Positions 1-64,000 of a DNA stretch of 64,000 nt are shown piece by piece. This DNA comes from Selaginella moellendorffii (Eukaryota > Plantae > Lycopodiophyta), in contig NW_003314304.1 of the NCBI RefSeq assembly GCF_000143415.4, positions 1,416,841 through 1,480,840 on the forward strand. The letters run 5' to 3'. The notes under the pieces are model-generated. The model had not been told where the DNA came from and ran no database searches. It saw only the letters and a program-made list of their open reading frames with translations. Every line of letters begins with the position of its first letter. The stretch's first letter is position 1. Both the position numbers and the translations under genes were made by a program.

Positions 1-10
1 GGACACATTG

Positions 11-210
11 TGAGTGTCATGACACATGAAATGTCATGAATGAGTTCAAGATGGACCCAAAATGGAGTCCAAGATGGACCTGAGATGGAGTCTGAGATGG
101 ACGCGAGATGGAGTCTAAGGTCGAGTTCAAGATGGACCTGAGATGGAGTCCAAGGTTGAGAAAGAGACTGAGATCGAAACTGAGACCAAGACCGAGACCG
201 AGTCTAAGGG
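11..210 (+). repeat. Degenerate ~12-bp tandem repeats (AGATGGAGTCTG-like) after a TGTCATGACACA LTR-like start
   Basis: Repeated gagatggagtc/gagatggacc units. An inverted relative lies at ~2480-2701. Confidence 0.6.
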
Positions 211-784
211 TGAAAGCCCAAAGTGATCATCTCCCAAACCCTAGAGGGTTTGGTGAGCTCTAAAAGTATAGTAGGCGAGAGACTTTAGTGGAGCCAGTTT
301 GGCCAGGAAAAGCTAATGTGACCAAGGAAAGTTATACCCACGTTTTGACTAATGATAGAGTCTAAGGCTAGAGTGAATACGGACAGACAAGCGGGGTATT
401 TTAGTGAAGTGTTCAAGAGCCGGCTCTAACTCCCCTGGGAGATTGAATAGTCGATACTCCCAATCCAAGTGTGGGTGGCACTACTTACTTGGATACCTAT
501 TAAAACCTCACTTTAGCCATATGGCTAGGGCACCCAAATGCAGAAGGTGGGGAGAGTACCCCATGAGGCTTGCATAAAGCTATGGTGTTTCGAAATGTCA
601 TCCCAAAGTCCCAAATTATGGAAAAGAAGACAAACAATCCTCTAGCGTAGTGAGCAAAGATACAGTCATATAATAAATAAGTCCTAAAGGACAATGGGAC
701 TTAGTGGTCAGGCCTTTGGGCCTTGACCCAGTGGCAGTGTTGGCAAGCACAGCTGTGGATGAAGAGGGACTTCGTAGGGACGGT

Positions 785-2198
785 GTAAGCAACCAAAGAG
801 AATGATAGGTCCAGTTCTTGTTGGGTTTGAATAGTACTGAGTTGGGTAACCTCCCAGGAAGTCTAAATTCAGGAGTTTACATTTGGTATTAGAAGGGTTT
901 CGGGAAGTCCAAATTCAGGAGCTTATATTTGGTATCAGAGGGGTCTCGGGTCTGACTCTGTTGGCTGGCTAGAGAATCACACCACATGTTGATTGACATC
1001 TGGCAGGTTTAGTGTGCTCTGGCTGGGCTCAATCCGAGGGGTAGGGTGTCAAGAGAGCAGGGCTCTCGGGAGAGATGCGGTTCTCAACTTCCATTCATGA
1101 GGGCGTGAACTTGTAAGGAAGCATAGTGAATTGTAAACAACCAAAGAGAATAATTTGAGAAACGATCCATAGGGTTTAAATATAAAGGGAAAGGGCCCAT
1201 GAATAAGAGTGCACCCTCTTTTCCAATTGGTTAAGGGTTTTGGGATATTTAGGGTTAAGCATCCTTGGGTTTGAATACACCTCCCAAGAAGTCCAAATTC
1301 AAGAGTTTACATTTGGTATTAGAGAGGTTTTGGGAAGTCCAAGTTCAGGAGCTTACATTTAGTATCAGAGGGGTCTCGAGTTTGACTCTATTGGTTGGCT
1401 AGGGAATCACACCACATGTTGATTGACATCTGGCAGGTCCAGTGTGCTCCGGCTGGGCTTGATCCAAGGGGTAGGGTGTCAAAAGAGCAGGGCTCTCAGG
1501 AGAGCTGTAGCTCTCAGCTTCCATTCATGAGGGCGTGAACTTGTAGGAAAGCATAGTAGATTGTAAACAACCAAACAAAACAATTTGAGAAACGATCCAT
1601 GGGGTTTAAATATAAAGGGAAAGGGCCCATGAATAAGATTGCACCCCCTTTTCCAATTGGTTAAGGGTCTTGGCATATTTGGGGTTAAGCGTCTTTGGGT
1701 TTGAATAGTACTGGGTTGGGTGACCTCCCAGGATGTTCAAATTCAGGAGTTTACATTTGGTATTAAAGGGATTTCGGGAAGTCTAAATTCAGGAGCTTAC
1801 ATTTAGTATTAGAGGGGTCTCAAGTTTAACTCTATTGGTTGGCTAGAGAATCACACCACATGTTGATTGACATCTGGCAGATTTAGTGTGCTTCAGCTGG
1901 GCTCGATCTGAGGGGTAGGGTGTCAAGAGAGCAGGGCTCTCGAGAGAGTTGCGGGTCTCAGCTTCCATTTATGAGGGTGTGAACTTGCAAAGAAGCATAG
2001 TGGATTGTAAACAACCAAACAGAACAATTTGAGAAACGATCCATGGGGTTTAAATATAAAGGGAAAGGGCCCATGAATAAGAGTGCACCCTCTTTTCCAA
2101 TTGGTTAAGGGTTTTGGGATATTTGGGGTTAAGCATCGTAGGTTTAAATAGTATTGGGCTAGATGACTTCCCAAGAAGTCCAAAGTCAAGAGCTTACA
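785..2198 (+). mobile_element. Tandem array of short-LTR non-coding retroelements (TRIM-like, shared LTRs)
   Basis: Period ~430-444 bp. LTR starts TGTCAA at 1047, 1477 and 1921, each directly after the polypurine tract (G/A)AGGGGTAGGG. LTRs end ...TTACA, followed by a tRNA-iMet PBS-like TGGTAT(C/T)AGA (exact TGGTATCAGAG at 930-940). The last LTR (1921-2198) is followed by unrelated sequence. No coding capacity. Confidence 0.75.
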
Positions 2199-2479
2199 GA
2201 CGGAAGAAGGGATATTAGGAAGGGTGTTCCTCATGTTTCTAGGCATCCTAAAGGTGCTAAGGGGTAGTCAAAGGATGACCACTTATGGACAGATGGCCTA
2301 GTCTTTGAGAGATGGGATGATGATGCAGGTGGTCTTGGACTATCAATATAATAAGGGTGAATGAGCATGGTCTTAGTGTAACAGGCTGATATTTTGGTGG
2401 TACCTTTGGGTGTCGGTCATGGGATCAGACATGTGGAGCACTTGGACCAAGTCCAAAAATTAGTCATTTACACATAACT

Positions 2480-2701
2480 TGGACTCAGATTTGGTCTCGG
2501 ATTCAAACTCAAACTCAGACTTGATGTTAGTCTAGGTCTCATTCTTGGCCTCAATCTTAGGCGTAATTTCAGTCTCCATCTCGAATTCAACCTTGGGCTC
2601 CATCTCAGACTCCATCTTGTACTCCTTCTTAGACTCTTTTTGAACTCCATTTAGACTCTATCTCGGACTTGGTTCTCACACTCTGTGTGTCATAACACTT
2701 A
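2480..2701 (-). repeat. Inverted copy of the 11-210 repeat block
   Basis: Reverse complement of 2686-2701 (taagtgttatgacaca) matches 11-26 (tgagtgtcatgacaca) at 14/16, followed by the same agatggagtc-type units. Confidence 0.6.
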
Positions 2702-4419
2702 TTATATATTAGTCCTTCTGGTGTCCCTTTCTAGAGAATCATTCATCAATCACTTTGTACTCATTCCTTAAGCACTTTGTTTAGAGTTCCACTCCAGCTC
2801 TCGACTTTCCAAGTTTAAACTTTTGATCCAAACTTGTTACACTCATTGGATTTCCGCTTTAACCACTATTATGTGGCACACTTTCAACTCCACTTTGGGG
2901 CTTAGGGATTTATGTTTCACAACTTTACCACCCATTAACAAAGTTTGATGTTCTCATAAAATAATAAACCATTCTATAAAGCAATCCTATCATGGATTAC
3001 TATTTTCATCCTTAGTACCAAGCTAATATTCATCAATGGTTCAACACTAAAGACTCACCATGCTTTGCTTATCCTCTAAAGAACATAATTTTTAGCATAA
3101 CAAGTTGATATGCCAATGGTACCTTTGAGGTGTCTATCATGAGACTGGACACATGAAGCACTTAAACCAAATGCAAAGATTGAGTGGTATATATGCCATT
3201 CACGGGGCTAGCATGTCCCCAAATTAGAAATAAAATTTATGAAGGTTGTGAGTGAGACTCTTCCAAGTGGTCAAAGATATAGTTAATTGACTAAAGTAGA
3301 ATGAAAAAAATTAGTTATTTATACTTGAGAGTTTAGCTCCATCCATTCATTCAGTGGCCCAAGTCCCTGAAACTTGAATTCCACTCTATTGCCCATGGAC
3401 ACGTGATGTATGTTAGATAGAGGGTTAGGTTTCATAATTATCCTATAGTAAAACACTATAGGATAAAGGGTGAAAACCACATGCCTATATAGCATTTTAT
3501 AAATAACAAGCTTTATAGAATATAAAATAAAACATTTCATATGATTGTGTATTACAATATAAATAAATAAATAAATAAACTGAATTAAATAGTAATTAAC
3601 TACTAAAAAATGGCATATAGGCTCAATCCCATTTTACTGAATAAGTACTTTAATGAAATAAATCATGATTTATCTTTTTTTAGAGCAATTGCACTGATTT
3701 GTTTTCATCCATAATAATTCATGAGAGTTTTGTAGATGTAAATATGAGAACTATCACCTAAGATTAAAAAAATTCTTAATTTATCCCACTAGACACTACA
3801 TGCAATTAATTTTACACCCGCAACACACTAGTAATAACCTTGGGTATTTATCACACATTAATTACTCCATTTTGATTTTTTTTACACTCAATGGATAGAT
3901 CTATTTGTAACCTTCTTTCTTACTCCTTATATATGTGATTCAGCCAGGGATTAAGCAATTTTCATCAATTCTCTTTTTTGTGCTTATCTTGAGAGAAATT
4001 TATAAGTAGTCTTACACACATTTGGTTATAAGTAGTGGAAATGGATCTTTAGTTTCATTTTAATGGAGGAATTATTAAAATCTTTGTAATGCATTATGTA
4101 TCAAGATATTATGCATTCCACACTATAAGATCTATATTTTTTTGACGAGAGTATATTGTTGTCACACTTTATGAATTTATGAATGACTTTCTTTGAGTTT
4201 TTCTTGAAATTTCTTTTGATAAAAGTGTTGTAGAGCTATTCAAGTTTCTTTTACATTTTATTTCATCTAATTCTATATTCTTTGTTAAGAGATTTGGTGA
4301 CAGTTTTTGAGAGGTGTTTTACATTTCTTTCTTGTGTTAACATTTGTATTAATTAGGCCAAAAGTTCTTTATTTTATTTTTGTGATCACAACTTCCATCC
4401 ATATTTCCATGAAGAAGTA

Positions 4420-5250
4420 GTGGCTCTTAAGCTTGTAGAGGGTGAATTCTAATCCACAAAGATCCAACCATGGCCACCAAACATTGTTCATGCATGGGAG
4501 GAAGTTCCAAGGCTATGGCAAAAATGGATGGCATAAGGAGTTGATGTAGAGCAAATGGTGGACAACATGATTCACTTCTGGAAGTTACATGTGCAAAAGA
4601 AAGTGAAGGTCACCTCATGGTTGGTAGCTAACAATAGTCTCTTGGTCAGACAATGCTTTCAGGATGATGTGAGTTGTAAGTGTAAGGAGTGTGGCAAGAT
4701 CAAGATGGTCATGCATGCATTATGGGAGTGTGATATTGCAAAGGAAGTATAACAACAAATTGTTAAGGCAATGAAGGAATTGGGAGTTACATAGGAGTTT
4801 GAGGCCTACAATAGAGATATTCTCCACTGGTTTGAGAGAGTGAGAGGTCTTGCCTAGGGCCCAGCCCTACAACACATTATGTGCAGAGGACGACACAACT
4901 AAGGGTCCAAGTCTGCTAAGACATGATTGAGGTGGAGGAGTTCCTGTATGGGAAGCTCTTGGCCATGCTCAATGGGTGGTATGGCATATGGCAAAGGTCT
5001 AGGCCTTATGGAAAGCATGTAATCAAGCTTACTTTGATGGGATACAGTTAGGGTATCATAGGTGATGGTGGAATGGTGGAGAGTTACATTATCAGCAGTA
5101 TGGCTCCACCATGTTATCTTCCAAAACAAGGGGAAGCCAAAGTGGATAGAGGAGTGGTAGAGAACATAACTACCATATTTCAGTAATGGTGCTTAGAAAG
5201 AGGTTTGGTGGAAATGGCACCCCCTAGAATTGATCTTGCAGTTTGCATGA
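4420..5250 (+). mobile_element. Decayed LINE (L1-type) fragment, zf-RVT region
   Basis: ORF 4555-4752 reads FWKLHVQKKVKVTSWLVANNSL...CKECG...HALWECDIAKEV, the W..h.P.KhKhF.W / CxxC / HhhhxC zinc-binding motif that follows RT in plant LINEs. Stops flank it; boundaries approximate. Confidence 0.65.
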
Positions 5251-5679
5251 AGGGCTTGGACCTAAATACGGTATGACGATAGCCACTTCTACTTTAAATT
5301 TAACTAAATACCATGAGTTTAAGGTGGCATATTTAGTTTTTGTATTAGTCCCTATGGGACATGAGGAATGTATATAACATTGTTCATGACCCTAAACTTT
5401 AAACTTTAAATTCAGCTTGGCTTTCCTCTTCATTATGACTTTTAGTGACTACAGTATTTTTTTATAATCTAAAACTGCATCCTCAACATGCATTCAAACC
5501 CAAGTTGAAATAATGCATGATCTCTAAAGGCATGCTACCAAAAACATAGAGTGGGCTGCTCCCCCAATTGATCAATATGAGGGAACAAAGATCTCAAGCT
5601 TGACAACAATGTCTCCACACTCCTCCACAAATGCAAGAAATCCAAATCACTCAATACATCCATGCTCACATCCTGGCCA

Positions 5680-6650
5680 GCAGCAAACGTTCCTAGGAAA
5701 CCTCCTGGTCCAGATGTTGCTCCATTGCAAGAACGTCTTCTGGGCCGTCGGATTTGGCGCCTTAGTTGTGGATCGCCTTGCCCGCTTGGAAAGGCAACGC
5801 AATTCAGGCCTCACTCCCTCGAGAATCATGGCGTAATAGATCTGCCTATTGATGCCCACTATTGGCAAACTGCCCTGATCGTCGCCAACAATCTCGTCAC
5901 CAAATGTGATCAGATCAACAAGGCTAGAGGCGTGTTTCACTGGATCAAGAACAAGAATCCAGTCTCTTGGAATGCGATGATCAGAGCATCCTATGCCTGA
6001 CAAGATCATGCTCATTCTCGCAGCGAAAACGTGTGCTAACTTGGGTGATCTCGATCGAGGCCAGGAGATCATGCCAGAGCCGTGGAGCTGGGATTGGAAT
6101 CGGAGCTCCTGAAAGCTCCTGGTGGCCAACAGTGTGATCGGTATGGTATCATTGGTATGTATGGGAAGTGCTACTGCGTGGGCGATGCCAAGCGCTTGTC
6201 CGCTTGTCTGATGGATTGGAGGGGACGTGATCTCCTGGAACTCGATCATCGCGGCTGCCGGCCCTAGGTAGGGTTTAAGATTTGGGTAGAAGGAGCGAGC
6301 GCGCGAGGAGCTGAAATGGTTGTGGGGGAGAGCAGACCGCCGAAGCTGGTGCGCGAGGGAGATCTTCGACCTTGCCAGGATCTAGTCTCCTGGAACGCCG
6401 TGATCGCGGCCTTTGTCCCCGGTGTCTGGCCAGCTAGATTCTCACCAGGATGAAGCTCGAGGGCAATCGATCCAGCAGCGGGCCGCTGGAAGAGGGGCGG
6501 GCCATGGCCGGGGATGATTGGATTAGATCCAGTCAGGGATGATCGAGACAATGCCTGCCGGCTGCTGGCGAGATCCATGGCGATGCCGAGCGCGCTGCTC
6601 GAGCAATGGAAAAGATCGTGGCTCCGCCATTGCTCCTCAAATGGAATATA
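5680..6650 (+). pseudogene. PLS-class PPR pseudogene fragments
   Basis: PPR-type pieces in shifting frames: TFLGNLLVQM, ARGVFHWIKNKNPVSWNAMI, GMYGKC, QDLVSWNAVIAAF, and an E-domain-like IHGDAERAARAMEKI. Confidence 0.7.
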
Positions 6651-6713
6651 CTTTGATCGAAACTAGATACCATTTTATTTGAGTAGTAGGGTTCCAAGCC
6701 AGGTGAAAATTCC

Positions 6714-9700
6714 ATGGGGAGCGATGATCGAGACGCCGATCGCCCGCCTCCACTCATCGATGATGCGGACGAGGAGGAGGATGCTACGGCGCCAGTGCCA
6801 GCGATTGATTGTAAGCTTGATGATGCTGGTGAAGATGATGGTGCTGATCGAGCGATTGGGAGCTGCGCATCGGTGGATTCCGCCGATCGTCCGCCCCCAT
6901 TTCGCGAGGATGATGGGGAGGAGAAGATTCCATCGGGGTTTGAGATTGTGGAGGAGCTCTCTCCCTCTCCATCTCCACCTCCATCTCCACCGCCAGGGAA
7001 GATCGATGAGGGGTTTTCTTCTCCTCTAAGAGGGAAATTCAATGGTTTGGAAAGGAAGCGTTCCTGTTTCACCAAGTATGTCGCTCAAACCACAAGTCCA
7101 TCCGATGGAGATGATGTGAGATGGTACTTCTGCAAGACACCTCTTGGTATTCATGGTACGTTCTTTCATCTCTTCGTGCTGTTCTTTTTTTGATCACTGC
7201 TCTTTCAATGCAGAGGCGGCTGCGTCAGTGCCATCGACTGAGATCGTCGGCAAGGGTGAATTTTTCCGGTTTAGTGTCCGCGATTCCTTGTCTCTGGAAG
7301 AAAGCTATCTCGAGGTGATTGTGTTTTTTCAGTCTAGTTCTTTGAGCTTAGTTTTCCTTCCGCTTTTGCCAGAGAGAAGAGGAGCTAGTGGCTTTGTGGT
7401 GGAAAGAATACGCCGAGTGTAGCGAAGGTCCATCGAAATCCAAGAGGCATGATCCAGAGGCTTTCCAAAGACACTCTTCGGATTTCTACGAGGAAGCTGT
7501 CGGCGTCCCTGTGAAAGGTGGACTCTACGAAGTAAGTGAAAACCATCCAGCGAGAATCTCAAAAGCTCTTGCTCTCTAACAGGTTGATCTGGATTCGAGG
7601 CGATGTTTCCCAGTCTACTGGGGTGGCGAGCATCGCCGAGTATTGCGAGGGCATTGGTTTGCTCAACGAGGGAGTCTCGACTGGCTTCCACTGCGGGAGG
7701 ACATAGCTGAACAGTTGGAATTCGGGTATCGCAGTAAGGTCCGTTATTTCATTTCAAGCTGAGATGAGAAAGTTGCTGACATGTTTGATTCTCAGATATG
7801 GCTGAGACGCTCGTTTCAGCCTTCTGGCCAGTTTGCTGCTCGTTTGGATTTTCACGGTGCTACTCAGGTATCCGCTGTGCTTTCCGGCTTACGAGGTTTC
7901 GATGATGCCGCTGTTGCAGGGACTTCACGCACTTTTTACGGGCGAGGAGGACAGTTGGGAGGCCTGGTTGAACGTGGATGCGTCCGGAATCACGTCCGTG
8001 CTTGGCCTTAAAGGCACCGGATGCAAGCTGAGGCGAGGATTTATACTCTCGGGCTCACAGCTTTCCCAGGCAAGTCACTTTTCCGCAAGCCGCAAAACAG
8101 CGATGAGTCTCTAGTCTTCGGCTTTGGGCAGGATGAGCTTCGGCAGAAAAAAGAGGAGGAGATGGACGATTATTGCTCTGAGGTGACCAGTGGTTCTTTC
8201 TTTTTGGTTCTTTTCTGAGCTTCAATGCACAGGTTCCTGTACAACACCTTGTGTTCATGGTCCACGGAATAGGCCAAAGGCTGGAGAAGGCCAATTTGGT
8301 TGATGATGTTGGTACATTTCGACGCACAGCTGCGATGCTAGCCGAGAAGCATCTCACGAAATATCAGCGACACTCGCAGCGTGTTCTTTTCATCCCATGC
8401 CAGGTGCCATCACCGTAATTTCACAAGCTTTTTTTAATGTGCCTTTGCAGTGGAGAAGACATCTCAAGCTGGGAGGTGAAGCAGCTGTCGAAAATTGCAC
8501 CTTAGAAGGTGTAAGAGCGCTACGTACGATGATCGGCGCCACTGTGCACGATGTGTTGTATTATATGAGCCCGATTTACTGCCAAGACATTATCGATTCG
8601 GTAAGTAGTATTTCCTTCACATCTTTTGTGGTGTTCTTACTAATGGATACTTTCAGGTGTCTTCCTCTCTAAACAGATTACACGAGAAGTTTATGCGACG
8701 TAATCCTGGATATAATGGCAAGGTGCGAGTCTTGATTTTTTTTTTTTTTTTGCGTGATGGTTTACATTGTATTTCTTGCTAGATATCGATCTATGGACAC
8801 TCGCTTGGAAGCGTTCTTTCATATGATATTCTATGCCACCAGGAATCCCTGACGTCGATGTTTCCTATTCAAGAGATAAACTTGAGTGTTACTAATGCCG
8901 ACGCAGAGAATGAACGTCCACCGGAGTCAGAGCAACCCAGTCACTCTTCGGATCATGATTCAAGAGACAGCAGCAAGGAAGGATCAGACGCTAGTACGAC
9001 TACAGAAGCTGAGACTGAGAGTGACACGGAGACGGAGAGAGTCAAGGCGTTACGTTCAGAGGTATGATCTCCTGTGGCGTTTCTATATGATTTAGCTCGT
9101 GCTTGCAGGTTGAGATCTTGAGAAAGGAACTTAAGTCACTGGGAACAAACTCAGCATTGGGAACGAAACAAGGAGAGCGAGCTCCTTCTCGAAAATACCA
9201 TACTCCTCAAATTCGATACACAAAACTTTTGTTTCAGGTACACCATGGTGGCTTGATTCTTCACTGTTGATAAGTTTCTTTCTCGCAGGTGGACACGTTT
9301 TTCGCTGTTGGATCGCCACTGGGATTGTTTCTCAGCCTCCGGAATGTACGCCTTGGATCGGGTATGTGTGTGATTTATGGAGTTTGCAACGTAGATTGAA
9401 TGCGTTTGTGTAGGAACGGGTCATGAGTACTGGGAAGATGAAGGCATTGAAGAAGAAATGCCAGCATGCAGGCAAATGATGAACATATTTCACCCGTATG
9501 ATCCTGTCGCTTACAGGTATCAATATACTTCTGTGTTAGCAGCGTTTACATCTATCCTTTCTTCGTGATTACAGAGTGGAACCTCTGATATCGAAGGATT
9601 TCGTCGACAAGAAGCCGGAGTTTATTCCATACCACAAAGGAGGCAAGCGTCTACATATTGGGATGCAGGTAATCATCGTGCTTTCTAAGTTTGAGCTCAA

Positions 9701-10426
9701 GGAAGTTCTTGGCAGGAATTTGGAGAAGACCTGGGCGCTCGCTCACGCGCTTTTGTGAGCTCCATTGCTTCGGTTGGGGTATGGTTTTGTGTCACAGCTT
9801 CTTTCGAGCGACACTAATATTGAGCGTTTCTTCAGAGTCGCGTCGCAAGTGCGTTTGTAAGCTCAGATAGAAAATGTATGCTTCTTGTGTCATTGGCGTT
9901 TGCTTAACGCAGTTATGAATGATCTTGCAGTAGACGAGGAGAGTCCCACTAAAGAGGAGAGAAGCTACGGTAGTATGGTGATGGAAAGGCTGTCTGGAAG
10001 TCCCAATGGTAGAGTCGACTTCATGCTACAGGTAAGTCTTACTCTCTACTATCACGTCATTGACAAAGGTCTTGCGTGGATAACAGGATTCAACATTCGA
10101 GCACCAGTACATATCAGCGATTAGTTCACACACGTAAGCTCCTTTTGATTTCTTGTCCTTCCTTGCTTTGCTTATAAGCATTGGCTTCTTCTCACAGGAA
10201 CTACTGGCACGATCTAGACACCGCGCTCTTCATAGTCAGGCACCTGTATCAGCACATCCCCGAGGAGTCTCCAGCAGAAGAGGAAGCCAAGAACAGGCTT
10301 TTGAGTGACTTTGGTGGCTACATCGAGAACGACGATGTGTCCTTCACTTTCTCCAGCAAGGAAGGAATAGCTGCTGAAATGGCTGCCGCAGAGAAAGCTG
10401 CTAGGGTCTATCGTGTTGAGGTTTGA
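6714..10426 (+). CDS. SGR2: Phosphatidic-acid-preferring phospholipase A1 (DDHD domain), SHOOT GRAVITROPISM 2-like, multi-exon
   Basis: Exons give DVRWYFCKTPL, LWWKEYAECSEGP, VFMVHGIGQ, lipase motif IYGHSLGSVL (~8790), DTFFAVGSPLG, NIFHPYDPVAYR and NYWHDLDTALF. Short GT-AG introns plus one GC-AG intron at 8070-8131. Confidence 0.9.
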
Positions 10427-11651
10427 TACTTAAACCTTGTAATTGGATCGTTTGTGATAGACTACTGCCATCTTAAGAGCTTAAAATTTGGAGAGGGCCG
10501 CGCGTACGCGAGCCCTCAACTTCCACAAATTACGACGTCCACTCCTCCACTTTGGGAAGATGGTAGGCCGGCCAAGCCGATGTGCAATGGGAAGGCCGAA
10601 CCTAGGCCATTGGCCTTAATGATCACCAATAGACCCCGTCCAGGTAAGTATGGATCTCTTCCCCAGGCCCTACTTTATATACTGCTCTTGTGCTCTCATT
10701 CGACGCCCCGGCATGTGGGATAGGGCAAGGAATCGGTGCAGCATATCCTTTGGTCAAGGCTCGAATCCCAGCGACTCATTAAATAACGAAAGTACTAAAA
10801 CTTTTTGTTTTAACTCATGAGAGTTTCTGGAATGGAAAAGCTCAAGAGCACTACAAGCGCATGCAGCATGAGAATGAGAGGGATTGAGACTCGAGACTAC
10901 AAGCATTATCTAGAGATTTTGCTTCGCTTGGAAGTACTTGAGGAATGGATTTGTCTCGCTCCAATGTTGTCACAGTGTTTTCCTTGCGGCAGGAAGGTTA
11001 CTTTTGTCGGCTTTTGTCTCGGGGAGCACACCATTAAACGCTCAGAGAACTCAGCCCGGATTTCTCGGCAAGATGAGCTTTGATCCAATCAGCTGCGAAG
11101 TTGCAAGAGTTGCTGGAGTTTAAGAGTGTTTTCTAGAAATTTGACAGATTGGAGATCACAAACAGCTGCCCAGTGATTGAGTACTTCTCTTCAATGCCTG
11201 AATCTAGGGTACTGACCTGTGCTGACAATGCAACCCTGGAGTTTTTGCAAGAGAGTAAATGCTCGATGATGATCTTTTTCCTTGTTATTGTTAGGAAACT
11301 TGGAGCTCTTCCTAAGAACACTTCGCAAGAAATTGGGTGCCTTGATGAGCAACTTCTGTACGGAAATTACTCTGTCCGTGAGCAGGGAACATTCCGCGCC
11401 ATGCCCGCCCGCAATTCATGTGAAAATTAGAGATACGTTAAGAAGCTACTAATGATTGTTTTGCACGGGAATCTGTTGGCCGGATATCTGGCTAGAATAA
11501 AGAAATATATTGGCAAGGTCACAATGTTGGCAAGGCCCAGCTAAATTTTTCTTTTTCAGAGTGCGAAGAGCTCACAGATGGAGTCAAAGAAATCGATATC
11601 TATTTCGATCGATTGAACTGGGCCCAGTCTTCAGCACAGCCTGGATTCTCC

Positions 11652-13674
11652 CGAGACGTGGCATGTCCACGTGGTCATGAGTCATGTCCCTTGAGTCCTG
11701 TAAAAAGAGTCGAACACAATGAACGAGCTCGTGAGTGTTGTGTCCACCCCTTTTCACATCACAACATGGTATTGGATTATTAAATTTGGTATGCATTCTT
11801 GCCCAAATGTTCTGGGGACGATCCTACACTGCTTTCCTGCATAGCAAGTTTCCACGCCCTCCAGCTATGCCTCTGCCCAAAGCTCCTCCAGTGAGACCTG
11901 AAGAGCTGATGAACACTTACTTCAAGGGCGTGTGTGTAGGCAAAACAGCCAAAAATGTGGAGATGATCGTAACCAGTTGTGTGATCAGTCCAAAGCTCAT
12001 AAGGAGTGGTCTTCCCAGGCAGGGCACGTGTCGGTGACCGGTTTCGAACATAAACAGCCATGTTAACTGCTCACTCCAGAAAGCAGCCGGCATTCCTAGC
12101 AGCATACAGTGCGCAGCTTCTGTGATGGTGCGATTCACCCTCTCGGCAACACCATTCTGGGCATGTGCATCAGGGACAGCAAACTAGTGCTGGATTCCTG
12201 CTTTAGCACAAAACGTCTCAAATTCTCCAAAGACGAATTCTCCTTCATGATCACAACAGAGCACATGAATCAAAAAACCATGAAGATTTTCTACCAAAGC
12301 CTTGTATTGGCAGAAGCAGAAGAACACCTCTGACTTGTGAGCCAGCAGGTACACGTTCAGGTACCACGTGTAATCATCTAGGAAGGTGACTCATTCTCGA
12401 CTCTCATTCTCGAGCAAGTTCTGTTCTTGAGTTAGTACACTCCGAAGTTTGTTTGATTATGGTTGGAGGCAAACGTTACGTACTCACCTTCCTGATGATT
12501 ACACAAGGTACCTGATTGTGTTCACAAGTCAAAGGTGTTCTCCTGCTTCTGCCATAACAAGGCTTTGGTAGAAAATCTTTACAGCTGTTTAGTTCATATG
12601 ATCCACTGCAATCATGGAGGAGAATTCGTCTCTGGAGAATTCAAGACGTTTTGTGTTGAAGCTGGGATCCAGTGCCAGTTTGCTGTCCATGATGCACATG
12701 CCTAGAATGTGCTGCCGAGAGGGTGAATTGCACCATTATAGAAGCTGCGCGCTGTATGCTGCTTCATGAGGGAACGCCAGCTGCTTTCTGGGGTGAGGCA
12801 GTTAAGACGGCTGTTTATGTTCTAAACCGGTTGCCGATACGTGCCCTGCCTCCTTATAAGCTTTGGATTGGTCATGCACCTGGTTACGATCACCTCCGCA
12901 TTTTTGGCTGTGTTGCCTAGGCGCACAAGCAACGCCGAAAGCTGGAGTCAAAGGCTGAGCCATCCATTTTTTGATGCTGGGAACGCGACCAGATCTCGTC
13001 TATGCTGTTGGGATGGTTTCCCAGTTCCTCGAGAACCCTGGACCTGCACATTGGCAAGCTGTGAAGCGGATTTTCCGCTACGTTCAAGGTACCTTGCATT
13101 TGCACTTCACTATGGCGACAGGAACTTCATGGGTTCTCGGATGCGGACTGGGCGGGCGACCAGGACTCAAGGCGCTCCACCTCCGGGTATGCATTCTTGC
13201 TCCATGGGGCTGCTGTGTCCTGGAGCAGTAAGCGCCAGCCGCTGGTGGTCGAGAGAGGCAGAGTACGTTGCCCTAACCGCTTGGTTGACCCAGAGATTCC
13301 TGCTTGCACCGGCCGGATAGCTCTTGCACTGGCCGCCAATCCTCGCTTCCATTCTCGGAACACATCGAGATTCGTTTCCACTACGTGTGGGAACAAGTCC
13401 AAAATGGAAAGTTGTCGCTGGAATATTGCCCCACCGAGGCAATGGTGGCTGATATACTCACGAAGGCTTTGGCTCGAGACTCCTTTGAAAGCCATCGCGC
13501 TGCACTGGGAGTCTGCTCTCCTCTTGTTTGGGCTGCGTGGGAGGGGTAGTCCATCCTCTCAGCTGATCGAGCCAGAATGGGAGTGTCTAGATGTCAGCTG
13601 AAGTGGCATGTCCACGTGGTCATAAGTCATGTCGGAACGAGCTCATGAGCGTTCTTTCCACCCACATCACAACA
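11652..13674 (+). mobile_element. Degenerate, internally deleted Ty1/copia element with short LTRs and an inverted integrase copy
   Basis: Direct repeats ~11652-11766 and 13584-13674 both end cacatcacaaCA; the first is followed by PBS-like TGGTATT. Integrase motifs (GGKRYVLTF, IEAARCML, FWGEAVKTAVY, HLRIFGC), RT end (TRPDLVYAVG, HWQAVKRIFRY) and RNase H (VSWSSKRQ, EAEYVA, MVADILTKAL), all frameshifted. Confidence 0.85.
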
Positions 13675-14189
13675 CTCCTCGCCGCTGTACCTACATGCAA
13701 GAGCATGGAGCCGCTGCTGGATGTCATAGGGAGGGAGTGAGAAGCTCCAGCTGATCGATCGCAAAGTCCTTTTGAAGTAAGTCTTTGTTTCTTTACCTCT
13801 CTCATTCCTTTTCCTTTTGATCCTCATGTACCCAGTTCATTTCTAGGACAGAAAAATCGTAATGGTGGTGATGCGCTATGCCATGAATACAATGACGTGA
13901 TCCAGTCTTCTTATCTAGCCTTCAAGAAATCCTTTTGAGCACCAATGCTGACCTCTTCAGCAACGACGTAAGTGAGTATGTTACCTGGGAAATATCACTA
14001 CTCATACAAATTGCAGGTCAAGTACAGATAGTTGAGATTGCATCTGAGATGCTTCCTCTATCCATGCAGGTCAATGCATTTCCCAACTTCCTGAAAGCTT
14101 GTCTAAAATGGTTCCGTCCCAGGAATGTTGCTTCTAATTAACTCTTGCAAGAGTGGACAATGTATGTCAATCTTTTGTATTCCCGGTCG

Positions 14190-14790
14190 ATTCTAGTGCT
14201 TTCAGCTTTGATCCTTTCTTCTTCTTTTGCCAGAGAGAAGAGGAGCTAGTCGCTTTATGGTGGAAAGAATATGCAGAGAGGCTTCCACTGATTGAGCTTT
14301 TGCGTGACAAGTGAGTTTCTAAGGTCGGGATGAAAATGTATGCTTCTTGTGTCCTTGGAGTTATGCAGTTCTTGCAGGGGAATCCCACTAAAGAGGAGAG
14401 AAGCTAGGATGATATGGTAGCAGAAAGGCTGTCTGGAAGTCCCGACGGTAGAGTTGACTTCATGCTACAGGTAAGTTCTACTCTTTGCTATTACGTCATT
14501 GACAAAGTTCTCCCGTGGATCAAAGGATTCAACACTCAGCACCAGTACATAACAGTGACACACGTAAACTCCTTGTTGTTCTTCCTTGATTTGCTTATAA
14601 GCATTGGCTTCTTCTCACAGGAACTACTGGCACGATCTAGACACCGCACTCTTCATAGTCAGGCACCTGTATCAGCAAATCCCTGAGGAGTCGCCAAGCA
14701 AAGTTGGAGCAGATAAGGGACTAAGAACAGGCTTTTGAGTGAATTCGGGGGCTATATCGAGAATGGCAATATGTCCCTCACTTTGTCCAG
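14190..14790 (+). pseudogene. Partial duplicate of the neighbouring SGR2 gene (intron-retaining, internally deleted)
   Basis: 14190-14280 matches ~7330-7415 (gccagagagaagaggagctagt...tggtggaaagaata). 14295-14790 matches ~9820-10360 including introns. In-frame TAG at about 14405. Confidence 0.9.
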
Positions 14791-14799
14791 CACGTTACT

Positions 14800-17300
14800 T
14801 TAGGAAGGCCGATCCAAGTGAGATCTGATTGTGAGAATGTGGGCTTCTTTTAATAGAATAAGGATAATACCTTCTTTAAGCAAGAGTTTATGTAGTGGAA
14901 GACCAAAAGGAGTAATAGAATTTAGGAATTCAATAAAAAAATCAATATCAACAAAGTCAACACTTTCTAAGTATGTATGTTACCAGATAAAGAAGAGATT
15001 ATAGCATTATTAATGGGATAAATATCATCATTAAGTAGGGTGAGTATGACTCTATTAAATGCAACATAGGGGTCTGAAATATCTTGTAAAGATGGAAAAA
15101 CAAAATCAACAATAGAAGACATTATTACTTGTGTGTAAAGTAATATAATAGATTCTGAAAAATTGGGTAAATTCATGTAATTATTACCATTTCCAATTTG
15201 AAGAAGCCAATCAGCCCATATAGAATTGTTTTCAATTAGTCTCATATTCTTTTTTAGTGGAAGTGTTCTAAAACATTTTCATAACCTATTCATTTTTCTG
15301 AATTTGAAACAATTTGTACTTGATGACTATGTGGAATAATTGGTAGTGTTTGTCTAAAGTCACCGCTTGTAATAATAATAATTCTTCCAAAAAGTAAATC
15401 ATTTTTTTAATATCTTGTAATGCTAAATTAATGGCAAAAAATGCACATTGTGAACCATACTAATTTCATCCCATATTAACACATGTGCGTTTTTAATTTT
15501 CTGGCCTACCTCACTATTAACTATAATAGCAAAAGTAGAAGTTTTATTTATTGGAACAAGAAGTTTAAAAGTTATATACAATGTCTAACCATTATGCAAT
15601 AAAGTGTTTGCAATACCTATTTAGGCCATACTAATTACATTTTATTTAAAAGTTGACATAAGTGTTAAGGAGAAAAGTTTTACTAATACCACCAAGACCA
15701 TTGATGAAAATATATCAATTTTTCTCGATTGGGTTGTTAATCATGCTGAGGATATCATTGTATATAATCTATTGTTCATCATTAAATTGAAGTAAATTTT
15801 GTTCTACAGAATGAATGAATTGTGTCAAATTAATATGATTATCTGTATCAAAATTTGTAAAACATAAAGACAATTTATAGTCTTGATTGGATTTTCCATA
15901 TAGATTGAATTTCCTATTTATATCATATAAAGCACGCTCATAACAAACTAATGGATCTATTAGCACAAAATCTTCAAAATAAGAGTTTTTGAATGTTTCC
16001 CATAAGGAATAAGAATTTTTTGGACTACAAAAGACACATAAAAAAGTAAACTATTGTCTTAATTATGGTGGCATTTTGAAAGAGCAAACATCTTCTAAAC
16101 ATTTTTCCCATTTTGTATCGTCTGCTAAAAGTCCCATAGCAGATGTAGTCAATTGAAATGTTTTGAAATAAGTATTATGACTTATTTTTAGATCATTAAA
16201 AGAAGTAGCCCCTCTTTTATAAAACAATATAAAACGTAAATGATAAAGTTCAATAGTAGATGGGGAAACAGAATACACAAGTGAGATAACATTTTGTTGA
16301 TATCTAATTTGCCACTGGTAAGTGCGTTTTTTAAATATATAATGTAGAGGAATTTCAAGATACATATACTGCCTTGCATTTATATCATATCTATTTAATT
16401 CAAACCATTTTGTTAATATAATACCATTTTGAGCAGCTCTTTGAAGTTCAATTTGCTCATTACCTTCAATGAAATAGACATTTCAAAAATTCTCTAAATG
16501 AACAGGAAGACAAGCTAAAAGTGTTGAACAGTTATGCATTTTAAATTGAAAAAGTCTCCATATAACATATAGAGTAGAAATATAATAGGTATTTAGAAAA
16601 TTTGAAATTTCACCTCAGTTTAAACTATTATCATATTGTTGAGTTATTGAATGGATTTCAATCATAGCCTTTGTAAACATATTGAAATAAATATTTAATA
16701 TGTTTTATAGTTGCACATATTTCAATATTTATATGAGATTTATATTTTTTATGAAAGTACTTGTTATAAGGTACAATCCATATGACAACCATTTTTAAAA
16801 ACTGTACATTTATTGTTTGGTCTATAATAATCTGAATATCCATTAAATGAAAATGTTGTTTCATAATTAATTTTTTAATTAAGGACCATTACCCCTTAAA
16901 GTGTTAGTGTTAGCAGCCATTGATGCAAATGCAAAGGCACTATTATAGTGTCTAATATTAGTTCTAAAATTAGAGTTTTTGTTTTACTTGTAAAGCATAA
17001 GTAAAGTATTTGGCAAAGGTAATACAGGTGGCAATATCACTTGACCATGTTAACAACATATAACAATGTTCTCATCTTTAAAATGTGATGCATTACAAAA
17101 AACACAAGTAGATGATAAAAGACTAATTTCAAAAGTTGAAATTTTTGAATCTTTGTAAATAGTGTGACTTGCTAGTGTCATTTGTGAAGGTGGTGATGGT
17201 GTAGTGGATATTGCTTGATATATATGTATTTCATTTTGATCTGATGTTTATCAGAATTGTTGGTATCGAAATTCTTATCAAAATTATTGGCTTTTCTTAT
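14800..17300 (-). mobile_element. Helitron Rep/Helicase relic, truncated within the helicase
   Basis: AT-rich fragments: RHYNSAFAFASM (~16920-16955), WIVPYN...HINIEIC...IKYLFQYVYKG (Rep region), YHLRFIL..KRGATSFNDLK, and PIF1-like MRL...WADWLLQIGNG. Many stops and frameshifts; termini not identified. Confidence 0.85.
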
Positions 17301-19015
17301 AGTTATAAGAAAATGACAAAGGCAAAGCATAATTTGAAATTTTCAAGTACAAAGCTAGAAAACTATAGCTTATACAAGTTTGTGTTTGTAAACAAACTCG
17401 AATTTGCAAGAGAAATATGTAACAGTGTTTAGTATGTGGTGGAGGCTAAGATATAAACAAACACGAAGTTGTTGTGTGCTTGGTTCTGTGTGCCTATCTA
17501 GGGTCTTTCAATTGCTTGCTAAAAAAGGGTGTGCTACAAACTAAGAAGAAAAATTTATTTTATGTTGAGTTGTTGTGATTCTTGGCAATGCCCTCAAGCC
17601 CAAAACCTAATCATGAGATTTAGGGTTATGTGAAACAAGAGCTAAAAAAGTGTGACGGATTGGATTTAACCCTTTTGGGCAATCGGCATCGCAAGGCATC
17701 GAAGTTTGTTGCTGCCTTAGCTACAGCAGTAGCGGTGTTAAATTGGTTGCCATAGCTCAAGAATCTCTAATGCCACTACAGAGTGACAGTAAGAAAGCTT
17801 GGCTATGAAAATTAAATGAAAATCAGTAAGCAGTGGTCAATCATAGTGGAGCTCTTGCAGTACAGTGTAAGCAATGAAATTTCATCTCTCCAAGTGCTAA
17901 GCTGATCTAAGGCATGGAAATCATGATCAGCAGCTATGGATTGACCACAAGAGTGCCATGGATTTCAATCCCCCTCTAGTTGCCAAGAGATCTCCGGTGA
18001 CAAAAGTTTCCTTGTAGTCTATGCTAGATTTTCGAGAGCATCAAGCACTCCAGCAGCAGCAGCAGCACCAGCAGCATAGGATCAGGCCAGGCACACAGGT
18101 GAAGGGAAAATCTGAGTCGAAAGGGATGGATTTCTTGAGTTGATTTCTTCATGATGACAAAGAAATGAAGGATCTCATACTTTCACCAGGTTTGGGACTT
18201 TGCCGAAAAAGCATGGCTGCTTTCCTAGCTGTGTTCTCCAGTTCAAATGGTTTCCTAGCAAAAATTCCTTGTTCTCGATGGATTTCTTGATGATGGGCTC
18301 TCTGCATTGCTTCCTAAAAAGCTGGAGATGATTTTGAGAAGTATAACCTGGTTATAGTTTTTCTTTGGCTGCTTGATCCCTGATCTTTCTACAGCCCTCT
18401 TGTTCGAGCAATGTTGCTGCCGGCCCGAGCCTAGTACCTGGAGGAGTGCAAAATGCCCTTGCATTCATCACCAAAATGGTTAAAAAGAAAAAGAGAGAAA
18501 GATACCTGGTCACCACGTCTAGAACTCTTCCAAACTGGCACACTGTCACCTTCCAAACTGGCACACTATCACCTGACCGATCCTGCTCCAGTCACCAGAT
18601 CTTCCTCGTGGCCTTGAGCTGCTGCTGCTGCTTGAGCAATCATGATGCCTAGATAGATGCAGCCATAGTCAACACATTTGCATGCAACATGTGTCACCAG
18701 GCCTTCCTCTCCTGCCACATGCAATTTGGCCACCTCCCATTGGCCAGGAGCAAACATCAGTGCAATTATTCACTAACACACCCTCCATTGGACAGACAGT
18801 TGCGATTGGCTGGATCTGGCGGCCTAAAAAGTTCGGCAACTCCTCCTTATTATGATAGATTCTTGTTAATTTTCTTATTGGCGCTCTTATTTTTCACCTT
18901 TTTTTATTTTTGAATTTTTCTGTGGGCCATATATAATTAATTATATATCTCTAACTCAATTCTCCCCTTCCTCATAAATTCCTTAGTTTCCCATGTAATG
19001 TCCTTTTAACTACTA

Positions 19016-19325
19016 AACCTTTAGTTGATGGAAACAGCTCCAGCCCTGGATCAGAGACAATCTCCAACCCATCATCACCACCCTTCTATGGCACCCAGAA
19101 AGATGCCACGACTATTCAACGGGCGAGTGTAACCATGGTCCTGAAATCCCTAAAGACCCCAACCTAATTATCTAGGATCTATGGCTTACACTGAGGAGCT
19201 CTTGGACTTGGCGCTATCTGAGAAGCTGCTTGGTATTGATTGGCATACAGGGTTGAAGATGGAAATATCAAACACCTCTGTCCCCAAGATAGGCATACCT
19301 TCATTACTTACTGCTCTTATCATCA
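19016..19325 (-). repeat. Dispersed duplicate of 23665-23945 (gene relic fragment)
   Basis: Shared gatggaaacagctccagccctggatcagagacaatctcc ... gtccccaagataggc.taccttca at both loci. Confidence 0.8.
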
Positions 19326-19629
19326 CAAGCTAGATTCTACAAATTGGGTTCTATGTGGTGGAATGCGCAGGAGTGGCCTTTCGTATCATTTTGTGATCTC
19401 GAGGTAAATGATATATTTTTTTGTATAACATTTTTTTTTTTTTTTCTTAGTATTAAGATATAAAATGGATCATAAAGGGCAAGGACTGGACTTTCAAGAT
19501 TGCATCAATTGTAAAAAGTAAATCCTATTCACCATAACAGTGGTGAAAGGAGTTGTAGAGCGCCTTGATTGTCTTATGAAGAAGAACCGTAATCCATCCC
19601 TGCCAAAGAACAAAAAGAATTAAGCAAAA

Positions 19630-19905
19630 AGCATAGGTTGGTGTTTCCTTCAAAACGTTCGCCAGCATCACGTAAGGCAAGTGCTTCCCCAGACTTTTGG
19701 AGTGAGTCGTCTCCAAAACATTCTCCGCTCCCTCGACTCCGGAGCTAATGCCATCCGAGTGTGTGATGCAAGCTCCAACGAAGGATATCCAGCCGATAGC
19801 TCCAGGCCTGAGAGGCACCGAATTCAGCAACTCGTGAGCCTCCGTTAACTTCCCAACTCTTCCCAGGATGTCAGCCACGCAGCAGTAGTGCTCCCTTCCG
19901 GCGAT
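19630..19905 (-). pseudogene. PPR C-terminal (E-domain) fragment
   Basis: EHYCCVADILGRVGKLTEAHELLNSVPLRPGAIGWISFVGAC...PYVMLANV, with no upstream PPR array. Confidence 0.75.
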
Positions 19906-19995
19906 AAGGAAGTTTAGGGCTCTTGGTTTGTCGTTGCAAAGGCTGCGATATTTCGAGCGATTGACCGCGCGTCTAGCGATTTCTGGGAGCTGCCG

Positions 19996-22065
19996 ATGGC
20001 TTTGGAGGCTGTCTTTAGCAAATGCTTTTCTGGAGCTGGGATTTCTCATGGATGTGGAAATTTCTTTCTAGGAGCTGAGCTCGAGCTCCAGGTCGTGTTT
20101 CACAGGAAGGAAATTGGCAGTAACAGGTGTGTGAGACACGTTTTCGACAGCGACAGTGCTCATTCGTTCTAGCTTTGCATGTTTGCAGGCGCTCAATGTG
20201 GTACCTCCTCCAGTACGCAGGAGTACCCAAGAAATGCTGGTTCCTCTAAGATACGCTGCTCGTCAAATGATCCTCCCTCAGCTTGGCCAGGCAGAGCAAT
20301 GGTGGATGGAGCTAGGAAAAAATCCTGGGATGGACCAAAGCCCATTTCACTTCTTGGATCCACGGGCTCCATCGGCACACAGGTTAGAATCCCTGTTTTC
20401 CTTCGTTTTCTATGCAAGCGATGAGGATGCTAACGTGGTGTTGTGCCAGACACTTGACATCGTCTTGGAAAACCCCGACAGATTCGAAGTTGTTGGCCTG
20501 GCTGCTGGCTCAAACGTTACACTTGTTGCTGATCAGGTAAACTACGAATTGGTCAGCCGTCGTATCTGTTTTATACGAGCTTACACTGCCAATCAACAGG
20601 TCAGGAGATTCAAACCAAGCATGGTTGGGATTCGAGACAGAATTGAAAGAAGCCATTGCTGATCTTGACGAAAAGCCAGAGATTGTCGTTGGGACGAAGG
20701 AATTGTACAGGTACTTCGATTTTCTCAGTTGTTCTTTCTCTTTCTTTTTTTTCTCTTGTGTTTGCTTTTTTTGCCCTTCAGATAGCGTGTCATCCAGAGG
20801 CAGTAGAAGTTGTGGCAGGAATCGTTGGTTGTGCTGGCCTCAAGGTAAGCGTACATCAAGCACTTAGGCATGTACAATAATATTCTTTGCAGCCTACAGT
20901 AGCAGCAATAGCAGCTGGAAAGGATATTGCTCTAGCCAACAAGGAAACTCTCATAGCCGGCGGTCCATATGTTCTACCTCTTGCAAAGAAACACGGAATC
21001 AACATCCTACCTGCGGACTCAGAACATTCCGCAATTTTCCAGGTGATGTATTTTCTTTCCTCCAACAGTGCTTGTTTCTAACATTCAACCATGCGTATTT
21101 CAGTGCATTCAGGGGCTTCCAGAGGGCGGAATGCGTAGGATTTCTCTCACAGCATCTGGTGGAGCGTTCAGGTTCGTTATACTTTACCAATCCAAACTGA
21201 ACTTCTCTTTAAAAATCAGGGACTGGCCAGTGGAAAGGCTCAAGGACGTCAAACCAGCAGATGCGCTGAAGCATCCAAACTGGAGTATGGGAAAGAAAAT
21301 TACAGTGGATTCGGCAACCTTGATGAACAAGGTATAAAAAACATTTTTATAAGCTGATATTTTGTCTGCTGAACTAACATCTTCTGCTGGCAGGGACTTG
21401 AGGTCATTGAAGCTCACTATTTGTTTGGAGCTGACTATGATGACATTGACATTGTTATCCATCCCCAATCGATTATACCCTCCATAATCAAGACACAGGT
21501 AATATTAGTTGAATGCTGCGTCAACACACAACTATTAAATACAGGATTCCTCCATTCTGGTGCAATTGGGGCGCCCTGACATGCGACTACCTATTCGTTA
21601 CACGGCCGGATAGGATTCCATGCTCAGAAATCACCTGGCCAAGGCTTGATTTTGTCAAGTAAGCTTCAGATTTTATCACCTTGTCGTTTGGAAACATTTA
21701 TTCACACCGGAGCTTTGAAACAGGACTGGATTGCTAACGTTCAAAGCTCCCGACCGAGCAAAGGATCCATCCATGGACATATCCTACACAGCTGGAAGAA
21801 TGGGAGGAACCATGACAGGAGTCATGAGTGCGGCCAACGAGAAAGCAGTGGAGCTCTTCCTAGACGAGAAGTAAGCAAAATAGTTGGTTTCCAAGGATTC
21901 TTTTCTCATGATTGGTTATTTCGACATCATCAGATTGATCGAGAAGACTTGCAAAACGCACGAGTGAGTTTTGTCAAGGAGCCAAGCCTGGATGTTATCC
22001 TCGCATCCGACCGATGGGCCCGGATTTACGCTGTGGAAGTCGCAGCACAGGCCCCTCCGGTATGA
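19996..22065 (+). pseudogene. DXR: 1-deoxy-D-xylulose-5-phosphate reductoisomerase, apparently pseudogenised
   Basis: [62 protein letters not shown] and AANEKAV motifs with plant-type introns. In-frame TAG at 20069-20071 and apparent frameshifts near 20638, 20694 and 21605. Confidence 0.85.
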
Positions 22066-22799
22066 GAATATATATACACTTCGGTTCTTTGAACTAAAAG
22101 CTCTTGTTGCTTGCGGTTCTCGATCGACTTCACTCGTAAAACGTTTCTTCCATCTTCGTAGTCAGGGACAGGGTCCAAGAATGTACGCTGGAGGTCTCAA
22201 AGTCGGTGGATCTTTCTCGTTATCACGCGAGGAAGAATGGTGAGTCGTAACCATGAGCACCAGCAGCAGCAGGATGATCGCAATGAGCGCGCACTTCCGG
22301 GAGCTCCTCTGGCATAATGGCTGCGAGTTCCCTGTCGACGTAGTTGGCCGCCATGTGATCATATCTCAATGAGCTTCCACCAGCACAGCCATGTCAAGGA
22401 AAATCTTCTTGATCTCCTTTCCCTCTCCCGGATCTCCTCATACTGGATCAAACACCGGTCTCGACTCTTGATGGTCTTGTGCTGCACCGTCCAATAGACA
22501 AGATCTGACAGACAAACTTGAACATGTCACTCGCCTCTCAAACTTGATCATCCACATCTACAGTAAATGTGGCATTCAGGAGAAAAACTCATGTATGCCC
22601 GAAGTTCATCCACATCTGCTTCATGCCCGTGCGACGCTTTCTCGTTAGCTGTCATTGAGCTGTGACTAGGAAGACCATGGATGTATTTCCTTAGCCATGC
22701 TCTCGAGGCCTGTGACAAAATAAACACCGTGCTCAGTGCACTTTCGTGAGTTGGATTTCAATTTAAACAACAAGCATTAACATGCTATTGCATCAAAAG

Positions 22800-23945
22800 T
22801 CATGCAGAAGAAATGGGCGGTAGCTGCAGAAGTACACGATCTTCAGCCCAAACTGCATTGAAGGTGGTAGCCTCCAAATCACCAAGCTCTGGAGCGCGGT
22901 TGCACACAACAACATTTGGAATACCAAATCCAGAATCAGCATGCATGGTGTGGTAATGCCACTGCCTCTCCTCCAAGTCGTAGACCACAATGAAGCGACC
23001 AGAGTCTACATCCGGATAGCTCATATTCCCCTGAGATATGCAAGCGTAGCGACCACCTGCCGTAAACCAAAACAAGTCACCACCTACTCTGTCAACCCCA
23101 TCCTGGTATATGGGATGTGCAGCAACCTTTTGCCACCCTTCTTCCACCCTGCCAGCTGAAGACCTGAAACTCTTCAAAAGGTATGCAAGACATCATGTAG
23201 AAGCTGCCCTCGTGCCAGTGGACACCCTTAGGACGAACATTATCTGGCGCCGCCGGCAAGCGCTTGTATGATCGATTCTTGGGGTTGTACTAGACGGATG
23301 GAATGTACGTATTTCCAATCTCCCTCACCTCTTGAGCGTCCATTAACTCAAGCTCGACGTCTTTTTCCCCTCCAACATCTAACAGAGGCTGCCAGCTCCC
23401 GGTGGAGGAGACGTAGAGAAAGCAACCGTGGCTTCCTTCGTAACGTAGAGCTGATCATGATATCTGTCGAGCAGCAAAGAGAATGGACCCATTTCGTGGC
23501 AGGAAGGGGCCAAGCGTAGCCCATGGCTTCCAATTAACTGCTCCGGGATCATGAGACGCATCACACGGGCTCCATGCTAATGTGCAATCGTCTGTGCCAT
23601 TGTCGCTGTGAACGAGGACCCAGGTCTTTGAATCATCCATCTCCTCTATCCACTTTAACCGCTGAACCTTTAGCCGATGGAAACAGCTCCAGCCCTGGAT
23701 CAGAGACAATCTCCGACTCACCATCATCACCACCCTTCCCTGGCGCCCAGAAAGATGCAACTCGACGAGCCATGGAACCTAATTATCTAGGGTTCATCTG
23801 GATCTATGGCTTTACACTCTCACGCGCGAGGAGCTCTTGGACTTGGCGCAATCCGAGAAGCATACGCCCAGGGTTGAAGATGGAGATATCAAGCATCTCC
23901 GTCCCCAAGATAGGCGTACCTTCATCACTTACTGCTCTTGATTCA
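22800..23945 (-). pseudogene. Decayed F-box-associated/kelch-like beta-propeller gene relic
   Basis: Fragments such as DSKTWVLV, LFWFTAGG and FIVVYDLEERQWHY resemble plant F-box C-terminal propeller blades. Multiple stops. Confidence 0.4.
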
Positions 23946-23960
23946 GAAGCCTTGTGGTAC

Positions 23961-24026
23961 GAACTGGCCGCATATTGCAACCAGTATTGTGCACTTCACT
24001 TGTTGGTTGCAATGTGCCGCCAGTTC
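23961..24026 (+). other. Long imperfect hairpin (~26-bp stem), pre-miRNA/mirtron-like
   Basis: gaactggccgcatattgcaaccagta pairs with tgttggttgcaatgtgccgccagttc with one C-C mismatch and three G-U pairs. Confidence 0.5.
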
Positions 24027-24429
24027 ATTTTTCGTCTCTCACAGCTGCTTACAGCTACTATAGTAAAGGCTTTCAATTTTGACGATTGATACAAGGAGTG
24101 GTATATAGACCACAGATCCCAAGAGAACAATGTTCACGTGCTCGAAGCAATGGCTTTTCTCGCCGAATTTTTTCCAAATGGCATCCGGCCATACAAAGGT
24201 ATGGCAGTTAGGACAACAGTGCAGCATTTTGCAGATGAAAGAATACACCACCCCTTGGCTGGTGTGGTTTACCACAAGGACGGCTGCTTTTGCTCTACCC
24301 ACCATAGATGTTTGGTGGATGAGAAGATGATGAAGGCTCACAAAGCTAAGGAGATTCCAGGATACCATGTATATTACACTGCTACTTTGAGAGGTATGTT
24401 TTATGTTTTTTATTGCTCTCTATTTATTC

Positions 24430-25312
24430 AGCATTGAATTCCTGGGATATTTGGAAGGCATGAAAGGATATCGCCTTTATTCTCTCAAGCGCAAGACTTT
24501 GCTGGGAAGACGGGATGTGCTCTTTGATGAGAGCAAGCTGTACAAGGATCACGCAGAAGTTTCTGCTCCTACTTTCATGGAACTCCAGCTGGTGGACACA
24601 GTTCACATGACTACAGCTCCTTCTCAAGTCCCGTTGCTGCCTCTTGCTTCTGCTGGTGGTAACGTGGTGGTTCCTCCAGCACTGCCACCACGCCCTCTAG
24701 CTACACCTCTGCCAGAAACCACTTCTGTCTTCAAGAGCCTGGGGTGTGTTCCTCTTGCAGTGGAAGGAAACGTGTACCTGTACAAGTGTGGTGACGATTT
24801 TCTCCTGGTTGCTGTGTACGTTGACGACTGCATTCTCGGTGCAAAAACCCGCCACCTGCTGGACGAGATGAAAAAGAAGCTGAGTGAAGAATTTGAGATG
24901 TCTGACCCGGGCGAGCTTCGCCATTTCCTTGGCATCCAAATTATACGCAATCGAGGAGCACGCACCTTGAGCTTGACACAAGCTCACTATGCAAGGGAGA
25001 TCTTGGAACGCTTCAATATGCTGGACCGCTCTCCCGTGGCCACACCTCTTGAGGTCAATCACAAACTCAGCCGTGACATGGCCCCTGTCACAGAGGAAGA
25101 ACGAGAGTACATGGCCACGGTGCCATATCGTAAAGCTGTGGGGAGTATTGTTTATTTGATGCTGGGAACGTGACCAGATCTCGCCTATGCTGTTGGGATG
25201 GTCTCCCAGTTCCTCGAGCACCCCGGACTTGCACATTGCCAAGCTGTGAAGCGGATTTTCCGCTACGTTTGAGGTACCTTGCAATTGCAACTTCACTATG
25301 GGGCTGCTGTGT
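24430..25312 (+). mobile_element. Ty1/copia fragment (integrase C-terminus joined to RT), same family as 11652-13674
   Basis: FLGY...KGYRLY...RDVLFDE, RT motif VYVDD, PYRKAVGSIVYLM. 25155-25300 closely matches 12970-13115. Confidence 0.85.
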
Positions 25313-25673
25313 CACAGGAACTCCATAGCCGACCGTGTTTTTCTCTCTGTCTAGATTTAACTGGAAAGCATGAGCACAAACACCTTGGAATCATAGGTGG
25401 AGGAAGGTAGTGATTTTTACTCGCATTTTCCCAGAGACATTGCACTCTTGGTTGCTTTTCAACACTGTAGAGTGCTCAATAAGTTTAACATTTAAAAATT
25501 TTAACTTTTAAGTGAATAATTTTATATTTATAATTTGTAAATATGTCTATCCTCCTAGTATATTCTAATTATTCTACCATCTAAATTATATACATATTTA
25601 TAATTATATATTTTTATTTGATTAATTAAATTCATAATTTAAGCAAACAAAGCGTTACGCAGCAAATTATTAA

Positions 25674-26460
25674 CTAGGTAATAATGCTAGATACAAATTG
25701 ACGGGTGAAGATCATTATAAATCGAACAAAAGCCGGCATTTGTTTCTTTGAAATTCTACTGCTACGCAACGTTCCAGAAGCCAAATCAAAGATGCAGCTC
25801 CACCTATAATGAAAGAGCAGTGTCACCTCCGTAGTGTGTTCATTTCCAGCAGCCACCATAAAGATTCTTCCGGGTTTTTTTATCAACTCGGGAATTTTAA
25901 CAGTGCCCAAGCTCAAGGATGCCATTGCCCGCCAGCTGCAACTCTCCTCGTCCAGATACACAAAACAAACCCTGAGGGTTCTAACTTCTGTGTTTCTGTC
26001 ATGTGTTTCGAGCATGCCAATCACTATCTTCCCTGCAAAATCAAAGTCGTCAGCATATACAAAACAACTCTTTTTCCTTACCTCCACTTGAGATGAGGGA
26101 CATGTCCACCTCGTACCAAGGTTGCCGTTCAAATCCCAAGGGAAGATTATTCCAGGTTGCCAGAGTTCGAAGGGTGGCCTTAGGGTTCCACACGTTGAAC
26201 GATTTAAGCCTTCTCACATTGCCCGGTGAAACAGTTAAAAAGTACAAGTGATCGTTCTGGAGCAGCATGCAGTTGTTGGAATAGTTGATGCAATTCATTC
26301 TGACACCGCATACGAGGTCTTCATCCTCCTGGACAGGGGTGAGTTCCGTAGAAGATATCCACGCCGCGGCCCTCGAATCGTACAGGTGGAACACCATGAC
26401 TCCATAGCTGGTCTCTATGGTCACGACTACAACAAACCATGATCCAGAGGGTGGTGCCGA
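25674..26460 (-). pseudogene. F-box-associated-type beta-propeller ORF, frameshifted and lacking an N-terminus
   Basis: Overlapping ORFs 26050-26424 and 25674-26132 with HLYDSRAAAW, LYFLT, FNVWNP...TW and CIFDLASGT. Frameshift near 26075. Confidence 0.45.
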
Positions 26461-26542
26461 TGAGAGAAACCGATGAGAGAAAGCGGCGAGGTTTTTATTA
26501 GAATGGAAGAGAGGTTATTTGAAATGACATGGGAGAGAGTGT

Positions 26543-27682
<1,140 letters not shown>

Positions 27683-27787
27683 CGAGAAGAACGATCATGG
27701 CCGTTGAACAGGCGCCCAGGATACAATCAATCGTGACCGTTGAATCTCAGATATTTCTTGTTGCCCGTTGGGGGTTTAGGGTTCTTG

Positions 27788-29140
27788 ATGAGCCCAAAGC
27801 GCGCTCTTGCCAAGCTCCGCAATCTCGCGAAGTGGAACAGGTCCCTCGATCCATTCGATTACTACGGTGTCGTGCGCACATCATTCCCGGTGGAGGTCAC
27901 GGACGAGGAATTGCTCGTGCATTTGCATCGCACGCTGATCGAGGCCAGGGTTGAGGCGGCGCAGCGTCCACGGCCGGAATCACAGTTCTTCTACATCTGG
28001 GACACCGCAGCGTACAAGAAGTTCCAGGAAATCCCATCCGAGAGGCATCCGCTCTTCCGCTGGGTGGAGGAGCGGCTAGAACAGGGCAGGATCTACACCA
28101 CGGCCGAGGAAATGGATCAAGAACAGGGCTGGCTGCCGTGCTCGGTGCGTCCATCGCAGTACGAGGTACGTCGCGTGACCAGGAAATATCTGGGATTCGA
28201 GAGCACTCCAGAGGAGCTGGACGTCGGGCTGGCGGATTTGATCCAAGCGCGTGGCATGAAAGAAGATTTCGTGGAGCGGCAAGGCCTGTTCGTGACGGGA
28301 TCGCGGGTTTTGATCCGAGAGGCTGTGGTCTTGCCCGAGATCTGGATGAGGCTCCTCAAATATTTCGAGGAGAGTTGCTTCTCCAACGAGAGAGTCTTTG
28401 ATCTTCCACAGCTACGACAGGTTTACGAGTGTGAGGGGAAGCCGGCAGAGATGTCGATCAACGAGCACTTTGGGATGGATTTGAGGAAGGATGTGATGCT
28501 CTTCCAGCCCAGCTTCGAGGTCGCGATCGAGAAACTGCCTCACAGCATTCCAGATTGGTGTGACGAGTTTCCAGTGGAGAAGAAATTCTGGGAGCGTCTA
28601 CCCGACGCGGAAGAACGTCCCTGGGACAGGAAACATGCGTGGTTTAAGCTCCACAAGCCGGACGAGAGGAGGCTGGTCTACTGCTGTGACTTTCGAGCTT
28701 ACATGAATCTCAACAACGAGTTTGACGATCCGGAGAGCGAGCTGGGAAAATGGACGAGGAAGTGCCTCGAAGGTGGGAAGCTCTACGTGAGAGACTGGAT
28801 GGTTCCGAGGAGAAAGGGATTGAAGGCCAGGAAGGAGGACGTGGTTGTGGTGAATTCCAGGGGCTGGAAGGTACTCCCTTGGCCGGAGTCATGTCCGGAG
28901 TTTGATAACGAGTATCCAGCGCTGTCCAGGGCTGGCTGGCCGGACCTCGACTACTGCTTCATCGTGGATAGATATTTCAAGGAGATTGTGTTCGTGACCG
29001 GGGATCCAGCCATTGCAAGCGAGGTGGCGAATCCAACATTGAGAAATTCGCTCTTGAGGAGGAGGAAGCATCACTTACTGCACGATATAAGGCAGGTCTA
29101 TAGCTGTGGCAGCGAGCCCGCTCCGGTGGATCTCGGCTAG
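27788..29140 (+). CDS. Intronless orphan protein with two tandem PIN-like domains
   Basis: 450-aa ORF from the first ATG. Internal duplication: FPVE/FPVE, YIWDTAAY/YCCDFRAY, EQGRIY/EGGKLY, LFVTGS/VFVTGD, RQVYEC/RQVYSC. The PIN assignment is inference. Confidence 0.7.
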   Translation: MSPKRALAKLRNLAKWNRSLDPFDYYGVVRTSFPVEVTDEELLVHLHRTLIEARVEAAQRPRPESQFFYIWDTAAYKKFQEIPSERHPLFRWVEERLEQGRIYTTAEEMDQEQGWLPCSVRPSQYEVRRVTRKYLGFESTPEELDVGLADLIQARGMKEDFVERQGLFVTGSRVLIREAVVLPEIWMRLLKYFEESCFSNERVFDLPQLRQVYECEGKPAEMSINEHFGMDLRKDVMLFQPSFEVAIEKLPHSIPDWCDEFPVEKKFWERLPDAEERPWDRKHAWFKLHKPDERRLVYCCDFRAYMNLNNEFDDPESELGKWTRKCLEGGKLYVRDWMVPRRKGLKARKEDVVVVNSRGWKVLPWPESCPEFDNEYPALSRAGWPDLDYCFIVDRYFKEIVFVTGDPAIASEVANPTLRNSLLRRRKHHLLHDIRQVYSCGSEPAPVDLG

Positions 29141-29281
29141 AGACTGGTGAGTAATTTTCGTTTGCTTTCTGCAAAGAAAAAGCTAATCGTCCTTTGACAG
29201 CTTGCTCAAAATTGACAGCGAAACAAGTAAGTCTCCTCTCGATATCTTAAGTTCGCTTGGCTAAGTGGTAAACGTGTCCAT

Positions 29282-31132
29282 ATGATCCATGCTTTAAGAA
29301 GGGAAAGATGTAGACCCGGGCAAGCCGCTGCTCTTTTGAGCTTGAGTAAGGATGACAAGCACGTTTGCCTGGACGATCGTCAAGTAAGCACCGCTGTCGA
29401 CGAGCTCGACAGATCCGGCAGAAGCTGCTCCTACGACACTTACGCTAGCTTTCTACGGCAGTGTGGTGACAACAGGGCCTTGGAGCAGGGGAAAAAGGTC
29501 CACGCTCTCATTTCCCGGGAAAAAGGTCCACGCTCTCATTTCCGCGGGGACAGGTTTTTGGGAAACTTGCTGGTGCAAATGTATGGCAAGTGCCAGAGCT
29601 TGGATGATGCTGTCGCGGCTTTCGAGAGCATCGAGCGGAAGAATCTCTTCACGTGGACGATAATGTTCGCGGCGTTTGCCCACAATGGGTATGTTCTACA
29701 GGCAAGGGAGCTGTTCGACAAAATGCCGCAAAGAGATCTGGTTTCCTGGACCACGATGGTGGCTGCCTATGCCAGCAATGGTTGCAACGGTGAAGCTCTG
29801 GACGTGTTTAAAGCGATGGACTTGGAGGGTGTCCAGGTCGATGGCATTGCAGTTCTGAGTACGTTGGATGCTTGTACTGAACTCGCACACGGTCGGGTGA
29901 TTCATCAGGCAGTTTCAGGGACGATCCTTGAAGACGACGTGAAAGTTGGAACAGCGCTGGTCACCATGTATGGCAGATGCCACTGCCTGGTAAGTGCTCG
30001 GATAGCCTTTTGCGAGATTTTCGAGAAGAACCTGATCTCCTGGAATGCCATGGTTGCAGCATACGCTCAGAATGGATCCCGTAAGCAAGCTCTGCTGGTG
30101 TTTCGCTTCATGGATCTGGAAGGAGTTGGGCCCGGCCCCGTGACGTTTACCAGCATTTTGGAGGTATGTGCGAGCTCTTCCGCTCTGGAAGACGGGAGAT
30201 ATATCCACTCCAAAGCAGTCGCATCAGGATGCCACAACGATGTTAAGGTGGCAAGCGCGCTCGTCAACATGTATGGAAAGTGTGGCAGCGTTAACGATGC
30301 AAAGCAGATTTTCGACAGCGTTCCTCACAAGAACGTGGTGACATGGTCGGCCATGGTTGCTGCTTATGCTCAGAACGACTGTGGGAAAGAAGCTCTCGAG
30401 CTGGGGATTTACATGGATCTGGAGGGCCTGCTACCGAACGAAGTTACTTTCGTCAGCATGGTGGATGCGTGCGCTTGCATCCCGGCGCTGAGACAGGGAA
30501 GGCTGCTTCACGAGGGCATCCGCGTGAACTTCAAGGCTCCATTGGTACTCGAGCTTGACAACGCTTTGATCCACATGTATGGACAGTGCGGGGCCCTTGA
30601 GGATTCCAGGAAAGTTTTCGACAGCATGGGCCTCCGGGACAGCATCACGTGGAACGCTTTGATAACAGCGTACGCTCAAAATGGAGTCCCTGAGGAGGCC
30701 TTGGTTCTGTTCCAGGATATGAAGCTAGATGGAACAAGTCCGTCCGAACTCACCTTCATGAGCGTTCTGTCGGCTTGCAGCCACTCTGGATTGCTCGGGT
30801 ACGCAAGGCAGTGCTTTGTCTCTATCACCGGTGATTTTTTCATGGCTCCGGTGGCAGGTCACTTTCGGTGTCTGATCAATCTTCTGGGCCGAGCAGGGAG
30901 GCTGACCGACGCAGAAGAATTGATGAGCAGCATGCCGTTTGAAGCCAGTGGCTTGGAGCTGGCGAGCTTGCTTCATGGATGCAAGACACAGGGAAGTCTC
31001 AGAGGAGGAGCTCGAATCGCAAGAAAAGTCATGGAAGGCGGGGATCCGGTCGGGCCTTCCTCACCTTATGTGTTGCTATCAAGCATCTGGAGAGACAGCG
31101 ACCAGGAGGAGGAAGAGTTACAGCAGCTATAG
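29282..31132 (+). CDS. PLS-class PPR protein with E domain (organellar RNA-editing factor type), no DYW
   Basis: Intronless 616 aa with repeated LVxMYGKC / SWNAMVAAYAQNG motifs and a terminal HFRCLINLLGRAG...PYVLLSSI E domain. Confidence 0.93.
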   Translation: MIHALRRERCRPGQAAALLSLSKDDKHVCLDDRQVSTAVDELDRSGRSCSYDTYASFLRQCGDNRALEQGKKVHALISREKGPRSHFRGDRFLGNLLVQMYGKCQSLDDAVAAFESIERKNLFTWTIMFAAFAHNGYVLQARELFDKMPQRDLVSWTTMVAAYASNGCNGEALDVFKAMDLEGVQVDGIAVLSTLDACTELAHGRVIHQAVSGTILEDDVKVGTALVTMYGRCHCLVSARIAFCEIFEKNLISWNAMVAAYAQNGSRKQALLVFRFMDLEGVGPGPVTFTSILEVCASSSALEDGRYIHSKAVASGCHNDVKVASALVNMYGKCGSVNDAKQIFDSVPHKNVVTWSAMVAAYAQNDCGKEALELGIYMDLEGLLPNEVTFVSMVDACACIPALRQGRLLHEGIRVNFKAPLVLELDNALIHMYGQCGALEDSRKVFDSMGLRDSITWNALITAYAQNGVPEEALVLFQDMKLDGTSPSELTFMSVLSACSHSGLLGYARQCFVSITGDFFMAPVAGHFRCLINLLGRAGRLTDAEELMSSMPFEASGLELASLLHGCKTQGSLRGGARIARKVMEGGDPVGPSSPYVLLSSIWRDSDQEEEELQQL

Positions 31133-31175
31133 GCAGAAAAAGTGCTAGGACAACATCTTAGAGTTGACATTTGAT

Positions 31176-32732
31176 TCAGAACGACGTGGCCGCGAGTTCT
31201 TCACAGAAACGAGATAAGTTCTGGAAGGACGAGCCACCGTTCGCGACAGCAGCTCTGGCGACGTCTTTCATCTGCTTGGCTTTTGCCCGAAGCTCGGCTG
31301 CAACTTCGTGATCTTCCATGATCTCCCGTATGATCTTCTGGATCTGGACAGATTTTATCACGCCGCCTCTCTTGGCGGCATTAACAGCAGCGGTGGTGTC
31401 GATGTCGGTGTCGGTGACTTGATGAAAACGGAGACCGAGCTTCCAGTCCTCGGCCATGAGCTTGCAGTTTAAGTTCTGCTCGGCAGCCCAAGGCCATCCG
31501 ACCATTGGAACTCCGCTGGCTATGCTCTCCTGGATGGAGTTCCAACCGCAGTGGGTGACGAAGCATCCTACGGCAGCATGCGAGAGAACTTTGAGCTGCG
31601 GCGACCAGGCAGTGACGAAGCCGAAGTTTCTGGTTCTCTTCAGGAACGCTGCTTTCCTCTGCTCGACGCCGCTCTCGTCCAATCGTGGAAGAACATCCGG
31701 ACGAGCGGCCGTGACGAGCTCTGGACGGATCACCCACAGGAACGGCTGCTTCATGGCTTCCAACGCCTCGGCGAGCTCCTCAAACTGATCCACGGACAGT
31801 ACGGCATTACTTCCGAAAGAAATGTACACTACGGAAGCTGGAGCCTGGCCGTCCAGCCACTCGAGGCACTGCTCGTCTGCCGGTCGCAAAGCTATGGTGG
31901 AGCTGGAGCTGTGGAGCAGGGAGAGCGGTCCGACCGACACGAACTTGTGGCCGAGACGCTGCTGCATCGCCTCAAAGACCTGAGGCTCGAGCTCGCTGAA
32001 AGAGTCGACGAGGACCCAGGCAGCTTGACGTATCAACGGGGCTCTCTCGACAATCATCTGGATCCATCGCTCGCTGGCCGTGTGGAGATACGTGGGAATG
32101 TCAGCCGGGTGAAGTGGAGGGAGGCCGGGGATATAGTCGACGAGGAAGGAGGCTTGGTCGAGCTCTAAGACTGCAGGGAAACAGGACGAGAAAAAGCTTA
32201 GAAGTTCCGGAAAATGAATCGCGAGTGATCGATCACCTGGAACGTGGTTCCTGGAGACCATGTCTTGGATGTGGAACTCGAGCGAGGACCAGGCAGCGCA
32301 GCCACACCAGAGCGCCACTCTGGGGATTCCAAACTTGTCGGCGACTCGCTGCGTCCAGGGGAGGAAGTAGTCGGAGATGAGGCAGCAAAAGTTGGAGCTG
32401 GGGTGGAGCTCGCGGAGGAGCTTTTCGAGTTCGACGTTCATGCTCTCGGCGGCCTCCATGAAGGACACCATGTTTTGCATGCAGTACGCATCGAAGCCGT
32501 GCGGGATGGACCAGTGGAAGGGGATGGAAACGAAGCGAAGTTGATCGAAGGATGGAGATGGAGATGGAGAAGTTTGTGTTGCTGCGTGGAGCTTGCGGTG
32601 GATGCTATCAATGTTGACAATGGTCACCACAACGCTTGTGGAGCGCGAGATCAAGTGTTTGACGAGATTGAGCATTGGAGAGATGTGGCCTTGTCCTGGA
32701 AATGGCATCGCCAGGATGTGAACTTGGGACAT
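31176..32732 (-). CDS. Family-1 UDP-glycosyltransferase
   Basis: PFPGQGH N-terminal motif and PSPG box WSPQLKVLSHAAVGCFVTHCGWNSIQESIASGVPMVGWPWAAEQ. One predicted 66-nt intron at 32171-32236. Confidence 0.95.
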   Translation of the reverse strand: MSQVHILAMPFPGQGHISPMLNLVKHLISRSTSVVVTIVNIDSIHRKLHAATQTSPSPSPSFDQLRFVSIPFHWSIPHGFDAYCMQNMVSFMEAAESMNVELEKLLRELHPSSNFCCLISDYFLPWTQRVADKFGIPRVALWCGCAAWSSLEFHIQDMVSRNHVPGDRSLAIHFPELLSFFSSCFPAVLELDQASFLVDYIPGLPPLHPADIPTYLHTASERWIQMIVERAPLIRQAAWVLVDSFSELEPQVFEAMQQRLGHKFVSVGPLSLLHSSSSTIALRPADEQCLEWLDGQAPASVVYISFGSNAVLSVDQFEELAEALEAMKQPFLWVIRPELVTAARPDVLPRLDESGVEQRKAAFLKRTRNFGFVTAWSPQLKVLSHAAVGCFVTHCGWNSIQESIASGVPMVGWPWAAEQNLNCKLMAEDWKLGLRFHQVTDTDIDTTAAVNAAKRGGVIKSVQIQKIIREIMEDHEVAAELRAKAKQMKDVARAAVANGGSSFQNLSRFCEELAATSF

Positions 32733-33219
32733 TCTTTGGTGCCTCCAATTGCTTGTACGAGTGAATGTGTGAGTGTCTGTGGGTGTGAGGGTGTCCTTCA
32801 TGCAATATATTCACTTTATTTGAGAACCTTACATGCTGGGTATTTGAGGGAAAACAAGTGTAGGATGAGGACATGATCAAATAGTTGGGCGATGTGAATA
32901 GTAGCTCTGTTGGATCGGCTAATAGAGAGTTTGCTCATATTACCATTATCAATTGCAATCTAGAGAGTTTCTCATTTGAGTTTATGGTGTATATTGGATG
33001 ATATATTTGGGTGATCTATGGCAATTAATTTGTTGTTAGCAGTTAACACCATATGGCACCAGGTACAGGTACAGCAGGATTGGTGAAACACATGTCTTTT
33101 CAGGTAAAAGTATGAAAAAGATTTCTGTAAAAGGCACGGGTGTGTGTAAACTTATGAAATCATTTGAGAATATTTTTTTTATGTATGAGCATGCATGTTC
33201 ATCTTGCCACTTTGATGCC

Positions 33220-33245
33220 ACATCATCATCATCATCATCATCATC
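33220..33245. repeat. (CAT)n microsatellite
   Basis: Run of catcatcat... visible directly. Confidence 0.85.
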
Positions 33246-34083
33246 TCAGGTTTAAGCACTGTATAAATGTGTGGTTTATAATTGAATTATAATATGACAA
33301 GATTCCCTTTGTTAGATTTTGTTGTGAACAAAAATCCATGAGTGAGATCTCTTTGCAAGTAGGCTGTTGTTTTAATTCCTGTGCTATATGGGCGTTTTTA
33401 TTGCATTTAGTATGGATTTGCAATCAGAGCACTACATCAGATTGTTAGCCAAGGTTTTTTTTTCTTGCATGGGTGTTTTGCCATCCACTTATAGTGCTAT
33501 TAGCAAGTAACAACAAATGCCTTTAAGGGGTAAAATTATGATTTATATATTAACATTAGAAATATAAACAAGGTTTTCACTAGTGAAGAGTATCTCTCCA
33601 TGCAAATAAGTCATAATCAACGCAAAAATACAAGCTTCCACCCTAGGTTGTATGATGTGTGTGATGTCACGAGGTTATATGGCCCACGGGAAGAAGCCAC
33701 AACTCTCATATGGATGTAGACAAACAAACATGCATCCCCATTTTTATGTGTTGCCATATATTGCTCAAGCTTGTGTCCATCAGTCTGATTTGGCTTCCAC
33801 CTCTACTATTAGAGCCTCCATATTATATCATGTGGTTGGAGCTTCCACCATTTCATGTGGAGCTTTTTCATTGGTGATCTTTTATTACCATTTTACATGA
33901 AGACTCTTCCATCATTTTTTGCATTACACTTCTTCATATGAAGGCATATCCTTCATCTCCTTGCATTGCACTTCCTCACATGAAGGCATTATAGTATAAT
34001 AACTCTACTTACTTCAATGTATCTGAGTAAGAAATAAAAAGCCCAACCAACAATCTGATGTAAGTCAACTCAAAATATGCCCA

Positions 34084-34363
34084 TGTCATACAAGGATAGC
34101 ACAACACACCAAAACACAAAAGAACAAGAGTTATACTGTGGTGTGCAATGACTTGATCAATGCTTATTCTTGCTCTTCAAGTGCCTATGTTGTGCCTAGA
34201 TAACACACAAAAGAATAAGACACATGGTTACCTACACACAAAGAGCTCTCACTCAAACCCTAGTCAATGTATGCTCTTACTCTTTGTTACACCTAAGATT
34301 GTGGGAAAGCTGTCACTCTTGAAAGAAAAGGTGAAATATGAAAGTGCTAGATTTTGTATGACA
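34084..34363 (-). mobile_element. Putative solo LTR
   Basis: TG...CA ends within an 11-bp inverted repeat (atgtcatacaa / ttgtatgacat). No clear target-site duplication. Confidence 0.35.
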
Positions 34364-34602
34364 TCCATTTGTGTGCATTTGTATGACATCCATTAGGTGC
34401 AATGTGGATGAGAAAAGAAATGATTCTTACTTTGTATACTCCTTTCCAATATTCCATCTTTATAGAAGTGGCATGCAGAAAATGGCCACCTTTATCCCTT
34501 TTCCACAATCCCTAATTATAATTAGCTTGTGTTCTTAAAGGTGATAATATGGAGATTAATATATGGACATTTTAGGGTTCTTGAGTGTTAGGGCTCATGG
34601 TC

Positions 34603-35298
34603 ATGGACATCATCACGCAACTCCAGGACCAGGTGAACAAGATCGCCTTCCTCGCCTTCAACAGCGTCGGATCCTTGCAGCGCGATGCAGCGCCGGTCCG
34701 CCTCTCGCAAAACTACCCGGATCCACAGGCACTAGCTCCTGGCGCGCCTCCTCTGCCCGGCCAGCAGCAGCAGCAGCAGCAGCAAGCACAGCAATCACAG
34801 CAGCCACAACAGCAGCAAGAACAAGCCCCGGAAATGGCATCGACTCTCGTCCAGGCCGCAAAACAGGTTTGGATTTCTCGATTCTTTTTTCTTTCGTTCT
34901 TGCTCATTTTTTTTTTCTTTGCTGGCGCTTTTTCTCAGTTTGATGCGCTTGTGGCTGCCTTGCCAATAGCTGAAGGTGGTGAAGAGGCACAGCTCAAGCG
35001 AATTGCGGAGCTCCAGGTACTCTGTTGTTTTCTTCATTGATAGCAAAAACAAAGTAAGATCTCCTATTGAGCAGGCAGAAAACGAGGAGATTGGGAAAGA
35101 GCTACAGCTGGAGCTGGATCTTGCAGGTTCACTATTGATATTTCTCTCAGCTAAACAAACTAGACACAAAACCTCGTCTTCTTTTTTTTTTTTTTCCTGC
35201 GTGTTTGATTGAAAAACACAGAAGAAGAGCTCAAACTAATGAGGGAGCTCTTCCACACAGCTGCGGACGACTGCCTTCGTTTCAAGCAGTTACAATGA
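34603..35298 (+). CDS. MED21: Mediator of RNA polymerase II subunit 21 (4 exons, polyQ insert)
   Basis: MDIITQLQDQVN...LQRDAAPVRLSQNYP...LVQAAKQ|FDALVAALP...QLKRIAELQ|AENEEIGKELQ...AADDCL. Confidence 0.92.
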
Positions 35299-35356
35299 CA
35301 AAAGCTTTCGAGGAGGTGAGTAGAGTTTTCCTATTCACATCAGAAACTCCTGACAA

Positions 35357-35656
35357 TTAACTTACACCACGCTGATCTCCAGGAACATCGCTCTTTGCAG
35401 CTCCATTCTGTTCCTGGCAGTTTGATCTCGAGCTCTCGCTCTCGCGGCCTGGAGCCCGACTCTCCTCCTCCTGGCATTTTGAGCTAGCGGCTCCACTACC
35501 ACCACTCTCCTCGCTCTTGGAATCCAGCTCTTGAACGGCCGTGAAGAGCGAGACTACGCTTTGAGCAATTTCTTCGACCACGGCTGCTTTGACAGCGTTT
35601 GATCCCCTTCGCGGCTGCTGCTGCTGCTGCTGCTGATGGTTTTCCTGCTCCTCCAT
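35357..35656 (-). CDS. Small polyQ/coiled-coil protein of unknown function (may be spliced at a donor near 35367)
   Basis: 99-aa ATG ORF with coding-like composition, ending over a GTAAG donor. No recognised family. Confidence 0.4.
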   Translation of the reverse strand: MEEQENHQQQQQQQPRRGSNAVKAAVVEEIAQSVVSLFTAVQELDSKSEESGGSGAASSKCQEEESRAPGRESESSRSNCQEQNGAAKSDVPGDQRGVS

Positions 35657-35819
35657 TGGAAACCAGAAATCAGTGACGATTCCTCGAGGACAAACACAAC
35701 TTATGCATCTCTGTCACGAACCTCCGAAGGCAGCGTGTCTTCTCCTCATAGGGCCAAGTGTTCTTCCATTTTCTTCATCATCTAAAGACGCGTGTTTCCA
35801 TAGACCGCTTTCTTGTCTG

Positions 35820-37365
35820 TCACAGCTTGGACGAATTCCAGCTCGCGTCCACTGCTGAGATAATTCTCCTGTGTAGGCCCGTCCCGCAGCTCACGATGAT
35901 CCCCCTGTCCAGCCCTTCTACATACCGTCCCTTTGAAAAATCTAGAGGCCGACCGCCAGCGTCAGTTACCACTCCCCCGGCTTCCTCCACTATCAACACT
36001 CCGGCAGCGTGATCCCAGATCTTCTCCTTGTAACCCGCTCTTGCGAATTTCATGAAGATCTCCGCGTCGCCACGAGCAATTGCTGCATACTTCGCCATAC
36101 TGTAGACCCGTAACGGACGTTTCCTGCCAGGGAGACAAAAGTTAGTTTTTGCCGCTCGCAGAGAAAGACTTTCGCGTACCTCAGGCCAAGGCTGTCAGCA
36201 ACTCCTTCCGTGAATGAATGGCTTGAGTTGGCCTTCTCGACAGGCTCGCAGAAAGTAGCTTGCGCTGGATCATCCACCGGAGAGACTGCTACCACTCGGG
36301 GAGGATTCAGCAAGAAAGAGCCATCCGAGTTCCAAACCAGGGGCTCCATCCATGCCTGTCCAGCTCCTTTTGCAGAGGTAAGAACACAGCCTTTGTGCCA
36401 TTTTCCCGGTGGTGGTGGTGCGATCTTACTGGCAAGTCGGTAGTACTTCTGATGATAGTTCAGCCACTGCGGTCTCATCGGATAATTCGGGCAGCCGAGA
36501 ACTCCCAGGACAACTCTTCCATCTTCGATCATCCCCAGAGCAATGGCATACTGATCCCCACGCACGAATCCAAGAGTTCCATCCACGGGATCCAAGACCC
36601 AGCTCCTGCTGGAGCGAACTTCCGAGTTTCCTTTGTTGATAGCTCGGAGCACCTCGATCGTCCCGAGCTTGCGCGATGGAGGAGTGAGACCGACCACCGA
36701 GGCTTGGGACAGGCACTCATTCACCACTGCTACGACCCGCTGGAGCGTCTGGATTCCATTCATTCCTTTCAGGCCTTTCGTGTCTTCCTCGGCTATGATC
36801 GATACCTCCTCTCCAAAAGCTTGGGAGAGCACCCAGCTAACGACTGCTTGGACTCCCCAGTCTAGAACAAGCAAGAACAGCCAGAGAGAATGAGCTCAAA
36901 CGAGAAGAATTTTTCGCGCAATGGATTACCTGCGACTGTCACGAGCGATTTATCGTCCTTGGAACCGGCATTCTCTTCTTTCCGGAGAATTCTCTCCTGG
37001 ACACGCTGCGCGAGCATACAACCCAGCTGCACAGCTCGAGCAGCCACTTCCAGTTCTTGGGCATAAACTCCCCTTGTGATTTTCTTGTCATTACCATCGC
37101 GATTGTGTTCTAAGCATTGCGGCCGTGGCTGCGCTCTGGAATCGATATTCCCAGTAGTCTCGCTCGACACAGCGCTCGGTCGCCAGCTCCGCGCCCTGGG
37201 ACACGCGAGAGATCCTACACTCCAGCCACGCGCATTTCTTGAAATCTCGCGCAAAGAATCGAAATTTCCGAGCATACCTCTGTTAGGCAGTGCCGCCGTG
37301 GATCTATCGACTCCCTGGCGGCTCAAATCCACGCCAGGCGCTCGAAGGATCGCCCCCGCTTCCAT
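35820..37365 (-). CDS. AHL: 3'(2'),5'-bisphosphate nucleotidase, HAL2-like PAP phosphatase (3 exons, transit peptide)
   Basis: [10 protein letters not shown]|[26 protein letters not shown] and EKIWDHAAG inositol-monophosphatase-family motifs. Confidence 0.9.
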
Positions 37366-37476
37366 CGCCCGCCCAGGACGATCTACATTTCCTCCCAAGA
37401 GCCCTAAACCCCTGTAAAACCCGCCCTAGGATTAACCCGTGTTTATTTAGCACTAGCCAAAATCCCACTATGGTAA

Positions 37477-38097
37477 TTAATCCAGCATCGTTATTAACGC
37501 TTTCTCTGGAGCGCTGTACGAAGTTATCACCGTGGGCGATGCGGGAGTGTGCGCGGCCTGGACACCAACATGGTTGCGCGGAAGAAGTTCTAGACGCATG
37601 CTTCCAGCTCGAGAGTGATGCGTTCTTCCATTTGTGTTTGCTCCAACGCTGCTCGAGCGTTTTGCGGCGATTCGCTCCTTCCAGATCCTTCCATCCTACA
37701 CCGACAAAGGCAAAATGGCCATCGCTGTGAGCTCTCTCCGATCCAGTCGATGGAAGTTCTAAGCCAAGAACAAGACTTAGAGAGGAAGAACTTACATGAA
37801 CGATGCACGGCTCTGGATGCGGACACTTGATCGGGAGGATGTTTTCTGGGGGCTCAATTGGCTCTTCCAGTGGCAACAGCATTTCATTCTCCGGCTTCCT
37901 CTCCTGATGCTGCTGCTGCTGCTCCTGCTGCTCGACAATGAGCTCTTGCTCATTGGAAACATGGTCTTTTCCTGCTGAGTATTCTTCTTCTTCCTGGAGA
38001 ACAAGAACTTAGAAACGTGGAACAGCATTTCTATTTAAACGATCAATCATACCTCGTGGTGATGATGCCTGTGTCGCAGCCGAGAAAAAAGGCCCAT
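37477..38097 (-). CDS. Small uncharacterised protein of conserved plant type (3 exons)
   Basis: Spliced model MGLFSRLRHRHHHHE|EEEEYS...LEEPIEPPENILPIKCPHPEPCIVH|DGRIWKER...YSAPEKALITMLD* with canonical GT-AG introns. Confidence 0.65.
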
Positions 38098-38578
38098 CAC
38101 TGCAAAAGGCGAAAATACTGTTCTTCCTCGAGGCGAAAAACTCTTTCTTTAAACAGCACAAGTGTAGAGACTTTCTCCAGACAAGTGGGGAACTAGCCAA
38201 ATCTTTCTAGAATCTACACGAAAAACTGGTGAGCGAAAGAGAAAGATTAAATCAACATGATTTGAGAGCTGCTACCAGTCATTGCTTACCAACGACTTAC
38301 TTACCACCAGCAAAATCAAACTCGGCAGACAAAACATGCCACGTTCTTCCGGATGAGCTCGAGATTCTTTATAGCCGATCCGTTTCAGAGCACCATATCT
38401 TCTACCTTTTTTTTCCCGGCCCCAGAATCTCTACTCAGCGTTGAGCTATCTATCACCACTCTAATCTTGTCCCTGGTAAATCCCTGTGCCTGGAAAGATG
38501 ATCTGCGAAGAGCTAGACTTCCAGAGAGTTGATCCTGCCGGTAAACACCCCCTATAGCTGTAAGAAGTGCCAAAGTAG

Positions 38579-40548
38579 CTAGCTTTCACAAGGCACTGTA
38601 GCTGCTTCTTCCTGGTGTTCTTCGGTTCTCCACCATGGCTTCCCAGCTCGAAACCTCAACACTTCTCCTTCGTCTTTCCAGCCGATTTCACAGGACTGGA
38701 GGCCTATTCCCAGCAGCGGCTCAGAACCATGTAGAGAGATCCACTTCTTCTCGAGCTGCTTGGACTCGGCCGGAGATTTCTCAATCCCCGCTTCTTCATC
38801 GGCTATCTCCTTCTTCCTTGTGTCTAGAAATGGATCTAGCTCGGGGTTTTCCAGCCGCGCTGCCGCTGCTGGCATGTAGAGAGAATCCCCTATCAGTGGA
38901 GATCCCAAAGCTGAAAATTGTGCACGGAGCTGGAGGAAAAAAATTGTTTCACACGTAAGCAATGACCACGAAAAATATTATTGTCACCTGATGTGTTAGA
39001 CCCGTGAGCAGCTTCACTCTACATTCGTACGCAAACTTGGACTTTGTCCACCCGCAAGGCTGTACCTGATACTCGGACAGCGCGGCTTCTGATGGCCACG
39101 GAACCTGCTTGCATTCGAGGACGTGCATCACGCACAACTGCCATCCCAAGCGTTCGTCTACGGCGAATAAAAGTTAGAGAAAAGCAAAGCCATGACAAAG
39201 ACTAGAAAAGAGAACTTTTTGCTTACTGTTGCTCATGATACGCGGCGGGTACTTATCAGATCGCATGTAGTGAGCAGTTTTTCCGAGAGGAACTGGAGCT
39301 GCTGCCAGCGCCAGATAAAACTTCTCCACTTTATTTTCCTGATGAATGCATAGCTTTTCGAAGTTAGTGCCTTGCTTTAGCTACTGCGAGTTTTATAAAG
39401 CCGACCTTGAGAAGCCTGTGGAAGCGTGAGGCAAACTCATTGTTCTTTGCGAGTAGCAGGCTTGAGGAAGAAAGCACACAAGAATATCAGGACAAATGGT
39501 ATCACTGTCGAAAAAAATTACCAGCCTTCCGTGCAATTGTCCAGCTGATGCGTCGTCACAAGCGGCTGCTCAAGATTCAAGGCTCGTGTAGCAAAAGTCG
39601 AGCAAATCTCCTCGACGTTATCCACGCTTCCACCGACCTGTGCATCAAAAGCATGAGCACGGCTGATAAAAACTCGAGAACAAACGTACCGACACACCCG
39701 CTGGCTTGTTTAGCACCACAAAAGACTCTTCGTTGGCAATGATCCTTGATCTCCAGTCAACTTCATAGCATCTGGAAAAACGGGAGAAAGAAAACTCTGA
39801 CAACTCAGTAGAACAACTCTGATGGAACCTCGGGAACCGCTTGGGATGGACGTGGACACGAATGTACGATCCGGGCTCGGCATAGTGATTTGGATCCGTC
39901 ACCCTTTCAGGCTTTCGTGCTTCCACCAAAGAAACTCTGTCAAGAACCGGCCATTTCTTCGGCGAAGCTTTCTTGAAGAGCTGGACTTGCTGAGGAGTGA
40001 GGTTGAGCGGAGGCTTGGGACAGCGCAATGCGTGATGGACAGCGCCAAAGGACATCAAATCGGCCACATATCTACGCAAACCACCCAAGCTTTCAAGCCA
40101 AGTTCCTTTCGAAGAAACAAACCGGGAAAGTTTTCGATGCTTACTCTGATGGAAGCTTGAGAACTTCGCTGACGATACTCAGCACGGTTCCTTTTTTCTT
40201 GACCAAGAGATGCTCGATTCGTGGGCCAAGTTGTGTAGAAGGGCAAGGAAGCAAGCGCTTATATCCAGTGCCCGGCCTGGAAGAACAAAGAGGAAAATTT
40301 GAAAGCTTTACCTAGAGAAAATATGTGCTACGCGTCGTGTGAACAGCAGAAGGAAATGTAGCAAACCTATCCGCAGATGTTACTCCTGGAGTCGTCAAGA
40401 TCGTCGCAATGGAGGCGGCCTCTTCGTCCGCGATCTTCTGCGCGGAGGGCTTGAGATGATACTTGAGGCCGCGAGATTGCTGCTGGGAGTGGCATTGCGA
40501 GAGCGGCGAAGCAAAGGGACGAGCTCGGCGCAGCAATGCCGCGGCCAT
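38579..40548 (-). CDS. RluA-family organellar RNA pseudouridine synthase (PUS6-like), paralog A
   Basis: YKRLLPCP, RVHVHPKRFPR, VLNKPAG, catalytic HQLDNCTEG, LLTGLTHQ|LRAQ and GDSLY. Confidence 0.88.
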
Positions 40549-41553
40549 AAACCTCTCCAAAAACCCTAGCGCATATCTTGCGAATATGCCAGAATTAAAA
40601 ATTTACTGAGTATTAGATTTCGTGGGTTCGAATCCTGGCAGTATCGGGGTTTTCATTTTCCCGCTTTCGTGTTCTAGGGTTCTTACTCTAGATGATCTCT
40701 TCGCAGGAGGGAAAAGATGATCGATTTGGCAGCGCAGGCTCGTGGTTTGGATTATCAAGGCGCGCTACAAAATCCTCCCATGTTTCTTGCGACTAGCATC
40801 ATCAAATGGAGGGCATACATTTTCGTGGCTTGTCTCATGGAGCTTTCTAGAGAGGTAAGCGCATTGCTATAAGAAAAAACCCCTGGCTTGGTGCCTCTAT
40901 GAACAGGAAGTCAGGAACTCGCCTACAATCCTGGTTCTGGCTCTTGTGGAACAATTCCAGGCGAGTTTTTGGTGTTCTCTTCTCTTGGATGATCAATACC
41001 TGACATTGATGGTTTGGTAGTGGATGCCAGGTCTCCAGTGTAGAAGGTCCCTTCATCCATAGGCTGGATGGATTGTCAAAAAATGTCCCAGGTACTCACT
41101 CGTGAGTGGAAATTCGAAGGCGACATGGCCCTTGTCGTTAATTTCTTAAAAGAAGTAAGCTTCGCGGCCCTGGATGATCTTACTGCCATGATTTTCCAAA
41201 ATGCTACAGGTACTTTGCATCTCTGTGGTTCTCAAAGCTAGAGTTTTATACAGCTATGGTTTCCATGCAAGGGAGCTATAGCCACGTTTTCGAAGATGAC
41301 TAGCAATAATGCTCCCTTGCTGCAGTGGTTCTTCCTAAGGTGCTATAAAACTCATCTCTTACAGAACTCTCGATCTCACTTTCCTTCTCGCATCTGTTTT
41401 GCAGTGTACACTCTGAACCAGCCAGAAAACTCTCACTTCTCGAGGCTTCTCACAAAGTAAGACTAGTTTCTCACTTGCTTTTGTCTTGTCCTCATATTTC
41501 TCCTTTTGTCCCTAGCTTATTGACCCTCAGGCGATCAACACCGCTACTCGAAG

Positions 41554-43506
41554 ATGGCTTCCAATGACAACATGAAAAGGCAAGCAACAAATCTTCGGAC
41601 GTGGCTGTCACGAAAGGATAAAATAGTGGCGGCTCTCGTGATGGTCGGCGCGCTCTGTGCAGCAGTAGCCGTGATGATTTTCGGCAAAATACGCTTCTTT
41701 GGAGCTCAGAGCCTCGCGCCAGAGTTTTACAGCGATCTGATCCAGGAAGAAGGCTCTACTTGCTGGGAAACAAACTTCTTTGCGACCACTTATGACCCGT
41801 TCTACAAATGGATCGCCAGCACCTCGCTACCATCTGCTTTCAAAGACCTTCCGATCGAGCGTGCTACTCTCGGTTACCAGCGAGCGAGTGTATGGCGAGT
41901 TGCCGGGAATATGACACGGCACAACACCAGCTTCTTCTACAACTCGCCGGATCCACACGTTTTGGGAGGGGTCATAGCTCGGAAAAGCAGCAGCTGGATA
42001 TGGACTATGGTCATCAACTGGGGGATGAGTGTCCGAATCTGCTTCACCACCACCGATCCTCTGCAGAATTCTTGCCTGTGGACGACTCCAATCGTCTGGA
42101 CTGGAAAAGAAGGCGAGTTTGCACTGCTCATGTCCGCGGTCCCGTTTCGAAGAGCCTCGGCCAACCCGTACCAGGAGAGAAATCCTTATGCCAAGCATGG
42201 AAGCTACCTGAGCAACTTTGCTGGGAACGCGAGAACAAGCCAGTGCCTGATGATCAACGACCGGGTCGACAAGGGACGCTACTGGCAGTACATTTACTCC
42301 GGCAAGCCATGCAAGAAGTCCACACCGATCGTCTACACGCCGGACATCATCTCGTACCTTGCGTTCCCGAGCCACCAGTGTGCCTGCAATGGCTCGGTTT
42401 GCTTCGTGGGACTAAACATCACCGGCAGCTCGACTTCGGACGAAGATCTGCGCGTGAAGCTCAACTCCAGCCGCTGCGAGGATAGCAACTCTTTCTGGGG
42501 AGAACCGAGAATAGCCGATGTCCTCGTCTCGATCGTCTACTTCTCGTACAGCTCCCGGTGGGATCTACACTTGGGGATCAACGTGACTTTCAACGTGTCG
42601 GAGAAGCTCGAGGCACAGAAGCGTGTGGATGACTGTGTCCACGGGTGGCTGCAGCAGCGGGAAACCAAGCCGGGTGCTCAAGACGGCGCTGCTCTCTTGA
42701 GCTTCTGCTCGAGACCAGGCGAAGTTGTTCTCGAGGCGATTAAGAAGAGCGCCAGCGTCTTCGAGAAGTACCAGCAGCGGATCCTCGAGGGAGCGATTCT
42801 AGACACTCTGGAAGCCAAAGTGCCAGTGGAAGTCACGGACGACGTGCACTGCGGGATCGAGCGTGGCCAGATCGATCGCGAGACTTGCCTGCTGGGGCTG
42901 GACGAGGTGAAGACCAAGCAAGAAGCGGAGCTGCTGCTCAAGAACCTCCAAGCCTTTGCTCGAGTGGCGGACGTGAAACGGGTTGGAGAGCGGGAGTGGA
43001 AGAAAGGCTCGTCCAAGAGGTCGGACGTCTCGATCGAGATTGTGACGACGCTGCTGGCACTGCTCCTCACCGTCGCCGGGATGCTGAGCAAGAAGCTCCA
43101 GGACGTGGAAGACATGGTGCTCGACTGGGCCGCGGACTTCAAGGACTGGGTGAAGCGGAGGATTGGGATGCACTTCTTTCGAACAGGGATCCGGGGAGTG
43201 GTGATTTGCACAGCTGCAATGTGGAGTATGTTTGCTCTCTACAAGAGCATCGGAGATATCCAGACGGAGCCCGAGTTGGCCACCTCGGGGACTGTTCTTC
43301 AGAGGTCCAACGAGATCTACTTCCTGGTGACGACCACTTCGAGCATCCAGATCACTCCAAAGTGGATCGTGTTTTGGATGGTGTGCTCATTCGTGGGGCT
43401 GCTCTTGGTTGGAGCGCTCCTCTACGTCTATTTCCTCATGTCCTTTGTGGAGCTGGGCTTAGAGGCAGAGGCAAAGCAGTTGGATCGCCAAGAAACTTTT
43501 CCATAG
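41554..43506 (+). CDS. Intronless orphan membrane protein (N-terminal anchor, Cys-containing ectodomain, 3 C-terminal TM helices)
   Basis: 650-aa ORF. Hydrophobic stretches at about aa 24-43, 495-510, 548-563 and 605-630. Several N-x-S/T sequons (NMT, NTS, NGS, NIT, NSS, NVT, NVS). No family recognised. Confidence 0.75.
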   Translation: MASNDNMKRQATNLRTWLSRKDKIVAALVMVGALCAAVAVMIFGKIRFFGAQSLAPEFYSDLIQEEGSTCWETNFFATTYDPFYKWIASTSLPSAFKDLPIERATLGYQRASVWRVAGNMTRHNTSFFYNSPDPHVLGGVIARKSSSWIWTMVINWGMSVRICFTTTDPLQNSCLWTTPIVWTGKEGEFALLMSAVPFRRASANPYQERNPYAKHGSYLSNFAGNARTSQCLMINDRVDKGRYWQYIYSGKPCKKSTPIVYTPDIISYLAFPSHQCACNGSVCFVGLNITGSSTSDEDLRVKLNSSRCEDSNSFWGEPRIADVLVSIVYFSYSSRWDLHLGINVTFNVSEKLEAQKRVDDCVHGWLQQRETKPGAQDGAALLSFCSRPGEVVLEAIKKSASVFEKYQQRILEGAILDTLEAKVPVEVTDDVHCGIERGQIDRETCLLGLDEVKTKQEAELLLKNLQAFARVADVKRVGEREWKKGSSKRSDVSIEIVTTLLALLLTVAGMLSKKLQDVEDMVLDWAADFKDWVKRRIGMHFFRTGIRGVVICTAAMWSMFALYKSIGDIQTEPELATSGTVLQRSNEIYFLVTTTSSIQITPKWIVFWMVCSFVGLLLVGALLYVYFLMSFVELGLEAEAKQLDRQETFP

Positions 43507-43569
43507 CATTGCTTAAGATTATAAATAAACTTTTATAAACTTTTGATAGTAGAGATTATTTACCCTACT

Positions 43570-44853
43570 ATGAAGATGGCTTTGTTATTGGTGATGGAGT
43601 ATCTGGCGCCTGAGGATCTCCTTAAAATTGACAGAGCTACAGAGGGATATTATCGCCAGGAAGTGGTACAACAGTTGGTGAAATCCGGATGGTTTAGGAC
43701 AGCTTTGGTAAATCTCAACAAAAGATGTGATTCTCAAACGTTTGAGATGGTGCTGTTTAGCTTGCCGAAGGATGTTTCTGCTACGTATGCAAGGGACGCA
43801 AGGGACGTGCTAAAGCAAATGAAGGCCCTTGGGTACAAACGCAACCTTAGGTTGTTTGAGAGAGCAAGAACGGAGTGGAATTTATCACGAGAGATGGCGT
43901 TTGATTTGTTCTCGGAGGTGAGAGGCGAGATTGATTTTTTCATGAGAGGCGATGAGGCTGGGGCAACAAGGTTATATGACTACATGCTAAACATGTGTAA
44001 AAGCTGTGATGAGGCTCTTGCTTTTGTGAGAGAGGCACGGTCAAAAGGCTTGAAGCTGAACGCAATCAGATTTGCAGCCCGGTTAGTGGGAGAGGATGCC
44101 TCACAGATGGCTAGGGCTACGAGTTTAATAGTGGAGGCTGGCGATTCTACTTCGGAGGAGACTATCTACGGGAAGATCATCATAGAGATGGCATCTTCTT
44201 CGACAGAAAAGGCTACAAAAGCACTGCAGCAAATGAAGTCTTTTGGGTACAAGCCTTCAGTTGAGCTGTATGACAAGTTGATAACATCTGCTCCATCCCA
44301 GTCGTTTCATCTGTTTCTTGCAATGGCGGATGAATGTGAGGTTGCAGCAACACCAAAGTGCTACAGGTTAGTGCTAAAGCATTGCTGCAAAGGGAGTTTT
44401 GACAATGCAATGAAGGTGGTGAAGGAAGTAAAGCGAACGAATGCCATGGAAGTTGACGACTTGGATGTCACAGAATGTGTGTTTGAATTAGTGGCGTCTC
44501 ACCGGGTGCCTGATGCTGTTGCGCTGCTCATGGAATTTGGAAATTACGATGAAAAGGCTGCAATTGTTATGAAGAGTCTGAGGATCAGATATGAAAAATC
44601 ACACATACAACAGTTTTTTGAGAGCTTGGTTGCATCAGGTGATTACCGGGTCTATCCTTTATGTTGTAAGGAATTCTTCACACCCTTCAGAGTTATGCGC
44701 AAGGATAAGTGTTTTGTGCCTATGAGTCTTCTACTCTCGTTTCTGCTGGTGGATAACCCAGACTATGAGACGTGCATGGGGGCAATCCATTGTTTAAAAG
44801 CAGCACACATGTTTGGAGAAGCAAAAAGTGTTGCTGCAAAGTTCCTTCGTTGA
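43570..44853 (+). CDS. Intronless protein with an F-box-like N-terminus and degenerate P-type PPR-like repeats
   Basis: LLLVMEYLAPEDLLKIDRA fits the F-box pattern. VLKQMKALGYK, ALQQMKSFGYKPSVELYDKLI and CYRLVLKHCCKGSFDNAMKVVKEV fit the PPR consensus. Confidence 0.65.
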   Translation: MKMALLLVMEYLAPEDLLKIDRATEGYYRQEVVQQLVKSGWFRTALVNLNKRCDSQTFEMVLFSLPKDVSATYARDARDVLKQMKALGYKRNLRLFERARTEWNLSREMAFDLFSEVRGEIDFFMRGDEAGATRLYDYMLNMCKSCDEALAFVREARSKGLKLNAIRFAARLVGEDASQMARATSLIVEAGDSTSEETIYGKIIIEMASSSTEKATKALQQMKSFGYKPSVELYDKLITSAPSQSFHLFLAMADECEVAATPKCYRLVLKHCCKGSFDNAMKVVKEVKRTNAMEVDDLDVTECVFELVASHRVPDAVALLMEFGNYDEKAAIVMKSLRIRYEKSHIQQFFESLVASGDYRVYPLCCKEFFTPFRVMRKDKCFVPMSLLLSFLLVDNPDYETCMGAIHCLKAAHMFGEAKSVAAKFLR

Positions 44854-44998
44854 AATTTATCCTTTATTCTTATAATTGATAATGTTTTAATCTTCAATGA
44901 AACATTGGAAGATCATTTGAAACACTTAGAGCTTAGGGATGTTTGAAGAATATGCTTTGAAATTTGACTTGAGATGCCCTACTCTGGAGAGGAGGACG

Positions 44999-46616
44999 AT
45001 GGCTGGGGTGGCCCCGAAGTGCTCGGCGCCGGCGCTACGCCCGCTAGGGTTTGGCGATCGATGGCAGCGGAGAGCGCTTGCGGTGCCATCGGCGGCGAGA
45101 GCGCGCCGTGCCAATGCGCTGGTTGCGCGATCCAAGTAAGATTCGCTCTAGAGGTCGCATCGCGAGAATGTGGCTGGGGATTTGGCTTGCTTTTCGCTCC
45201 AGCGAAAAGATTTGCATTTTCAGCTCCGATGACCGCGTGCCTTTTTGTTTGTCTAGATTTTCGGAAGTGGAAAGCATGAACAAACACTTTGGAATCAAAG
45301 GCATTGAGGTTGAGAGTGGTCTGGGCGATCTTCCGAAGGTAGTGCTGTGTAGCTCTGAAGGAAGGTAGTGATTTTTCCTCGCGTTTGGATTTTTTTCTAC
45401 AACTTTTTCGTTTTTTTTCTTCTTCCAGCACTGCAGAGATTTATCTTTTTGGCGCGTGTATCACCTCGTGGAGAACTGTTTCTGGAGACGAGCTGCTCTT
45501 CGTGAGGCCAGATGCGGTCTTTGATGGAACGAAGCCAATCAGGTGACGAGTTTTCAAGCTTCTCGAGCAGTGATTGATGACTTGCGAATTTTTTCTTTTG
45601 TAGTGGTGGGATCCCTCATTGTTTTCCTCAGTTTGGACCAGGTGTTATGCAACAGGTGTGTGCATGCTTTTCTTACACTTCGCTTATCTATGGATCGTTT
45701 CGATAACAGCATGGTTTCGCGAGAAATGTTCCATGGACATTGTCGACGACTGAAAACTATTCCGGCTGTCCCTCCGTTACTCTGGAGCTCGAGCCCTCCG
45801 ATTACAGCCGCAACATGTGGGACTGCGACTTCAAAATCGAGTATAAGGTGTCTTTTTCTCCACTGATCTAGAGCATTGGGACTTATGATCTCCCGCTTTC
45901 TTTTCAGGTCACACTAGAGCCAGAAGCTCTCAAAACACACATTCATGTAAAAAATGTCGACAACAAAGAGTTCTCGTTCACCACAGCTCTCCACAACTAC
46001 TTTCACGTAAGCTTCTATCCTACTTGCTTGGCTTGTGGAGGACTAAGTTTAACTTCCAGGCAGCCATTGGTGATGTGTGTATCAAAGGTTTGAAAGGATG
46101 TAAAACTCTGAACAAAGACCCCGATCCCAAGAATCCAACACCCGGTGTCGAGAAGAGGTAGTGATATCGCTTTATTCTTTTCGTTTTTGATCACTTCTCT
46201 AAGATGTTTTCTTCTCCAGGGACGAAATAACGTTTTCAGGATTCTACGATTGTATGTACTTGAATGCCCCGAGAGAAGTGATACTGGAAAACGGCCTCGG
46301 CAATACCATCTCGATCAGAAACAAAGGGTACGTAACTTACGAGTCCCTTTTTTTTTTTCTTGAGCTTGGCCTCTCAAATCTCGCAAACTTCAGGTGGACG
46401 GACGCAGTGCTCTGGAATCCATACCTGACTTTGAAGGAATCCTACTTGAACTTCGTCTGCGTCGAGAATGCCAAAGTAAGTTTTTGCTCGATTCGATTCA
46501 TCCATTTCTTTCGCTCTGGAATTCTGGAATTCGTGTGTGTCTAGCTTGATAAGGTGGTGTTGCAACCTGGAGAAGCGTGGGCAGCGGAGCAATTCTTGAG
46601 AGTTTGTAGCGAGTAG
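44999..46616 (+). CDS. Aldose 1-epimerase family protein (putative glucose-6-phosphate 1-epimerase, plastid-targeted)
   Basis: AEIYLFGACITSW, LLFVRPDAVF, SGGIPHCFPQFG, QHGFAR, FTTALHNYF, DAVLWNP and FVCVENA. Arg/Ala-rich transit peptide. Confidence 0.88.
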
Positions 46617-46713
46617 AGAGGTTTGTAAATTCGAAGAATTTTTTTTCCGAATCATCGATGTTCTTGGTGGTGTATACTTTGGACTTAGTTTTCTATGGGC
46701 TCTTTTAAAAGAG

Positions 46714-48628
46714 ATGGCATTCTTCTCAATAGATTCGTCTTGTGCGCTATGGCGCTTCCATTTTTTAGGTTTGCGCGCGCGCGCCAGGGATCTGTGCGAT
46801 GTGCCGCTCAAGAAGCGGCGCCACGATCTCATCTGGAAGAAGCAGCGCGTCCGTGTCGCCAAGGCGAGGTATGGATCGATCGATGTGAGTTTTTGCATCA
46901 TGGCAGCGCAACGATAGCTGAAATCGATCTCTTTCTGGAGCAGGCCAGAGAGCTACTGCTACGATCGCCTCCTCCCTTGCCCTGGCGATGATCTCCCAGT
47001 GCGCATCGAGCATCTCTTCGTGGAAAAGAATGGGAATGTGGTGGATTACCTTTGCCAGGCTTTGTCACTGCCATCTCTGTGAGTAGCAAGCATTGTTCTT
47101 CGTATCATTGCGTGAGTAACTTTATTCTTTTCTCGCGTTTGTGTAGATATGTGAATGATTTGATCGAGTTTGGAGCTGTCTACCATGCGCTGCGATGCTC
47201 CGAGCCGCCCGAGACCGCTCCAAAGGAGCATATGGAGTTTTACAAGAGAGCTCTGGCTATGGATTTGCCTCGCGTGAAAGGAATGTCGGTCCAGGAATCA
47301 CAAAAGGCTCGAAGAATCGTGAGTAAGCACGAAGAAGTTGAGGCTGGCTCTTACATGCGAGTACACGTCCATCCCCGGCGTTTTCCCAGGCAAGAAACTC
47401 TGGCTGGTTGCTTTTTCTCTCTTGTTTATACTCGTGTCTTCTTTGTGGTTAGATGCTATGAAGTGGACTGGAAATCCAGGATCCTGGCCGAGAATGATCT
47501 CTTTGTGGTCTTGGACAAACCAGCTGGTGTGTCGGTATGTGATTTTTTTTTCTCATCTAGAATGGATTCGTGAAAGAAAAATCTATGATTTCGTTCAGGT
47601 TGGAGGCAGTGTTGATAATCTGGAGGAATCGTGTGTCACTTTTGCATCTCGAGCACTTGGCATGGCGTTTCCTCTGCTCGTTACGCACCAGATTGACAAC
47701 TGCACTGAAGGATGGTAAAGGTTTGCTTTGCAAACTTATTTAGTTCATTGCTTTCTCTTCTCAAAAAGTTTTTTTTTTGTCCTGCTGGCGTAGTGTCGTT
47801 CTTGCCAAGGATAAGGATTTCGTCTCGAACTTCAATCGGCTGCTACGGGTCTGAGATTGAAAACTTTTATCTTTTCTCAATTCCGAGCTTAACAGATTGG
47901 AAAAAAACAGACTAGAAAGGTGGACAAACGGTACCTTGTTCTGGCGGCTTCCCCAGTTCCGCTAGGAATCGTGAGCCATTACATGCGACCGGATCATTTC
48001 GCTCCTCATCTTTTAAGTCAAGGTATCGTAGTAACCATGCCAGGGACTGCTACTAAGTAATCACCTTTGCAGACAAACGCCAAGGATGGCACTTGTGCTC
48101 GATGGAAGTCTTGCAATGCCACCAAGTAGAATGGCCGTCGGAGGCACGACTACGCGAGAATGGTGTCAGCAATTGCGAGTTGGAGCACGATGGTCACGCT
48201 TACGAATGCGAAGTAAAACTTCTCACCGGGAAAACACACCAGGTTCTATACAGCTCTCTCTTTTCTTCTCCGACATACATACCAAGCTTTTTAACTCTCA
48301 GGTTCGAGCTCAATTCGCTGCTCTAGGAGCTCCCATTCTCGGCGACACGATTTACATCCCAGCTGCGATTGCTCGTCGGCAAAACCGTGCGATCGATCCG
48401 GTTCTTCGAGACGATGGCCAGTGGAGCGAAGAGCGAGAAGAGAGATGGATCCTTCACCATGGATCCAGCGCTCCCAAGCTAGCGATCGGCCTCCAGGCAT
48501 CGTCCATTTCGTGGATTGGCGACACAACCATCGATATCCTCCTGGTGGACGAAGAACCGATTGATCGAGAAAGCTCACAAAGTAACTTTAGTTTCCACGC
48601 AAGCAGTCCTTGGTGGAGAGCTACGTAA
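46714..48628 (+). CDS. RluA-family organellar RNA pseudouridine synthase (PUS6-like), paralog B
   Basis: YDRLLPCP, RVHVHPRRFPR, VLDKPAG, HQIDNCTEG, LLTGKTHQ|VRAQ and GDTIY. GC-AG intron at 47390-47452. Confidence 0.88.
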
Positions 48629-48824
48629 AACTTTTGCCACGGTAATTAACTGTATGGTAGAATATGAATCCGTCGATTTGATGGAATCTGGGCCGTCGAT
48701 TCGCGCCAGTGGACAATTGGAGCTTTTTTAGCTCCCTTTAGGGTTTAGAGGGAGGAGGCGATGGCGATGGCGATGGCGGGGTAGCGCGCCGAGAGAAAAG
48801 GTACCGGAAATTCGACGCAGAGCT

Positions 48825-50188
48825 ATGGATGCATTCCCGCAATCTCATCATCTCGCGGGAGCCTACGCGAATTCTTCCAGAGCTGCTCCATCCAGCTATT
48901 TCGCGCCGCCGATGACGATTCCGGCCGAGCCCTACGCGGGTAATCTCCCCGCGTCGCTGCCTTTGAATTCCCAGCACCTCTCCGCCCTCAAGCAAGAGGC
49001 CGAATTGGAGGCCTTGCTAAGCTTCCCGGACGATTCTTCCAATCCGGGCGAGAATTTTCCACTTGGCTCGGAGCGGCCGACTTGGGCGGAGGCGGAGCTT
49101 GTTCCAGAGGACGACATCATTGCCACTTGCTGGAATGGCTTTCCCAGCCAGAATGGTGGCCTGCCACAGGTATGAGCTCCTTGTTTTCTCTTGTTTGTGA
49201 TCGATCGAGAGCTTTGTTCTGTGTAGGAGGCTAGTGACATGCCGCCAAACGCTCTTGGATTTGCGAGCCAGCCATCGACGTCCGCTGGCACTGCTGCCTT
49301 GACCACCTCACCGATGCTCAAGCAGCGTTTGAGATGGACTCCGGAGCTACACGAGCGGTTTGTGGATGCTGTGAGCAAGCTCGGTGGCGCTGAAAGTAAG
49401 TCCTTTTGATACATCCATCCATCCATCCATTCTCTGATGTGTTTTTTCTTTTCTTTGATGATAGAAGCGACGCCAAAGGCTATCTTGACAGTCATGGACG
49501 TGCAGGGGATAAACATTCTCCATGTCAAAAGCCACCTCCAGGTGTGTTTTGTGCATTGAGCTTTCATTCCAAAGCTTCAAGCTTTTGTTTGCAGAAGTAT
49601 CGCCTCGTAAAGGACATTCCAAATTATGGCGAAGGTAGCTTTCGTCCGGACATGAATAGTTCATGCTATGACTAAACCCGTGTTTGTGCTTGTGTTTCAG
49701 CAAAACCAGAGAAGAAGAGAAACACTGCTCCAAACTTTGACGCGTAAGCTCTTGGAGGAAGTTTCTTTCTTTTTAGTACTTGTTCCTTATTTCTTTCTCT
49801 GTTGCTTGCTATGGCAGGGCACTGAGGGTGCAAATAGAAGTACAGAAGCAACTACACGCACAGCTGGAGGTAACGTTTTCCCTTTCTTCTTTCCAGTGCA
49901 AAACTCCGGGTCCTGTTCTTTCTCCAGCTACAACGACAATTACAGCTCCAAATTGAAGCACAAGCGAAGAACTTGAAGAACATGTTTGAGTTCCAGCAAA
50001 AGGTTGAGGTGAACCAGCAGTGCAAGAAGGAGCCAGAGGAGGCTGCTCCAGCAGCGCCGCAGTCGACAGTAACCGAGGCTGCAGCTAGCGTCTCGTCAGA
50101 CGCCGAGTGCCTTGAACCGGCCTCCAAGAAATCCAAGATTTCGGAGGAGCAAAGGCAAAATTCTATCACCATTGACGACGAGAGATAG
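48825..50188 (+). CDS. GARP/MYB-CC transcription factor, PHR1-like (PHL)
   Basis: KQRLRWTPELHERFVDAV...ATPK...HVKSHLQ|KYRL SHAQKYF-class MYB plus coiled coil ALRVQIEVQKQLHAQLE|LQRQLQLQIEAQ. Confidence 0.9.
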
Positions 50189-50299
50189 AGATTGTATACT
50201 AGCGGTTTCGTGTCAATGGCATTGCCTCTAGAAAAGGACACCATGCCTCCGAGAATAACTGTAATCTATTCATTTAATTTTCAGCTATAACTTTCAGAG

Positions 50300-50900
50300 A
50301 TCACTCTTGCTGCGCTCTTTGGAAGGTTTGGTACGCTCTTCTGCTTTGGATGCACACTTGACCACTACACAATCTCGGATTGCCGTACCTTAATCTTTAG
50401 GCTCTTTGGCTTGCGAAGCTCCAAAGGATACCTGCGAGCGATGGTGTTTAGATCATTTTTATCTCATAAAAATCGATGAGATACAAACCATCTGCGATTG
50501 TCCATCTGGAACGCATACATCTCGTTCATAAAAACGCTGTGCAGGCAAAAATCATTAGTTTTTCTGATGACCAACACATGCATTCAAACCTTTATCATAA
50601 GTATCAACTACACCGCCAAACAAGATGGCTCGTCTCTTGTGGACAACACGCACAAATATCTCATCTAAATAAACAGCAAGCTGAAAACCAGTTCTAGCTG
50701 AAGGCCAGGAAGCTTTGCCACTGCAAAAGAAAATCAGTTTCGTTGTTAAAAAACAAGGAAGAACGATGAGGGACAGAAACAAACCTTACAATTGTCTAAA
50801 TCCAGCACTTAAAGATCATTGAAGTACCTGTGTCAAAAATTCAATATTAAACATTTACACTGCTGAAACAGCCGACCTTTCTTCCCTCGGCGTGTCATAA
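50300..50900 (-). pseudogene. Kelch-domain protein 4 (KLHDC4-like) pseudogene fragment
   Basis: Spliced pieces YFNDL*VLD, WPSARTGFQ...DEIF joined to VHKRRAILFGGVVD, and FMNEMYAFQMDNRRW|YPLELRK. Contains a premature stop and an apparent internal deletion. Confidence 0.7.
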
Positions 50901-51047
50901 AATCCACCAAATGGAATCATTTTATGTTTGTTTATGGTCTTGTCCTTTCCGTTTAATTCCTAAATTAACTCTTACATTACCGCTGGCATATGCACTGCTG
51001 GCAAGGTTCATGCTCTCCACTGCCCCTTCGATCCAGGGCAAACTTCC

Positions 51048-54000
51048 ATGGAGGAGGAGCGACGAGAGATCTGCTGTGCCTCTGTCAAGGAGATCAAGGA
51101 GGCTCTCGCAGCGAAGCGGGACAACAAGCGGCACTTCAATGCGATTCATTTTTTTTGTGGGCAGATCTCGAGGCTGGAGGCGCTTGACTCATCCAAAGGT
51201 GAGTTTGTTGATCAGGTGAGTGCTACCGTCGAGAGTTTTGGAGGCACAGAGGAGGATCTGATTGGTGTGCTCAACTGGTGCATTTCAAATCCGCCCTGTT
51301 TAGACAGGGCTCTGGATGTGGGAGATGCTCCTGGTGATGGCAGTTCGTCTGCTGCTGCTGCTGCTGCTGCTGCTCACATTGACATTCTCAAGGCCGCTTT
51401 GGTACCACAGCTCGACATCAGATTCATCCACTTCGCTGCCAGGGTCGCTTGTAGGTTGGGCATTCCCAGTGATCGAATGCAAAGGGTGGCAGAGGGCATT
51501 GCTCCTCCTCAGCAGGGACAGGATATTGGCCAGATTGAGGTGCAGAGGTTTGCAAAGCTGATGATGACAGAGGAATTCAAAGTCTTCAAAGGGCTAGGTT
51601 TCTATTGGGAAGGCAAAGACATCCTCACACCACCTCAGGAGCTTGAGTTGGCCTTTGCTCAGCTCGACTGCTTGACATACCTCTTCTTGCGCAATGTTCG
51701 GAACCCAGAGACTCTCGTCCTTAGGAAAGCAGGAAACAACTTGAAACGTCTCGAATTGCTGGCGAACAGGATGACAGTGGAAGGATTTGGGAAATTGAGT
51801 AGGGATCTGGCAAGTCAGGAGTGCAAGGTGGAAGAGTTAGCCATCGTTCTGGATGAGGGCATTGCCAAGGAAGGGTGGGAACAGGCATTTCAGAATGGCA
51901 TTTGCAATAAGCTAGTAGAACTGAGGGCATCGTTTCCAGAGGGGGCAGGTGAAGCACTCTTCAAGGCACTCACTTGTCCAAACTGTTCGCTCCGAAGACT
52001 ACACCTAGATGAGGAAAGTGATGCTGCAGTGTTGCCATGGGTATGCAAGGCTCTTCAGGAGGGCACCAGCCTGTCAGTTTTAGATTGCCGAAGACAGAGT
52101 GAGGACCTGAGCAATGCAACGGGCCTGGGTGAGGCCCTGAGCAGCGCTAAGTGTGGCTTGGAGGAACTCAGCGTTACTCTTTATCCAGGTGATGGTGGTG
52201 GATGGTTGGGCAAAGCGCTACAAAATCCCAATTGCAAGCTGATCAAGCTCAACCTTGAACTTGATTGTCCCAACGAGGGAGGAGGAATGGTCTGTGACAG
52301 CAGTCTGTGGTCAGCTCTCTCAAGCCCACATTGTAAGCTGCGCCATTTGGAAATAAGTGGTATCTCGGGAAGAGAGTTACCGTTGGAGATTGCCAAGGGC
52401 ATAGAGAAGAGCCAACTGGAGCATTTGGGTATATGGAGGTGCAAAATCACGAATGGGGAGCTCTTTTGGAAAGCTATCACCAGCTGCAAGTCTCTGAAAG
52501 CTTTGTCATGTCACTCGGAACTGCCATGGAGGTGCCTTTTGGGAAGCAGCATTGAAGACTTGGAAATACGTCAGGAAGAAATTGAAAAGCTGGAAGAGCT
52601 TTGCCAGTTGCTGGGGGATCCAAAATGCAAGGTGCGCAGATTCAGGGCTCCTTTTCTTAGAAGTGATGCACAGAAAAGACAAATTCTGGCTGCCCTGGAG
52701 GAAAACTACCAAAGCCTCGTGGAAGAGCTTGATATAGGCAGTGATTCCGAAGCTTCTGAAGCTTTCAAGCAGAGGTGTTCTGGTCTTTTAGAGCGGAATG
52801 CAATCTTCCAGCAGAGTGCATTCAAAGACTTTGGCAACCCGTCAACAGCAAAGCTCTTCTTGTGTGGTGCTAGCAGGGTTGGAAAGACCACAATAAAAAA
52901 AAACCTCTGCCGCAGAGTGTCTTGGTTTCCATCATGTCTCCAAAGGCATGCTTCAACAGCAGGCATTGAGCTGCAACCACTTGTCTATGCGACCACCAAA
53001 CAAAAGCTGCTCATTTGCGACCTGGCTGGACAGGAAGAGTTCCATGCTTTCCACCAGTACTTTCTCAGAGGAAGTGAGAAGGATCTCTTCTTGATCGTAT
53101 GCAAGGTGGAGGATGACAATTGTGAGGTTTTCAAGCAGAATTTGGTTTACTGGCTGAGGTTCATCGCTTCACATCAATCAGCCTCACCCAAAAGGAAGCC
53201 CAGGGTCTTGATTGCCTTGAACTTTTTCACTCCAGAACCCGACTTTGACCCAAAGGAGGTGGTTTCTGCAATAATCTCCGACAAAGGCTATGGGCAAGTA
53301 CTTGAGTTTGGGACAGATCTTTGTTTTGAGGTGGTGGCCACTCAAGTGAAAGATTTAAGGGGGATAAAAACCATGTTGGGGAGTTGCTTGGAAGAACTGC
53401 TGTCAGCCCAGCAACAAATACCACAGGAATGTCTCAAAGCAAAGAGGAAATTGGTACAAGATCCAAGTCACAAGAAGGTCATACCCCTAGATAAAGTTGG
53501 CAAAATCCTCTTGCCTCACAGCAGTTCCAAGAATGTTCTCAAATTCGTCTTGCAATTTCTACATGATTCTGGTGATGCAATTTACTTTGGCTTGGGACAT
53601 GAAGAGGACGACATTGTGTCTCAATTTGTCATCTTAGATGTCCAATGGTTTATCAAGGATGTGGTGCAACTCTTCATACATACTGAGACAAGCAAACTCA
53701 AAAGTCAAATGGAAACACACAGAGTTAAACATCAGTTGAAGCAACAATGTGGGAACCAAGACAAAATAGTGGAGTACATTCTTGGAGTGCTCCATGAGAT
53801 GGGAGTGATATTGCCTTGGGATGATACATGGGATGGGAATTGGCATAACTTGCCCAAAGAGTTGATAATGCCAACACTATTGCAAGAAGAATATTCACCT
53901 CCAGAATATTTATTATTGCCATCAGTGCCAATTGACACTCAAAAAAACCACAACTACTGGGGCAGGAGGTTTGAATGCAAAGACAAGGACTTGAAATTGT

Positions 54001-55405
54001 TTCCTGCAAGTATTTTCACAAAGATCCAAGTTAAACTTCACAAATTAAGCAAGCAAGGTATCAGGCTTGGGAATGGATGGGTGGCTTTGAAAGAAAACCT
54101 TATCGAGACAATTGTGAGAGTTGGGGGAGACACAGATAATTGGAAAGATAGGCAATGGGTTGATGTCATCATCTATTACCCAAAAGAGGTAGAGAATGCA
54201 CCAAGGCCAGATTTGGAAAAAGAAGCTGAAGGATGGATGGAAAAAATTAGAAATTGCATTATTGGGGTATGCATGGAGGATTGCCCATTTTTGGAAATTG
54301 AAGAAAATGTGATAAGGCGTGGTTATGTGTGGAAAAGGATACTAAATAAGGTAGGTAAACCAAAATCATGGGATGCAGTTATTTGTCCACTAAAGCAAGT
54401 CAAATATGAAGCAAGAGAAAGAGGTTTAGACTACTCCCACACTTGGAATTATTCACATGAAGTAGAGAGTTGGGATGTGATTAGTGATTTGAAGGTCTCA
54501 GATGAGAATGCTTTGGCCAAGTTATTGATGCCCAATGAGCAAAAACATGAAGTGGTGAATAAGTTTGTTGAACTTCATGAACTCTTGAAGGACTATAAGG
54601 AGGTTGGAGAAGTCACAATTCCCAAGGCATCATCAGATGTTATCGAGTTTCCAAATGTTGAAGACTTAAAACTTGATGCAATCTTTAGATATATTAAGAA
54701 TCGTTTTGATAAGGTGGATATGAAACTTGATGACATTGAAGTAAGCATTAACAAGCTCAAGAATGAACTCAAGTGTACCATGGAGAAAGTGAATACAATC
54801 CATACAACATGTTTGCAGGTATTATTGAAATTGGAGACAGATTGCCCAAAATATCCATATATTCTTGATGAGAATAATAGGTGGAAAAATTACAGTAAAA
54901 TACTGGGAACACATGTTAAACTTCACTACTTGTGTGAATGGCCTAGAGGAACTTATACTCAGGGAACTAAAGGTCATCAAGTGAAGAGTTCTATAGGTGT
55001 TGAATTGGATCTCCCACCAAATTGGCTCAAGAAATTTGCTCCAATACTTAAACATACATTGATCCTATTATTTATTGGGGCCAAAGTTGGAGGATATTTT
55101 GTTGGTGTTGGAGAGATAATGAATGCAATGGTGGATGAAATCAAGGGAAGCCTTATAAGCTTTTTGGATGCATGTCTTCTCAAAAGCAAGCTAACTACAA
55201 ATCCCAAAGCAGAAGATGTGCAAGAAATATTTAAGCTAGTGATAACTAAATTTGAGAAAAAAGAAAAGCAGGAGACAATCATGGAAAAATATTTTGCTCT
55301 TCATCCCATAATCCTAGAGGGAAGAAAAATATGGGTTTGCAAAGGTATTTAGTATTTAAGTTTTTTGTTTTATCTAACAAATACTATTCTAAAGCAGATC
55401 ATTAA
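51048..55405 (+). CDS. TORNADO1-like ROCO protein (RNI-like LRR - Roc GTPase - COR - coiled coil - C-terminal domain)
   Basis: LRR-like units (CSLRRLHL, CKLRHLEI), P-loop KLFLCGASRVGKTT, switch STAGI, DLAGQEEF and COR-like FLHDSGDAIYF. A predicted 53-nt terminal intron (55345-55397) gives the C-terminus WVCKDH*. Confidence 0.85.
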
Positions 55406-56055
55406 TCTATATTTTTATAAGGTGGTTTTGCAAAATGAAGGTAAATAAATATGCTTTATATAGTTATTACTATATGTCTTTAATATGATTGGGTTATATT
55501 TTGTAGCAGAAGTTGATGAGGTAAGTTTATATTATTGCTCTAAAATATTCTTCATATTTATTCTAATGTTCCAAGTTTATTTCAGTGTTGAATGCTTAAT
55601 AATCTAAGTGAAGGAAAATCTAGTTAAATGATTTCATATTAACAACATTTCGATATGAAAACTAAAATTGGGAAAAAAAGGTGATCAGAAGACAAATATT
55701 TTAATATCTATCTCATAATCTTGGATGATAAAACAATATGAATTTACAAAGGTATTTTACATTGAAACATATCTATATTTTTAATTTTATCTAACAGAGA
55801 CTATTAGGGCATTTAAAATAAATCATTGATTATATTAATTTTTGAGGCTATTTGACAAGGCAATGATAAATCAAACGTCATCTATATAGTTATAGCTATG
55901 GCAAAATGTTATTTTTATTATAATTATGCTACATTTCCTAGTATAAGTTGGATAAGGTATCTTTGCATATTGCTTTAAATTTTTTTTTCATATTTATTTT
56001 GATGTTTCAATATTGAATGCTTTAAAAAACATCTACTCAGGTGATTTCATGTTAA
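55365..56055 (+). repeat. AT-rich diverged tandem duplication, ~420-bp period
   Basis: ttttatctaaca, tatatagttat, tcatatttatt, ttgaatgctt and tgatttcat occur in the same order at ~55368-55640 and ~55786-56053. Confidence 0.55.
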
Positions 56056-56061
56056 TTTATG

Positions 56062-57290
56062 CAAAGCCTTCCTCCACTGGCTCATGATCATCTTTGATCT
56101 TGATGGAACAAATGCTTTTTGTTTCTTCTTCAATGCGCGCTGGGCCACAGATTAATTCCATGACTCACTTCTGGTGTTCTCTACTGGAAGATCACTGACA
56201 AGTATCACCTGCTAAGGTGATGTGGCCACTGCTCACGCTGGAGTTCACAATCTTGTCTATGGGGACGGAGATTATGTACGGCAATACCATGGCGCCAGAT
56301 TCTGGATGGGAGCAAGAACTAAACAAGGGGTGAGATAGGGCTATTTGGAAAAGACTTCCAAGTTTCCAAAGCTTACATTCCAGGTAGAAAGATTTCATAT
56401 CCTCTTTTTGATTGTGTTTACAACATTTTTCTCTATCTCGTCCTAGCTTTTTTTATTTTTTTTCCTGTAGGAACTAACAGAACAGCGACCTCACAAAGTC
56501 AGCTTCAAGCTGAAGAAGGCAGAGGCTCCTCGGGTTGTGGAGACACTGTTGAAGAGATTGAATGAGTGTGGGGCAAGTTTTTAGAGGATCGTTCAAAGCT
56601 TTTGTGATCTAATCCTTTTTCTTTTTTTCTTCCAGTTGGATGAATATGTACATATGGATGGATTTTTACATGTATATGTAAAAATCATATACAGTGGAGG
56701 ACAGGAAAGGGAGGTTCTCCCTTGAGCAGCTTTCGAGATCTTTGGCAGAGGCGCTGATCTTTCGTGCCACCGAAAGATGGGCTTCAGGAATCTTACAAGC
56801 TATCCAAGAGTACAGGGATGCCGACTTACTGGAGCCAGCTCACTGCTGGAGGGTTGATCTGACGTGAAGTGGTGCTACTGTATGAGATGGTTATGAGGCG
56901 AGGTTGAAAGCTCCCACGAGGTGTTTGAACACTTGAAAAGGCCAATGGTAAGTTCCTCGTGTTTAGTAGTTTTGGATGCTTCAGCAATGAAATGGCTGGC
57001 AGGCCCCTGACTCAACGCTGGTCACTCCGTGCGGACTAGAAGACGTAGGAGCGTTGAGATTCTACGTCTCCTCCACGGTATTCACAGGGGAAAGAACTTC
57101 TGTATGTAGGTTGATCGAATTGTGCGACGAAGGTTGGGGACGTTACTTGGGTTGTCAAGTTTGATAAGTACCAGCGAACTGGTACGTTAAGTTCTTTCTG
57201 AGTCATATGCATTATTCTTTTGCATTCCAGACGAAGAGCTGAATTATCACTTGACAACTGCCGTGTTTCAATATAAGGTGGCGTTCTTAT
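56062..57290 (+). pseudogene. SPP: Sucrose-phosphate phosphatase pseudogene
   Basis: LMIIFDLD, HDSLLVFSTGRS, SMGTEIMYGNTMAPDSGWEQELN, TEQRPHKVSF and KIIYSGG, then a jump to RATERWASGILQAI. Stops, frameshifts and loss of the HAD motif-IV region. Confidence 0.8.
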
Positions 57291-58234
57291 CGCTTTGTTT
57301 TGGTGGAGTTATTCAGCTTTGCTTCTCTTACAGGATGACATGCCTTATGCGAGTGTATTACGAAACGTGGCTTGATGGTTATGCGGGAAGACCTTTGGTC
57401 CTAATGTAGGAGGCACAGCCAACGATAGGCGAAAAATAAGCACGAGTCATCGGCCAGGTGGCCATGTAAAAGTTATCAGCTCTGGAATCTAATTTTGTGG
57501 ATGCTGCTGTGTGTGCAGTGGCATACAAATATATTCCAGGTTTACTGAGATTGATATATGGTGAAGAAAAACGAGACAGATGCCCACTCAGGCCAGTGTG
57601 GAGCCCCTACTGCGACGATCGATGGTCGAGGTCGACTTACAACGCATTGAAAAGGAGCCAGTTCTACACTTAATGGAATGGAATGTGGATCCAAACGCAC
57701 ACGCGTGTACATTCCATCTATGATCGACAAGTCTTTAATAATCCACTCCAAACGGTAGTGTCACTTGCGACAAGACGAGGGTATGTTTACACATTTATAC
57801 TCATCCATTCATGGTGGTTGCTGTAGAACAGGGTGACATCAGGATCAAAAGCGAGAATCAGGCACACTCAGGTCGGAACGACAGGGATCAAACTCATCAG
57901 TAGCAACGGAGAGGTTTGTATTCTGGATTTAAATCGCGTCTCTCAGCAAGCTTTCGATGAACAGCAAATGGAAGGAGAAAAAGCCCGGCGGGTTGGGGTC
58001 CACGTCGTCAACAAAACGATGCGGATCAATGTTAAAAACACACAGGCTGGTACGTGCAATGCTTTACAGCCAGAAGTTTTGGCTTTCTTAGCGAAGAATC
58101 GTGCAGAATCTGGCAAGGAAAAGGAAAAGTATAATCGGGCCACTAACAAGGTGGAGCATTGCGAATGGAAGATAAGCTAAAATGCATTTATTTTCGTTCT
58201 CTTTCTTTCTCCGTGGTATGGGGGACTTCTCTCA

Positions 58235-58256
58235 GCATATCCCGAGCTGCATATCC
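58235..58256 (+). promoter_or_regulatory. Tandem P1BS (GNATATNC) phosphate-starvation elements upstream of PHO1
   Basis: GCATATCC at 58235-58242 and 58249-58256, ~110 bp upstream of TATAAAA (58366-58372). Confidence 0.7.
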
Positions 58257-58996
58257 AGTGATTCAAAGCAAAGTTCTCACCCTTATACCCCCTTTGATGA
58301 TAGTCGGGCAATTATCACACCACTATTCTTCCATGTCTTGTGTGTCTCTAGTCGGCCAACCAGAGTATAAAATGCGACCACCACCTTCATTGCAAACTCC
58401 CCCCGCTCCCTCTTCCTCTCGCAAAGGAGAGAAGGCTCCGAGTTTTTGAGTGAGCAAAGGGCTCTCACCTCGAGAACTCGACAAACTCTCTCGAATCCAA
58501 GCTTGGCTCCTTTGGTTATTCTTCTCTTCGTCCCCTTTCAAGAGTAAGCTTGTTTTGTTTTGCCTCTGTTTTCGTGGTTCTGAGCTTGTGATTCTTTCAG
58601 TTTGGTTGCGCCACTCCGACGAAACAAAAACGTTCCATAAGCGTGATTTCCAGAAAGAGTACGTGCCTCGCTTCCATGCTTTAGATGCTCAAATGATTCT
58701 TTCATTCCCTTTCGCTCGCATAAATTACTCGTGTTGACAAGAAAAGAGTTGAAGTGTGTGTGAGAGAGAGAGCTGTGTGTGTGTAAGTGTGTAACTTATG
58801 ACAGCTTCTTTTCATGTAGATTCCCCTGCATTCCCTGTCCTTTTGCTTCCTTTTTTTGTTCCATAGGCCAATGGATCGCTTGCTTCTTCTCTCCTCTTGC
58901 ACTCTGCTTCGTCAGTTTCACTCGGGAAAACGTATTCTTAAGTAATTGTTCGTTGGCCTCGGCGAGAAACGAAGGCTTTCCCCCTTTTCTCCAGAG

Positions 58997-59161
58997 ATGA
59001 TCTTAAGACGCTGTTTTCTTGTGAGAATCGGTGCTCCTCCTCCCCAGCACCATGCATTTGATGATTCCACGCCACCATTTGTCTCGTCATATGCTCACTG
59101 CCGCTGTTCTTCCTCTGCTTCCAGAGCACAGGCGCCAGAAAACTTTGAAGAGGCATTGTGA
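58997..59161 (+). promoter_or_regulatory. 54-codon upstream ORF in the predicted PHO1 5' leader exon
   Basis: ATG 2 nt after the acceptor at 58994; reads MILRRCFLVRIG...FEEAL*. A second uAUG lies at 59052. Confidence 0.5.
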
Positions 59162-59248
59162 ACTTGACACCATTTCCTCCAGGTATTTCATCTCTTGTTT
59201 GATCGTTTTCTTGACGATGTTCGCCTCAGGTAATCCAAGCTTTCAGGC

Positions 59249-62089
59249 ATGGTGAAGTTCCAGAAGCAGCTGGAGAGCCAGCTCGTCCCAGAGTGGCGGG
59301 TGAAGTACTGCGACTACAAGCAGCTCAAGAAAGCTGTCAAGAGAATCAAAAACCAGATCCTACATACCAAGAACCAGCAACACAAGGTGTTCGATCCAAA
59401 TGTCTTCTCGGTTGACAAGAGCAAGCTTCAAAACTTGCTGCAAAATCCCAGCGCCATTCTGAGCAGCTGCTGCGAACAATCCATATCCTCGGAAACGTCC
59501 ATGGTTTGTGATGATGTTCTGGACTGTAAAGACAAAACAAAACACTTCAATATGATCAGGTTGTGCACAAGACGAGAACTGGAGATGGCGAGGATTTTTA
59601 CGAGACGGAGCTGTTCGGAACTCGATCGGATCACGAAAAGAGCTTCTTTTTCGGCCTTGACGATCAGCTCAACAAAGTGGACAAGTTTTTTAGATGCAAG
59701 GAAGACGAGTACGATGCTCAAGCACAGCAACTTCACATCCAAATGGAAGAGCTCATCGCTATGCAAGGTTCGTTATAAGCCTCTAATTCTGTAGCACTTA
59801 ACTTGGAATCGTTTGATCTCTGCCATGTTGTAGATGACGAATCTCAGAGCTTGAAGGGGAGCCCCGGCAACAAAGGAAAGGTTCAGCGAGCAGCCAAGAT
59901 GCTCCAGACGGCCTTTGTCGAATTTTATCGTGGGCTTCGACTCCTAAGAAACTTCAGGTGAATGACCTCTAGATCCATGTTCTCAAAGTGTTGAAAACTT
60001 ACTTGGCAGCTCCTTGAACATGATGGCATTCGTCAAGATCCTCAAGAAATTTGACAAGGTACTTATGGAAAATGGCAAATTACTGCAGACTTCTAAAAAG
60101 GTTTTTTAAATTCTCAGGTGACTGGACAGAATGCGTCTGGCAGTTATCTGAAGATGGTCGAAAACTCGCATTTTGCAACGTCGGACAAGGTGTGAAGAAA
60201 TTTTCCTTTGAGGGTCTTGCTGATGGGATTTCATTGCTCCAATGCACTCCAGGTAGTAAAGTTTATGGACCGTGTAGAGAGAGTGTTCACTCTGCACTTT
60301 ACGAAAGGCAACCGAAAGCAAGCCATGGCATATCTCAGGCCCATACACTCTGCGAGCAATCATGGAAATATAAACTTTATCCTGGGTAAGAGCAGGATAT
60401 CCATTTCATTCATTCGGATCGTCGTTATTAATTAACCTTCTTCTATTAAAATCTATAGGCCTCTTCAGTGGTTGCTCCTGGAGTCTCCTAGCAGCGTTTG
60501 TGTTAATCCTTGTGCTTGGAAACAAGGACGGGATCACAACGAAGTACATACAAGCAGTCTTCCCCGTGTTCAGGTAAACAGTGCCATACTTTTATGAAAA
60601 GTTTTGTATGTTTCCGAGTTCTTTTGTTTCTTACAGCACACTTTTCTTGTTCGTGCTACACTTGTACATGTATGGATGGAACATTTACGTCTGGAAGCAG
60701 GTTCGCATCAACTACACCTTCATTTTCGAGTTTTCACCCAAGCAGGAGCTCAGACACCAAGACGTGCTTCTCCTCAGCACGGGCTTGACAACTCTTATCA
60801 TAATCGGAATGATCTTTCATCTCGCAACTTACACAGTTACTCACGTTGATAGCGAAATCATCGCGCTCGTTGTCTTCCTGGTGCCAATACTCTCCATTAG
60901 CTTGAATTGTTCGTCAATATTTATGTAACTTGGTTCTTTCCATGGACAGCTCCTCATCCTTCTCTTAATTTGCCCCTTGGATATTTGCTACAAATCGTCA
61001 CGAGCAGCGTTCCTCAGGTGTACTTGGCGAATTATCTCTTCTCCCTTGTTTAAGGTAAGACATGTTCTAAGATATCTCCTTAGCCACTGTTCGCGTTTTT
61101 TACAGGTCGTCTTTGCGGACTTTTTCCTTGCTGATCAACTCACTAGCCAGGTCTGTGTTTAGAAACTAGTAATCCTAGACTTACAAATGTAAATCGCATC
61201 AGGTGCCTGCTTTGCGAAACCTTGGGTATATCTCCTGCTACTACGGAGGTGGCTTTTTTAGAACAAGAAACACCGGAGCTTGTACAAAGAGCACATTGTT
61301 TAAGTCCTTCCAGTACCTTATCTCGGTGCTTCCATACTGGTGGCGACTAATGCAGGTAATCAATCATAGCGAATACCTTATAGAAGTACCACCATATCCT
61401 TTGCTTATTGTATCTCATGTGATAATGTTGCAAACTTTGGCAGTGCTGGAGGAGATGGATGGACGAGCACGACACTGCACACATTGCAAATGGTGGAAAG
61501 TATCTCTCGGCGCTAATTGCTGTTGTGGTCCGGCTCACGTACTCTCGAATCAAGTCGGACTTCTGGCTGGGCATCTTCGTGATTTCATCCATCTTTGCGA
61601 CAGTGTACCAGTTATACTGGGATATTGTGGTGGATTGGGGGCTTCTCCAGCCAAAGTCTTTCAACCCATGGCTGAGAGACCAACTGATTCTCAAGCGCAA
61701 GATCACGTACTTCCTTTCCATGGTAACATCTTTCTGTTTTAAGTTTGACCTTATAAGTCCAGGAAATGCAGGCTTTGAACGTGATACTGAGGCTGGCATG
61801 GATTTACTCCGTGACTCATCCTCCTGGGACAGAGATTGAGCTCATGATAATAGACTTGTTTTTTGCAGCGCTTGAGGTGATCCGACGAGGGCATTGGAAT
61901 TTCTACAGGTGAGAATTTTTATGCTGTAGCTTTCTAAAAATTTTGGATGTGTGTCATTTCTGACATTGCTAATATTTCTATTTTCAAATATTCAGATTGG
62001 AGAACGAACACCTCAACAATGTTGGCAGATACAGGGCAGTGAGAGCGGTGCCATTGCCCTTCAAACAAATGGATGACACTTTAGCTTAA
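59249..62089 (+). CDS. PHO1: SPX-EXS phosphate exporter PHO1 family
   Basis: [26 protein letters not shown] and [10 protein letters not shown] (SPX); [30 protein letters not shown] and HWNFYR|[10 protein letters not shown] (EXS). Confidence 0.95.
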
Positions 62090-62292
62090 AACATGCTAAC
62101 ACAATTTTAGTTAGTCAACACCTTGTTGAAAACCAAAAAATAATAAACTCCTTTCTTTTAAAAACATTATATATACATTGTTTTTATTTTTGGTTGCTAG
62201 TATGATGATTTAATTAGAATATACTTGAGTACATGCTTTGATTATTATTCATTCAAAAAAACTTTCTGATATTTATTTATGCATACTAGTAC

Positions 62293-62465
62293 TGTGAGTG
62301 CCTGGAATATGGAAAGGGAATACAGAAATGTGCATATCAATTAGCCCAAAAACCCTAGCTTATATACAGGAGCAGTGGTCCCGATTGAAACCAATCCGAC
62401 GGCTACCAAAATCCACTACGCTAATATTAGTATACGGCATCGTAGCCATACACTTGGCCCTCACA
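62293..62465 (-). mobile_element. 3' LTR (173 bp) of a Ty3/gypsy element
   Basis: TG...CA with inverted termini TGTGAGtGCC / GGCcCTCACA. The polypurine tract GAGAGGAGGGGATGA (62466-62480, minus strand) lies between the integrase stop and the LTR. Confidence 0.85.
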
Positions 62466-62497
62466 TCATCCCCTCCTCTCGGAATAATGGAAGGCCG

Positions 62498-64000
62498 TCA
62501 GGGTTCTCTTGTAGATGGGCCGGGATCTGGAGGAACGTCAGGAGGAGGCATCGGCGGATCTGTAGACGGTATTAACTGCTCCTGATCCCTTTGTATGAAG
62601 CGTTTTAACCGCTGCACATGCACAATCTCCGGAGGATCGGCCTGCTGAATGTCATGCCGAACCTCATAAACTTGCGGTCCAACTTGCCGCAACACCCGAT
62701 ACGGTCCTTTCCACTGCGCAAGGAGCCCCTTAGACAAACCACGTACTGTAAGATGGGGAAAACGGACTAACACCAAATCATCCACTTTGTACTCCGCAGG
62801 TGGACGATGATAGGAGTTGTAGCGCCGTTGTTGTCCCACTTGTATGCGGCCTAAGTGTTCGGCAGACTCTGCTCGGACAAGTGGAAGAATGCTTGTCAAA
62901 TACTGATCCCATGACCTAACATCAGGAGCTCGTGGCAATCGCGAAGGTAAACCCAGCTTTGTTGGTAATATTGGATCATGACCATATAGAAGTTTATATG
63001 GTGAAGCACCAACAGAACTTTGCACCCCTGTGACATAGGCATACCGAAGAGATGGCAAATAACCATCCCAATCCGAATGCTGAAAGTTCACATACTTCGC
63101 AATCATCCCTTTGAATGTCCGAACGAGCCGTTCCACCAGACCGTCTGATTGTGGATGATAAGCACTTGTAAAAGTGTGGCGTATCCCCAACCGAGATGTC
63201 AAAACATGAAATACCTCAGCCATAAATGCAGGACCATTATCCGAAAGAATCCGCTCTGGACAAGAATGCTGGAACACCACTCGATTGAGGAGGAAGTATC
63301 CAACAGCAGTTGCAAAGGCGCTAGCAAGAGCACCAACTTCCACCCAACGAGTCAAGTAGTCAGAAGCAATAATAACATACTCATTGCCAGTAGTCGATCG
63401 TGGAAAAGGTCCCATAAGATCAAACGCCACCAACTCAAACGGACGGGAAACTGCAAATGACTCCAACCGTCCTTCTGCAGCACAAGGGGGAGTATTACGA
63501 GCTTGGCACCAAACGCAGCTACGCACATACCAGATAATATCACGTCGCATCTCCGGCCAATAGAAAGACCTGCGCAGCTTCTCGGTGACACGACGGTGTC
63601 CCATATGCCCACCTAGAACAGGAGAATCATGGTAGGCATGGAGAAACCGCGGAATAAACACCGAAGGCACCACCAACCGTAAATGATCATCAGGATCCGT
63701 CCCCACAAAATAAAGAAGGCCATCTTCAAGGCGATATTGAGAATGTAAATGCCGGAAAGGCAAGTCATCAGCAAGTGATGCAGGATTCTCAAACCCATCT
63801 CGAAGCCTTCGAATCCACGGCTCAATCTTTTGAGCCTCATGAACCTCATCAAGAGAAGGTAGATCTTGCTCTGCGCCCTGTGGACACTGAACGTCAAGGA
63901 CAGCAACCGCCGACGGTACAGAATCCTCATCTAGAAAATCCACAGATGCTGGAACAACAGGTTCGTCAGAAACATGAGAAGTGAGTGGAGAAGGAAGAGG
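62498..64000 (-). mobile_element. Ty3/gypsy pol integrase, open frame, continues beyond the window
   Basis: HHCC zinc finger (HDSPVLGGH...CVWC), DDE core (FDLMGP, SDNG, GLVER) and GPY motif (WKGPY). No chromodomain. Confidence 0.92.

What the first reader, a model, noticed from the sequence alone, without database searches (positions are those of the whole stretch)
27788..29140. Orphan protein built from two tandem VapC/PIN-like ribonuclease domains
Seen: the ORF is an old internal duplication with five paired motifs. Known: PIN/VapC nucleases show, in order, a beta-strand ending in D (hhDT), a G-x-h-h segment, a helix with an 'hsh(A)D' motif and a final 'hhT(G)D' strand. Copy 1 reads YIWDT...GRIY...VGLADLIQA...LFVTGS; copy 2 reads YCCDF...GKLY...AGWPDLDY...VFVTGD. 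Inference: a single-chain PIN pseudo-dimer in which copy 1 has lost the last catalytic Asp (TGS) and copy 2 keeps it. It is intronless with a basic N-terminus (MSPKRALAKLRNLAKWNR) that could be an organelle presequence. It does not resemble the plant PIN proteins I know (SMG5/6, NOB1, UTP24, PRORP). It could be a lineage-specific RNase, possibly of prokaryotic origin.
Basis: partly seen in the sequence, partly recalled or inferred. Interest (0 to 1): 0.78.

Follow-up and report, generated by a model that had tools for sequence, protein, structure and literature searches.

The report
Orphan two-repeat spikemoss protein, possibly PIN-like
A spikemoss gene with no detectable relatives anywhere encodes a protein made of two anciently duplicated halves that may each be a small PIN-type RNA-cutting domain, but no formal sequence or structure test could confirm that fold.

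Summary
The ORF is real and sits exactly where stated: 27788-29140 (+), 450 aa, no intron. It is an annotated hypothetical protein of Selaginella moellendorffii (SELMODRAFT_431066 is its allele). It lies between a polyubiquitin gene and a PLS-type PPR gene.

The internal duplication is statistically supported: best off-diagonal Smith-Waterman score 65 against 34.9 +/- 5.1, reached by 0 of 1000 shuffles. The repeats cover about residues 33-215 and 260-440.

It is a true orphan. Word search, full HMMER against 1.84 billion representatives, Pfam, NCBIfam, PADLOC, PHROGs, PDB sequences and bacterial, viral and metagenome contig scans found only itself and its allele.

The PIN reading is unproven.
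- For it: the acidic and TG motifs lie in VapC-like order and spacing in both repeats. ESM Atlas look-ups of the whole protein and of the N-half both return PIN-clan clusters (TM up to 0.61 per target).
- Against or inconclusive: no PIN-clan HMM matches. hhalign and hmmsearch against real VapC alignments give nothing above shuffles. AlphaFold models are poor (pLDDT 42-51) and find no PIN fold.

I rate a PIN-like tandem pseudo-dimer at about 0.4.

The same scan flagged other orphan "PIN-like" genes elsewhere in this genome, with the same unresolved outcome.

The parts
27788..29140 (+). Intronless CDS of the orphan protein (450 aa plus stop). It is P0003; the allele is SELMODRAFT_431066.
   Evidence: frame-specific codon usage
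27788..27847 (+). Basic, acid-free N-terminal segment (residues 1-20, MSPKRALAKLRNLAKWNRSL). It could be a presequence or a nucleic-acid-binding tail.
   Evidence: modelled as a helix at low confidence
27884..28432 (+). Repeat 1 (residues 33-215). Candidate PIN-like core from strand FFYIW-D72. Acidic candidates are E107/E108 and D150 or D160. The LFVT170-G-S172 strand follows, then RQVYEC.
28433..28564 (+). Linker between the repeats (residues 216-259), with no counterpart in the repeat alignment.
   Evidence: pLDDT 22-33
28565..29107 (+). Repeat 2 (residues 260-440). Strand LVYCC-D301, then D336, D386/D388, IVFVT404-G-D406 and RQVYSC. This copy has the fuller acidic set.
   Evidence: ESM Atlas model match to PIN clusters over residues 293-437
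28001..28003 (+). Codon of D72, at the end of the first strand of repeat 1. It is conserved between the repeats.
28688..28690 (+). Codon of D301, the counterpart of D72 in repeat 2.
28295..28303 (+). Codons of T170-G171-S172 in repeat 1, which reads TGS where repeat 2 reads TGD.
28997..29005 (+). Codons of T404-G405-D406 in repeat 2.
27464..27787 (.). 324-nt head-to-head interval shared with the polyubiquitin gene. It holds that gene's TATAAA (27680-27675, minus strand) and its putative 5'UTR intron (27619-27469, minus strand). The orphan's own promoter and 5'UTR must lie in the last ~110 nt.
   Evidence: consensus reading only

Best explanation
This is a real, Selaginella-restricted protein-coding gene. 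Its product consists of a short basic N-terminal tail followed by two anciently duplicated alpha/beta repeats of about 185 residues.

The most likely reading is that each repeat is a very diverged PIN-like (Rossmannoid) domain and that the two pack against each other within one chain. That would mimic the dimers in which PIN nucleases such as VapC normally work. Acidic side chains at the ends of the core strands would hold Mg2+/Mn2+ and cut RNA. In repeat 2 these would be D301, D336, D386 or D388, and D406. In repeat 1 they would be D72, E107/E108 and D150 or D160, with Ser172 in the fourth place.

Shown: the ORF, its coding signature, the duplication and the absence of relatives.
Inferred: the fold, metal binding, nuclease activity, the pseudo-dimer and any organelle targeting.
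For: The gene is real:
- A 450-codon ORF intact in both haplotypes, with 3 synonymous and 2 replacement differences and no indel.
- In-frame codon usage like the neighbours, with GC3 0.72.
- A protein-level internal repeat with no DNA-level repeat.

The fold may be PIN-like:
- Residues conserved between the repeats include the Asp that ends the first strand and the FVTG strand.
- Spacing matches VapC. First Asp to second acid is 35 residues in both repeats and in VapC (D7 to E42). Third Asp to Thr is 16-20 against 16 in VapC.
- A loose signature written after seeing the sequence hits both repeats and 23 of 24 VapCs, but only 0.1-0.16% of shuffled repeats.
- In the ESM Atlas, all named neighbours of the whole protein are PIN-clan families (PF26425, PF01850, PF13638, PF13470; scores 0.82-0.84).
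- The Atlas model of residues 293-437 matches a PF01850 cluster at TM 0.61 per target, with 109 residues aligned.
- The N-half alone returns DUF4411, VapC and PIN_3 clusters at TM 0.44-0.47.
- The strand and helix alternation in both AlphaFold runs fits an alpha/beta fold.
Against: - No PIN-clan HMM, or any other HMM, matches the whole protein or either half at E <= 10 in Pfam, NCBIfam or PADLOC.
- There is no PDB sequence hit.
- hhalign of the repeat profile against VapC alignments gives probability 0.1% and P 0.45.
- hmmsearch --max with VapC HMMs scores no better than shuffles.
- AlphaFold confidence is too low to use: pLDDT 42 for the whole protein and 51 for the C-half. Foldseek and VIA-align find no PIN fold. 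The best Z is 4.6, to generic small alpha/beta proteins.
- The ESM scores are all under the tool's 0.9 'lead only' line, and both calls count as one source.
- The third acidic residue is not in register between the repeats.
- The signature is loose enough that a genome-wide reader would meet chance matches. The same reader called several other orphans of this genome PIN-like.
Confidence: 0.4

Rival explanations
1. A real lineage-specific gene whose two repeats adopt some other small alpha/beta fold (flavodoxin-like, DsrE/YchN-like, STAS-like or new). It would have no nuclease activity, and the PIN-like motifs would be coincidental.
For: - All formal PIN tests failed.
- The better-modelled stretch, residues 19-123 of the AlphaFold model, matches only generic alpha/beta proteins at Z 4.4-4.6.
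- The ESM structure lists also hold flavodoxin, GDSL, GDPD and glycosyltransferase folds at similar TM.
- The third 'catalytic' Asp is not aligned between the repeats.
Against: - PIN-clan clusters dominate the named ESM neighbours for both the whole protein and the N-half.
- The order and spacing of the acidic and TG motifs match VapC in both repeats.
Confidence: 0.35
2. A spurious or non-functional ORF. It could be a chance or decaying open frame in GC-rich DNA next to a strong ubiquitin promoter, annotated only because it is long.
For: - There are no relatives in 1.84 billion representative proteins.
- There is no paper.
- No exact copy turned up in any assembly other than the reference genome.
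- Structure predictors are unsure.
- With a local stop frequency of 0.033, an open frame this long has P 1.6e-7 per start. That is of the order of one chance case per 100-Mb genome.
- Haplotype divergence in the ORF (0.37%) is no lower than in the flanks.
Against: - A protein-level internal repeat significant at about 1e-3, with no DNA repeat, needs a long coding history.
- Codon usage and GC3 are frame-specific and native.
- There is no indel or stop in either haplotype, while the 324-nt upstream spacer has 11 gap columns.
Confidence: 0.13
3. A gene captured from a transposon, a giant virus or a bacterium and since domesticated.
For: - It is intronless and an orphan.
- S. moellendorffii is reported to carry footprints of giant-virus relatives (PMC4083422, listed).
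- VapC-type PIN domains are mostly prokaryotic.
Against: - No terminal or long repeats flank it.
- Its neighbours are ordinary plant genes.
- Nothing related was found in viral, bacterial/archaeal or metagenome contigs or in plasmids.
- Base composition and codon usage match the neighbours.
Confidence: 0.07

Closest known systems
VapC-type PIN ribonucleases (Pfam PF01850; e.g. the tRNA(fMet) endonuclease VapC/MvpA of pSLT and Shigella plasmids)
   Same: - Motif order is the same: a hydrophobic strand ending in Asp, a second acid 35 residues on, a third Asp, and a hydrophobic strand ending in Thr 16-20 residues later.
- The core is about 105-145 residues per repeat.
- VapCs act as dimers, which a tandem repeat could imitate.
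   Different: - There is no detectable sequence or profile similarity.
- The repeats are longer (about 185 aa), with an extra N-terminal element and an insert after the second strand.
- There is one chain with two copies, no antitoxin partner, and a eukaryotic nuclear gene.
SMG5-SMG6 composite PIN heterodimer of nonsense-mediated decay (PMC12923823, PMC13182599) and the Regnase-1 PIN-PIN dimer (PMC4772114)
   Same: The concept is the same: two PIN domains work together, one of which may be catalytically incomplete. This is what a TGS copy paired with a TGD copy would resemble.
   Different: Those are two separate polypeptides, or homo-oligomers, of well-conserved families. Here the two copies would be fused in one chain and are unrelated in sequence to SMG5/6 or Regnase. 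The interaction here is only inferred.
DUF4411 (PF14367) and PIN_3 (PF13470), bacterial PIN-clan families
   Same: They are the nearest named clusters to the N-half in the ESM Atlas, by features (0.75) and by model (TM 0.44-0.47).
   Different: There is no HMM match to either family at E <= 10. The scores are in the range the tool calls leads only.
PRORP (protein-only RNase P: PPR repeats fused to a NYN/PIN-like metallonuclease)
   Same: A candidate PIN-like nuclease and a PPR protein are encoded side by side on the same strand, 141 nt apart. A basic N-terminus is compatible with organelle import.
   Different: - They are separate ORFs with stops in every frame between them.
- The order is nuclease then PPR, the reverse of PRORP.
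- The PPR is a PLS-type protein.
- There is no NYN HMM match.
- PPR genes are very numerous in Selaginella, so the adjacency may be chance.

Membership tests
PIN domain-like superfamily (Matelska et al. 2017, PMC5499597) | Rossmannoid alpha/beta/alpha sandwich with a central sheet of five parallel strands | tested here: inconclusive
   AlphaFold models are too poor to judge: pLDDT 42 and 51. Foldseek and VIA-align found no PIN match. The ESM Atlas's own model matches PIN clusters at TM 0.61 and 0.55 for the C-half and 0.44-0.47 for the N-half.
PIN domain-like superfamily (Matelska et al. 2017, PMC5499597) | Conserved acidic residues at the C-terminal ends of the core strands, forming one metal-binding site | tested here: inconclusive
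   Candidates are present in PIN-like order and spacing: D72/E107-108/D150 or D160/S172 and D301/D336/D386-388/D406. Whether they cluster in 3D could not be tested. The third Asp is not in register between the repeats.
PIN domain-like superfamily (Matelska et al. 2017, PMC5499597) | Significant sequence or profile match to a family of the clan | tested here: not met
   There were no hits at E <= 10 in Pfam, NCBIfam or PADLOC for the whole protein or the halves, and PHROGs gave only one chance-level hit (E 0.16) to a family of unknown function. hhalign against VapC gave P 0.45. The VapC HMM scored no better than shuffles.
PIN domain-like superfamily (Matelska et al. 2017, PMC5499597) | Divalent-metal-dependent nuclease activity | not testable with these tools
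   This needs a purified-protein assay.
VapC toxin of a type II toxin-antitoxin pair | A single PIN domain of about 130-150 aa, encoded directly downstream of a small VapB/AbrB-type antitoxin gene | tested here: not met
   The protein is 450 aa with two repeats. The upstream neighbour is a divergent polyubiquitin gene and there is no small partner ORF. Real VapC loci fetched for comparison all have vapB directly upstream.
PRORP / NYN metallonucleases | A NYN domain fused C-terminally to PPR repeats in one polypeptide | tested here: not met
   There is no NYN or PPR_long match in the orphan. The PPR gene is a separate downstream ORF with stops in all frames between them.

The most novel reading that the evidence does not exclude
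A lycophyte-specific, single-chain tandem PIN nuclease. One degenerate and one complete active site would be fused into an intramolecular pseudo-dimer. It might be imported into an organelle and work with, or even be transcribed together with, the PPR protein encoded 141 nt downstream. That would be a split, reversed analogue of PRORP, giving PPR-guided RNA cleavage. The other orphan 'PIN-like' genes flagged in this genome might then belong to one fast-evolving Selaginella nuclease family.
Probability: 0.07. Interest if true: 0.7.

Novelty: new variant of a known kind. Interest (0 to 1): 0.42.

Why it matters
If the PIN reading holds, this would be the first single-chain tandem PIN architecture that I could find; a full-text search for 'tandem PIN domains' gave no occurrence. 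It would be a natural fused version of the PIN-PIN composite sites recently shown for SMG5-SMG6. It occurs in a plant lineage known for extreme organellar RNA processing.

If the reading fails, the gene is still a clean example of an old gene: it has an anciently duplicated domain yet no detectable kin in 1.84 billion protein representatives. That bears on how 'orphan' genes arise by divergence rather than de novo.

As it stands, the gene is an annotated hypothetical protein with an untested, plausible function.

Tried and rejected
- Pfam, NCBIfam and PADLOC on the whole protein and both halves gave nothing, and PHROGs gave only one chance-level hit to a family of unknown function at E 0.16.
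- PDB sequence searches with the whole protein, each repeat and a two-repeat profile gave nothing, or chance hits at E ~1.
- The word search with the whole protein and with the repeat profile found only itself.
- Full phmmer found itself plus P0002, a 2962-aa RTX-type repeat protein. Its ten weak stretches add up by repetition, so I rejected it as chance.
- Scans of bacterial/archaeal genomes, viral contigs and metagenomes, and tblastn against plasmids, found nothing.
- AlphaFold of the whole protein (pLDDT 42) and of the C-half with the N-half as its only alignment row (pLDDT 51) gave models that were not usable. Foldseek gave no hit below E 0.6. VIA-align gave no Z >= 2 for the C-half and a best Z of 4.6 to generic folds for residues 19-123.
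- I tried to build a broad PIN profile for a targeted test. The word search and the genome scan returned only VapC(fMet) relatives of 71% identity or more. The plasmid tblastn reached down to 41%. Eight of those were added to the profile, and there was still no signal. I could not obtain alignments of DUF4411, PIN_3 or PIN_halo, the families the ESM Atlas pointed to.
- TE or retrogene origin: there are no flanking repeats and no poly(A) remnant.
- Spliced fusion to the PPR gene: there is no good donor before the stop, and stops lie in all frames between the genes.
- Rfam found nothing between 26000 and 31500.
- A literature search by locus names gave no paper.

Full report
**What is there**

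The window is from Selaginella moellendorffii scaffold GL377608.1. The ORF 27788-29140 (+) encodes 450 residues from its first ATG. It equals protein P0003.

The allele on the second haplotype scaffold GL377709.1 is SELMODRAFT_431066 / XP_002992932 / UniProt D8TBD1, named only 'hypothetical' or 'uncharacterized'. The alleles differ at 5 of 1353 nt: three synonymous changes, I70V and R270S, with no indel. This divergence (0.37%) is in the range of the neighbouring genes (0.5-1.0%), so it says little about selection.

The gene order is the same on both haplotypes:
- polyubiquitin, 26543-27463, minus strand
- the orphan ORF, plus strand
- a PLS-type PPR gene, 29282-31132, plus strand
- a UDP-glycosyltransferase, 31176-32801, minus strand

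No Rfam family, no long ORF on the opposite strand and no flanking terminal repeats compete for the stretch.

**Is it coding?**

A 466-codon open frame has P about 1.6e-7 per start at the local stop-codon frequency. Over a ~100-Mb genome that is of the order of one chance case, so length alone does not settle it. Other evidence favours a coding gene:
- In-frame codon usage resembles the four neighbouring genes (cosine 0.875 against 0.66 and 0.72 for the other two frames).
- GC at codon positions 1/2/3 is 0.57/0.39/0.72, as in the neighbours.
- The internal repeat exists at protein level only.

I found no direct evidence of expression. The exact protein is on record only from the reference assembly, and no paper names it.

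**The duplication**

A shuffle test at that split reached the observed score in 10 of 2000.
- Letting the split point float, the best Smith-Waterman score is 65 against 34.9 +/- 5.1, reached by 0 of 1000 shuffles. With BLOSUM45 it is 86 against 48.4 +/- 7.9, reached by 1 of 2000.
- Conserved between the repeats are P-E before the first strand, Y..D..AY, L..W....LE.G..Y, FVTG, E.V..P, LL and RQVY.C.
- There is no DNA-level repeat in register, so the duplication is old.

**Relatives**

None were found.
- The word search of 5.8 billion clusters found only itself. The repeat profile found nothing among shorter proteins.
- HMMER against all 1.84 billion representatives found itself and one 2962-aa RTX-type repeat protein at E 1e-4. 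That hit's ten weak stretches are a repeat-summed artefact.
- Pfam, NCBIfam and PADLOC gave nothing at E <= 10 for the whole protein or for either half, and PHROGs gave only one chance-level hit (E 0.16) to a family of unknown function.
- PDB sequences gave nothing.
- Plasmids, bacterial/archaeal species genomes, viral contigs and metagenome contigs gave nothing.

An old duplicated domain with no kin suggests fast divergence or thin sampling of lycophytes rather than de novo birth.

**The PIN hypothesis: evidence for**

By established knowledge (PMC5499597), PIN-like domains are five-stranded parallel alpha/beta/alpha sandwiches with acidic residues at the C-terminal ends of the strands. The real VapC alignment made here (A2) shows D7, E42, D98 and a VT114NN strand.

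The orphan compares as follows:

| Feature | Repeat 1 | Repeat 2 | VapC |
|---|---|---|---|
| First Asp | FFYIW-D72 | LVYCC-D301 | D7 |
| Second acid | E107 | D336 | E42 |
| First Asp to second acid | 35 | 35 | 35 |
| Third Asp | D150 | D386/D388 | D98 |
| Third Asp to Thr | 20 | 18/16 | 16 |
| Thr strand | LFVT170-G-S172 | IVFVT404-G-D406 | VT114NN |

A loose signature written after seeing the sequence hits both repeats and 23 of 24 VapCs, but only 5 and 8 of 5000 shuffles of each repeat. It is post hoc, and loose enough to give dozens of chance hits across a plant proteome.

Independent of the motifs, the ESM Atlas places the whole protein nearest to clusters whose named families are all of the PIN clan: PIN_halo, PIN, PIN_4 and PIN_3, at scores 0.82-0.84. 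Its own model of residues 293-437 matches a PF01850 cluster at TM 0.61 per target. The N-half alone returns DUF4411 by features (0.75), and VapC, PIN_3 and DUF4411 by structure at TM 0.44-0.47. The tool itself rates such scores as leads only, and both calls are one source.

**The PIN hypothesis: evidence against or inconclusive**

- No PIN-clan HMM matched.
- I fetched a real VapC from pSLT. I collected relatives by word search, genome scan and plasmid tblastn, reaching down to 41% identity.
- hhalign of the repeat profile against these alignments gave probability 0.1% and P 0.45.
- hmmsearch --max gave no score for repeat 1 and -2.3 bits for repeat 2, which 282 of 1000 shuffles reached.
- These profiles cover only one VapC subfamily. 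I could not obtain alignments of the families the ESM Atlas named.
- AlphaFold without relatives gave pLDDT 42 for the whole protein. With the N-half as the only alignment row, the C-half gave pLDDT 51.
- Foldseek found nothing below E 0.6. VIA-align found no Z >= 2 for the C-half model. For residues 19-123 of the full model it found only generic small alpha/beta proteins at Z <= 4.6.
- The strand and helix alternation in both models fits an alpha/beta fold but is not specific.
- The third acidic residue is ambiguous.

- 'Copy 1 lost the last catalytic Asp' does not imply inactivity. The active tRNA(fMet) endonucleases have invariant Asn at that place (VTNN).
- The N-terminus is basic and acid-free but only ordinarily amphipathic. 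Organelle import is possible but not shown.
- Nothing supports a prokaryotic origin.

**Context**

- The polyubiquitin gene has a TATAAA at 27680-27675 and a consensus 5'UTR intron (27619-27469) on the minus strand. The orphan's ATG lies only ~110 nt from that TATA box, so the two genes are head to head.
- Downstream, a GTGAGT lies 7 nt after the stop, and the PPR start is 141 nt away with stops in all frames between. A shared transcript is conceivable but untested.
- PPR genes are very numerous in this genome, so the adjacency may be chance.

**Earlier notes of this scan**

Three notes describe other orphan 'PIN-like' genes elsewhere in this genome. Follow-up agents reached the same unresolved verdict. 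I could not fetch those sequences to test kinship.

**Verdict**

- The duplication and the orphan status hold.
- The PIN fold remains a reasonable but unproven hypothesis (about 0.4).
- Another alpha/beta fold is about as likely (0.35).
- A non-functional ORF is less likely (0.13).

No human sequence and no broken toxin gene was involved.

Noticed in passing
window 27464-27680 (minus strand): The polyubiquitin gene shows the classic plant layout by consensus. A TATAAA lies at 27680-27675. A short leader exon is followed by a GTGAGT donor at 27619. An acceptor AG at 27470-27469 sits 5 nt before the ATG, giving a ~151-nt 5'UTR intron. The TATA box is only ~110 nt from the orphan's ATG.
   Followed up: partly
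window 26543-27463; L001:1535-2683: The two haplotypes carry different numbers of ubiquitin units: 306 aa (4 units) here against 382 aa (5 units) on GL377709.1.
   Followed up: no
window 29489-29544: There is a 28-nt tandem duplication (96% identical copies) inside the 5' part of the PPR reading frame. The other haplotype lacks 15 nt there, so the N-terminal region of this PPR protein is polymorphic (616 against 611 aa).
   Followed up: partly
window 29141-29281: A consensus splice donor GTGAGT lies at 29147, 7 nt after the orphan's stop. Candidate acceptors lie at 29200 and 29218, and the PPR ATG is only 141 nt downstream. This could be a UTR intron or a shared transcript. It was not testable here.
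   Followed up: partly
window 27697-27699: An out-of-frame upstream ATG, in the frame of the 102-aa ORF 27646-27954, overlaps the orphan's start. It would act as an upstream ORF if transcription starts before it.
   Followed up: no
same genome, other pieces (notes s1-346891, s1-419410, s1-433223): Other orphan genes of S. moellendorffii were also read as VapC/PIN-like, and follow-up agents likewise could not confirm the fold. This may be a fast-evolving family or a reader bias.
   Followed up: no
Its GC3 is 0.46, clearly lower than the 0.61-0.74 of the genes around the orphan.
   Followed up: no
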